DNA from: Calcarisporiella thermophila CBS 279.70
Lineage: Eukaryota; Fungi; Calcarisporiellomycota
Assembly (NCBI RefSeq): GCF_041956535.1
Contig: NW_027192201.1
Span: 346,060 to 410,059 of the forward strand
Direction of reading: 5' to 3'
Length of the DNA: 64,000 bases
Translations under genes and position numbers: made by a program
The notes under the pieces: model-generated
Told to the model about the DNA's origin: nothing
What the model saw: the letters and a program-made list of their open reading frames with translations, nothing else
Database searches by the model: none
In this document: positions 1 through 64,000 of the stretch, one piece after another
How the letters are laid out: every line of letters begins with the position of its first letter
Numbering within the stretch: position 1 is the first letter of the stretch

Positions 1-40
1 TTAAAATAGATGTTATAGTCACGAAATGCAACAAATATGT

Positions 41-779
41 NNNNNNNNNNNNNNNNNNNNNNNNNNNNNNNNNNNNNNNNNNNNNNNNNNNNNNNNNNNN
101 NNNNNNNNNNNNNNNNNNNNNNNNNNNNNNNNNNNNNNNNNNNNNNNNNNNNNNNNNNNNNNNNNNNNNNNNNNNNNNNNNNNNNNNNNNNNNNNNNNNN
201 NNNNNNNNNNNNNNNNNNNNNNNNNNNNNNNNNNNNNNNNNNNNNNNNNNNNNNNNNNNNNNNNNNNNNNNNNNNNNNNNNNNNNNNNNNNNNNNNNNNN
301 NNNNNNNNNNNNNNNNNNNNNNNNNNNNNNNNNNNNNNNNNNNNNNNNNNNNNNNNNNNNNNNNNNNNNNNNNNNNNNNNNNNNNNNNNNNNNNNNNNNN
401 NNNNNNNNNNNNNNNNNNNNNNNNNNNNNNNNNNNNNNNNNNNNNNNNNNNNNNNNNNNNNNNNNNNNNNNNNNNNNNNNNNNNNNNNNNNNNNNNNNNN
501 NNNNNNNNNNNNNNNNNNNNNNNNNNNNNNNNNNNNNNNNNNNNNNNNNNNNNNNNNNNNNNNNNNNNNNNNNNNNNNNNNNNNNNNNNNNNNNNNNNNN
601 NNNNNNNNNNNNNNNNNNNNNNNNNNNNNNNNNNNNNNNNNNNNNNNNNNNNNNNNNNNNNNNNNNNNNNNNNNNNNNNNNNNNNNNNNNNNNNNNNNNN
701 NNNNNNNNNNNNNNNNNNNNNNNNNNNNNNNNNNNNNNNNNNNNNNNNNNNNNNNNNNNNNNNNNNNNNNNNNNNNNNN
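41..779. other. Assembly gap (N run)
   Basis: Continuous Ns. Confidence 0.99.
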
Positions 780-828
780 CAAAAGATTAACACAAAGTAT
801 GAATGCATCAAAAATATGGGGGAGCATA

Positions 829-1307
829 CCCATTAAGCCTATTTTTTTCTAAATACTCTTTAATCTTATCTTGATTGGCTTTTAGCCATCCGTCATCCGG
901 GGTTATTGCAACTTCATCACGATCAGTATTACTTTCAAAGAATAATAACTGCTTCAACATGCTGTCTCGTCTACTGATGAGTTTTCTACGCGCAACAAAA
1001 AATCATATAAGTACAATGAAAATACATAGTTTCCAAAATAAGTGATAACAAAAATGAACAAAATAAAACTTACTTAATCGCTGTTATCCTGGCATCTTCA
1101 GCTTTGATACGCAGTTCTTCTATAGATAGTGCCTGCAATATCGATATGGTGGTTAGACAAGATCATCATCACTCATGATTAAAATACTAATTCAAATGCA
1201 ATCCATTTAAAAATGAGCAGGATGATGGGCAAAAATCTCACCTGATCTAAGTCTTGGCTCATCGAATTTGTCACTGGATTTTCTTGAGTTAGTACATCTT
1301 GTGTCAT
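829..1307 (-). CDS. 5' exons of a spliced gene running into the gap (hypothetical; weak resemblance to an Eaf1/Vid21 N-terminus)
   Basis: ATG at 1307; three exons joined by GT-AG introns give MTQDVLTQENPVTNSMSQDLDQ|ALSIEELRIKAEDARITAIK|KLISRRDSMLKQLLFFES...EYLEKNRLN. Identity not established. Confidence 0.5.
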
Positions 1308-1932
1308 GATTAAGCAAATAATTAAGTAAAATGATGATATTGGTGATTGGGAGCCAATGACTTTGTCAATGACTGTCGCTTTTCATATCTCACTACACAC
1401 TAGCGCCGTTGCGACAGGGGGATGTGAATGGATGGATGTGCTGGAGTCCTGCCCTCAACAATTTTGCAAAAAGCAGTCAATTTTATTTGGGGATATCGCT
1501 CAAGCCAAAAGAGTGAGGACTAGACAGAAATCTGCTAGGCAAGAAGCATAGAGAGAACTACGCGCGTAATAACTCTCGATGTTAAGAGAATCACATGGCT
1601 TTACGAATGCTAACTATGAATAAGTCGATTTTATTGAAATGTGAAGAAACATTGGATTTTTGCCAATATCAGGAATAGAAAAGCCTATTGCTTCAACTAG
1701 GAAGAAATATATACTGAAGGATTGTTATGGATGACTGTTTAGGATACTTTCTACGTGCTTAGATACTTCCCTTTTGCACCTTTGTCCAAAAGAATAATGC
1801 CGTGAAACTGCATGTGCTTTTAGATTCTGATATCCTTAAAATGTAACTTTAGCGATTTGTGACTGGCTTCGACAATTTACATTGCCCTGGTTATTATTAA
1901 GGGTGGCAAAAGCACTGAGCGTTTAATAAATT

Positions 1933-2810
1933 ATGAGAATTTTAACCCTACGACCCCAGCTTCGCCTCTTGCTATTACCACGCTTTGCGAGAATGAGCAC
2001 AAATAATAGGACAACGCATATAGAGCGAACGGCGAGCGTGGAGAGAAAGCGGGTAAATACACAGCCCACATTAGAAGAATGTATTCGCAATCTAAATTCC
2101 TTTTATCACTGCTGAAGGAGTTTTTCCGTGCAATCCTCCTCTCAACTCATCAAGAAACGCCTACAGTTAAATCGTTTATTTATCAGACAGTTTCTTCCAA
2201 GCTGGAATTTTTGCCTGGCCAATGGCTGGATGTACACATTCCTAACGAAAAAGAGGTTGGAGGATTCTCGCTTACATCTACTCCAAGTCAGGCATTGAAA
2301 CACAACACCTTTGAGCTTGCTGTGCAACGCTCCAATAATCCAGCCGCAGTGCGCTTATGGGGTGCACAGGTGGGAGATGAAGTAAAAGTTAGAGTTGGAG
2401 GGAGGTTCTATATTTCTGAAAAGGAGATTCAAGAGGTTCGGGAGGGAAAAAGAAGAATGGTAGCTGTTGCTGGTGGTGTAGGAATCAACCCTATTTTCTC
2501 CATGATCTCTACCTTATACGAAGACCCCCCTAAGCTCCCCGTAAAATTGCTCTACTCTGCGCGAACATTTGACGAGCTTCTCTTCAGAGATCGACTTGCA
2601 AAGCTGCGGCCGTTAGAAATCAAATATTTTGTGACACGGGAAGACAGCAAGCAAAGGATACAAGAGTCGGATTTAAAAGAGGCAATTGACTGGGATGAAC
2701 AGGTAACATGTTTTGTGTGCGGGCCACCTCCACTGAACGACCAAGTTGTAGAATGGTGGACAGGATTGAGAAGAAATCCGGAAGATATCAAGTATGAAAG
2801 ATGGTGGTGA
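1933..2810 (+). CDS. Oxidoreductase NAD-binding domain protein (OXNAD1-like, FNR family)
   Basis: FLPGQWLD, GGFSLTSTP, AGGVGINP and FVCGPP motifs; one GT-AG intron ~2053-2118; N-terminus resembles a mitochondrial presequence. Confidence 0.85.
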
Positions 2811-2938
2811 AGTACCACATGCTAGTTCGAAACGAATTCGGCCGAATAGCGCATTTTTAAACTTTTAATAATGAGTAAATATTGAGAGGAGGAAAAGAAA
2901 AAAAAAAAAGAAGAGATATAATACAATCTAGTAATAAT

Positions 2939-3400
2939 TTAAAACCCTGGCGGAGAAGTGCGGATGGTTTGCTTTGTGAACTTGGGAACCTTATGTATAG
3001 ACTTACGATATCCTTTGGATGACCGGTTGAAAACGGTGTACTTATCACGTGCTGCCATTTCACTTTCTATAGGCAATTGCTGTGCAAGCTCCTACAAGCA
3101 AAATGCATTTAGCAAAAAACATTCGAAAGTAAAAATATATTTATTATATATTACCAGTGCCTTAAATCGAACTCCTGAATCGGCGAGCGTTTGGATAACG
3201 TCATCGACGGCTTTCAAGCGCTTCCTAAGATTGGCTTTGCGAGTCGTGCTCATGCGCCATGGATTTTTCCTAAACGTTAAGGATAAGAAACAGAAGTTTT
3301 AATTGAATGCTTAAATATTAGTAATGGTGGTATTTCATCAATAAACGCACCATAGAAGACCACTGTTCACAACGCTAGATACCCGGAATGCACCAAACAT
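2939..3400 (-). CDS. MRPL31: Mitochondrial ribosomal protein mL60 (3 exons; absent from ORF track)
   Basis: Spliced translation MFGAFRVSSVVNSGLLWKNPWRMSTTRKANLRKRLKAVDDVI...DKYTVFNRSSKGYRKSIHKVPKFTK matches the fungal MrpL31 GLLWKxPWRMS and DKYTxF signatures. Confidence 0.9.
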
Positions 3401-3556
3401 TATTGTAATTATTCTAGAGATCTTGCCGAGATTGTATATAACCACAGTTTTTGACAAGAAAATGCTGCGCCACTCAAATTTTGTAAACAATACTTGAATA
3501 TTGATTGTCCTTGTTAGGGAGAGCCGAAATCCTACCCATCCGTCTTTTATAGCACC

Positions 3557-4424
3557 ATGGTTCGAAAGCCCCCTTTTTCACTTTCGCGGGCTCTTCCGCG
3601 GATGTCATGGAACAAATATAATCTCTACAATATTGCAAAGAATCGCGCCAATCCCCCAGAGCTCTCCAATAAAACACTCTTCCAACAAAAGTGGCTATCT
3701 AAACGCCTAACACGTGCTTACCATGGTGACGAGCTCTCCGAACGCCAATTCACCAAACTGTTTAAATCCAAGCTCCCAACTGTGACAGGTATCACGGTTG
3801 AGGGAGGAGCCAATACTCCCGTGGCATCTTTGGCAGTAGCGGAGCTGGAGAGGCGATTGGACTTTATCGTATTTAGATGTCATTTTGCACCGAGTGTGTA
3901 TGCGGCGAGACAATTATGTACGCATGGTAAAGTGATGGTCAATGGAAAAAAGGTAAAGTACTATTTTTTTTACACTAGCAAAAACCCATACGGTGACTCT
4001 TAGCATGTAAGATATAATAACCCCCTTTACTATATCGTAGATGTCTTATCCATCACACCTAGTAAGAGACGGCGACATCATCACGGTACAGCCTTCTGCC
4101 ATTTCTATGCTCGCTCGGCCCAACCAACAACCTGGTGCCTCTACGGAAGAAGTTAAATCTGAAAGTGAACAAAACACAGACGCTAATAGTACATCCTTGA
4201 AATCGCGCAAGGATGGCTGGGACGTTGAGCATGAATTCAAATATAAGCCATATTCTCAACCGTTTATGTTCATACCGGACTATCTTGAAGTTGACTATAA
4301 AGCATGCTCTGCTGTTTTTCTACGATCGCCAGTCGCACGACCTGGTCGAACAGAAATCCCAACTCCCTTCCCATCTGAAATCCACGCGCTTGCGCATGAG
4401 TTTTATGCTCGTAATAGAAAATAA
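3557..4424 (+). CDS. NAM9: Mitochondrial ribosomal protein uS4m
   Basis: RMSWNKYNLYN, TLFQQKW..K..TRAYHG, ERRLDFIVFRCHFAPSVYAARQ (S4 domain), PGRTEIPTPF; one intron 3953-4040. Confidence 0.92.
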
Positions 4425-5002
4425 AATGATCTAGAATGGCGAGATGTATTGTTTACTGCTACTTTAATCACTTGTTCTCTTGTAAGAAATTTGATATCTC
4501 CTTTTCGGAATAGGAAATGGGATCAACTAGACTTCCCTGATGTCTTCATTTCATCTTTTTATCACCTTTACTTTTTCTCCATTTTCCCTTCGAGTTGTAT
4601 ATGGGATCAAAAAATGAAAATATATATATAGATTGAAATCCAGTGATGGCGGTTTTCTGCTCAGATAATCTCTGCACTATATATGAACAAGTCGTTAGCA
4701 TGAAGGATAGAATATATCAGTTATTGACGGTTTCACAAAAATAATCGATGATTTGTGGTACTATGGGTCAACGATACTTCAGCAACATCATGACCAGAGC
4801 AGGGTTTCAATATTTTCAAAGATATTAAGTAAAAGGATTATAGATATTGATAGAAAGCTATAAAAACGTTCTGAAAAACTGAAATAGCAAGGGAAATATA
4901 CTAGAAAAAAGTATATAATAATTTGATGGTTAAATGCCTCGCTGAGACTTCTATTAACGCCATGGTTATAAAAATATACGCTGGCCTATTTTGTACCGTT
5001 AT

Positions 5003-7998
5003 TTACTGCCCAGGAATGATTTCTATTCCGGCCAGTGCAACCATCCCTATTACTTTTTCTAATTTCACGTGTACAAGACCCCCGAGTACATCTATTCCTG
5101 TTTCAAGCATCAATCCCTTATTCGACTGCGCACTGATATCGACATCCATAAACGCAGCCCGATCTTGTAGAAATACATTTACAACTCGTGAGTGTGGTTC
5201 AACATCACCTAGTGCTGGCTCTATTAAGTGAATGCGAACGGTATAGGAACCATTAGCAATGGGTATGGTATATTCCATCAATTCTCCAGCTCTAAACGTC
5301 CCATATATAATTCCACGTTGTGAAGCATTAGGGTCTATTAGAGTAAGTTCAGCTGCACGCATGGGATCAGTCGCATTCCATGTACCTCCAGTAACATAAT
5401 GATCTGTGTCCCAGAAAGTTCCATCCGTAGAACTGTTCGTTGAACGAGCTCCAGAATTGATACGCACGACAGGGCGATACACCCACCTAACTTCATCGGC
5501 TACCTGAACCCCATTAGATTTTTTTGCTGTTGCTACAATTATATTCTCCCCCTCTTTCAACTTCACGTCCCTAAAGAGCACTGTTCTATTCTCCGGAACA
5601 TCACTCTCGCCAATCACCTCATTATTTAATAATAGAGTAACGTGGTCCATGGTAGTGTATAGCTTGACATCGTTGAGCTGCAGTTGGCGGTGAACAAAGC
5701 GACGATTTACGATGTGAACAAAAGGGGATGTGGTCCACTGAGATTTATAAAAGTAATACGCGTCCTTGCGAATCTGTCGATCATAAGTGACGAGCCCTTT
5801 GTCATTAATACCGTCCGCCTCGCCTTCATGCCTGGTATCAGAAGCAAAGTCGAATGCATTCTAGCAGAGATTGATTTTAATTTAGAAGGAAATTCGATCA
5901 TCTAGTAGAAATGGTATCCTACCCAGATAAATTTTCCCCAAATATAGGGTCTAATTTTAAAAGCAGCCCAATTATGCTCATGTACCATTGCTTGCCACTC
6001 TTCTGGATGGTAATTCCCTTGAGTATCGGGGTGGTGATTGCCATCATACCCGTGATGGTGAATAGATGCTCCGGCCCCATATTCGCTTACAGCAAAGCGA
6101 TACTCAGGGTGGGATTCGTGTAGACTCGTCGCCCATGTATCAACTTGTTCTACTAGAGGTTTGTACCTATTTTATTTATGAGAGATATGAAAAAGATGCC
6201 ACCATTAACAAAATAAATAGCCAAGAATCACCATCCATAATATTTGTTATATGCATGCACGTCAGTGTGATTGACCACACTATCGTCATCCGCCCGACAA
6301 CAATGCGCCATTGTCGTAAGCCTCGATGGATCCTCCCTGTGTGCAACTTCATTCAATAAAGCAATCACTGGGTCGGTGTTTGTTGTCTTGCGAGGTTCAT
6401 TTGTTAAGCTCCAGAAAAAAATGGACGGGTGGTTATAATTTTGGCGGATAAGCTCACGCAGTTGTTCGGAGGCATTTTCTGCGAACGCAGTAGAGTTTTC
6501 TGTAACGTAATCGATCACAGGCACCTCAGCCCATATACAAAGCCCGTTACGGTCAGCCATATCGTACACGTACTGATCGTGTTGGTAATGGGCGAGGCGA
6601 ATTGCAGTTGCGCCCATCTTAGAAAGTAAAGATGAGAAAACTCAAATTTCAAAATCTGCAACAATCATTGTATGGACAATAAAATTTACCTCGAGCACGA
6701 TACTCATGTCTTCCTCTCGATTGTCCTTTGAAATTGCCCATCCCTTATCAATCCTGTCTTGATGGAAACTAACTCCGTGCAAATCGAGATAATGCCCGTT
6801 TAGAAAGAACCCTTGTTTAGCATCAATAAAGAATGAACGGAATCCAAGGGGCTGAGAAACAAAATCCACCGTCTCTCCCTCATAAAGTAGTTCAGCGTGA
6901 GCTGTGTAGAGATAGGGGTCATTAATACCATTCCACAGATGCGGGTTGGACAATTGTGCTGCAGCAGTGAGCTCTATTGAATCTTTTGCTGCAATGTTCG
7001 CTGATAGGGTGGTAAAGTTGAGTACAATTTGGTTATTAGTGTCTACTACTACAAAACGGACTGACACTTGTACCGTGCGTTCTCCGTCATTTTCCAAGCG
7101 AGCTAGTGCCTCAAACTCCGCTTTTCTTTCCGTAACATTCTTTGGTGTAAAATATACTCCAGGGCCGCCATGGTCGCGCATAGCAAAATGGGCATCCTTC
7201 TTAACACTCACTAACTCTACCCCTCTATAGAGTCCGCCGAAAAAGGTGAAATCGCCTGTCAATGGAGGAATATCTACGTCTCCAGTATTATTGACACGCA
7301 CTGCGAGAATATTAATTCCATTTGGTCGTAGGTATGGTGTCAAATCAAATCGGAAAGCGGCGAAACCCCCTCGATGTTGCCCAAGATGATGACCATTAAT
7401 AAATACATCCGTTATACGATTACTACCGTTGAACTGGATATAATGTGCAAGGTCATTCATAGTATTGAGGTTATTGGGCAACACTAATTGTCTTCTATAC
7501 CACGCTGTTCCACGATAATAGTCACCTATCATAAAGAGAAAGCAGCTTAGATAAACTTGAAGCAAAGGGGATTAATTCCATAGCATCATGTGTACCTCCT
7601 TGTTCAGGTGACCCTCCATCTTGCCCATCATAATTATTCCAAGTGTGAGGCAATTCAACCCCTACCCAATCTCCTCCTTCCTCGAAATCCTCTTTTTCTG
7701 CTCCTATAACATCAGCTCTTCTGAATGTCCATCCTCTCTCCAGAAGCATATAATATCTCTTCTTTATTGGCTCATATGTTAGTGTTTGGGAACGAGAAGC
7801 TGGAGATCGTCCCAGGGAAGTGAAGAGAACAGCAACTATCACCACTGCAAGCAAAAGCATGCAGCCAAATATGCTAAGAGAAAGGGCGGTCTTATTTAAT
7901 TTCCAAGGATTTCGTTTAGCCTGAGTAATTGTTTGGTGTTCGACATCCTGGTCAGTACTTTCGCCATTTATGAATGGAACCTCTTCATCCTCCTTCAT
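5003..7998 (-). CDS. GH2 glycoside hydrolase (probable beta-glucuronidase) with N-terminal TM anchor and C-terminal malectin-like domain
   Basis: LPHTWN, HRGGFAAFRFD, IRLAHYQH, WAEVP, NHPSIFFWSLTNE (acid/base), SEYGA (nucleophile), GINDKGLVTYDR; hydrophobic segment LSLSIFGCMLLLAVVIVAVLF; several GT-AG introns. Confidence 0.88.
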
Positions 7999-8746
7999 GA
8001 TTGACCTAAAGAGTCGATCTTCGCAATAATTTTATTTTTATTGTTCTCTGCCGCGCATTTGTGTGGCGAGGGGTCCACAATGGGCAAGAATTAAAATAGA
8101 GCAAATCACGAGTCGAAGTTCGAAAACATTGCAGAAATTCTGAAACCGCTCTAATCCAAAGAAAGACAAACGATCCTAGGCGTGAATTCTCGATCAAACC
8201 GATAGCGTTTTTATCAGTCGGGGTCAAACATGAGATTACCCCCGGAGTCGAGCAAAAGGTCTTTGTTTATTTCAATGAACGTGGTGGAATGTAGGTATTC
8301 GCCTTACATTGCGTATAAACGACTGCTCGTATTATGGTAAAAGCTACACTAGCTGATATTTGAATATCACATGGTCACCATATTGAATTGCTTAAAATAA
8401 AGATTGAGATTAGAGATAAAGATAGAGATAAAGGCAAAGTTTGCAACATTCACGACATTACGAGGTTAATGATATCTAAAACTTGTCCCTTTTTCCTAAA
8501 TGATTCGTAGGAAAGGCACTTTAACCGTGGAAAATTTTTAATAATTAATAATAGATCAGTGTCTCGGACAGCGTTTCTATTATAGATCAAAGCCAATAAT
8601 TGTATTTTCAAATTATGCTACTTCAGGAAATCCCTTTTTTCTATAAATACCGAAAATTGGCAATATCACCTTGAGAAAGCCTTTCTGGCCCTTCATTCAC
8701 ATCTCAATCCTTTTCTTACTCTCTTTGAAGCCGAACAATTAGTGAT

Positions 8747-10768
8747 ATGAATCGTAATGCAGAAGTCCGAGATAGTATATCGAGCAGCATATTCCAAAGC
8801 GGCCACACCGCGCTGGATCTAGGGAACACTACCTCCGATGAAAAAATTGAAACTAAAATTCAGTTGCAACCCGATAAAATATCATTCAAAGTTATACTAT
8901 TGATCAGCATCAGTTTGTGCATAGTCGTCTTTCTTGCTGCCCTCGATCAGACAATTGTAACCACCGCTCTTCCTCGAATTGCCTCTGAGTAAGAACAATT
9001 CTAAGCATTCGGGTTGTTGAACTTATTGTTTTTGACTTTATTCTAAAATGAATAGATTTAATTCATTGGGCCTATATTCTTGGGGTTAGTAACAATTATG
9101 CATAGTCTGATTTAATAGCCAGTGTTTAACTCCAGTAACCATAGTCGGTACTGCCTTTCAAATCACCTTTACTGCTTTTCAGCCACTCTATGGCAGATTA
9201 TCGGACATCTTCGGTCGCAAGCCGATCATTATGTTTTTAATTATCGTCTTTCTTATTGGAAGTGCGCTTTGTGGTGCATCTAACAGCATGGTGATGCTCA
9301 TCGTATTCCGAGCTGTCCAAGGGATCGGCGGCGGAGGACTTTGGGCACTCGCTCTCATTATAATTGCTGGTAATAAAATACTCTTTCTTAACGACCATTT
9401 TCTTTCCCATTGATTATCCAACATCATTGATAGATATTGCTGCTCCAGAAGATCAGGGTAAACTACAGGGGATCATTGGGGCGGCATTCACAATCGCCTC
9501 TATCATCGGCCCGCTTATAGGCGGTGTATTCACCGACAAGGTCACCTGGCGTTGGTGTTTTTATATAAACTTGCCCATTGGCGCCGTGGCTCTCTTGATG
9601 ATTTTTTTCACAGTTCGCATTCCTATGCCCAAAGGGTCCATTCTCTCCAAAATTAAGCGCATTGATTTTCTTGGGTCAATCGTTGTCATTGCTATAACCG
9701 TGTGTTTGTTGCTGGCCATCAGCTTTGGAGGAAACGAGTTCAGCTGGAATTCGGCCGTAGTAATCGTATTGTTTTGCGTTGGGGTACTTCTAATTGGGAT
9801 TTTTGTGCTCGTTGAGGGAAAATTTGCGATCGATCCAGTACTACCAATGCGCCTCTTCAAGAACTTAGACTTTGGTCTATTGTCACTTTCGAATTTCTTC
9901 TTTGGGATTGGGTTTTTTATTGGATTTTTCTACGTGAGTATATGCACACCTCCCGCATGTGTAGGTACATTGACTAATTATTGTATTTCCGCTAGTACAC
10001 CTACTATTTCCAGATACTTGGAGCATCAGCCACAGATGCAGGAATTCGATTTCTTCCTATGTCACTTGTTCTTATAGTTGTCAATATTTCAGTTGGGTTT
10101 GCCGTTAGCTATTTGAAGAAAGTGAGGCCATTTATATGGGTAGGATTTGCAATTTTACTTGTGGGCGCGGGACTGACCACAACCTTCAGCGTGTCCACGA
10201 GTGCATCAATGCAAATGGGTTACACGGTCATTGTTGGCGCGGGAATGGGATTTATTGTTCAAACACTATTATTGGCTATGCAAATTGCAGTAGATCCGTC
10301 AGAGTAAGATTGTTTGGCATATACAGATTCAGCCGAGTTGAAGATATACTAATACAAATTTTAATTTTTATTTAAAGTATTTCAGTCGCTACTTCGGCGG
10401 GAATGTTCTTCAGGACTTTGTAAGTTATTTTCCCCATCCTTGATTTGATATGTCATTTATTATTCTTTCTCCTTTGCAGAGGCATGTCATTTGGGATTGC
10501 AATTGGTGGAGCACTGCTCAACAATCAGCTCTCGACTGGTCTTTCAAAAATTCCCGGTGTCTCCGTTGAGTTGGCTAAAAACAATCTCTCCTATGTCAAA
10601 AAGTTACCTCCACAAACCAGAATCCGCGTCCTTAGAGTTTTCGTTGGTGCGCTGCAGTGGGTCTTTAGGTCCGCGCTAATTTCTTTTGGAATAGCCGGAG
10701 TGCTGGTATTGTTCATCAAATATCGACCCTTGTCAAAAGAAGCACTGGAGGCACCAATGGAAATGTAG
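8747..10768 (+). CDS. MFS drug:H+ antiporter (DHA2, 14-TM)
   Basis: FLAALDQTIVTTALP, GRLSDIFGRK, FRAVQGIGGGG, WRWCFYINLPIG; multi-exon. Confidence 0.92.
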
Positions 10769-11395
10769 ACATTTTGTAAAATCGACTAAACAGTAATGCT
10801 GTTTGCGAATCATAGCTACCTATGCATTTATATTTTTTTGTTGTTGCAAGCTAATACTGTATATTATTATTATTTGTAATTAATATGCTTCTTCCTCTCT
10901 CGTATATAAATTTAGAGGCTCCCTAGCCCTCTATTTAAATACGCATCGAATTGACTCAATGATGGGTAATATGTCTATTTCTGGGTTTATCAAGCAATTT
11001 GCCACTTGTGGATCTAAGACCGAAAAAAATTTTGGTTACTTGAAAATTTTCAAAAAGAAACCAAAATTAAACATTGAAGATTAATTAAATCTGCTTTTTT
11101 GATTTTAATATCTTCCAGTAGATTTGCACTCCAAATTTTCCATCCATTTATCGCATACATGAAAAATTTTACAATGTTATCAAACGCACAATCTTTGAGT
11201 TTTCAATAAATCGTTGCTTCATAAACTTAGGTAGAGTATTGAAAAATCTCCATAATTTTTAACCCATCCTTTTTCAGAATAAATTAAAGCTTGGCTCAAC
11301 TGAAAGTGCCTTGAAAGTGTTACTCTCATTAGATTCCTTCGAAACATACTTTGAAATAAATGCGAAATTTATTGAAGTGAAAACTAATTTTGGGT

Positions 11396-13326
11396 TCAGT
11401 TTATTATTCGTACATCCATAAGATTCGACCAATCCATTTCGACCACTTCTTGTGCACTTGTCTCTACAGCATCAACTAAATACGCATCCCCTAGTTCAAA
11501 TTTTCGTAGTATTGGCTCACCAGCTTCGTCGTATTCGCGAGCTTCATTAGACCAAGGTGAGGCGGCAACGGTGCTCGGGTCAAGTCGGAGAGTCACTGTG
11601 TCAGAAGAAGGATTATAGGCCTGTACAGTTGCTACCTATTATATAAAATACGGATAAATAAAGATACCTGTATGTACTCTATATAGTGAAACTTGCTTTA
11701 AAATCAGATACAATAGGAGTATAATCTGCCGTCATTTCTAAGATTTTATATGCAATAACTTGACCCACTACTGGCCGGCCAAGTAATTTAGCCATCGCTT
11801 CATAATTGTGCTGCCCAGAGGAAATATCTCGATCGTTCGCTATAATGTGTTCAACATTACAACTCGGTTCATTTGCCAGAGCGCTAGCTATTGTTTGGGT
11901 TTTAGATTGTACATCTTCATCGCTCTTTTGACGCCAACCTTGTCTCGCAGGAGAATTACGAGGAGTCTCTGGAGAGCTGATTCTATTCCTTACTGATGGA
12001 TTGGTGGACGTTGGAAGTGAAGCCCTACGTTGCTGTCTGTAATGATGATACCCCTCCTCTTCGACATCGACTTCAGTCACAAAGGCTCGGGCAGGTGGCA
12101 ACGATTTCGGAGAGCTCTTATTGGCCTAAAGAAACAAAAAGATGATGTAAATACGAAACATCATATTACTCTTTTTGTTTCTTACCTGGACGTTATCCAA
12201 CGTCGAATCCTCATGAACAACGTCCTCTATCTGATCACTATCAAATCTTATATGCTGTGATCTTTTTCCACTCATTTCTTTTAGATAACCCTTTCTTTTG
12301 TTTTTTGTCCCAGAGTGAAGTGGTATGTTAATGGTATTCTCTTCATAACTTTTCGCTTCTTTGGTTTCATTATGCTTCAATCGTCTGACGTTTTCGTCGT
12401 CTGACTCAACTTTGTCCATGTCCTTGTTTTCTTCCTGAGATGAGTTAAGTAACTGAAGTAAATGCTTTTTCCGCTTACGGAGGTTGCGTCGCTGAGTTTG
12501 AGTGAGTTTGGGTTTGGAGAGTGAGCCTTCTGAAGTATTTGCTAAAGGAGCTTCAAACAGTTGACTACTAAAATAAAGGTGTTAACAAAAGCTAAACTAC
12601 TGGAATTGGATCCATATAAATGTTAAAACTCGCCTGTCCTTATCGACGGAGGAAGCCGCGTCAACTTCTGCTTTGCTAACATCATTATCTTTTCTTAAAG
12701 CATCCTCTTCTGTCGTTTCACAACAAGTATTCTCTTGCATATCCTCCTTTTCCTTAGATCTTTTATGCTTTTTTTTCCTTTTTTTCCTTTTTTTTTCTTT
12801 TCTCATTTGCTTGAGTATCTCTTAATTCGTCATCACATGACTTCCTTTTATGATGCAGAGTGGGAACATTTCGTGCGTCTGAGTGCCTATTCGCGCCTAC
12901 TTCTCCGATATTAGTCGCTTCAGAAAGAGATGTTTGGGTAGCAAAATCGAGGTTTTTAGACTTGACGCTATAGATAGTATAAAAATATATCAATATTAAT
13001 TCACCAGTCAAAGGTAGAAGCATGTTTTTCACATATTTCAGAGAAAATTCAATTCAGCCCGATATATACCAAACGAGATCATTCTCTCTCAGCAGTTCAA
13101 CTGCAGGAGATCTGGAGAAAAGCGCATAGCCATTCAAATGTAGCTCCACTTGTCCAGGTAATTCGAAGTCGCGAGCGATTCTCTCTGCAAGTTCACTTAT
13201 GGATTCGTCATCGTGTTTAGATGTGAAAGGGGAGGTTTCAAACGAAGCTGGTGAAGGACGTGAGGCAATATGGTACCAACAGCTTTCGAATGTCAGTGGG
13301 TGCTCAAAATTGAGCCTAATCCTCAT
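11396..13326 (-). CDS. Coilin-like protein (Cajal body scaffold)
   Basis: N-terminal MRIRLNF...CWY...ISELAERIARDF...LLRENDLV (coilin N domain), Lys-rich middle, C-terminal Tudor-like VGQVIAYKILEMTADYTPIVSDFK...MDWSNLMDVRII. Confidence 0.75.
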
Positions 13327-13685
13327 CTCTATTAAGTAGAGCTTAACAGCTGATCTCGAGGCTAAAAATAACAGTATAGCGAATTATTACAGCAGTCACA
13401 TATATACACCAAGAGATTTTTAATTTCGGTCATTTCCTAGGGAAGAAAATTTTCTCTTTTCTAGGTTCCAATCCTGAACAGATATACTGAATTTGGGAGA
13501 TTTCAAGTTGGATCATACATATCACATTTAGAATGACATCTCAGCATCGATTTTTAGGAAAATCTACACTTGGGAGGTGAACCAGTCGAGGCAGGGAAAG
13601 TTTCTTTACCAAGAAATAATACTCGTGCCCGGGAATGGTATCACTTCCTTTCGATGAAAAGAGAGTATACTTTGTCCGATTTTTC

Positions 13686-13733
13686 CGATCTATACAGAGC
13701 ATAATTAAAGGAGAATTTGCTCTGTATAGATCG
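13686..13733. repeat. Perfect 16-bp inverted repeat
   Basis: CGATCTATACAGAGCA-N16-TGCTCTGTATAGATCG. Confidence 0.9.
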
Positions 13734-13905
13734 CTATATAAAACCTAAAGGGTAGATGGATTTATTAATATCCAGCCAGGTTGTTACATTAATAAAGAGA
13801 TAGATAGTTTGTTTCTTGGTAATATAAAAACAGTGGTTATCACTACAAAAGCCAGGCTAAAAACATAGTATAAACAGTCTTAGCAAGGTATTTCATAAGA
13901 ATGTC

Positions 13906-14817
13906 TTATATAATCATGTGGGCAGGTATTGAAAGTAGCTCTTTGGCATTCATGTCAAATGGAAGAGTGATTGACACGGAATTCGAAATACTCGTCACCT
14001 CATGATAAAATCCAGGAGGTGTATAGAGGACATCACCCGGACTTAGGTCCACAACCCAAAGCTCTGACTTCGACATTTCAGGCCAGCGCGATAGTACATT
14101 ATAGACACTCGCTGTGATTTCTTCAACTGTACGCTTGATTGCATGATGACTAAAGCATTTTCCGAGCCCTCGCACCCTACTTAAATGAGTTGGTCCTGAC
14201 ACACCATTGCATGGATAAGGACGCACACCATCCTCTTCGGGAGATTGGAGCACAAACCGCTTCTCACCTGAAAGCTGAACAAGCAGGCCATGGCATCTGT
14301 CATAGTGCAAAGGAGTCACGCAGCCCGCAGTGCTAATCCATATACGCGTTAATTCAGCCCGAATTATGTCTTTCTCATTCTCACCGAAAAATTTGTTAGA
14401 CAGCTCCGAAATACCAACGTGTTTCTGGAGCATATGTTCGGTTAATTTTCCTCGGTAATAGAATCGCTCTTCATTTACTCCACCATTGAGCACGCTCTCG
14501 AGCGTAACTTGTCTCTTTACGGCAAATTCTTCATTGTCTAGGAAATTCTCCTTATCAAGCGCCTCTAGAACTTCTATCATAGAGTTCATATCATTTTTCG
14601 ACTCCTTATTCAAATACTGTATGATCTCTTCAGCGAGAAAATGCGGGCTTGACCATTTCATCAGGTTAGCTTTGGAAATCAGCCCGCGCAATAGCACAGG
14701 CCGTTTCCCACGATATCGGTGTTGAAAGAGTTCGGGACTTAACTGATGCGCGCTTAGGGTGTCAACTGCGCGCGGTCTTAGAAATGAGCCCGACAAAAGC
14801 GCGTCGCCTGCCGTCAT
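13906..14817 (-). CDS. JmjC/cupin-8 2-oxoglutarate oxygenase, intronless
   Basis: RPVLLRG, WISTAGCVTPLHYD (HxD), GEKRF, PGDVLYTPPGFYHEV (distal His). Confidence 0.88.
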   Translation of the reverse strand: MTAGDALLSGSFLRPRAVDTLSAHQLSPELFQHRYRGKRPVLLRGLISKANLMKWSSPHFLAEEIIQYLNKESKNDMNSMIEVLEALDKENFLDNEEFAVKRQVTLESVLNGGVNEERFYYRGKLTEHMLQKHVGISELSNKFFGENEKDIIRAELTRIWISTAGCVTPLHYDRCHGLLVQLSGEKRFVLQSPEEDGVRPYPCNGVSGPTHLSRVRGLGKCFSHHAIKRTVEEITASVYNVLSRWPEMSKSELWVVDLSPGDVLYTPPGFYHEVTSISNSVSITLPFDMNAKELLSIPAHMII

Positions 14818-15090
14818 AGCAAAGCCTAAAACAGTTTAGTTCCTCCATAGATCTACATTTGTTTATTTGAATGATTTCACTTGTTGCGGGCAGCATCTTT
14901 CGAACTCCGCAAGTAAGGTGAAGCGCGTTCCTGGATATACCTTCGCATATTGCCGCCGCGCGATCTATCACGTCTTGATCGTCCAACTCCTGATTTAGGC
15001 TACTTGGCGAACAAATCTATTGCTTTTACACGCTCCCCTTAGTTTCAATTTAATAATGATAGCAATACCCTAAGCCTATTTGTTCGTGTA

Positions 15091-18000
15091 ATGGAAGTGT
15101 TTGTTGTGAAATCTGCTGGAGATGCAAAACCTCCAACCCCACCCATCATCCGAAGCACCGCGCCAGCGAATCCAGCACCATCAACAGGAAGTACTGGCAG
15201 GAGGCGAGCTAGAAAATCAGAGATAATGAAAGTCACTCCTCTCGTAAGCCATTTTTTACAACTTTTACAGATAGAGATCATTCTTGAATGCAATGAAAGA
15301 ACCACTCACATTGGCTGCATATTCACCCATTTAGCTTGAATTAGAGCGCATTTTAGGACTCACATCTTCTAGTTCCGCCTGTATCGCAACTGCACCTGCT
15401 CTCGATCTTCTGGCGTATGCCGCTGGATCTGTCACTGTGCTTTATAACCACCGCAAGAACAAGCAAATCCGATTTCTAAATGCCGACAGCTCTGTATCAA
15501 TTACTTGTCCCTCTCCAGCACAAAATGGAACCTGGTCATCTAGCTCGGGAGTCAGTCCTCTTAATCGAATGAATGAACCAGGCTCTTCCAACAATACCCC
15601 CAATACTACTAGCTCAAAAAATCCTGCAAATCAACGACCCAAGCCGATTGTGAGCCTGGCGTTCTCTCCAGATGGGGAGTATCTGGCCGTTGGTGAAGTA
15701 AGAGGGATGTTCCTGTAGACATATTCCTAGCTTTTAACAATTATCTTATATAGACTGGGCACCAACCGCGGATATTAGTATGGGAAGTGAAAACTGGCAA
15801 TCTTATGATGGAAATGCGGGGTCATAAATATGGCGTTCTTGCTCTCGCTTTCTCTCCACAGTCAAAGTTTTTGATATCACTAGGATATCAGGTATATGTG
15901 TTATCTACTTGATTCTGTTACATTCCTTACACTAATGAGTATTTGATAGCACGACGGTTTCTTGAATGTCTGGAATTGGAGGACCGGCCAAACAGTTGCG
16001 TGTAATCGAGTCACTTCAAAAGTATCTATTGCATTGACGCAATCCATTTAGCAAACACCTAACCGACTTTTCCAAATTTTATTAGGTCAATGCTATCTCT
16101 TTTTCACGAGACGGTACTTATTTCGTAACAGCTGGTCTCCGACACTTTAAATATTGGTATCTCGACTCGAAGAAAAACAGCACGAATGCCCCGAAGAGTC
16201 AAACGCAGAGCCGTCAGATCCTGGATGGTCGCAATGGAATCTTGGGGGATTTTAAGAACCACAACTATGTCGATGTTGCATGTTGTAAGATATCAGATAA
16301 CGCCTACTGTGTTACAGCCGATGGAATATTGTGTTTGTTGAACGAAGAAAGATCCATGGATAAATGGGTTGATCTCCAGGTGAAATTTTCTCCTATCTAT
16401 TTTTTTCGACACTGGTGGTGGCAAAGCTTATAGGGGTGTTTTTATCTTGTTATTTACAGGTGACAACAGCATATTCGATTGACGTATCAAATCAGTATGT
16501 TGTTTGTGCATGCTCAGACGGTATTATTCGGTAAGCAGAATTAGTTTTCATCGCAAAGCTTATCCTTCCGCTAATAATTTTGTACGGTAACTACCAAGCC
16601 TCTTTGAGCCAGTGACCCTCGTTTATCGGGGAACTCTCCCAAAACCTCATCCTCTCGGTATCGATATTACAAAGCAATTTGGAGAGTCATATCCAAGTAG
16701 TCGACAGGACGACATTTATCCTGACACAATCGCTACATGTCTAGACGACTCTATTGGCAAAGTATTTGCGATCTACAGTGATCGCAGTTTGTTTATTTGG
16801 GACATCAATGACATTAGCAAGATTAGGAAATACAGGAGCTTTTTGTTCCATAGTGAATGTGTGTGGGGCGTAGAGGTATATTTTAGCTAAATGCCGTCTC
16901 TACCCATATTGTATTTACTATTGTTTATTTATAGATGCTTCCGATACATGATTCTCCACAGAGTAGCCGTAGTTCCAACCATAGGCGATTGCCAATGGTT
17001 GGCAATTTTGTCAGCTATTCAGCCGATGGCACCGCTCGCTTTTGGAATATTGATTCGCTTAATCCCAAAGATCCAAACTCGAACGTCGAGGCTAACGTAA
17101 AATCAACCTCGGCTGAAAACAACCAAAATAAATCCTCCAATAGTGCCTTACGAAGAAACATCTATAGCAAGGAAATGGTCAATATGTTATTTATTGATCC
17201 GGAGAGCGCAGAGGGAATGAGGCGAAAGGAAAATGGTAATTTAAGAAATTTTGGTCACATTAATATATATTAATATTTTTAGTTATTACTTAGAATTCTT
17301 GGATCAAAATACATCCATCACAGGACCTGATTACGGTATTCGCGCACTGAGGATAAGCTCTGATGGCAAATTAATGGCAACAGGAGATCGCGCTGGAAAC
17401 CTGAGGTGAGTAACTATACATGTTGTTTTTCCAGTTTCTCTATTAATAAAACCTCACTTTTTCTTATATGATTAGGGTTCATAATCTTGAGACATTCGAG
17501 CTAATCACCTATCAAGAAGCTCATGACGCTGAGATAATGACTATCGACTTCACGCGGCCTAGACGAGAGGGTTAGAAATCGAACAGAATACTGAAACTTT
17601 TGATCACAGCGCCTTATTTTTTCTTACAATTTTAGAGGAGCCTTATTATATTGCAACGGCTAGCCGAGATCGTCTATTGCATGTCTTCGATATTCGTCAA
17701 AATTATCGGTTGTTGCAGACGATGGACGACCACTCGTCATCCATAACGGCGGTGAAGTTCTCTGATGATGGAAGCCGGCTTGTTAGCTGTGGAGCTGATA
17801 AGAGCATTATTTTCCGGTGCTTCTTGGAGGTATATGGATTTTATCTAAGGTGTATTTGCTCAGAATACTAATTCATATATGGAACCTAGAACGAGGATCC
17901 CCCTTATGCAACTTACCATAATAGTAGCGGTCGAGCGACCGTATTTGACATGGATATGAGTAATCTTCATCGGTATATTGCCACTGTATCCAGTGATAGG

Positions 18001-20679
18001 CGATTCAATCTGTTCTCAATCGACTCTGGCAAACCTGTTAAAACCTACAAGCCGGATACAGTTGATGAGCTCTCCAATGGCGTCGAAGGTGGATCACTCA
18101 TCAGGATATCCCTCGATCCCTCTGGAACATTTGCAGTTGCATGCAGCTCCGACAAGAGTATCCGTCTTTTTGATATTCGTACGGGGCATTGCCTCACCCG
18201 GGTGATGGGACACTCAGAGCTTGTAACCTGTGTCAAATTCTCACAAGATTGCTCGCGCGTAATCAGTACGAGCTCGGATGGGTGCATTTTCATCTGGCGA
18301 TTACGACCGGAATTTGTGCGCAAAATTCAGCAAAGAATCGCCGAGAGATCCGAGGGAGAGCGTCGATCGATGTCGCCCCAGCTTGGAAGCGCAGAAAATG
18401 AGTCCATTGAATGCGATAGCAGTAGTAAAAAAGACCCAATAAATCAGCATAAACAAGTGCGTCGTACATCAAGCATTGTGCTGCGAAAGGCTCCGCGCAC
18501 CTCTTTAACATCACTCTCACCAACGGAACGGAAGAACGACGACCTCTATAACCGCCTATCTTCTTCCGTCTCAGCCACCACCAGCACCTCCACTACAACT
18601 CAGAGAAAGAGATCGGGCAGCGCTAGTGAGGGTGGGAAAATCACCTCTAGCCCTCAGACCATTTCTCATCACTCAAACGTAAGACGGAGTCGCGAAAGTT
18701 TAGCACCTGAGGATAGAAGGCAAAGGCGTACAAGCATGCCACCAAGTCGAGGCAAAGAGGACCCAACTGTGAGCGACCGTGGGGAAGGGGGCGGGCCAGT
18801 CAAGCGTGGGGGTGTAATGGCACCTACTAAATCATGGAAACAAAAAACAGCAGATAACCAGCCATTCAGTATTAGCCGCCGGGCTCCTGCCGAGTCCACC
18901 AAAGTTCCAAACGATGTGGATAGTCTATACGCTCCAAGTGTGACTACGCCTAACACCAGCCCGGCGGTTGATACGCAAAGAGAGCCGCTTTTCTCGGAGT
19001 CCGTAAACCGCTCCTGTGATGAAGAGCATCAAGGAGCCTCCTTAGAAACTGACACAGAGCAGAGAGATTGTGTGTACCAACAGGATCCAATGACTTCGCC
19101 GGCTGAGACCCGTTCTTCTTCTATGCCTGAAGAGCAGCAGTATACGAGCCAAAATGTGAAGCCACCGTCACGCACCTCTGGATCAGAAGGCGACTCGGAA
19201 GACAATGAGTTAACTGCTTCTGAATACTCTCTTGAGGATGATGGAGATGAATCCGATTCGGATGGTGTGGATGACGTATTGTTAGAAGATGCATTAGCGC
19301 TGGATTTAACTGGACAATTCCCGGTCACACCACTACCAAGACGCTCCGTTGTTCGACGGTTTAGTAAACAATTGGAGGATGGGGACTCATTGCCTGGCCA
19401 AAACGACGAAGATAAAGATGAGGATAATGATGGAGAAACAACCCCTTGTGGCGATAGGACCTCTGACGACGAAGACGAAGGGTCTCTCGTGGATAAATCA
19501 AAGCACTCTCGACTTGGAAAGTCTTCACATCGATTCTCGCGGCTGTTGCAAGAAGACGACGATAACGAGGATATAAGTAAGAAACTGGAATTGTATCTGC
19601 AACAGCCCCACGAATACAGGACCACCACACCCGCTCACTCGGTATCTGCCACCCCGCGGCCACCTAGCTCGTCGTCTACGGCCACCGATCAGCATACGCC
19701 TGGTTCTGCTTCAACTCCTGGGTTATCCGATAGCGCAAAGAAGCGGCTTAGCTTTTCATCGATGTTTTACCTCTCTTCAGAGGAGGAGCCCAAGAACGGG
19801 TTAAAGAAATATAGCGTGCCCTTTTCGATTCGGCTGGCTGAGGCCGCAGAAGAGCACCGCACGACAGTGGGGCAGCACCTACCAACAAGCCCTCTACCGG
19901 AAGAGGAGAGTGTGTTCCACTCACCCACACCGAATCCCGCCGCCGCAAAACCAGACCAACTGATAGACGGAGGATTTGGCCATAAAACCTTCATTAAAAC
20001 TGGTAATAGAAAAAGGGAACTGGGCTTGGCAGAGAAAGAAAGCGCTAGGCGAAGGTTGGCATCCATCGGCCTTTTGCCCCCTACGCCCAAACACTCTTCT
20101 ATTAAAAGGGATGAGGATGGGCAAGGGTCTAAGCAGGAAACATCCACTGCAAGGACACAAAAGGAGCTCAAACCGATTGAAAAGAAAGAGGAGAAAAACG
20201 AAGATGGCTCATCGGAGATACCACAAGAAGCGGTAGAGGAGAGGTTGAAAACAACGGGTAAATATACACTTCCACCCTAATACCCACTGGTTAAAAAAAT
20301 TTATTCGTATGCATTACTTCGCTTAGCAGGTGAAAATAAAATCGACCCAGTAGAAAGTGCGGAGAGGGATACGGCCAAAGAAAATATTATCGACGTGCTC
20401 GAAGCCAAGCTTGAGGAAGTTGCCTCTCTCGTTGAGGACACTCTCTCCAACTACACCTCTCTACTTTCCACAAGGCCTGATGCTATCTCTCGTGTGGAAA
20501 ACAGGCTCTCTGAGATTGTAGAGAAAATCAGGTATCGTGCAACAATCCCTAGTAAGTCAGCCTCGGTCACGGATACAGCCAGTCCCGAAAACCCCATCAT
20601 TCATGCAATGCTGGAGAGTTACTCGGAACAACTGTTACGCTTGGTGAGCGATAAATTGGAGAAGGTCGGAAATAATTAA
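15091..20679 (+). CDS. WD40 protein, MAPKBP1/WDR62 family
   Basis: [20 protein letters not shown]|[57 protein letters not shown]; long low-complexity C-terminus; many introns. Confidence 0.88.
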
Positions 20680-20903
20680 AGGCACCCATCTCACTTTATC
20701 ATTTTTAACCTTGATTTACACTACCAAATTTTTTTATAATGCCACTATTTCATTACTCTGTTACCATCACATTCCCCCACTGTTACTTATTTTAACACCT
20801 TTTCACTTCGTTCACTCTTTGATCACTTCAATACATATGAGTTAAAGTGATAAATGGAAATTCTGATTTATACTGAACAATTTATACAATGCAAATGTTT
20901 TTT

Positions 20904-22609
<1,706 letters not shown>

Positions 22610-22769
22610 CGTAGAGAAAGGGTATTAAGATACTGTTTAATGATGTTAAATCCCTCAATTATAGAATGTGACTTGCCAAGGTTTTCAATATCAGCCAATT
22701 GCACGTCACTACTCCGATTAACATCATCCCAGAGTGGCCTTTAGGGATAAAAGGATTAACTAGGGAAGA

Positions 22770-25561
22770 ATGAATTTGGAAGGCGCGTCGATATCCGAAG
22801 ACTTGACGCCCGAAACGAGTGATATTGTACTCCCGAACCAGCATGAGCATGTGTCACAGATTGCCGTCGATGTAAACGCATAAACCACTCACTGTGCTAT
22901 CCACACACATTTAACCCCATTTTCCAACATTGCCATTAACAGATTGGCGGCTCCTTGGTCAAACTAGTGTACTTCACCCTCCGCCCTAATGGGAGCGAAG
23001 GGGGACGTCTGAATTTTGTAAAGTTTGAAACAGAACATATTGACCGATGCATCGAATTCATCCGCAAACTTCTTTCCGAGAGAAAAGACAATGAGAAAGT
23101 GGTTATCAAAGCAACCGGTGGTGGAGCATACTTGTTTTACGATAAATTTAGGAACGAGCTTGGAGTAGAAATCGAGAAGGAGGATGAGATGGAATGCCTT
23201 ATAAGAGGTCCTCAAAAGAAAACCCTTCAGTAGATAAGCCCAATATTCCTAACTCCGTTGCGTGGTTTCTGTGTTAGGTCTGAACTTTTTCATCACCGAG
23301 GTTCCCTATGAGGTCTTCACTCATAACAAAAATGATCCCATGATTTTTGAAGACTCACCTAGTCCCAACGAAATGTTTCCTTTCCTGGTGAATCGACATG
23401 GGCTTTTATCAATGTTTTGCTCTGTAATGTTACTGACTTCTGCGGTATTATAGCTTGTCAACATTGGCTCTGGTGTGAGCATTATCAAAGTGACAAATTA
23501 CGACGAGTTTGAACGTATTAGCGGAACATCGGTTAGTATGCGCCTCATACTTTCTTTTCTGGTTGCGACGGCTTAAGATTTTTAATTGTATCCAGCTTGG
23601 AGGAGGAACTTTTTGGGGGCTAGCCTCATTGCTAACCGAATCAAAAAGTTTTGATGAGATGCTTGAACTCTCCAACCGTGGAAATAACCGAAATGTAGAC
23701 ATGCTTGTGGGCGATATATATGGGACAGATTATTCCAAAATCGGGTTGAAATCCACCGTGATCGCGTCTTCAATGGGCAAAGTGTTCAACAGGAAAAGGA
23801 AGCAACAGGAGAAATTTCGCCCAGAGGATATTGCAAGCTCGTTACTGTACATGGTTAGGTACTTGCTCCATCCTTTGCCTTCCTACTCTGCCTATCATTT
23901 TATAGTTTATTTTCTTTCAGCAACAATATTGGGCAAATAGCCTATTTAAATGCAAAAGCACACAACATCAAAAGGATCTACTTTGGAGGATTCTTCATAA
24001 GAGGTTTAACGCAACTTGGACATCCCCTGTTTCATCATTATTTAACTCACGCGTTCTCTAACTCTTCTCATAGGCCACCCCATCACCATGCAAACTCTCT
24101 CCTTTGCCAAAAATTTTTGGTCCAAAGGCGAGGTCAAGGCGCTTTTTCTCCGACATGAGGGTTATCTTGGTGCGGTGGGGGCTTTTCTCAAGTTTGATAC
24201 ACGCCGCCCTCGCCGGTCCTTCTCCTTCTCTGAAAATTTCACCATTGCACATAAGATTACCAATGATTCCCTCAACGCGTATGGCGTGCTCGATCAGATG
24301 CCGTTACGATTGGTTATTTTTCCTAGGCTTACTAACGACTATCACCCGGACACGGTTGAGCTGACAGAACCCACTGCACAGAGGAGGTTGCTTGATAACT
24401 TGGAGAAAAATTTGAACAGTTTGCTAGAAGTAGTTGAGAAAGATGGGAAAGAAGAGGCCGTGTTGCGAAAACGTCTGGTAACTTTCAGTGGCCTCTTTCG
24501 TGCACACCTCACTCGACTTCGTGAGCAACCAAACATGTACGGGAACTTGAGCGTACGAAGCATACTGAACCTGCGAGAACAATGCCTGCGCGAAATTGGG
24601 TGCCCTGACATTTTCGCGAATATTAAAAGGAGAGAAAACCGAGATTCATTGGAAGTGTTGCCAGCTATGCTAAGGAGACTAGATGAGATTCATCCGGAAG
24701 AGGAGAGGTTGAGAGAGATGATCCATAATATTCTGGCTGGTACGAGCACTTGTTGTCCAAAGACGAAAACTCCACTCATATGCTATTTTCAACTATTTTC
24801 ATTACATATTACATAGGTAACATGTTCGACTGGGGTTCAACGAAAATCCTCGAGATGCTTTGTGCAGGCACAATGGACTTCAAAGACGCCCAGCAAAAAA
24901 TTCTCTATTCGCCCGAGCTAACAAACACGCAATTCCTAATTGAGCGTCTCTCGCGCAAGCCTTATCGCAAGGTAGTTATCTTCGTGGACAATAGTGGCGC
25001 TGATATCGTGCTCGGGATATTTCCATTTGCTAGACATTTGCTATCGAAGGGCACCAAAGTGATATTGGCAGCGAACACTTACCCGGCAGTGAATGATGTG
25101 ACGGTAAATTCATAATTGCCTATTGGATTAATGAAGAAAAGAAATAACGATTTATTTCTCATGCCTAGTATGACGAATTAATTCAACTAGTGATCGAAGT
25201 TGCAAAGATGGATGAGATGATTTCTTCGGCATGGGAGTGCCAACAACTCGAGGTGTTCGGTACAGGTAGCTCTAACCCGTGCCTCGATCTCAGCCGAATC
25301 AGTGAAGATTTGGCTGAAGCTTGCCGGGATGTTGATTTAGTTGTTCTCGAGGTATGCAAACGCTATTTATACTTTGAGACACTGGCTGCTATTTGAAACT
25401 GATGTTGTTAGGGTATGGGTCGAGCAATTCATACGAATTACCACGCTGCGTTCCAGTGTGATTCCTTGAAGATTGCAGTGATAAAGAGCGATATCGCGGC
25501 AAGCGTACTTAATGCGCGGCTCTACGATGCGCTCGTGTTATGGGAAGAGCCAAAAGCCTAA
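22770..25561 (+). CDS. Type II pantothenate kinase fused to DUF89/ARMT1 phosphatase (PANK4-type architecture)
   Basis: AVD|[57 protein letters not shown]; C-terminal [30 protein letters not shown]. Confidence 0.93.
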
Positions 25562-25739
25562 GAGCAGCGAGGCCGCTCCGATCTGGAAATGATCGATTAC
25601 GAGGTCACGCTGCACACGCCTTCGCCTCATCTGATATATTAAGTAATAAACCGATTGTATCTCCTTATTGAATTTCGTCAGCATTGTGCAAAGCACGTCA
25701 ATGCACAATGCGGAGGGTAATTTGGTGCAAAAAGGAAAG

Positions 25740-25747
25740 CAGTCACA
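25740..25747 (+). promoter_or_regulatory. Homol-D-like box upstream of candidate ncRNA
   Basis: Perfect CAGTCACA, about 800 bp from the nearest downstream protein start. Confidence 0.45.
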
Positions 25748-25789
25748 GAAACGGGCACAAAAGACATTTGCCGCTGTGAATTTAAGACA

Positions 25790-26295
25790 AATTGATATCG
25801 GGATCTGGAAAAGGGTCCCTTGATCCAACTCGGATGAAAAGCGCTTCAACCAACGGGTTCTCAAACAGCTGGGAAATGCCTGGGCTGGACCTGGGCAGGA
25901 CAGAGCGCGGCTTGCTCAGTGCAGAGCAGCTAAGCGGAAATGTCTTGGGAGGAGCTCGATCCTCCTTAAGACGATTTCCCTTTCGGGCTATTTTAGACTC
26001 ACAAACCCTCGGGCGCAGCTTGTCAAGATGAGCAAGATTTGCCCTCAGGTAAGGCCGAGTGTTTTCCGCTCGTGAGCGCAGGATTTGGAAGCGTTTTCCC
26101 CAGCCTTGCTCTGATAGAGTTCCCCGTGGTGGGGCATTATGCAGCAAGCACCTTCAAGGTTCTCCCACCCGCCCGCCTCAAAAACAGTCAAGGTCAAGTG
26201 TCTCCCGCTAAACGCACGCCATCCGTAAAGCTAAATAGGAATGCGCGCTGTTGGTTGTGGGACGTGAAAAGGAAAGGATAGCACATAGCTGAGAT
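25790..26295 (+). ncRNA. Candidate unannotated structured non-coding RNA (identity and ends uncertain)
   Basis: GC-rich intergenic island with nested complementary segments (25847-25856/26248-26257; 25868-25879/26091-26104; 25933-25940/26063-26070; several hairpins), preceded by CAGTCACA at 25740. Confidence 0.45.
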
Positions 26296-26573
26296 TTGGC
26301 CAAGGTGAAACTCAATCGTCATTCAGCAACCCTAAGTGAAAGATTTAAAATGCATCCCGTGAGCAATGTTAACAATTAAAAAAGTAAAAAATGTCAGGAT
26401 TTGGTTTCCGACGGGCAAATATTTTCTATAAATCCATTCAAGTGGACCTTCCCAGTTGCCAATCGCCTCTGTGATCCCTTCAAACAAAATCCACAACCTC
26501 TTTGCTCGAATCGTTTTTTCTTCCTGCCCATTTTTTTTTTCTATATCAACTCCCCCGGCTCATATATAACAAA

Positions 26574-27865
26574 ATGCCCAGCGACAATTGTGCAATTGCA
26601 TGGATATTGACATTTGCAACCAGTGCAGCCTGCATATCTGGGGGTTAGAATTTTCATTCACACAGGCTCATTCTACTAATCATGGCTAATGCTTTTTCCT
26701 TTTCTCTCTGCAGCCTCTATGCTCTTCTTGGACAAGATTGTAATGAAATTCACAAATGTCCAAGGGCAGCATCGTGATAGCTGGATCAAGAGTCCCTCTT
26801 TTACCTCTTGCTCGTTGTCTTTATCTGCCGGTGTTATGGTAACTTACATAGAAATAGAAGCGTAGGGGGGGAATCACTCTTATCCTCTTCTTTATTTTTT
26901 TTTTCAAAACCTTCCAGATTTTTTCATCCTTTAACATCTTGCTTCCTAATGCTCGCTCCTCTTTTGAACATTCTCTTATGATGCACGAAATTACCGCAGG
27001 AGTTGCCACTCTTGGTCTTTACTTTGTCGGAATTATAGGAATGGCACTTCTCAATTCTTTATTATGCTCCAAACACATACACAATCACGATCAATTGAAA
27101 ATCGAATCAGGTACCGGCAGAAAACCTTCATTTAGTTATGGTAGCATTCCTCCAAATCCACCCAGCGTTTCATCTGAGAGGACGAAACTACTGAGGGAGG
27201 AGACTGTGGAACTAGAATCACAAGTGGATGAGCAGGCCCAGAGAGAACACTTACGGCGGATGGGTTTCCAGACAGCACTTGCTATCTCGCTACACAAGTT
27301 TCCAGGTAGATAGAGAATCCCTCTGTTGGCTGTGGATAGTATGCTAACTTTTTGCCTCTTCAGAGGGGCTATTTACATTTCTTTCGACTACTTCTTCACC
27401 AACCCTTGGCTTTTCGCTCTTCCTTCCAATCGCAGTACACAATTTTGTTGAGGGAGTTACCATTGCGCTTCCCCTTTATATCGGTACGGGCTCACGCCGT
27501 ACAGCCTTCTTCTATACAATTCTCATGGGCGGCCTTAGTCAACCGCTTGGAGCTTTGATAGGGGCTGTATCCATGTGGTGGCTCGGTGAGAAATTTCGTG
27601 ATGGACTACGGCCTATTATCATTGTGATGATTCCAATTATTTTTGCAATTGTGAGCGGGATGATGTGCTATATCGCAATTCAGGTATTGTTTCTATTGGG
27701 CTGCTTTTGCTTCATGATATAATCTCTTATCTCGGTTTCTTTATTGTTCAATAGAGCATGCTACCTTATGCAGTTAAAAATGACCATAAAGGAAAGTTCG
27801 TTGCGTACGGGTTCTTCTCTGGGATTGCTATTATGGGGCTTATTTCAGCTCTATTGAATGAATGA
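26574..27865 (+). CDS. ZIP-family zinc/iron permease
   Basis: SLSAGVM, His-rich loop HIHNHD, AISLHKFPEG, IAVHNFVEG, GLSQPLGA; multi-exon. Confidence 0.9.
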
Positions 27866-28185
27866 TCCCTCTTCTTCCCCCATGCTTTTGTACATAACTT
27901 TTGTATTAGCTTTGCTGTGGTATAATTTTGATGCTTGCATTTGCTCTATTTTTACCTTTCCCTTTTTATTATTGCTTTTTTTCTCCATTGAAAAACAAAA
28001 CAGATCATTAGGTTTTATTTCGTATTTATCCCTATTGTGCCTATTTTATTTTTTTTTTCGAGCCGAGAAATTTTTATAATAAAGTAATATAGAATGCTGC
28101 GCCAATTTCTCTCGAAAGAAAACCATCTTCCAAGAGAGTATCAAGTCCCTCCTTTCTTTTTTACATTACATCCATCCGTCTAGCA

Positions 28186-28941
28186 ATGGTAAGAAAGAGC
28201 CAAACATCCATCCTCCCTTTATCCAGATGAGGGAGTCTATCTTTGTCTTATTTGTTTCGTGGGGGATATGTGCTTTGGAGATGACATGGCAGCATCAAAA
28301 TGAGATTTTTTTCAATTTCAACAAATTGGTCCCTTTTTACACTGTTCAATCTTTTGATGCGCGATCTATATCCTCTCCCAATGATCCATATTAATCATGT
28401 ATTGTATATGCTTATGCTAGGCTCCCGTCAAGGCCTACGAACTTCGCACTAAAAACAAGGCCGAGCTCGAGAAGCAGCTTGATGAACTCAAGCAGGAGCT
28501 CCTGAACTTGCGTGTTCAGAAGGTTGCCGGTGGTGCTGCTAGCAAGCTTACCCGGATGTAAGTTTCTCTTCTCGGTTTTATTGGTATTGTGCATGAGAGT
28601 ATTCACTTTTAATGGTTCTTGACCATTTCCATTTCTTAGCCGATCTGTCCGTAAGTCCATCGCTCGTGTCCTCACTGTCATCAGCCAGAAGCAGCGCGAG
28701 CAGACCCTCCTCTTCTACAAGGGTAAGAAGTACCTTCCCCTTGATCTTCGCACAAAGAAGACGCGGGCCATTCGCCGACGCTTGACGAAGCACGAGGCCT
28801 CTCTTAAGACCGAGCGCCAGCAGAAGAAGGAGCAACACTTCCCTCTCCGCAAATATGCTATCAAGGTAACTATGATGGACACGCCTAAACTATGAATACC
28901 TGAGTAGGGCATTAATAATTTAATCTTTTAATTAGGCTTAA
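28186..28941 (+). CDS. RPL35: 60S ribosomal protein L35 (uL29)
   Basis: ATG-only first exon, then [27 protein letters not shown]...[23 protein letters not shown]...; strong codon bias. Confidence 0.95.
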
Positions 28942-29164
28942 ATGTGTTTGTTCTAGAAAATAAAGTCTATACTTTTGGACTCTTTCTTCGATTTTAATCG
29001 TTTGCTTGCAAATATCTGGAAGTTTTGACAAGTATTGCATTGAACAAGGAGCAATTAAGAAAAACTTAGAGTTATTTTCCAAAAAGTTTGCTTCTTCATC
29101 TGGAGCATTTGAAAAATAAAAAAGAAGGGGCATACCATTTACCAAAACCAAAATTTCATTTTTC

Positions 29165-29488
29165 TTATTGATACAAATGTACAATTCCGTACATCAGGGT
29201 ATGAAATAGCACAAATGATAAGAGTCCACCAAACACGCCCTCCATCCAAATTTCGCGTTCTTTTTTGAAATAAAGGTCAGGTCGAAATTGACATCTTACG
29301 AACAATGCGAGCGATGATGTCAAGGCAACAATTCCATAAAATGCAAAACCCTTCCATCCCGATAATCCAAGCACTCCAGCAGCAGATCCTGCGATCGCTG
29401 CAACAGCACTGCGTGCAAAAGTAAGATGCCGATTGTTGTACTGTACGTAAAGCTCGACGTACTGTGGTTCTCCCTTTTGAGATGACAT
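29165..29488 (-). CDS. EMC6: ER membrane protein complex subunit 6
   Basis: YNNRHL...IAGSAAGVLGLSGWKGF...SFVLFHTLMYGIVHLY. Confidence 0.9.
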   Translation of the reverse strand: MSSQKGEPQYVELYVQYNNRHLTFARSAVAAIAGSAAGVLGLSGWKGFAFYGIVALTSSLALFVRCQFRPDLYFKKEREIWMEGVFGGLLSFVLFHTLMYGIVHLYQ

Positions 29489-30337
29489 CTCCAAAATAAA
29501 AGGATGGGAACAGTTAACGGAAAATAATTGGTGAATCGTATACCCCTAAAATAGGTTTAAAGCAACTCTGTTGCAAATTAGGACCGTAATATTACAATTG
29601 GGAATCAACGCCTAAGAATGCCGATACCTGAGAGTATGAAATAGCTCTACTATATCTTAACAACAGGCTAGAAAGAGGCTTATCCAAGTTGTCCGATGTT
29701 GGAGATTTTCTTTGATTGTAATTGACAGTCCCGATCTTGACTTACAGATTCGAGGAGATTCAAAATACAATAGGGAGTAGACATAGCGAAGGCCCTGTAC
29801 TCCAGAATTACTTAGCTATAATACCTTCATGGCTACCTTTAATAGGGCTCATCTTTATTAGCATTGCCATTCTCTACACTTTCGTCACCATCACACTTTT
29901 ACATTACCCACATAACAAGAAAAGATAAGAGGCCACTACCATGGAAATTTAACCGCTCTATATTAGGCATCACAAATTTTTGTTGCTAAACACTGCATTC
30001 AAAATGCAGCAAGCTACTAACCTCTGTAGAGATATGGAGAGGTTATCTTCAATTTTAAATTTTCTCATAATTTGCTAACTGTGTTGAGGTTAAGAACCAC
30101 TTTAGGACGTGTCCTCTTTAGATTTGACAACTCTCTGTTGGAAATTTAGTCACTAATATCATTATTAAATTAGAATAAAATTAACCCAGTCTTTAACTAT
30201 CAACAATGCTATACAATATAAATAATTTCTTAAAGAATTCCAGTCATCCTAGGAGTAGAATATTCCTCAGGGTTGGTGAAATCCTTAAAGAGATTAGAAA
30301 AAATATCAAAGAAAATTCGCAACTCAAATCTACCCAT

Positions 30338-31192
30338 TTACATGCCGTCTGTTGCTTGTGCTTGGAGTAAACTCCTATAGTCAGTGGAGAGAGTCTTAAT
30401 CTCTTCCATGATTTTATCTCTGAGCGACGCAGTGTCGATGTTAGGACGATATGGTCTTACGGTTGGCCAAGTCGTGTAAGGTCGCTTAGTGGTCGTCGAC
30501 TTCTTTGTCGTGTAGGGCCCGGTAGTGGTAGGTTTGGATGTGGTGGGTTTGGATGTGGTGGGCTTTTTAGTATAGGGTGTTGTTGTGTAGGGGCCAGTAG
30601 TCTCTGATGGCTTCTTCGGTTTTTTCTTCTTAAAGATCCTGTGGAATATATCTTTGAACAGGTCGAATTTCTCCTTGATCGACTCGAGGCTCTCCTTAAA
30701 CTTATTCCATTTTTGCTTTTTCTTTTCTACCTTCTTCTTGAATTTGTCCTTCAAAAAGTCTTTAAACATCGTCAAGGGATTGTATTTTTTGAGCTTGTCG
30801 TAGGCGTCCTTGAAAAAACTAAGAGGTGAAGACGAGCCACCCTCTTTATCCTCTTTCATCTTGTCAATTTTCTTGGAAATGTCCTTCGCGATCTCGCGAG
30901 CGTTGCTGATTTTCTGCTTAAGGGTACCGGTTGGCTCCGCACCAATAAACGTCTCAACCTTGTTGATGAACTGGATCTGCAATCGCACCTTCTTCTCCAA
31001 CTCATCCACATCCTCCACTTCATCTCCATTCTCGAGTCCCCTCTGGATTAAGTCGTTGCTCTCAGCCAGTATTTCGTCCACTTCATCACGCCGAGCTTTC
31101 TGGTAAACCACATAGTTTCCATGAGGTGGCAGGGCCATCGCACTGGCCGCCATCGATACCACCGCTGATATTACGACAATGAAAAACTTCAT
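30338..31192 (-). CDS. Secreted protein of unknown function (acidic helical region, Lys-rich amphipathic region, T/P/K repeats)
   Basis: Intronless 284-aa ORF with signal peptide MKFFIVVISAVVSMAASAMA and repeats TTGPYTT/KPTTS. Confidence 0.8.
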   Translation of the reverse strand: MKFFIVVISAVVSMAASAMALPPHGNYVVYQKARRDEVDEILAESNDLIQRGLENGDEVEDVDELEKKVRLQIQFINKVETFIGAEPTGTLKQKISNAREIAKDISKKIDKMKEDKEGGSSSPLSFFKDAYDKLKKYNPLTMFKDFLKDKFKKKVEKKKQKWNKFKESLESIKEKFDLFKDIFHRIFKKKKPKKPSETTGPYTTTPYTKKPTTSKPTTSKPTTTGPYTTKKSTTTKRPYTTWPTVRPYRPNIDTASLRDKIMEEIKTLSTDYRSLLQAQATDGM

Positions 31193-31964
31193 GCCTTAGT
31201 TGGATTACTGATGGTGCGAAAAAAAAAAGAAAACACTGCGTTCTCAAGAAAGAGGATCGAAAAGACTATGTCCAAAATTCAACAAACATATACACGAAAA
31301 ATATGCCAGTGCAACACCGGATACCCTGGAATAGAATTTGGAAGATCATACATGTCATCAGCTTATAGGGAAATAGTTTCTCTATATCGGACTATATTTC
31401 CGGACATAAACTTCAATTTTTTCTTATGACAGGGTTAGAGGTCGTCAATGCTAGGCTGGTACTAGTCGGCTATGATCCTCATCCGACAAGCCGATTGCAA
31501 GTGTTTCAGAAAAACGGTCATTGATCGTACAAAATGAGCGAAGATTTCTGCCAAAGTAGAGATTTCTCTCAATTCGATGAACCCTTGCATAAGATCATCA
31601 TTGAATTCCAACGTAAGCCAAATAGTATGAGAAATATTAACTGGAGCATTATGAAATCTAACCCCGGTATTGGGTAAAGCTTGCACTACTACTTTAGATA
31701 TCCCTATGTTTGTTCACTATCCAGCTCAAATGAGCGTCGGTTTTGGCCAAGTTTCTGAATAATAATAAAGTTACCAAATTCAAGGGCGAAATCTGGATAC
31801 CCTTATATATCAACATAAACTGGAGTGAATATTTCCGCGCAATGACAAATGCGACCATATCTTATATTACTAACAAAGATTTTGCTTTTATTTCATCCTC
31901 GAAAATATAGTCAACGTCTCAAAATGAACAATAAATTGGGGGTTAAAGCGAAAAGCAGGAACAT

Positions 31965-32977
31965 TTAGGCACGCGCTCCCTGCTGGGCAGCAAGGGTCTT
32001 GGCACGCTTAGCCATCATAGCCTGAGACTTGGCTCCCATAATGCCACCACCCCAGTGACGGCGGTTCTCCTCGTATTTGTCGTTGAAGTTAGTCTTGACG
32101 GCAGACACAAGGCTAGCAAACTCTTGCTTGTCCTCCGGGCGCACATCAACGAAGGCAAGTGCGGTAGCAGTCTTCTTGTGAACAGCTACACCCAAACGAG
32201 CCTTGTTCTTAACAATGCAGTACGGGACACCCATCTTGCGGCAGAGAGCGGGAAGCCACACAACAATTTCGATGGGGTCGACATCATCGGCAATAACGAC
32301 AAGCTGAGCCTTCTTCGCCTCAATAAGAGCTGTGATGTGGTTAATACCATACTTGATCATGTAGGGCTTCTTCGACTCGGGCTCCTTGCCAGCAGCCTTG
32401 GCCTCGGCGGCAGCCTTGAGACGCTCACGCTTCTCTTGGGCGGTCTCAGGGCGGTACTTGTGCACAAGTTTGAAGAGCTGAGTGGCAGTGTTCTTGTCAA
32501 GCGTCTTGGTGAATTGATTGATCGCCGGCGGGACCTTGAGGCGCTTGCTCAGAATTCTCTTCTGGCGCTGAAGACGCACGTACTCGGGCCATTTGACGAA
32601 ACGGGTCAGGTCACGAGTTGGCTGGATGTCCTGGCCTAATCAAATCAATCATAGGATATTGAATACAGACCTTGTATAGAGCCAATCGAGTGCATTATAA
32701 TTACCAATGCCGAAGTTCTTGGGGCGCTTCTCGAAGAGAGGGTTCTTCGGGGCCTTGGTAGCCTGCTGCTTCTTGATGGGGTAAGGAGCAGGGGCAACTT
32801 TCTTAGCGGACTTCTTGGCCGGAGGCTAATCAACAATCAGCGATCAATTTCGTTAGCATTAGTTCGTAAAAAAACATCTACATCTTCATTATTCACATCC
32901 ATCCATCTCTAATAGATGCATCCATCTATAATCCATGGAAGTGATATAAACAAGCTTTATGAAAGATACGCTACCAT
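31965..32977 (-). CDS. RPL8: 60S ribosomal protein L8/L7a (eL8)
   Basis: ATG-only first exon; [53 protein letters not shown]. Confidence 0.96.
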
Positions 32978-33080
32978 GATGTTTCGCCGACTTGTCTAAT
33001 AAGGGGAAGAGGAGGAAACACATCGAGCGAAGTCTTGAACGCTAAAAAATAGAGAAAATGAATGATGACGTCACAAGAGA

Positions 33081-33088
33081 CAGTCACA
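33081..33088. promoter_or_regulatory. Homol-D-like box in RPL8 promoter
   Basis: CAGTCACA ~100 bp upstream of the RPL8 ATG; identical to the S. pombe ribosomal-protein promoter element. Confidence 0.55.
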
Positions 33089-33661
33089 AAAATTGACAAA
33101 ATACTAGACCTCACTTCCATTGACAAAAAGCTCTTGCTATTATCTAGAATATAAAGATACATAGCAATACGCAGCAATACGCAATAATAACTCTAACGAC
33201 CTTGGAAAGCTGAAATAGCCTCTTCTGTATCCGTATGGAGATATTTGTATATTAAGCTCTATTTTAATAGGCTTAGATAACTCATCATTTCAACTCTCAA
33301 TTGTCCTCTTGCCCTTTCACTACAAGCCCCCAACCGTTAATCAGATATTTTTGATTATCTCCTGACTCACATTCACTCTAGGCCGAAAGCGTCCGAAAAA
33401 ACTATTTAGACCTTAAGGAGCTATAATTATTGAGCAGGCAGTATGTTTGTATATAATATACGAAGGATTTAATCTTTTTTCCTGCTTTGCTTTGTCTAAA
33501 TGGGGTAATGCTTGTTGATATTATCCAAAATTCCACCAATTATCCGGAAACATTACTAACATGTTAAACTTAATGAATAAATATATTAGATATATTACAA
33601 TTTGCAAACCGCTCGACTGCTGTTGACTTTACTTAAAATTTGTCCTTTTCACTCCTAAAAC

Positions 33662-34619
33662 ATGCATCACGCCCTGGCAAGAGCGATATTCCATTTTCTC
33701 GGTGTACGAAATTCCAAACACAAGGCGAATCCTCCAACATGGGTTGTATTAATTTATACATTCATCGGATCTTTTGCGGCAATAGCCGTAATCATTCTGA
33801 TGTCTACGTTAAGCAATGAATTCAGACAACTAGGGGCTCCAAATATTGTTGCAAGCTTCGTGAGTAGCTTTCTTTTCTTTTGGTATTGTAAATGCTCACC
33901 GGTATTTTTTATTTATTATAAAAAGGCCGCCAGTGCTGTTTTAGTCTATGGAGTAATCGATTCACCCTTAGCGCAGCCCAGGAACCTTAGTAAGTTCAAA
34001 AAATGGAATCAAAACTTATGTTGCGACCATATAACCTATACCAATCTTTTCTCCTTAGTTGGCGGACATTTTGTTGCTGCAATTATCGGCGTATCTATCG
34101 AAAAGCTTTTTAACCTCTCACCCAAGCACGAATCTCTTATATGGCTCTCAGCCGCTTTATCGGTTGCAATTTCCATCGTCGTTATGATAGTTTTAAAGAT
34201 TACGCACCCTCCAGCTGGTCTATTTACTTCTTTGTTGAAGTCATATGATTCATACAAACTAAATACATTGTATATGAATAGGCGCAACCTCAATGATCCC
34301 AATTGTCGGAGGGCAAACATACCGTAATCTTGGATATTGGTATGTCCTTATTGTTATAGCAGAAGCTGCAATTATGTTGGCAGTTGCTCTTCTGGTCAAC
34401 AACTTACAAAGAAGATATCCGAGTTATTGGTGGATTCCATCGCCATCACCTCCACCACCTCCTCCCCAAGTACCTACTTGTTCCTGCAAATGCGTATGCA
34501 AAATTGAAGTTTTGGGAAAGGAAGAGAAACCTCAGTATATAGACATTGAGATAGATGAAACTGAAGATGTTAAAAATAATAATCACCAAATATCTCATAA
34601 TATCCAAATTCCCCAATAG
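33662..34619 (+). CDS. HPP-family membrane protein
   Basis: ASAVLVYG..DSPLAQPRN, GGHF, THPPAGA motifs across 4 exons. Confidence 0.88.
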
Positions 34620-35083
34620 AACAATTTATTTATTTACTCTTGTAAATTACAGATTTACTATGTATAAGATCTATATAATTCAATAAAGAGACTGGGAGCG
34701 CAGCAACCAGACTAACTATGTACAATTACTTTTTTTTTCAACCGTTTTATGCATATTGGAGGGCACATTGCAGTAGTTAAGACATGCTTCTCGCGATTTT
34801 TCTATTAAGAATATTTTAACAGCGTAATAGGTACATTCTAGTCAGTCTATATTTCTGCGTTCAAAACATTTAATCTTAGCGCTATCAATATGAACCTTTT
34901 GTTGTAAAGTTTGCTGTGTTTTACACTTACTGTGATTTCATAATGAAATATATGGCCAATTTTTGGATAAAAAGGAGCGACAATTCTGTCACTGATAATA
35001 TCCGTTGCAGCCACAAATAATGCCCTATTTAAATAGGTAATGAATAAGGAATACTAGTATTCAGCAATAATTAGAATAATATA

Positions 35084-37015
35084 ATGACAACAACAAAACG
35101 GGAAGAACACAACTACATATCTCTCATTGAATCAAAAGAACAAGATGCGCAAGATTCTCGTGACAAATCACGAAAACGAAAGAGAAGCGAGATAGAGGAG
35201 AAACTCCGTGGAGAGATGCCATGGTTAAAGGGCAAAGATTATTATAAATGTGGGAGTTTTGCGAGAAGGTTTTTGACATTGTAGAATAGTTAACTTGCTA
35301 AACACTTGGGCTGATCTGATCTTTACTTAAAGATTGCATCAAGAAGTTTTGGATTTGGTTCAATACCTGAGCCCAACCCCTGAGGAACATGTTATGCGTC
35401 GTTTGGTAGTCGAACGCGTTCGACAGGTGGTTCACAATTGGTGTCCCGAAGCTTTCATCATGTGCTTTGGAAGCTACGACACCCAGCTCTATTTGCCGAC
35501 AAGGTAAGATTAGAAGAAGTTAGTATTTCACCACAGATCTGATAATATTCTATTTCACGCTAAAGTGACTTGGATTTGGTGATGTATAATGCAAACTCTA
35601 TATCGACTAAACCCGTAGAAATGCTGAAAAGCCTGGCCGAAGCATTAGTTAATGAAGATATAATGGAGGGGAATGTCACAGTTGTCGATAAAGCAAGAGT
35701 AGATAGATAGCGTTTATATATTCTATATTGCGATTACTCACATTTGAATGCTAGGTACCTATCATCAAGTTTAGAGAAAAATATACGGGAATTTGCGTTG
35801 ACATTTCCTGTGAGATTGTCTCGGGTCTCGACGGTGCTCGTATCGTTAAAGATTTTCTTGGTTCCACTCCCGCACTCCGTCCCCTCACCTTATTGATCAA
35901 GCATTACCTTGTCCAGCGTTCAATGAACGAAGTATTTCTTGGCGGCCTTGGTAGCTATGCCGTTTTATGTATGGTGATGAGTTTTCTACAGCTTCATCCT
36001 ATTGTACAATCGGGCTTTATTCAGGCGGAGGAGAACTTAGGAGTATTGTTACTGGAATTTTTTGAACTTTACGGACAGTATTTCAATTACGATAGGGTGG
36101 GGATAAGACTAACCAATCGTGGGTCATATTTTCAAAAGGTGAGAAATATATCAAACTCGATTATTTATTGACACACTTAACAGTGACTTTTCGGTTGGTA
36201 GTCAAAAACTCTGCAGGATATGGAAAAGAGAAGAGAGAAAATCTTGCTAACTATCTTAGATCCACAAGACCCTTGTGAGTATTCATACATATTTGGTTTT
36301 GGTTTATTACTTTTTTCGCCTTTATAACTTCGATTGTTTTTTAGCAAATGATATCGCCAAAGGTACATATCACATAATCCAAATCCGCAAGAGTTTTGCC
36401 ATCGCGTATGAGATTATAACTGCTGCGATATTTCAAGTTTATGGTGCGCAATCCTCTTTGTCAGCCGAAAATATTGCACAGTCTGTTCCAGAAGAGGCTC
36501 GTCAAACTGGCTCAATCCTTGGAGCGGTATTCAGAATTCCACCTGACGTTATGCAGAACCGAGCTCAAATACTTGAGGCCTACCAAGCCGGTTCATTGCA
36601 TCAAGCAGTAGGTGTGACTTATAGTGATGAACCAAAATTACTCAATACGGCAGTAAATGATGAAGCAATGGTTACATCTTTGCTTCAATCACGCGGAACG
36701 AATGTACGCATTGATAAAACGTTGCTTGAGGATGATACCGCCGCAGGACGGGAAGCTCAAAGTGAGGAAAGATCTAAAAAATTACATTTATCGGATACAA
36801 TGCAAGATAGAAGAGAGAATAAAAATAGAGTGGCAGGCGAGGTGGGGGAAATGCAAGAGTTGAGAAGGATAGGCGTGACAGTTAAAGTGGGAGATAATTT
36901 AGCAGATGTGGCGCGATTAGACAAAACTATTATTGGTAAGTCTCATGAGGATGAAAATGAGATCCCACCAGAATATAATACCGAAGAGAGCAAAATAGAG
37001 AGCAAGGAGAATTAA
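35084..37015 (+). CDS. Non-canonical poly(A) polymerase, Trf4/Cid14/PAPD5 family
   Basis: FGSYDTQLYLPT|SDLDL, ARVPIIKF, MNEVFLGGLGSY, NLGVLLLEFFELYG, DPQDP..NDI. Confidence 0.92.
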
Positions 37016-37390
37016 ATGCATATATGCTCAAAATTTTTCATGTTTTGATAATGACACTATAGTGTAATTTTAGTAACCATAGAATATTTCACAATAAAGA
37101 TTTTACTATATAATTGGTATGACTCAAATGTAGGTTAGCTTGGAAAATTTATGCTTACGGACCCGTTAAAGGTCTATTTGTTTTAAAGTAGAGACTAGTA
37201 TTGAACTGGAAAACGATAAATCTTAATCATACCAAATATAATTGCCCGACAATTTCCCCGCATATTAAATTCTACTTTCAACTTGCGGAAATTCAACTAA
37301 CAGACCGAGATCTATTTAATCTAAAATCAACAGTTCATCTTTTTCTCAATTCATTTTACCTATCATGTTTTCAGTTGAAATTTTACGGCT

Positions 37391-38135
37391 ATGACACATC
37401 GTTTTTATCCTCTTTTCGTTCTGCTAATCTTAGCTGTTCTTGGTGCATATGGCTGTGAACAAGAATGTCGAGATGCGATCAACCATGTGTTTGCGGACAA
37501 TTATACACCAAAAATAAAAGAGGAATTTTCAATACTCTACGGAGAATTAAATAGCACTATATCGACAGATCCTCATTATTTAGAGTTATTGCAAGCGATT
37601 ACTGTTGGTAGGTGATAAACTTCGTAAGATATAATAAAAAGATTAAAGTTAATTAAACACCTTTGCAAAAGCTCTTAATGATATACAGGATAATATCGCT
37701 ATCGGCCTTGTAAAAATGATGGATAAATCAGTTTGTAAGTACTATTTTTTATTAATATCACTTTTCCGTATTTTAATTCGTAGATCTTATATATTAGTTT
37801 CCAAATACAAAGGCCACTGCGACTGGGCACCTGGAGAAGTGTGTGGTTCTCCTGTCTCTGTCTCCTATTTCGTTCTTGATGCTTTAAATTTAACACGCAG
37901 CGCCATCAAAAATGAGCTTAAGAACGGCGCAGAACCAAATGGTAGATATGCATCAGCGATATTTACTGCTGTAATAGAAGTAACTGGTAGCGAATACCAC
38001 GTTGAAGAACTTCAAGATGGCGTCAATTACGCGCTAGAAAAATTTAGAATAGATGTAGATGAACATTTCTGCGAAGTAGGTTGTTGGGATAATTGGGTAC
38101 CTAACATAAGGAAGATACTCGCGCAGTATCCATGA
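37391..38135 (+). CDS. Small secreted Cys-containing protein, unknown function
   Basis: Signal peptide then GCEQECR; exons with YKGHC...EVCGSPVS and HFCEVGCW; 2 introns inferred. Confidence 0.65.
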
Positions 38136-38657
38136 TAATTCAACTTGGATATTTCATTACTTGAACTTTCTCTCATCTGGGCTATCTCACCTCATCTCTT
38201 TTCCTGAATAGACTCACTTTTTATCTCTTTATAACTATTATTATTTAGGTTATTCCCTTTCATGTTATTTCTAGCTCACTTTTATCATATGTACAGCGTA
38301 TGAAAACCATGTAGTTTCAAATATGTTTTCTCCCTTGTATATTATCATGCTTATACAGACATAAACTGATATAATTTGTTAATTATAATTTATGGTTGGG
38401 TTTTCTCTCTGACTATTCATAGACTTAAACACTGAATTTAAAATTTTGGAGGAAAAGTTTGGGCTCACATCAATATAAATTTATATATCAGAAGAAGTAT
38501 GCAAAAGATTCGCTTTAAATCAAAATCTGATACAGTTATTTTAGACATATTAAAATTGGACTTTTTTTTTTATTTATCAGACCCATTGTCCTTTTATACC
38601 TCAAAACATTAAAAAACGAGGCTGTTGTAAAACTATTATTCTATCCTACGCTCTCGA

Positions 38658-38774
38658 TTTTTTTTTTCCCCTTGGTATGTATTATTTTAACATCCACTTG
38701 ATGATTTTTATCTGAAGGGAATGGAAGGGTAGACTTCTACGTCAAAATCACCCAGGTACTGCCCCTGGCCTCCC
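38658..38774 (-). mobile_element. Short poly(A)-tailed retro-insertion
   Basis: T10 at left end; flanked by ATCCTACGCTCTCGA (38643) and ATCCTGCGCACTCGA (38775). Confidence 0.6.
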
Positions 38775-38790
38775 ATCCTGCGCACTCGAA

Positions 38791-39464
38791 TTTTTTTTTT
38801 TATCAATCGACGGAGACTTTTATTAGTTTCCGTAGCTTACAAGAGTTAATGATTACAATAAAAGAAGAAAGGGGGGGAATAAAGGGGTGGGGATATAGTT
38901 GGGTGGCAAGGTGGAACTTAGGTTTTGACAATTTATGTTAGCCCAGAAAGGGAGAGAAGAGAAGAAAGCAAAGAAACGCAAGGGGGTAAGAACATAGAGC
39001 AAGGTGATGAACGTGGAGTAAGGGAATAAAGGGTAGATTAGATGTATATAGTGATCGGGTATTTGGTGAAAAATATGAAATAAAGAGGAGAGGAGGTAGG
39101 GAGAGAGGAAGGGTTGCTCCGTCACTCCAGTTTTAGTTTTGCTCTATCCGAACTTTCTATTACCGCTCCCTGACTGCACCACCTTCTTCGGAATAACTCT
39201 ATCTCTCGTCTTTTTCGTGCCTTTATCAGTTCAGCTCCGATAGTCTCCTCGATGTCCATTTTGGCACGGACGATGATTGTCTCGGGTGACGCTCGAATGC
39301 ATTCGAAGTGGTAGGCGATTCAGTCCCGATAGATTTGCCATAACACCGAATCGAAGACGATTTGAGCCGTGTGTCTTACTGTCCTCGGGGCTTCTGGTAG
39401 GTCGCCAAGTACGAGGTTCCTGGGGCTCAGCACCTGAGTGTTTAGGGGGTCTGAGATGGTGTTG
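38791..39464 (-). mobile_element. 5'-truncated L1/Tx1-like non-LTR retrotransposon fragment (ORF2 C-terminus, 3'UTR, AATAAA, poly(A))
   Basis: Minus frame ending at 39122 reads ...VFDSVLWQIYRD*IAYHF...ELFRRRW...KLE*, like the L1-clade WxIWxxR..F and FxxxW tail. T11 at 38791-38801; duplicated flanks ending CACTCGAA(T). Confidence 0.8.
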
Positions 39465-39539
39465 ATCCTCTCACTCGAATACCTTGTGACTGTCAAAATT
39501 ACTTGTTCATAATAAAAACCAATTTTCTCGTAACAAGTC

Positions 39540-39787
39540 TGTCATAAACTAGAGCGATATAACTAGGGGATGCTCGGGGAACATAGATAAAACTATAGGT
39601 TTATTCAAGAACAAGGCGTGTATGTTGGAAGTTCTCATTAGAGTGTTCCTTTTATACTATAAGATATAATAACTATATAACCTGTTAACTAATAAAGCTA
39701 ATGAATACTGGTTTATAACTAGTTCCTAATTAATGTCGGAGCTTGAATATCGTTGGAATAGCTTGATATGTGACTCGACTTATGACA
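39540..39787. mobile_element. Element B: solo-LTR-like, 248 bp
   Basis: TGTCATAA...TTATGACA inverted termini; AGTC on both sides. Confidence 0.8.
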
Positions 39788-39791
39788 AGTC

Positions 39792-40210
39792 TGTTACGTG
39801 GGTTTTGGGGTTTATCGTGAATATTTTTGCGTAAAGAAAACAATTGAAAGATTTTCTTGAAAAAAATAAGACAATAAATTTCAAGACTATTACTCAATAT
39901 AAAAAAACTAATCCGCCTCCCCGTTCACTCACGCTTGAATCTCTTCTTATATAACAAAATTAAACTAAATAGAACGAACCGATTAAACAACTGGTTAAAC
40001 GAACTGAATAGACAAACTGGTTAAACAACTAGTTTAACAAAACAGAACAAACTTGAATAAAATTTTCAAAGCGCTAGTAATTTGCCGAAAGGTTATTATG
40101 GTAACAAAAACTAATTGTGCATAAAGTTAAAGAAGAAAAGAAGTATTTTTTTTTGGCTTGTAGTGGCGCAGTTATGACTGTCTGTACGAAATACCGATAT
40201 TCCCGTAACA
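39792..40210. mobile_element. Element C: solo-LTR-like, 419 bp
   Basis: TGTTACG...CGTAACA inverted termini; AGTC on both sides. Confidence 0.8.
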
Positions 40211-40547
40211 AGTCTGTTACGGGCGAAAGGAGGTTTGTGCGGAGGGGTATCCGGATCTTAATAATAAAAATAAGAGATTGGTCTTAATTATTCAGGGAAT
40301 TGGTGTTGAACATTAAAATAAACCGAAGGGTTTAAATAGAATTGTGATCAAAGGAGAATAATTCTCACTGGTGTTCAAGGATGAGATAGATAAGACAACA
40401 AAGTATCAATCAACATCAATAAGATAGCCATGAGGGAGTATAAGAGTAACCACGAGGGCGGCGAGTAACCACGAGGGGTCGGCAACGTAGCGGTAATCAA
40501 TTCCATTGGCTACCCTACTTGAAAGATATCGCGCTTTCTGAATGTCT

Positions 40548-40678
40548 ATTTTTTTTGATCAATGCCGAGTCTTTATTGTATAGGAAGACTCTAAAATATA
40601 ATTGTTACATTATTATAAGCAATAAAGTGAAAGGGAAGCCAAAGTTAAAGCTTTGTGTGATATCGTAGATCGAAATGA
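40548..40678 (-). mobile_element. 5'-truncated poly(A) retroelement 3' end
   Basis: T8, then GATCAATGCCGAGTCTTTATT (AATAAA on minus; resembles the 3' end at 38802); perfect 15-bp flanks GCTTTCTGAATGTCT at 40533 and 40679. Confidence 0.8.
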
Positions 40679-40693
40679 GCTTTCTGAATGTCT

Positions 40694-41101
40694 TATTTTT
40701 TTTTTTTGNNNNNNNNNNNNNNNNNNNNNNNNNNNNNNNNNNNNNNNNNNNNNNNNNNNNNNNNNNNNNNNNNNNNNNNNNNNNNNNNNNNNNNNNNNNN
40801 NNNNNNNNNNNNNNNNNNNNNNNNNNNNNNNNNNNNNNNNNNNNNNNNNNNNNNNNNNNNNNNNNNNNNNNNNNNNNNNNNNNNNNNNNNNNNNNNNNNN
40901 NNNNNNNNNNNNNNNNNNNNNNNNNNNNNNNNNNNNNNNNNNNNNNNNNNNNNNNNNNNNNNNNNNNNNNNNNNNNNNNNNNNNNNNNNNNNNNNNNNNN
41001 NNNNNNNNNNNNNNNNNNNNNNNNNNNNNNNNNNNNNNNNNNNNNNNNNNNNNNNNNNNNNNNNNNNNNNNNNNNNNNNNNNNNNNNNNNNNNNNNNNNN
41101 N
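40694..41101 (-). mobile_element. Further poly(A) insertion, mostly hidden in assembly gap (40709-41101)
   Basis: T12 follows the second GCTTTCTGAATGTCT; a third copy resumes at 41102 after the gap. Confidence 0.6.
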
Positions 41102-41171
41102 GCTTTCTGAATGTCTATGTGACTTCCTCTGTGACTTCCTCGTACAAAAACCAATTATCTCGTAACAAGTC

Positions 41172-41516
41172 TGTTACAGGCAAAGGGAGATTTCGTGGAG
41201 AGCTGTGCGGATTCCTTAATAATAAAAATAAGAGATTGGTGAGGAACAGTAAAACAAAATAGAGGGGTTTAAATAGAATTAAGAGATAAAGGAAATAGCT
41301 CAACTGGTGTTCAAGGATAAATAAAGATAAACCAACAAAATAGCAATCAACCTCAACAAAGTAACCATGAGGGAGCATAAGAGTAACCACGAGGGGTCGG
41401 CAACGTAGCGGTAAACAATTCTATTGGCTGCTCCACTTTAAAGATATCGCGCTTCATGAATGCCTATGTGACTGCCTCTGTGACTTCCCCGTACAAAAAC
41501 CAATTATCTCGTAACA
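41172..41516. mobile_element. Element E: intact solo-LTR-like, 345 bp, abutting the tRNA leader
   Basis: TGTTAC...GTAACA termini; AGTC flanks; ends at -12 relative to the tRNA. Confidence 0.85.
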
Positions 41517-41527
41517 AGTCACGAATA

Positions 41528-41544
41528 GCTCTAGTGGCGTAATT

Positions 41545-41584
<40 letters not shown>

Positions 41585-41601
41585 GAGTCCACCCTTGAGC
41601 G
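41528..41601 (+). tRNA. tRNA-Asn (GUU)
   Basis: GCTCTAG/CTTGAGC acceptor, A-box TGGCGTAATTGG, anticodon arm TTCGG-CT-GTT-AA-CCGAA, B-box GGTTCGAGTCC, T-run terminator immediately after. Confidence 0.96.
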
Positions 41602-41712
41602 ATTTTTTCACTCTAATTATTTTTGTTTAACGATTATGAAGTGACTGTTTATTTAAATATTATTTGTTGCATGTTTTATATCAATTAACATCTCATCTTG
41701 TGTCCTAGGAAA

Positions 41713-42798
41713 ATGATGGAGAAACGAAGAGCTCCATCCGATAATGGCGACGCGAGGCGAAAAAAATACAAAGTAACATTTTGCTTACTTTTGAATATTT
41801 AACGTAATTAATAGATGTTTTCCCAGGAGAGAGCAAGGGGTTTAGGATTTGGCTTAGGTCCTGGGATGTCGGGAATTTTGGTAACATGCACTCGTGGTAA
41901 AGAACAACAGAGCGTTCGGGAACTATACAGCATTTTTAATGAGGTATTAGTTGTTTTTCATCAATATTCCAAGTTTTTGATTTTTGAAACATTCAAATCT
42001 TGTAGTACGCAGATAAATTATACCCCAGCTCCGCTGATAAAGGTGAAGAGAGTCAAGAAGAGCAATCTGTAGAGGATGCGGTAGCACGAGAACTTGCAGA
42101 AATGAAGAAACCACATAAAGAGAATCGTTTTGCAAGTCTTATGACTCAGACTGAATGTGGTTAGTGTTATCGCCAGTAGTGAGGGAGTTGTATTGGAGAA
42201 TTAAATATCTCCTATTTAGTGGTATTCATCAAGGTGTGTAATACAATTGAGCCTGTATCCTTTGTACAGTATATACTGAAGGATTTGGTAGAGACAGGAA
42301 TGAAAAAGACGAGGTAGTTTCCTTTCCAAATCATATTACTGAACTGCTAACTAATTTTGTTAATGACAATTTTGTGCTAGATTCTCACAAAGACTCGTTC
42401 CTTTTTCTAAGACTTGTTATGCTAATATGAATGACATCCTTGCCATGGCTCGAGAATTGATCAAGTCCCATTTCGAAAAGGAAATGCCAATTCGAGTATG
42501 TTAATGCATATTGATTTCGAAATATTGAAAAATACTTATTACTTTTTATTGAATACTCTAGTATGCAATCATTCCAAAAATTCGACTCAATGATAGAATT
42601 AATCGAGATGAATTGATTCGTTCCCTTGCTGAGCTCGTTCCAAAACAACACAAAGTTAGTCTCGACCAGCCCGAGTTGTGTATTCTCATTGAAGTTTTTA
42701 AGAGCGTGTGTGGGATGAGTGTTGTTCGAGATTATTACGAACTAAAAAAGCACAATTTGAATGCATTATTTGAAGAAGGCAACCAAGAACATGGATAA
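41713..42798 (+). CDS. TAN1: THUMP-domain protein (Tan1/THUMPD1)
   Basis: GILVTCTRGKE, KKTRF..RLVP, HKVSLDQPE..ILIEVFKSVCGMSVVRDYYELKKHNL. Confidence 0.9.
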
Positions 42799-43014
42799 AC
42801 CTTATACTATTGTTGATATTTATTAGACATTATTGGGGGAGAGGGAATTGATGTTTTTTGAGAGAGAGCATAAAGTTGGAAAATTATAAAGTGAATTATA
42901 ACTAGATTATTAAGCAAGTATATGTATAAAGACATTATATATATATAGAACTATCTAATTATTTGGCATGAAAAGTTAAGGCTTAGATTATAGAGAAAGA
43001 TTGGATATTATCTA

Positions 43015-44166
43015 CTAAAGTTGTGGGTCGAACAGGAATCCTTCCCTTCGATCGCTAATAAAGGGAAGTGCAACCGGTAGCATTTTTGATGTCTGCAAAT
43101 CAGTCAAAAAGCCTGTTGCTACCTGACCCTGTTGAGTGGGTGACTGCTGCTGTCGCATACCAAGAGGATTTTTCGAAAAGCTCAGCCGAATTCCACCTTT
43201 CATCGAGCTGCTTAGAGGTCTTCCTTGTAATTCGGCTAAGGCACGTGCCGCATAATCTATGGTCTCAAACTCAACAAAACACATGGGGCCGTTTGCTTTT
43301 GTGCGGAAGCACATGCGTTTATAACCTCTGCATGCAGAAAAGAGTTGTCGAAGCTCATCTTCACTCGCGCTGTGTGGGAGGTTTCCAACATAGAGCGTAT
43401 TGCAAGGAGGATTTTGGTCAGCGGGGTTGGCAGGGATGGGTAGGCGGGCATAGAGCGGCGGAGGGGTCTGGACTGGCTGAGGGGCGGAAGGCATGGTTGT
43501 GTGCAAATTCAGTGGGGCAAACCTCTCCCAAGCTTTTTTGGCAATAGGGGCTGACTGCGAGCGCGATAGGTACACGGGCTCGTCGTCAAGGCATTTCTTT
43601 ATAGTGTTGGAGGAGCGCAAGAATGAGTCGGAGAAGACATCAAAATCGGGAGGTGGCAGTAGATCGCTTGGAAGCGAGTAAAAAGGGTCATAATGTTTGG
43701 GGGGTGTGAGTGGTGGTATGCGTTTGGTGGTAGAGCTGGTTGAAGAAGGAGTGTTGGGTTGCGATTGCGTGTCAGCGGAAAGTCCGCGCTTAGTGTGAAG
43801 ATTTTTCTTGGCCATCTCAGCCTTAAGTATGTTGCCTTTGTCCGCATCTACTTTGCGGCCGCTAAGGATTTCACGAGCCTCAAGCGCCTCTGCACGAGTA
43901 CGAAATTTTGCAAAGCCAATCTAGAATTATATCAAATGCCGATTGTTATTTCCTAGAATCTTCACACTAATACCATTAAAACTAGTAATATTTACTGTCT
44001 GCTTCCTGCCTTCTTCTCCCTCATTAGGCAGTGGTACTTTGAGCGTTGCAGCTTCAAAGCCGGGCGCAAAACAGAACATATTCTGAAACTCACGCTCTTG
44101 CATATCGTCCGGAAACCCCACGACGAATATTGTGGAGATCTCCTCGCTTAGCTGCGTTTGTGTCAT
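43015..44166 (-). CDS. Two-RRM RNA-binding protein, Whi3/Scw1-like
   Basis: [24 protein letters not shown]; [16 protein letters not shown]...GPMCFVEF...[14 protein letters not shown]. Confidence 0.88.
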
Positions 44167-44923
44167 TAGAGAGTAAGATTGCAATTATGTGGGTTGAATG
44201 CTCGAAATTATTTTTCAGAATGATAAAAAGGAAGGGCAATTTAATACTGTAAAATGAGGCGGATATATGATGTAGAAAGTGACAATGAGGGATGCAATTA
44301 GATGTCGAAGTGTGAGGATATCCTAATGACTTCTCAATTAACACTCTGAAAATAACTATAACGAAAGATAGGAAAGAAAGAGAACTGGAAGGAAATGACC
44401 ACAAAATCTATTCTTTATATATTAGTGTTTCTTTTGACGCCTATGCACAGGACAAAAAAATGTTCTGTGCGCGAGTGCAGCATCATCAGGAAAGCAAAGG
44501 CAATCTCCAAAAGAAAAAAAAAGGTATAATGGGACCGTGCACTGAGTATAAAAAACCCTTTTTGAGTACGTCAATCTTTTTGATATCAATATTAAGTTAG
44601 AAGATTAGAGAGGATTTGCATATCTCATGCGGGAATCTATTAATGGCAAATTCCTTAGGATATCAATGAGGATTGACTGATCTTCGTACATCTTTTGCCA
44701 TTTTCATATCCTTATTCTCTTTTTGTACTTACTAATTAACCGTTAGATTTATTTTTCCTGCAGATTATTTTCTTAAATTTTTCTAAAACAAGAATATTTA
44801 ATAATATCGCTTTTTCTCGATTAATTCTAAATGTCTATATGACGTATATTGATGACATCACTAGTATTTTCACAAAGAATTTATCTCAGTTTCAGTATAT
44901 ATATATTTTCTTTGTAAAAAATA

Positions 44924-45596
44924 ATGCCTCGTTATAGGTCCAATTCTCGTTCATCTTCTCCACGTCGCCATCGGTCTCGATCTTTCTCGCGTTCACCTTC
45001 TCGCTCTTTCTCGCGCTCCAGATCTCCACCCCCTAAAAGTAGCAAAATATACGTTGATAATTTGACGCGAAATGTTACACGCGAACATCTGGAAGAGATC
45101 TTCGGACGATATGGGAGAATAATAGATATAGACTTACCAATGAATAGAACCTGTAATAACCCAATTCTTTTCGTATTTTGCTAATGATAACACTAAAATT
45201 AAATCATTTTTTTAACCAATAGTGGGATCAAATCGCGGTTTTGCCATTATTGAATTTGATAATCGAAGTGGAGCTGAGAATGCTATTCATTGTATGGATA
45301 AAGGTCAGCTTGATGGAGAAACGCTTGCATGTGAAATTCACGCCCCAGCCCCTCGTGTTATTGGACGTAGTAAACGTTCAAAATATGACAGCTACGTACC
45401 ACGACGTCGTTCTCCATCTCCTCGTCGGAGGAGGTCATTTCACTCACGGAGTAGAAGTAGGAGTCGATCGTACTCACCAGAGGAATATAGAGGAAGAAAA
45501 AGGAATAGAAGTAGGAGCTATAGTAATAGCAGGAGCAAGAGTTATAGCGATAGTAGGAGTAGGAGCTATAGTAGGAGTAGAAGTTGGAGCGACTAA
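44924..45596 (+). CDS. RNPS1-like SR/RRM splicing factor
   Basis: LTRNVTREHLEEIFGRYG, NRGFA, MDKGQLDG, flanking RS repeats. Confidence 0.85.
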
Positions 45597-46076
45597 AATA
45601 ATTTTTCTCTTGCACTTTTTATTCTCGAAAGCAAAATATTGAATATATTAATAGCAGAAATATTAAAGATCCGATGTTTTACAATCTTTAGTAAGAAAGG
45701 TCAAAAAACACGCATTAATAATTAGTGACATTCCATTCGATAGAGAAAATTAGGAAGGTGACTCTTTCAATATCTGAGAAAAATAGAATAAATATAATAC
45801 AGGAAGAACAAAAGAAAAAAACGCATAATAATATATAAGAAATATCCATTCTTTTTAAATTAATGGAGAAATATATTAAGAGAGAAAGGATAAATATGCA
45901 CTAATATTATAGCTTTTTCTTTTACAACATATATCCTTTTCGGGGTCTCTCCAGAAAATATAGCTTCAATTTTTCAAAAACAAAAGAGTAAAGGAACAAA
46001 TAGCAGAAAGAAAATGAAATAAGAATCAAGTGGGAGAAATAATATATATAAATAAAATATAAAATAAACAGTCTGT

Positions 46077-47392
46077 TTACCCGGACGTTGATGTGGAGGC
46101 ATTCGACTGTGCAGCCAATTGTCGCTTAAGCGATTCGATCTCTCTAGCCATTTCATCTTGCCCAACTTTTAATTTGTTAATATATTCGACCGCTACATAA
46201 AAAGAAACGTATTAGAAATGAATCTAACTGTGTAAACGGGTAACTGCTTGCCTTTACTCAGAATTTCCCATTTAGAAGTCTTCATATTTCGATCCAAAGG
46301 AAGTGTATGCCGTAACTCATCAAAGAGATCTTTCATCTAACCATTAAATAAACAAAATCTGGTATTTAAAATCTTGGCTAATATAGATATTACTTTTATA
46401 AGTTTACCTCTTTCCTTCGTTTTCTTTCTGCCAACTTATGCGAGATTCTTAACTCGGGAGAACGAGAATATGGAGTTTCCAGTCGATGTGGATGCTCATC
46501 TGCAAAACCTCCACTTATATATCTTCCTTCAACTCCAGGCATCGTTGGCATAGATGCACGCCGAGGTATAGACGGTGTATCTCCACCAAAAAGAGAAGCC
46601 CGTCTGTGTTCAAGATGAGGAGGAAGTAAAGGTTCTCTAACATTCGATTGGGAAAGATATTGGGTAGGTGGAGGCTGCAAACGAGGTGGACTGGAAGGAG
46701 CAGATTGTGAATCGAAAAATGGGCGAAATTGTGTGTATGGCGGGCGTAATTGTGTAGAACTACCCGAAAAGCCTATCGGTTGCTGATGTGAGGAGAGTAG
46801 ATGTTCTGTTGATGATAAAGTGGGTGCATTTGGAGGCTGATTTGGAATCTCAGCAATAGAATGTCGACGACCAACTGCTGGCTCAACTAAGGGAGGAGCG
46901 CAGAGACGAGCGATGCTAGAGGGTGGTGAGGATGATGTAGAAGAGCCATTGGAAGCGTAAGAGCTACGGCGTTCAACAACGGCGGGAGCATTTGGGATCG
47001 TGGTACTAGAATAACCGTCTACGTGGCGAGCATCTAGCGGAGTGAGTGCTGAGGAATGTGCAGCGGGATCAGTTATAGAGCCACGCCGAGGATAGATGTC
47101 CGGATCGAGGGCCGGAAGGACACGAACAGGAGGAACTGTTTCTGTAAAATGAATCAAAAAGGGATGAGAAAAATTGATTAATGTTGGATATTAAAGTATT
47201 GATTATTCAAGAATCGCCAATAAAACAATCACCTGGTGGAATGCGAGGGAGCATTAAAGAGGGGTCATTACTTTGCGAAGGGTGGACCGTTGCAGTTACG
47301 ACAGATGATGCATAAGAAGGAATTGAAGGATGAAGCGGATGTTCGTTATAAATATTCGTTCGAGGCGCATGTTCTGGTGGTCTCTGATCCAT
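46077..47392 (-). CDS. bHLH transcription factor
   Basis: PYSRSPELRISHKLAERKRRKE|MKDLFDELR...KTSKWEILSK|AVEYI. Confidence 0.88.
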
Positions 47393-47850
47393 GTAGATCG
47401 ACATTAATAAAAATAAAAAGATTGAGCTTAGATGTTATTGAGAGAAACCAATTATCACAAATGCAATTATGTCGGCAATATATAAGTAAGGGTTGCAAAG
47501 TCCACAAAAGATTTATTAATCTTGAAGGGGAACTTTATAAGTTATAATAAAAATTCGTACTCTCCAAAATACTTGTAATACCTAGTAAATAAACAAAAAT
47601 TAGGTTTAAGATGGACTAAAGAATAACGGAAATTTCGGGAATGAAAAAAAGTATCCATTTGTTTGCTAGCGGATAAACTGTTGTCGAGGCCTTTTTTTTG
47701 GTTATATTCAACTTCAATACATGATTTGAAATAATGTTTGCTAATTGCATACGGGTTCTTAGGCAACAAAAGCCGAAGGATATAGTTCGAATACTAAAAG
47801 TAGCGACGAAAAATGCGAGATATGAGATATATTTACAGTTCTTGGAACAA

Positions 47851-49232
47851 TCACAAAAAGTATTGGATTTCCTATAGGATAAAGAGAAATGTTAGATAAC
47901 TTAAAAAAATATGAATTCAGTATTCCTCTTCCTGCCTTATTCTCGCCAAGCTGTTGGCTTGGCCCGTCATGCTCATTTTCAGGTGCAGCATCAAACACGT
48001 TGAAGTGTCGCTCCCCATTTTCTCCAACCTCAAGTATAGATGCTTTATTTCCACACCGATAACAGTAATTAGGCGCAGACCATACAGTTGATAAGGATCT
48101 GTCATACAATTCCTATGAAAATTTTAGCCTAAGAGATAGTCAACCAAATATTTATAAGCTTACTTGGTATCCCTCCATACATAATTGGTGTGCACGGAGA
48201 ATGTGCTGAATATTATTAGTTTGAAGAAATTTTTTCACAACCATACCTCCGAATGTAAACCCTGCTCCCCTAATTATTTACCGTACAGATCTATCAAAAA
48301 GTGTAAAGCTTTTTAATTAAGTCATTTTTTATTCTTACCTGGGTGAGAACTGGAATTCATCTTTTGCTTCATCAGGATCTGACCATACTAAATCTGCCAT
48401 TGGACCTTCATGAGGTATTTCTACAGAAATTGCAAAAAATTGAGATAAACCATAATAAACATATCTGATTATGATAACTACCTCTAAATCGATCAATAAG
48501 TTTTATTTGATCAATGCAGTGAATGTAAGGAGAGAGGCCTAAAAAGATAGTAATTGTTAGCGTTGGTTTTAAAACAATTAAATGTACTATATAATTGTAC
48601 CCCCATGGACACAAAATATTGAGTTATCAATCACGACGGATAGCGTAAGAAAATCGAATAAATCCGTAAAATATTGCCATACATTAACCGACCCATACTT
48701 GCGCATACACTCGGTATAGAATCCGTATGTCTAAATTTAGACCACATCATTTAGTTTTATTCATGTCCTTCATTGAAGCTATTGTGCACTCACCTGAGTA
48801 ACCGCCCGCGATTCATGATTTCCTCGCACTAGATATACACGATTTGGATATCTTAATTTTAAGCATGTCAATAGTGAAATAGTTTCCACACTAAAGAGTC
48901 CCCGATCCACATAATCTCCAAGAAACAGATAATTGGTTGAGGGACAGAAACCGCCAATGCGAAATATTTCGATTAAATCATAAAACTGACTATTATTGGT
49001 CATATTCGAATTATATGCGAGATTTAAGACTATTGGGCTATATGAGCAGTGTAGTGAAATGTGCATACCCATGGATGTCTCCAACTACTGTAACCGGTGC
49101 CTTGATGTGCACGACATTACTTTCATGCATAAGCAGCTCCTTTGTCCTTTCACAAATATCCCGCACAGTCGCCTCTGAAAGTAGCTTCTTCTGGTATAAT
49201 TGCTCGATGCACACGTCCAGATCTAACACCAT
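47851..49232 (-). CDS. PPG1: PP2A-like Ser/Thr phosphatase, Ppg1 type
   Basis: [30 protein letters not shown]-terminal YFL; N-terminus [14 protein letters not shown] is Ppg1-like. Confidence 0.85.
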
Positions 49233-49515
49233 CTTTAAGCTGATCGCCAATTTCGCGTTTCTCCTTTCTGAGAGGTGGTGTCCAGGGAATGTGACGGCAC
49301 AATCGGAGGTTGAAATTTTCAACGTCACATGCTAATGGCCAATCAACGATAAAGCACTCCTGCTCGAGAAATAAGGTAAGTTTCTGGTTTTTTGTGCATC
49401 CTCCATTTATTTAAAGACAGGTATTGTTCTCTCCCTTAACTATCTTCTAATTAGCTTGAAGAGTCTTTTTTTTTTCATGCACTTTTGTTTCATTGTGCTC
49501 TTGTAATAGCTCACA

Positions 49516-50908
49516 ATGGATTCTGATGAAGTCGCTGCTGTAAGTTTTTCTCTTTTCAATTTATCATTTTACATATGTCAATTGCACCTGTCATATCCAC
49601 AAAAATATATACTTTAAAATGCGTTTAGGATGTTGTATGAGGGTTGGAACAATATTTCTGATAAACGAGAAATCTCAAGTTTTAAAGTTGAGCTATATTC
49701 TTTGTTAACTCAAAACTATTTCAAATATCTATAGCTCGTTATTGACAATGGTTCCGGTATGTGCAAGGCTGGCTTCGCCGGCGACGACGCACCACGTACA
49801 GTAAATATTTTAGCTTAAGACGGCGGAGAAGAAGCTCCTATAATCCTCTGAATTTTTTGTACTCTTTTAGGTTTTCCCGTCTATAGTAGGATCTCCCCGA
49901 CATCAAGGTATGATGGTCGGTATGGGACAAAAGGATTTCTATGTTGGCGACGAAGCTCAATCAAGGCGCGGTATTCTTACCCTACGTTACCCAATTGAAC
50001 ACGGCATTGTAACAAACTGGGATGACATGGAAAGAATTTGGCATCACACTTTATATAATGAACTGCGTGTCGCATCCGAAGAGCATCCTGTACTTCTTAC
50101 AGAGGCCCCGCTTAACCCTAAATCGAACCGGGAGAAGATGACTCAAATTATGTTTGAGACCTTCAATGCACCAGCTTTCTATGTTGCAATTCAGGCAGTT
50201 TTATCACTGTACTCCTCAGGAAGAACGACCGGAGTAGTTCTTGATTCTGGAGATGGTGTAACACACACCGTACCAATTTATGAGGGCTATTCATTACCGC
50301 ATGCAATTCTTCGCATTGATCTGGCTGGTCGCGATCTGACTGATCATCTTGCCAGACTTTTGACGGAGCGGGGGCATTCGTTTACAACGACTGCAGAATA
50401 CGAAATAGTGCGTGATATCAAAGAGAGGTTATGTTATGTGGCTTTGGATTACAACAAAGAGTTGAACTGTGTTCAACCATCTGCTACCGAAAAATCCTAT
50501 GAACTTCCGGACGGCCAAATGATCGTAATAGGCAGCGAGCGCTTCCGTGCCCCCGAAGCTTTGTTCCAACCGTCTCTAATCGGACTTGAGAGTATGGGTA
50601 TACATGAAACCACCTTTTACTCAATCATGAAGTGCGATGTCGACATCCGGAAAGATCTATACGGAAATGTTGTATTGTCAGGTGGAACAACTATGTATCC
50701 TGGCATTGCTGACCGCATGTTCAAGGAGATAAATTCTCTTGCTCCGTCTTCAATGAAAGTCAAGATTGTCGCACCTCCAGAGCGGAAATACTCGGTGTGG
50801 ATTGGGGGCTCCATCTTAGCTTCACTATCCACCTTCCAGCAAATATGGATCACGAAGAATGAATATGTTGAATATGGGCCAAGTGTGGTTCATCGCAAAT
50901 GCTTTTAA
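49516..50908 (+). CDS. Actin (divergent paralog)
   Basis: MDSDEVAA|[71 protein letters not shown]. Confidence 0.95.
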
Positions 50909-51178
50909 AGATTTTTTTAGCTATATTAATATTTTTGGTTGAGAAGTAAGTGAAGGGGATCAAAATTATCTCTATTTCTTTTTTTTTTTTGCATTACGCT
51001 AATACCTTTTGTATAGGAAAAATATATTCGGTATTTTATTTTAAGAGAAACCTAAGATTAATTGTACAGTATACCTAAAACAATCCAGGATGTTGTTTAT
51101 CGTCTGTGACTGTTTTCTCGTACATTATTTCATTTTAAACTTGCTAATTCTTATTCTGGAATTACATATCAAAAAACC

Positions 51179-52580
51179 ATGTCAAATCTTTTTGAGGTTC
51201 CAGGGTGGGAAGTCCCTAATTCTATTACTAGTGCTGCGAAACCTGTGAGCAATCGTGAGAGGAAACGGCAGCGAATTGTTGAAAAAGTTCTCACTGGTGA
51301 AAGACCGTTTTTGAACGAAAAGCAAGAGAAAGATACATCAAAGGAGAAAAAGGAGGGAAAAAGAAAAGTTGATCACAAAAAACCGACGAAGAAAAAAAGA
51401 AAGAGAGCAAAATCGATTCAGAGCACGAATGAAGATGAGGCCGAGAGTATAATGGAGGATACGTTTGAGGAAGAAAATATAGAGAAGAGTGAAAAGAAAA
51501 AGAAGAAAAAGAAAACAAATAAACCTAACGGCTCTAATGAGGTAATCCCTATGGATAAGGAAAAAGTAAGGATTTTATAGTGCTTTGTTTAGAACAAACT
51601 AATGATTACGTTCATTTCTTAGACACATTCGATAGTAGAGGAAGAGGAATCAGAAAAAGGAGAGATCGATGAAACAGAAAATGCAGCGTCTTTGAAAAAT
51701 AGTAAAAAGGCATCGGTGAGCGGCCATATTACAACACTTTTAATTTATTATTATCTTTACTGATTTTAATCTAGGAGAGTAAGGTACTCACTCCTCTCCA
51801 ACAAGCAATGAAAAAGCGACTTCAGGGATCCAAATTTAGGTGGATAAATGAGAAGCTCTACACCACTTCGAGTCGAGAGGCTGTCAAACTCTTCCAAAAA
51901 AATCCAGAAATGTTTGAAGAAGTAAATTATTTTCAGTTTAGTGCAATTACCCTATATTTGCCTCACTCTTTTATTTGATCATCAGTACCATAAAGGATTC
52001 AGGTCTCAAGTTGAAAGCTGGCCCGTTAATCCCGTCGATTCCCTTATCTCTTACCTCAATACCCGACCCAAAGAATTGATTGTTGCTGATCTCGGGTGTG
52101 GAGATGCTAAAATCGCGGAACATGCACACAACCATGTTCTTTCTTTCGATCTTGTGGCAAAGAACGAGCGCGTTGTAGCCTGTGATATTGCCAAGGTATA
52201 GATGAGCATTATATTGCACCATTTCACAGAATATTTATCATATTATCGCTTAGGTCCCTCTCCCGAACGAATTCGTTGATATTGCTATATTTTGTCTGTC
52301 ACTCATGGGTGTTAACTTCATGGATTTCATACGCGAGGCACACCGCATTCTTAAGCTTGGAGGCGAGCTGCGAATTGCTGAAGTCGTGAGCCGGTTCGAA
52401 GATGTTGAAGGATTCGTCGAAACACTTGAGACAATCGGATTCGAACATAAGGAAACCGACGCATCGAATAAGATGTTTATTGTGTTTAGCTTTAAAAAGG
52501 TTGGGGCGCAGCAAAGCAAAAGGAAGCCAACAATTGTAAAAGAAGCAGTCTTAAAGCCATGTGTTTATAAGAAGAGATGA
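51179..52580 (+). CDS. RRP8: 25S rRNA m1A methyltransferase
   Basis: LQGSKFRWINEKLY, YHKGFRSQVESWPVNP, ADLGCGDA, FCLSLMG, LKPCVYKKR. Confidence 0.93.
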
Positions 52581-52829
52581 TTGGATATTGGATTTTTGCC
52601 ACCGAATTTCATGTCATTGCTTGTTCTCTAAAACCCATATTCTGTTTTCGTATATAATTCAATTTATTCTCGAATACTTATCTTTTTTTTTTTTCATTAA
52701 TGGATTTTAGAGCTTCTACATTGCGTTGTATATTTCTGACGATAGCCGATCAGCTGTTTATTTTTTACCTTAATTGAAAAAGAAAGGAGTGATTACTCGA
52801 GCATATAAAAATAGTTCGTACGGGTGTTA

Positions 52830-53712
52830 ATGTTTGATTTTGAACGCCAAGTCTCTACAAGTCAAATCGTTCCCTCTTCGCAGCGCATTTCTCCTAATTA
52901 TCCTCAGATTAAGTTTAATCAGTTTGATACTTTTGCTCATCCTAGCTGCAATGAATTTAATTCAAAACTAGACAAAGGAACATTTAACAATCCAAAAATT
53001 GAAAGAAGTTTTGAGATTCGCCACTCAACTTGTTGCATTTCCCCCTACTCTAATTACGGATTTACAACACCAGAATCACAGGGACATCTTCAATATTATC
53101 AGTCGATATCTAACCTGAATTTTCGAACGGAGCTTAGCGTACGACGACTTTTAGAACTGAACTCGACGAATGAAGAAAATGAACCCGTTGTTATATTTGG
53201 TAGAGGAAAAGAGTTAAATAGTGTTTTGGATCATATGTAGTTTATTTAATGTACCTTTTCTTTAGCACATATTGTTGCAATCTATCCCCCTAAACATCAA
53301 AATTCATTCGAATTTGAGCTTAGCGACCTCGCACCTGCTTGCCCATCACTACGCTGTCATGTTTATCATAATAATGCGCAACTACTACGTAAAGAATTTG
53401 GCTTATATAAGCCGCCAGATTTACCAGTACGTGTTGTGGGCATCCTATGCAAAGATAAAGTACTTCGAAGTAATGAAATAAGACGGTAGGTAGGAATCCC
53501 TGTACACATTCTATTCATCTAAATTCCCTGGCGTATATATATATAGAGCAAAACCATTTGAAAAAGAATCGTTGCAGAGAGTAATAGACCAAGAACTAAT
53601 AGCGACAAGCCAATCAGCTAGGTATTCAAAAGTAGATATGAAAGAGGTTGAAGGCGAGGACGAATTTGAGATTGAACGGGAAAAAGAATGGCAGCTTTCA
53701 TATAATTTGTAA
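52830..53712 (+). CDS. OB-fold protein, SPATA22-like (3 exons; start uncertain)
   Basis: Spliced C-terminus VVIF|AHIVAI...FELSD...LRCHVY...VRVVG...IR|RAKPFEKESLQ follows the SPATA22 pattern. Confidence 0.55.
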
Positions 53713-53884
53713 ACATATCGATCCATCGCTTAAGAAAATCACTGAAATGTGGATAGAGGCTTTCTCCACATTTTTCGAGAATTAATCTACAATTTTTTGC
53801 CCAAATATTAACAGCTTTAGTATTTTTCTATATGAGATCAATCGAGACAAATTTATTAGACTATAAATGTATAGCTAAAAAAAT

Positions 53885-54886
53885 CTAATTAATCTCTTTG
53901 TATGGATATTCTAAAGTGCAATCCTTCCGTCTCCATAGTTTTTTTCTCTTTTTTGTGGTAACGTGTTCAGCCCAAACCTCTACACACTGTTCCTTTTTGA
54001 ATTTGCGTATGAAAGATGGATCCCTAATATATCTGGCAGTTAGAGTTGTTCTTCAAAAGGGTACAAATAAGAAGACTCACCATAGCTCACTTGCAATACC
54101 CAGATCCTTACAGCAACGCATTAGTGCATTACTTTTACACCCCTCTGCTGCAGTAGGAAGCCCCGATGGCTCAAAATAATCTTGCTCGCCGCGCGCTATG
54201 GATACAAATCGGCCATGGCACAAAAGTGCGTATTCCCGGGAAATATTTTTCGGGGTTACTGAGTGATCTCCTCGCGGTACCAAGCCCCATCCGCCAGGTC
54301 CAAAAGCGCGATTTAGAATTCGACGGTATTTAATTTCAGGGAGGTAGAGTAGGCCGTCTAAAATATATAAAATAACTTAATACCATTTCGCACAAGTACA
54401 TACTTTTAGTAGTATCATATACCTGGCTTGATCTCTACATCTTCTGGATTTACCGGCTCCATGAGAACATTTGCAACTTCGGATGGAAAAGGCTTAACAG
54501 AAATTCCATAGAAGGAATTGGACCAATCTTTTTGTTCGAAATTCAATGTCCCAAGTTCTGTGGAGGCAGGGAAAACTGTATCAGTATTATTGTCTGGATT
54601 GAGTTGATTTGATGTAGGAGAGGAATCAGAGGAGGAATTAGGCACGTTGGATTTGGATAAAATGCTATTTGAATTTGAATTGGACTCGGTGGAAGAGTTA
54701 GACGGTTTTGCGACGGTAGAAGAGGTGAGCTGTGCGCGAGACTAAATTGAAAACATAAGAGTATTTTCAAGGTAAAAATGAAATTTCATAATTGGTATAC
54801 CTGAAAAAAACGTATAGGTAGCGGCATCAGCCGTTTACTTAAGCGATTTAGTACTGAAGGCTGCATAACAAAATGGATGTTGACAT
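53885..54886 (-). CDS. MGM101: Mitochondrial genome maintenance protein (Rad52-like)
   Basis: [12 protein letters not shown]|[52 protein letters not shown]|DP. Confidence 0.95.
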
Positions 54887-55212
54887 AAAAGTTCTCTGTT
54901 ATCATTAATGTGGTCAAGACGATATTATAATGATATTGTGACTGTAAAAATCAGAAAATCTGATGTAATATGCACTGCATTCGAGTATATCGAGGAATTC
55001 GTACAGTTATTTTTCATCTATTTCCGATCGGTCGAGGCAAGCTCCTTAAGTATATCTATCAGGGGTAAAGGTGGACTTATTGACGCGCGAATAGGAAATT
55101 CAGTTTTCTGTTAAACAAAGTGGGCTATATTGAAAATTCCAGTAGATTAAAAGTCTTCCCCAGCAATCAAACTTAAAGAGGTCTTTGAGAAACATACAAA
55201 GTGACAATCATT

Positions 55213-55944
<732 letters not shown>

Positions 55945-56529
55945 CTGCTAATCCCGAATATCTATTTTCCTCCTTATATATTCTTGTGGATGACCAGTTC
56001 ACGGTCTGTCGCCCCAAGATGAGAAATTGATTCATTTTCTTTTTACTATCTCAAGTTTTTTTCTACTACACTTTCATCTGTCAACATTATCTATTATCCT
56101 CTTTCTAATTTCTAATGCTTTATTACTTTTAACAACTGGTATTTCACTTTAGTATTTCTTAAAGAAACTCCTTTCATCGTTGGAATAATTTATTTTGTAA
56201 CGAAATACATCCAAAAAAAGCAACATGGGAGAATATATTAAAATACAACGACAATTTAAATCCGCCAAATGAATCATCTTTAGTACAACAGGAAATAAAT
56301 ATATTAAATAGTAAAAGCACGTAGCAGTGGGTAGGGAGTGAAAGAGGAAGGATAAAAAGAGAAGAAAGAGCAGAGGGGTACGTAGAGCGAGATGAGTAAT
56401 GTAGGGGTAATAAAAAGTTGAAGACTAAGTATACTTTTAAAAGAGCGATGGTCCGCAAGAAAATAATGCCAGAATGTAAAAGAAATTTGGGAGATGGAAA
56501 TAAGTGAACTTCTCTTCAGCTGTTTAATT

Positions 56530-57770
56530 TCAATCAGTTCTCCATAGTTCCCTATTTCCCACATTTTCCACTGGCTGTTCATCTCTTTTTTGCTCATCCA
56601 TACCAAAAGCATCATTATCCTCTTCGACATCACATTTTTCTTTATCCTCCCAAGTGGGGCGTCGCATTTGTTGCCGAAATGCCTCTGCAATTAGTCGCGC
56701 ATCTAACGCGCTCAAAACTCGATTTGGCGTTGCTAAATCATCAGCTCGATCTTCAAGTCCATCACCATGCTGCTTCCCTGGTACATTGAAAACAGCATCT
56801 GTCCGTCCGTCAAAAGAATATCCATTTCCAGTAGATTTGGAAATGGGCGAATAATCAGAATCTTCATGCAGAAGATAGCCCTGAGATAAACCCCTAGGAG
56901 CACCCGAAATATCCGAAGACAGAGAAAGATGCCTGTCCCGCCTGATTCGTCGTAGAAGTAAAATGATTACCACCAATGTCGCAATTAAACAAGCTGCAGC
57001 ACCTGCGATTGTACCAACCATCCACGGCTCAAGAACATCATTTTTTGCAGCTGTGCGCGACTCTGAATTGTTTGATGTATTATTAGACGAATTATTGGAG
57101 GATGGCGACTCTGTTACAGTGATGGTAGGCTGCTGAGAATTGCTAACTGTCACTGTGACTGGAATATGAACTGATGTTATGAGCACTTTAGTTACTGGTT
57201 GCTGCAAGGTATTTGAAATAAAGAATGTCGGCCCATTATCTAATTGATGTTGACTGTCTAAATCGGGAATCGACAGCCTCCATACAAATTTTCTGGTAGC
57301 CGACACATTAGGTCTTATAACCGGCACCCAATCTGATGAGACATGCACATCTAGTGTTCCGTTATTACTAGTATCCCAGTCCTTCACTAGTTTAAATGTG
57401 TCTGCGGATAGGAGCTGAATCTTAACTTGCAGAGCATGCGAAATCCATGGATTACGATTATTCCATACAAATTGGTTAAATTTATCAGCCTCCCAAGTAT
57501 CATTCTCTTTTGGGAAACAAAAAATGTCAGTTGCAAGATCCTTACAAGCGGTATCATTTGCTATTTGAATTTATAAAAACATAAGAAAAAAATGTCAGCT
57601 ACCATGAGAATATACAAAAATATAATTTAAACGCGTTAAATCTATTCACCTTGACGAATATATAGACGGTCATTCTGATAAGCCATCGAGAAAGTGGATG
57701 TAAAAAAAGAGTAGAGAAAGAGCAAGATGATGAATGAACAAAATCTCCACTCGAAGTATAATCTGAACAT
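56530..57770 (-). CDS. Type I single-pass membrane protein, unknown function
   Basis: Signal peptide, Cys pair (ACKD..IFCFP), S/T/N-rich stalk, TM MVGTIAGAAACLIATLVVIILLL then RRIRR, tail DARLIAEAFRQQMRRPTW. Confidence 0.8.
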
Positions 57771-58344
57771 AATAAATTAATTATATATAATCTTATACTC
57801 GGAAAATGAAAGGCAAGAGAAAAATAATTAATAAAAGGGGGAAGGGGCGGTGGATGGAGAGATTGCGGGAAAATGATGGGTATTTTATTGGTATAATTAA
57901 CAGAGTATATAAAATAATGGTAATTAAAATGGGGAATTAGAAAGCTAATCTTAGAATAAAATAAGCCTTAACGATAATAATTTCTGTGGATATCACAAAA
58001 CTCGGAAAAGATTAAATTAGATAAAAATAGAAATACGACTCCAGTCGCCTAACTCGTGTTAAGCCACATTCGAATTAGAATATATAATAGGGAAATATAG
58101 TAGACGTATAGGAAAGAGTATAAAATTAAGCTATAACAACCCTTTATACCTTCTGTAATTTCAAAATAATCATATAACAAACGACAATTTTATCTTTCAG
58201 GTTTGGAATCTATTTCTGAGGTCGATCTGATTAGAATTATATTAAGGAGAGAGAGTTATAGTCGGATTCATGAAATGTTTAGGATAGCAAAGAACAAGAG
58301 ATGTGGTAAGACAGGTCGACTTATATAATAGCACGCTATGTTAG

Positions 58345-58373
58345 TTGTACTCTGAGAATTACTCAGAGTACAA
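58345..58373. repeat. Perfect 12-bp inverted repeat
   Basis: TTGTACTCTGAG-AATTA-CTCAGAGTACAA. Confidence 0.9.
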
Positions 58374-58443
58374 TTAGAACAAGAGATTTAAAAAAAAAAA
58401 ATCCAACTCCTTTTCGGTCCGAAAGCACAATTGAAAAGAAATT

Positions 58444-61400
58444 TTAACCAGCAACTATATGTAATATTAGGTAGGCAATGCTACCTATCAAACGAATTGC
58501 AGAAAGAACAACAACACTCCAAAGGACAATGGCTAAATAGGTATTCTAATAGTAGAGCGATTATGTTAGTCCAAAAGATGATACTGATAAAATAGCGATA
58601 GCTCATCCTACCGTATAATCTACACGGTCTGTAGCATCTAGAAAAAATAAGGAAAGGATGGCATTAGTAATCTTGCTAAATTGTGTAAAAAAAAAAGCCA
58701 TACTCTGTTGAATTCCAAAGCCAGTGAGCATAGTAATCAATACAACAAGAATCGCATTTGTCAAAATCCAGAACACAACTAACTGAGTTCTAAACGATCG
58801 ATAGTAATCTTCCCGTTTAGTCTTGTCATCACGGGCTTGTCTGGGCGGTTCTGCTTTACGACTCATTTCTGACATTGCCTCATCAAATGCCGCATCAATA
58901 TCTTTAGGCTCCGTTGGTAACGTAACATCCGCCGTATGTACACCATTCTCCTGTTTTGTGGTTTTCACCACACCTAAGTCGGTCGCCACAGTATCCCCTT
59001 TGGTTCCCCATGATATATCATGAGTGTTACAAAAAGCATAGATGTTAAGCACGTTGATGTAGGAGGGCATCATGAAAATATACTGAACGAATGATGTGAA
59101 CATGTGCCAAGGATCGAAATAGAGTAATGATGATAGGAAATATATGAAATACGTTAGAGCAAATGAAATGAGAATATCACGAAAGACTCCATTGCTTATA
59201 AGCGCAATAAACCGTTCAAATCCAGCCCCTGCAGTGGAGTCAACAGCAAGTTTTATACTCTGATAGGTGATATATATAGAGGCGAAAAGCATATATCCCA
59301 TGATTAGAGCAAAGAAGATCATAATGGCAGTGTAAGCCCATTTCGATCTATTGAAAAAAAAAAAGATGTATCAGTGAATTCTTATGCTATTGAATGCTAA
59401 TTTGGATGCTGTAATTGATTACCCTTGTGGTCGATTACCCAATGCCATTACAAACTGTATAATCAGCAGCATCAAGTACACAAAACTCAATACCTGTCGA
59501 ATAGTTGTTGCAACCCCTGAAGCAAATGGTGGGTTGGCAACTCGTTCTAGTGCGGACGCCAAGAAATAAAACGTAATGTAAAAATTCGCAGGCGCAAGCC
59601 AGGCAAATATGAGAGAGTAGAGCTGATAAAGGAATTCGATGTGTAGCAAAAGCAGACGAAATGCTGAGTGTCCGGTGCGGTAAATATCTGTAAAATGGCA
59701 AAGAGCATAAACAGCTGCAAAAAAGGAGCCATTAAGCCAGCGGCGACGTTGTGAGATGAACTCCGGTACGGAGTCAGGGACGTCTGTTTCTCCACGCGCT
59801 GATTTTACATAACGCAGCACCCATGCATCACGTTTCTTTGCAACTAGCTCAAAACATAAAATGCGGTCTTCTGCAAGGTACATATTTGCGGTGAAAACAT
59901 CCGCGTCCCCACCATGCTGGGTTTCACCTTTGAAATAAGAAGCAAGTGGGCCTTTACCGGTCTCATCATTTTGCAGAGCGATGTATCGATAGGCGGAAAA
60001 AGCGCCTGGTAATACAGATATGTAGCCGAAAACAGACTCGAGAGGTTTATCAAGAATATTCGACATTTTGTACTCGAAATTTTGCGCTGCAACGAGAGGA
60101 TTCAACAGGTTAACCCATACCTTGCCCTTCATCGCGACAATTTCCCCGCATGCACCACCGACATTCGAGTTGAGGTCGAAGGTCTTCCATATGTGATAAA
60201 TCGATGTATTCCCTGGTCGCGTACCAACATCCAATAATACACAAACATTAGGATTGAGCACAGGCCCAAACGCACTGAAAAACCATCGGTGGGAGTTGAT
60301 TTTTTTCTGGTTTTTTTCCTTGAGACAAAAGAGCATTTGTACAGGAACTAATTCAAGGTCTGCTCCTCTTAGTCTTAGATCCGGGTCAATAGAGATTTGC
60401 GTCGTAAACTAATATATCAAGCATTGGCAGTCAATCCATTTATACTAGATAATGACTACAAGATATTTATGTATCTATTTACCTCATAAATATGCGATGT
60501 TACTGGTTTTCCATTCACCACATTCTTTGCAACTCCGTCCTGGTAGACGCCCATTATCGAGAGCAAATTTAAAACCCGCGGATGGATCTTTGCGCGTCCA
60601 TCAGATATAATACATACAACAACTTTTTTCCATCCCTCACGCCCCCATGTGCGTGAGCGTTCACGAGTACAAAGGTGAGCTATATTCTTCATTACACCAT
60701 GCATTGTCCGGGCAAAAAGTATTTCGTCTTCCTAAGTATCAAAATGTCATTTGATTTAAGAATATTAAACGTGTGCATATAGTAGAGGTATTCAGTACAT
60801 TATACATCGTTATACAAATAAATAGCTCCGTGCTACGACCCATGAGAGCTTGACGTAGAGTAAGATGTTCCTTCATAAAATCATTTGGATCACAAGTGGC
60901 AGCAGAGTATCGCATGTGGGTAAACTCTTTTTCTTCCTTAAACTTGACCTTTTCCAAATAACGAGATGACACCGGACAGTCTAGTATTAAATTGCCTCCC
61001 GTCTGAAGATTTGGCGAGAAAATATCGTTATGAATTGAAATAGTAATTTTTTTTCAAATGGTTATTACTGTGCAAATATAATTGTACTCACCAGTTGAAC
61101 GCGCTTGACCGTTTTATAACGTCGAGGTTGGCGCCGCGGCGCCTCACCATAACGCAAAAAAGGAACGCTTGCTTCTGCAGGATAAATATCAACAGAGTGC
61201 GCAGGATTCTGTTGCTGGAAACCATATGGAGGATAAGGCTCTATATCTGGTACGCGTTCACTGTAGCCCTCAGGAGGATAGTCAGAGATAGGATGCGAGT
61301 CGTTAGCGTGGGAGATTGTGTGTTCGTCTATTGCATAAGGAGTGTGTGAAACTTGTTCGTAGTTTTGCGGGGGATATTCTTGTGGTTGTGAAGGGTAATC

Positions 61401-61502
61401 TTGAGATTGAGTCGGATAATCCTGGAGTGGATAGTCGTGGTGCGGTTGGTGTGTGTGAAAGCGATTGCGGTTTCCAGCCGAAGAAGCAGAAGAAGGGTAC
61501 AT
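58444..61502 (-). CDS. Chitin synthase, division 1 (class I/II)
   Basis: [66 protein letters not shown]. Confidence 0.96.
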
Positions 61503-61895
61503 TTTATCCAAATGAGATTTCTTTGACGCTCGCACCCTGAAGCTCAAAGAAGAGGGCCAAAACTATGGAAAAGAACTCAAGAAATTTAAGTCGATGAAAT
61601 TCACGCTTATGATTTCCTTAAAGGAAGGAAGAATATGAAGAGAAGATAACTATGAAGAGTGAAAAATTCTACCAAAATTGCATTTAATCAGTGCACAGCC
61701 ATAAACTCCGAATTCATCGGAAAGTTATTTTAAGTGTCGTCAACATATTTATCAAAATAGTATAATAAAATTAAGTGGTCTCATAAACTGAAATCACCTT
61801 TTCCAGCAAAATGATTTCGGTTGGTATGGAAAAAGAGTATATTTTGCCTTGTATTTACAATACAATGGCTAATGATTAGTGTATAGCTAACTAAA

Positions 61896-63799
61896 TTATT
61901 GTTCATAAGTGTCCAATTTGAAATGTTCGTCATTTTCGAAGCTGCTTCATTTCCTCCAAACTTTTACCAGAAGTTTCCGGCATAATAAAGTAGAGGAACA
62001 CCCAAAAGAGCGAGACAATACCTGCGTACAACCAGAACGTTCCTGACGCGGTGATGCGGAGCGTAAGAGTAAGGAAAGTAACGTTGATAATAAGATTGCA
62101 CACCCAATTGGTAGCTATTCAGGAAACCAGTGAATAAATATTCTTGTATGCATGATTCCGCACTATTTACTTACCGGTCGCAAAACTGGACGCCTTTCCA
62201 CGAATTCCTAATGGGAACAGCTCGCTCTGAACCAGCCACGGTATATTCCCCAGTCCAATTGCATAGGATGCCACATAGAAAACTAAGCTAACAAGCGCTA
62301 GCCAAGGACCCACGCTTGATGTATAAGGACAAGTGTCATAAAGCTCCACTCCTGCGTTCTTATCCACACACAAGTTGGTTACAACGCTGAATCCGCAGCG
62401 GGTGTCCTGTAGACACCGACCACAATTGGTCGCGTACGCAGCGCATGTGGACTGTTCCACTATGAGGCCTGAGATTAGTACGAATGCACCACCCATGACA
62501 GCAAGTCCAACTATCATTCCCCACATAGTAGAGAGAAGAAGTTTGCGCCTGCCGACTTTATCGAGGATAAGGAGAGCAACCACAGTCATAAGCATATTCG
62601 TTCCCGCAACCAAAATTGAGAACGACGTAGCACTTTGATTTGAGGAAAATCCAGCCATGCGCAGGATAGTGGCCTAATTTCGAAAAAAAAAATAATTAGT
62701 ATTAAAAAAACCTTTTTTTAGACTAATACTGTTGAAACTGACAGAATAATACATAGCGGTATTAAATCCACTCAGCTGCTGAAGTGCCTGTAAACTGCAC
62801 GCAACCAATAGGGAACGACCTTCTTTCCGGAAACAATCCAGATAGGTTGTAGCATCCTCTGCTCGCACCGCATCTTCAATTGCTTTGATTTCAGTAGATA
62901 TAAAGCGCTCTGATACCTCCTCTCCATATACTCGTTCCAATGCACTTCGAGCGAGCTTCACATTACCCTTCTTGATGAGGAAACGAGGACTTTCAGGGAA
63001 GAATGGAAGAACTATATTTATATGAGTATACCACTATTATTTCGTCAAATAGCCGATATTATGTGAGTATATAACATACTGAAAAGCTGAAGCAGAGCTG
63101 GAACTCCAGCAATAGCCATCATCCAGCGCCATCCATTTTGTACGTTGGTGAGACCAGTTGCGATCAGATAAGAAACCAGCTGTCCTCCAGTGATTAATAG
63201 GACATTCATAGTCACCAACTGACCACGCAGATTCCTAATATCATAAATATGTTAGAATATTATTGTAATAATAAAACAGGATGGGATATGAACTTGGGTG
63301 ATAACTCAGCTAGATATATAGGGACAATATGTGAGGCCAATCCTACGCCGAGTCCAATCACAAATCTCCCAGCTAATAATGCTTCGTAGTTTTGAGCAGC
63401 AGCCATGACTGCAGCACCAATAATAAACATAGCACTAGATAAAAGCGTCAATGGTTTTCTCCCAAATCGATCTGTCGAAGCACCAGCAGATACTGCTCCT
63501 ACGATCGCACCAACGTTGAAAGTGCCTCCCACCACCAACTCTTGCTGCACATGATTGAGCGAGAACTCTTGGGCTATGGGAAGAAGTGAACCGGCGACAA
63601 TGCCCGTGTCATATCCGAAGAGAAAACCGCCAAGAGCTACAGCGGTAACGACGAGCCAGGCGAACCCTGTGACACGCCTTCTGGGTTGTTCATCAGTGAG
63701 AAAGCAGTCATTGTCCTCATCTACCTTGCTATCTACCTTCACTCTCATGTCCTCCTCCACTTCTTCCTTGTTCATAGCGTCCAAGTTTTTGTTCGTCAT
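61896..63799 (-). CDS. Sugar porter, myo-inositol transporter-like
   Basis: GGFLFGYDTG, DRFGRK, PESPR, LQQLSGFNTAMYYS, DKVGRR, PETSGKSLEE; Cys-rich loop CAAYATNCGRCLQDTRCGF. Confidence 0.9.
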
Positions 63800-64000
63800 C
63801 AAGCTCTCAAGTTCGAGTGAAAGCTGCCTACACTCCGTTTGTGAGAAAAAGAAATTGGGCGAACTTTTTTTTTATACATCATCGAATTCTTTTTCCTTTT
63901 GGTTCTTTGCCCTTTGCTCCGAGTGTGTAACGGTAATTAATATTTCAATTGGGCCGAGAATAGATATTCGGGATATCCCAGTCAATAGTTAATTAACAAC

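What the first reader, a model, noticed from the sequence alone, without database searches (positions are those of the whole stretch)
39529..41527. Five solo-LTR-like elements stacked at one nucleotide position, each followed by AGTC, the tRNA's -11..-8 sequence
Seen: AGTC follows a ..ACA terminus at 39536, 39788, 40211, 41168 and 41517, and the first four run straight into TGT. Units of 248, 419, 345 bp and one interrupted unit have TG..CA inverted termini (TGTCATAA/TTATGACA, TGTTACG/CGTAACA). The last AGTC is 7 bp from tRNA-Asn. At least three distinct internal sequences (B, C, D/E) use the same site. Established: Ty3 and Dictyostelium DGLT-A/Skipper-2 are tRNA-associated gypsy elements, Ty3 integrates at the Pol III start site, and LTR-LTR recombination leaves solo LTRs. 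Inference: several Ty3/gypsy families with 4-bp TSDs integrated repeatedly at base precision, each regenerating the target and displacing earlier ones. No gag/pol is visible, so non-autonomous TIR elements are not excluded.
Basis: partly seen in the sequence, partly recalled or inferred. Interest (0 to 1): 0.85.

Follow-up and report, generated by a model that had tools for sequence, protein, structure and literature searches.

The report
Solo-LTR stack upstream of tRNA-Asn
Five leftover end-pieces (solo LTRs) of Ty3/gypsy retrotransposons lie in a row at exactly the same four bases, 8 to 11 bases in front of a tRNA gene, because in this fungus several such families aim at tRNA genes, a known strategy seen here in a fungal lineage where the papers searched do not describe it.

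Summary
A truncated LTR remnant (A) and four complete LTRs (B 248 bp, C 419 bp, D 384 bp, E 345 bp) sit head to tail. Each is followed by AGTC, and the last AGTC lies 7 nt before tRNA-Asn(GTT).

The assembly gap lies inside a poly(A)-type non-LTR insertion in D. D's two halves add up to the 384 bp of intact D copies elsewhere, so the gap does not affect the reading.

- B, C and E each have 36 to 61 or more matches in the genome, with 4-bp target duplications that differ from locus to locus.
- In the fetched loci, 34 of 44 tRNA genes have an LTR end of families A-F 8-23 nt upstream. The same LTR end faces the tRNA in 33 cases against 1.
- C-like and E-type LTRs flank gag-PR-RT-RNaseH-IN, with a primer binding site matching tRNA-Trp and a polypurine tract.
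- These junctions show that the U3 start faces the tRNA, so the elements point away from it.
- B's autonomous partner was not found.

A protein match points to Calcarisporiella thermophila as the host. No paper in the searched library describes this system there.

It is a new member of a known kind (Ty3, Tj1 and DGLT-A-like Pol III targeting). It differs by a 4-bp duplication, a near-fixed divergent orientation and no Ty3-type chromodomain.

Earlier scan notes had already read this same stretch, and had noted tRNA-targeted LINE/SINE stacks elsewhere in this genome.

The parts
38643..38657 (-). Fragment of LTR A that is the first copy of the 15-nt target duplication (ATCCTACGCTCTCGA) of non-LTR insertions in A
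   Evidence: It matches positions 254-263 of an A-family LTR.
38658..38774 (-). Short poly(A)-tailed non-LTR repeat (poly-T on the + strand), the first insertion in LTR A
   Evidence: The repeat at 38646-38776 has copies 89-93% identical in C22 and C40 loci. T-run at 38658-38667.
38775..38790 (-). Second copy of the target duplication (ATCCTGCGCACTCGAA)
38791..39464 (-). About 690 bp of the 3' part of a LINE-like non-LTR element: poly(A) end away from the tRNA, 5' end towards it
   Evidence: Copies 90-93% identical in C81, C45, C27, C7 and C44 loci. T-run at 38791-38801.
39465..39535 (-). LTR A remnant: the third duplication copy (39465-39479) plus the U3-start end (...CCAATTTTCTCGTAACA on the + strand)
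   Evidence: 62 nt are 80-86% identical to the ends of A-family LTRs in C14, C43, C27 and C9.
39536..39539 (.). AGTC, target duplication copy 1
39540..39787 (-). Solo LTR B, 248 bp, TGTCATAA..TTATGACA. Strand assigned by analogy only
   Evidence: 38 genomic matches. 9 of 10 full copies have perfect 4-bp duplications that differ between loci.
39788..39791 (.). AGTC, copy 2
39792..40210 (-). Solo LTR C, 419 bp. The U5 end is at 39792 and the U3 start at 40210
   Evidence: 36 genomic matches. Related C-like LTRs in C13 and C5 end ...ACGTAACA, followed by TT, the tRNA-Trp primer binding site and gag.
40211..40214 (.). AGTC, copy 3
40215..40549 (-). Solo LTR D, distal 335 bp. Its last 17 nt (40533-40549) are the first copy of a non-LTR target duplication
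   Evidence: 98.5% identical to intact 384-bp D copies.
40550..40678 (-). 129-bp poly(A)-tailed non-LTR repeat inserted in D
   Evidence: 97-99% identical copies at C2:221k, C11:283k and C7:10k.
40679..40695 (-). Second copy of the 17-nt duplication (GCTTTCTGAATGTCTTA)
40696..41101 (-). Second poly(A)-type insertion in D: 12 T and a G, then the assembly gap 40709-41101
   Evidence: Its content is unread.
41102..41167 (-). Solo LTR D, proximal 66 bp. The third duplication copy is 41102-41118, and the U3 start is at 41167
   Evidence: 92-97% identical to the ends of other D/E copies.
41168..41171 (.). AGTC, copy 4
41172..41516 (-). Solo LTR E, 345 bp. The U5 end is at 41172 and the U3 start at 41516
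   Evidence: 61 genomic matches. In C9 the same family follows pol and the tract AAGGGGGAGA, beginning TGTTACGAGATAATTGG.
41517..41520 (.). AGTC, copy 5, at -11..-8 of the tRNA
41528..41601 (+). tRNA-Asn(GTT) gene, followed by a run of six T at 41603-41608
   Evidence: ARAGORN. Rfam RF00005 scores 67.6 bits at C11:387587-387660.

Best explanation
The array records successive insertions of Ty3/gypsy LTR retrotransposons from at least four families into one 4-bp target, AGTC at -11..-8 of a tRNA-Asn gene. Each integration duplicated AGTC. Because the position is set by distance from the tRNA gene, the next element entered the tRNA-proximal copy and pushed older elements outwards. LTR-LTR recombination then reduced each element to a solo LTR that keeps its duplication. 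All units have their U3 start towards the tRNA, so a full element would be transcribed away from it.

Shown here: the anatomy of the array, the locus-specific 4-bp duplications, the tRNA association, the orientation bias, and the retrotransposon nature of the C-like and D/E families.

Inferred by analogy with Ty3, Tj1 and DGLT-A: the integrase complex is tethered to the Pol III initiation factors (TFIIIB and/or TFIIIC) bound at the tRNA gene. That tether would set both distance and orientation.

Two LTRs (A and D) were each hit, while they lay next to the tRNA, by a second system of poly(A) LINE/SINE elements. These insert about 60-85 nt upstream of tRNA genes with their 5' end towards the tRNA. 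This gives an independent sign that A and D were once tRNA-proximal, and that E arrived after D.
For: - Anatomy and five AGTC copies. tRNA position.
- Family copy numbers.
- Duplications are 4 bp and differ by locus. 9 of 10 B copies are perfect.
- tRNA association. 34 of 44 tRNA genes, covering 16 amino acids, have an A-F LTR end 8-23 nt upstream, mostly 10-11 or 13-15 nt. Orientation is 33:1. Two further tRNAs 10 nt from a B end.
- Orientation and retrotransposon identity. PPT + LTR start in C9. PPT in C16. LTR end + TT + TGGTGGGACGTGAGAGAC + gag in C13 and C5. That primer binding site equals the 18 3'-terminal nt of tRNA-Trp(CCA) with CCA added.
- Domains: gag, CCHC, PR, RT and RNase H, then H2C2 and rve. 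The closest solved RT is Ty3 (E 4e-96). The IN fold matches PFV and Ty3 intasome subunits.
- Stacks that reuse one 4-mer occur at other loci: C86 ACAG x2, C45 GAAA x2, C14 TTTC x2 and ATTT x2.
- D is complete across the gap.
- LINE/SINE insertions with 15-17-nt duplications in A and D, and the same geometry elsewhere.
Against: - No read-level confirmation was possible, because no sequencing run was listed. The assembly has many gaps at repeats.
- The left boundary of the array was not found, so the original AGTC-flanked start is unverified.
- B has no demonstrated internal region, PBS or PPT.
- The two internal copies examined are flanked by gaps or by an odd inverted duplication. No single element with both LTRs and matching duplications was seen.
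- Genome-wide the distance varies from 8 to 18 nt, so five hits on one 4-mer need a locus-specific determinant that I cannot name.
- The tRNA-proximal-entry rule, and so the age order of B and C, is inferred.
- The sample of loci was chosen by LTR similarity, not by tRNA.
Confidence: 0.9

Rival explanations
1. Some or all units, B above all, are non-autonomous elements rather than solo LTRs of autonomous elements. They would be terminal-inverted-repeat DNA transposons, or LTRs of TRIM/LARD-type passengers mobilised in trans.
For: No internal region, PBS or PPT was found next to any B copy in 228 kb of fetched loci. B has an 8-bp terminal inverted repeat.
Against: - B shares the TG..CA ends, the 4-bp duplication, the distance to tRNA genes and the 9:1 orientation bias with families shown to be LTRs.
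- C-like and D/E LTRs flank gag-pol with a PBS and a PPT.
- A cut-and-paste DNA transposon would not be expected to keep one end towards the tRNA.
- A TRIM/LARD-type passenger would still integrate through the same integrase, so the array reading stands.
Confidence: 0.06
2. The stack is an assembly artefact: repeats from different loci were chained together during scaffolding.
For: There is a gap at 40709-41101. Many N runs lie at LTRs elsewhere. An exact inverted duplication around the C9 element looks like a misjoin. No reads could be laid.
Against: - All five junctions carry the locus-specific AGTC, which also abuts this tRNA's own 5' flank. Other copies of the same families carry other 4-mers, and chaining foreign repeats would import foreign flanks.
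- Junctions A/B, B/C, C/D and D/E lie in continuous sequence away from the gap.
- D's halves fit an intact 384-bp copy exactly.
- Similar stacks occur at several other loci.
Confidence: 0.03
3. The near-fixed orientation and the exact reuse of one 4-mer come from selection after integration, not from the integration machinery. For example, insertions in the other orientation or at other offsets might harm tRNA expression and be lost.
For: Only old, fixed copies were examined. The authors of the Tj1 study raise the same caveat for its fixed orientation (PMC4600332). One reverse-oriented B copy exists (C26 tRNA-Met), and a few head-to-head LTR junctions, so the other orientation is possible.
Against: - 33:1 across six LTR families and 16 amino-acid specificities is a strong bias.
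- In Ty3, orientation is known to depend on an IN-TFIIIC contact (PMC6101501), so a mechanistic basis has precedent.
- Distances vary by 10 nt between loci without apparent loss of the tRNA genes.
Confidence: 0.3
4. AGTC is part of the elements or a sequence-specific target, not a position-defined duplication.
For: Five identical 4-mers at this locus.
Against: Other copies of B, C and E carry more than 12 different flanking 4-mers, matched on both sides of each copy. The spacer sequences before tRNAs share no motif.
Confidence: 0.01

Closest known systems
Ty3 (sigma LTR) of Saccharomyces cerevisiae
   Same: A Ty3/gypsy element. The RT/RNase H is the best match among solved structures (E 4e-96). 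It integrates in a narrow window just upstream of tRNA genes (~15 bp; PMC6101501) and leaves solo LTRs there. The IN has NED-NTD-CCD, a helical linker and an SH3-like CTD.
   Different: - Ty3 makes a 5-bp duplication (PMC6673722). Here it is 4 bp.
- Ty3 inserts in both orientations (PMC5911963). Here it is 33:1 one way.
- Ty3 IN carries a C-terminal chromodomain that fixes the site (PMC8632968). Here the IN ends in a 37-residue disordered tail with no such domain.
Tj1 of Schizosaccharomyces japonicus
   Same: A Ty3/gypsy element that inserts 5-11 bp upstream of the mature tRNA 5' end, with a fixed orientation. It forms clusters where tRNA genes cluster (PMC4600332).
   Different: [quoted passage not shown] Here the U3 start faces the tRNA, so transcription is divergent.
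- Tj1 has a 5-bp duplication. Here it is 4 bp.
- Tj1 also hits 5S genes. None was seen here in a limited test.
DGLT-A with TRE5 of Dictyostelium discoideum
   Same: [quoted passage not shown] It coexists with TRE5 non-LTR elements about 50 bp upstream in the opposite transcriptional orientation (PMC5006619, PMC6101501, PMC5911963). The pairing here, of an LTR system next to the tRNA and a LINE/SINE system 60-85 nt upstream with its 5' end towards the tRNA, mirrors this.
   Different: The host is a fungus, not an amoeba. DGLT-A inserts in either orientation and has one gag-pol ORF. Here the orientation is near-fixed and IN is a separate ORF in the copies seen. Several LTR families are involved rather than one.

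Membership tests
Ty3/gypsy (Metaviridae) LTR retrotransposon | LTRs bounded by TG..CA with short inverted termini | tested here: met
   All units start TGT and end ACA.
Ty3/gypsy (Metaviridae) LTR retrotransposon | Short target duplication of fixed length whose sequence differs between loci | tested here: met
   4 bp, with more than 12 different sequences.
Ty3/gypsy (Metaviridae) LTR retrotransposon | Primer binding site complementary to a tRNA 3' end just after the 5' LTR | tested here: met
   An 18-nt match to tRNA-Trp(CCA)+CCA, 2 nt after C-like LTRs and in the C16 E-type copy. Not seen for B.
Ty3/gypsy (Metaviridae) LTR retrotransposon | Polypurine tract just before the 3' LTR | tested here: met
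   AAGGGGGAGA abuts the E-type LTR start in C9, and AAGGGGGAAAT occurs in C16.
Ty3/gypsy (Metaviridae) LTR retrotransposon | Domain order gag-PR-RT-RNaseH-IN | tested here: met
   Pfam on the C9 and C16 copies.
Solo LTR (product of LTR-LTR recombination) | A single LTR flanked by the same duplication on both sides, with no internal region | tested here: met
   B, C, D and E in the window each have AGTC on both sides. 9 of 10 B copies elsewhere show the same. For A the left side was not found.
Pol III-targeted Ty3-like elements (Ty3, Tj1, DGLT-A) | Insertions concentrated within about 20 bp upstream of many different tRNA genes | tested here: met
   34 of 44 tRNAs, 16 amino acids, 8-23 nt. The loci were chosen by LTR similarity, so this is not a full census.
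Pol III-targeted Ty3-like elements (Ty3, Tj1, DGLT-A) | Integrase contact with TFIIIB or TFIIIC | not testable with these tools
   It needs binding assays.
Pol III-targeted Ty3-like elements (Ty3, Tj1, DGLT-A) | Use of other Pol III genes (5S, U6) | tested here: inconclusive
   Rfam on 20 LTR loci in which ARAGORN had found no tRNA found only two more tRNAs and no 5S or U6. Many flanks read N.
Ty3 proper | C-terminal chromodomain on IN that positions the intasome on TFIIIB | tested here: not met
   No Pfam chromodomain at E<=0.1. The model ends with an SH3-like CTD and a disordered 413-449 tail.
Ty3 proper | 5-bp target duplication | tested here: not met
   4 bp.
TIR DNA transposon / MITE | Terminal inverted repeats, no LTR-type internal junctions, and either end able to face a target | tested here: not met
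   C-like and D/E families have PBS, PPT and gag-pol junctions. One end faces the tRNA in 33 of 34 cases. For B alone this is inconclusive.

The most novel reading that the evidence does not exclude
An early-diverging fungus (Calcarisporiellomycota) holds its own tRNA-gene-targeting retroelement community. It has several Ty3/gypsy families that dock on the Pol III initiation complex without a Ty3-type chromodomain, in one fixed divergent orientation, and reuse the same base pair at a locus. It also has a TRE5-like LINE/SINE system about 60-85 nt upstream. This would be a further independent invention of Pol III targeting, with the opposite polarity to Tj1. The layered arrays would serve as a readable relative time-line of family activity.
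Probability: 0.4. Interest if true: 0.65.

Novelty: new member of a known kind. Interest (0 to 1): 0.5.

Why it matters
Targeting of tRNA genes by retrotransposons is a textbook case of safe-haven integration. In the reviews I read it is listed for yeasts (including fission yeast) and for social amoebae (PMC5911963, PMC5006619).

This locus, with the genome-wide pattern behind it, extends the strategy to a deep fungal branch and adds three features.
- **Orientation.** It is near-fixed and opposite to that of Tj1, which in 2015 was called the only wild-type LTR element with a fixed orientation (PMC4600332).
- **Precision.** The precision is achieved without the chromodomain that positions Ty3.
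- **Second layer.** A LINE/SINE layer lies at a second fixed distance. Together the layers make arrays that record the order of insertions.

The system offers a natural comparison for how intasomes read the Pol III initiation complex. It does not change the known principle.

Tried and rejected
- **Reads.** The look-up of sequencing runs listed no run for 39400-40700. The array and the gap could not be checked with reads, and read laying was not used.
- **More genome sequence.** The C16 copy has N runs where its LTRs should be. The C9 copy has an exact inverted duplication at its left side, so it gives only the 3' junction.
- **Left boundary of A.** A sensitive alignment of a 322-bp A-family LTR against 36001-39540 found only the terminal 62 nt and a 10-nt piece. 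The AGTCTGT at 36480 is at chance level and lies in unique, probably genic sequence.
- **Other Pol III genes.** No 5S or U6 was found next to LTRs in 20 loci where ARAGORN had found no tRNA.
- **Relatives in other assemblies.** Contigs carrying the nearest IN relatives (34-37% identical) hold only internal sequence, so no flanks were available to test targeting in other species.
- **Literature.** Two searches for this fungus with retrotransposon, tRNA or transposable-element terms found nothing relevant. A broad search on early-diverging fungi was swamped by 'sinensis' matching 'SINE'.
- **Rejected readings.** A sequence-specific AGTC target, and tandem duplication of one unit, because the units belong to different families.
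Full report
**1. What is in the sequence**

A sequence ending ...CTCGTAACA stops at 39535. After it come four units bounded by TGT...ACA: B 39540-39787 (248 bp), C 39792-40210 (419 bp), D from 40215 to 41167 (interrupted), and E 41172-41516 (345 bp). AGTC follows every one of the five ACA ends. The last AGTC (41517-41520) is followed by ACGAATA and then tRNA-Asn(GTT) at 41528-41601 (ARAGORN; Rfam gives the same start). The gene ends with a run of six T.

AGTCTGT occurs 7 times in the window, about the number expected by chance, but four of the seven are these junctions. B and C share no similarity with each other or with D and E. D and E are 76% identical.

**2. The gap**

The left edge of the gap reads GCTTTCTGAATGTCTTA followed by 12 T. 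The right edge resumes with GCTTTCTGAATGTCTAT and the rest of D. The same 17-mer also ends the left part of D at 40533-40549.

D therefore carries two stacked poly(A)-type insertions at one site, each with a 17-nt target duplication. The first is a 129-bp repeat that is 97-99% identical to copies at three other loci. The second holds the gap. D-left (335 bp) is 98.5% identical over its whole length to intact D-family LTRs of 384 bp at C18 and C11:889k. D-left plus the 49 nt after the last duplication copy also make 384 bp. Nothing of the LTR is missing, and the gap does not bear on the finding. No sequencing run was listed for this stretch, so this rests on sequence logic and not on reads.

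**3. The fifth unit**

A is only a remnant. Its last 62 nt match the ends of an LTR family seen in C14, C43, C27 and C9. Three copies of a 15-16-nt duplication (ATCCTnCnCnCTCGA[A], at 38643, 38775 and 39465) bracket two more poly(A) insertions. One is a 131-bp repeat and the other about 690 bp of a LINE-like 3' end. Left of 38643 the sequence is unique, so the original left boundary of the array was not found.

**4. Genome-wide behaviour**

Searching the window's own genome gave at least 61, 38 and 36 matches for E, B and C. Full copies are flanked by 4-bp duplications that match on both sides and differ between loci. Nine of ten B copies are perfect, with nine different 4-mers. AGTC is therefore a locus-specific duplication. 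It is neither part of the elements nor a sequence target.

In the 71 non-overlapping fetched loci (228 kb), ARAGORN found 44 real tRNA genes for 16 amino acids. Thirty-four have an end of families A-F 8-23 nt upstream. Most spacings are 10-11 or 13-15 nt, and ARAGORN starts can be off by 1. By eye, six more have ends of further LTR families. Rfam found two more intron-bearing tRNAs, one of them 10 nt from a B end.

The same end of the LTR faces the tRNA in 33 of 34 cases. Stacks are common, and often reuse one 4-mer: ACAG twice in C86, GAAA twice in C45, TTTC twice and ATTT twice in C14. The window's stack of five is the largest I saw.

**5. What the units are**

The integrase family PF00665 has 21 matches in the genome. 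Two copies were read.

- In C9 and C16 the internal part encodes gag (Retrotrans_gag, CCHC), protease, RT and RNase H, and then IN (H2C2 and rve) as a second ORF. This is the Ty3/gypsy domain order.
- In C9, pol is followed by AAGGGGGAGA and then an LTR 93% identical to E, beginning TGTTACGAGATAATTGG. This is the reverse complement of E's tRNA-proximal end.
- In C13 and C5, C-like LTRs end ...ACGTAACA, the reverse complement of C's distal end. They are followed by TT, TGGTGGGACGTGAGAGAC and gag. C16 has the same 18-mer before gag.
- That 18-mer is the exact complement of the 3' end of tRNA-Trp(CCA) with CCA added.

C-like and D/E units are thus true LTRs of Ty3/gypsy elements primed by tRNA-Trp. 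Their U3 start faces the tRNA gene, so a full element at this site would be transcribed away from the tRNA. For B no internal junction was found. Its shared termini type, duplication length, distance and orientation bias make an LTR likely, but whether it belongs to an autonomous element is open.

**6. Integrase**

Among solved structures, the RT/RNase H is closest to Ty3 (E 4e-96), and IN matches PFV and Ty3 IN. A model of IN from a 26-sequence alignment (pLDDT 82) shows an N-terminal extension, an HHCC domain, the catalytic core, a long helical linker and an SH3-like CTD. It then ends in a disordered tail at 413-449. Foldseek ranks PFV and Ty3 intasome chains first. Pfam finds no chromodomain at E<=0.1.

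In Ty3, a cryptic chromodomain after the CTD contacts TFIIIB and sets the site 'with extreme precision' (PMC8632968). That domain is absent here.

**7. Mechanism**

Shown: repeated integration at one 4-bp site defined by its place before a tRNA gene, regeneration of the target by duplication, reduction to solo LTRs that keep their duplications, and a strong orientation bias.

Inferred: tethering of the intasome to TFIIIB and/or TFIIIC, as in Ty3 (TBP/Brf1, with Tfc1 affecting orientation) or DGLT-A (Tfc4) (PMC6101501).

Also inferred: new elements enter the tRNA-proximal AGTC, so distance from the tRNA gives age. Support comes from the second system. Its duplications lie 49-66 nt (D) and 56-70 nt (A) from the LTR's proximal end. 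That is about 60-81 nt from the tRNA if that LTR was then adjacent to it. This is the same geometry as SINE and LINE insertions upstream of other tRNAs. E, B and C carry none.

Distances vary from 8 to 18 nt between loci, so the exact reuse at one locus needs a local determinant that I cannot name. Selection after integration could also contribute to the orientation bias. The Tj1 authors raise the same caveat (PMC4600332).

**8. Comparison with known systems**

- **Ty3:** same class and same target region, but a 5-bp duplication, both orientations and a chromodomain.
- **DGLT-A with TRE5:** the same pairing of an LTR system next to the tRNA with a non-LTR system further upstream, but in an amoeba and in either orientation.

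The C16 IN ORF is 100% identical to a protein that NCBI names from Calcarisporiella thermophila, on a contig of the same length as C16. The host is therefore most likely this fungus, phylum Calcarisporiellomycota. The window also encodes chitin synthase and actin. No paper in the searched library links this fungus with retrotransposons or tRNA targeting.

**9. Verdict**

This is a new member of a known kind. Its distinguishing features are the 4-bp duplication, the near-fixed divergent orientation, the lack of a Ty3-type chromodomain, the presence of several families at once, and a LINE/SINE layer.

Earlier notes of this scan had read the same stretch in the same way, and had flagged tRNA-targeted non-LTR stacks on other pieces of this genome. 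I tested the parts that bear on this locus. A word search of the notes for LTR stacks returned nothing.

Noticed in passing
window 38643-39479 and 40533-41118; loci such as L008 (C7:809184-812492), L075 (C18:380996-384106), L047 (C43:82141-84068): A second tRNA-targeting system. Poly(A) LINE fragments and a roughly 350-bp SINE insert about 60-85 nt upstream of tRNA genes, with their 5' end towards the tRNA and 15-28-nt duplications, usually inside the proximal LTR. The SINE has a tRNA-like head GGGGGAGGGTTAGTGTAGTGG... with an encoded CCA, a body of about 270 nt and an A-tail. At least 20 SINE copies lie in 228 kb of fetched loci. ARAGORN reports the head as 'tRNA-???'.
   Followed up: partly
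L027+L090+L006 (C9:523723-531923): C9:525002-525146 is an exact inverted copy of C9:530839-530983. The gag ORF starts in the middle of an inverted E-type LTR (position 149) with no PBS. This is either an inversion between LTRs or a misassembly.
   Followed up: no
L091 (C16:655800-662300); L090/L006 (C9): IN is a separate ORF. In the C16 copy, stop codon(s) in the same reading frame follow RNase H, and the IN ORF resumes 24 nt later. In C9 the two ORFs overlap by 58 nt in different frames. The nearest relatives in other assemblies (P0002-P0005, 34-37% identical) are also IN-only ORFs of about 450 aa, and L092 has gag, PR-RT-RH and IN as three called genes. I only observed this. Whether it reflects read-through, frameshifting or decay is open.
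   Followed up: partly
Many E-family copies, e.g. L003, L004, L005, L009, L011: A common E variant carries a 76-80-bp AT-rich insert with a 28-nt internal duplication (E positions 43-70) near the U5 end. The window's D and E lack it.
   Followed up: no
L034 (C27 tRNA-Gly), L075 (C18 tRNA-Val), L036 (C23 tRNA-Asn), L049 (C109 tRNA-Glu): LTR family F (TGTTAGAATC...GATTCCAACA) sits 14-18 nt from the tRNA. B, C and E most often sit 10-11 nt away, though they range to 16 nt and more. This may reflect a family-specific offset.
   Followed up: no
G000 matches of GTCTCTCACGTCCCA, e.g. C7:71974-71988 in L005: The primer tRNA is tRNA-Trp(CCA). Its gene in L005 itself has an E-type LTR 14-15 nt upstream.
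   Followed up: yes
window 37716-38135 and 36275-37015: ORFs directly left of the array lie in unique sequence. The array is thus wedged between a protein-coding region and the tRNA.
   Followed up: no
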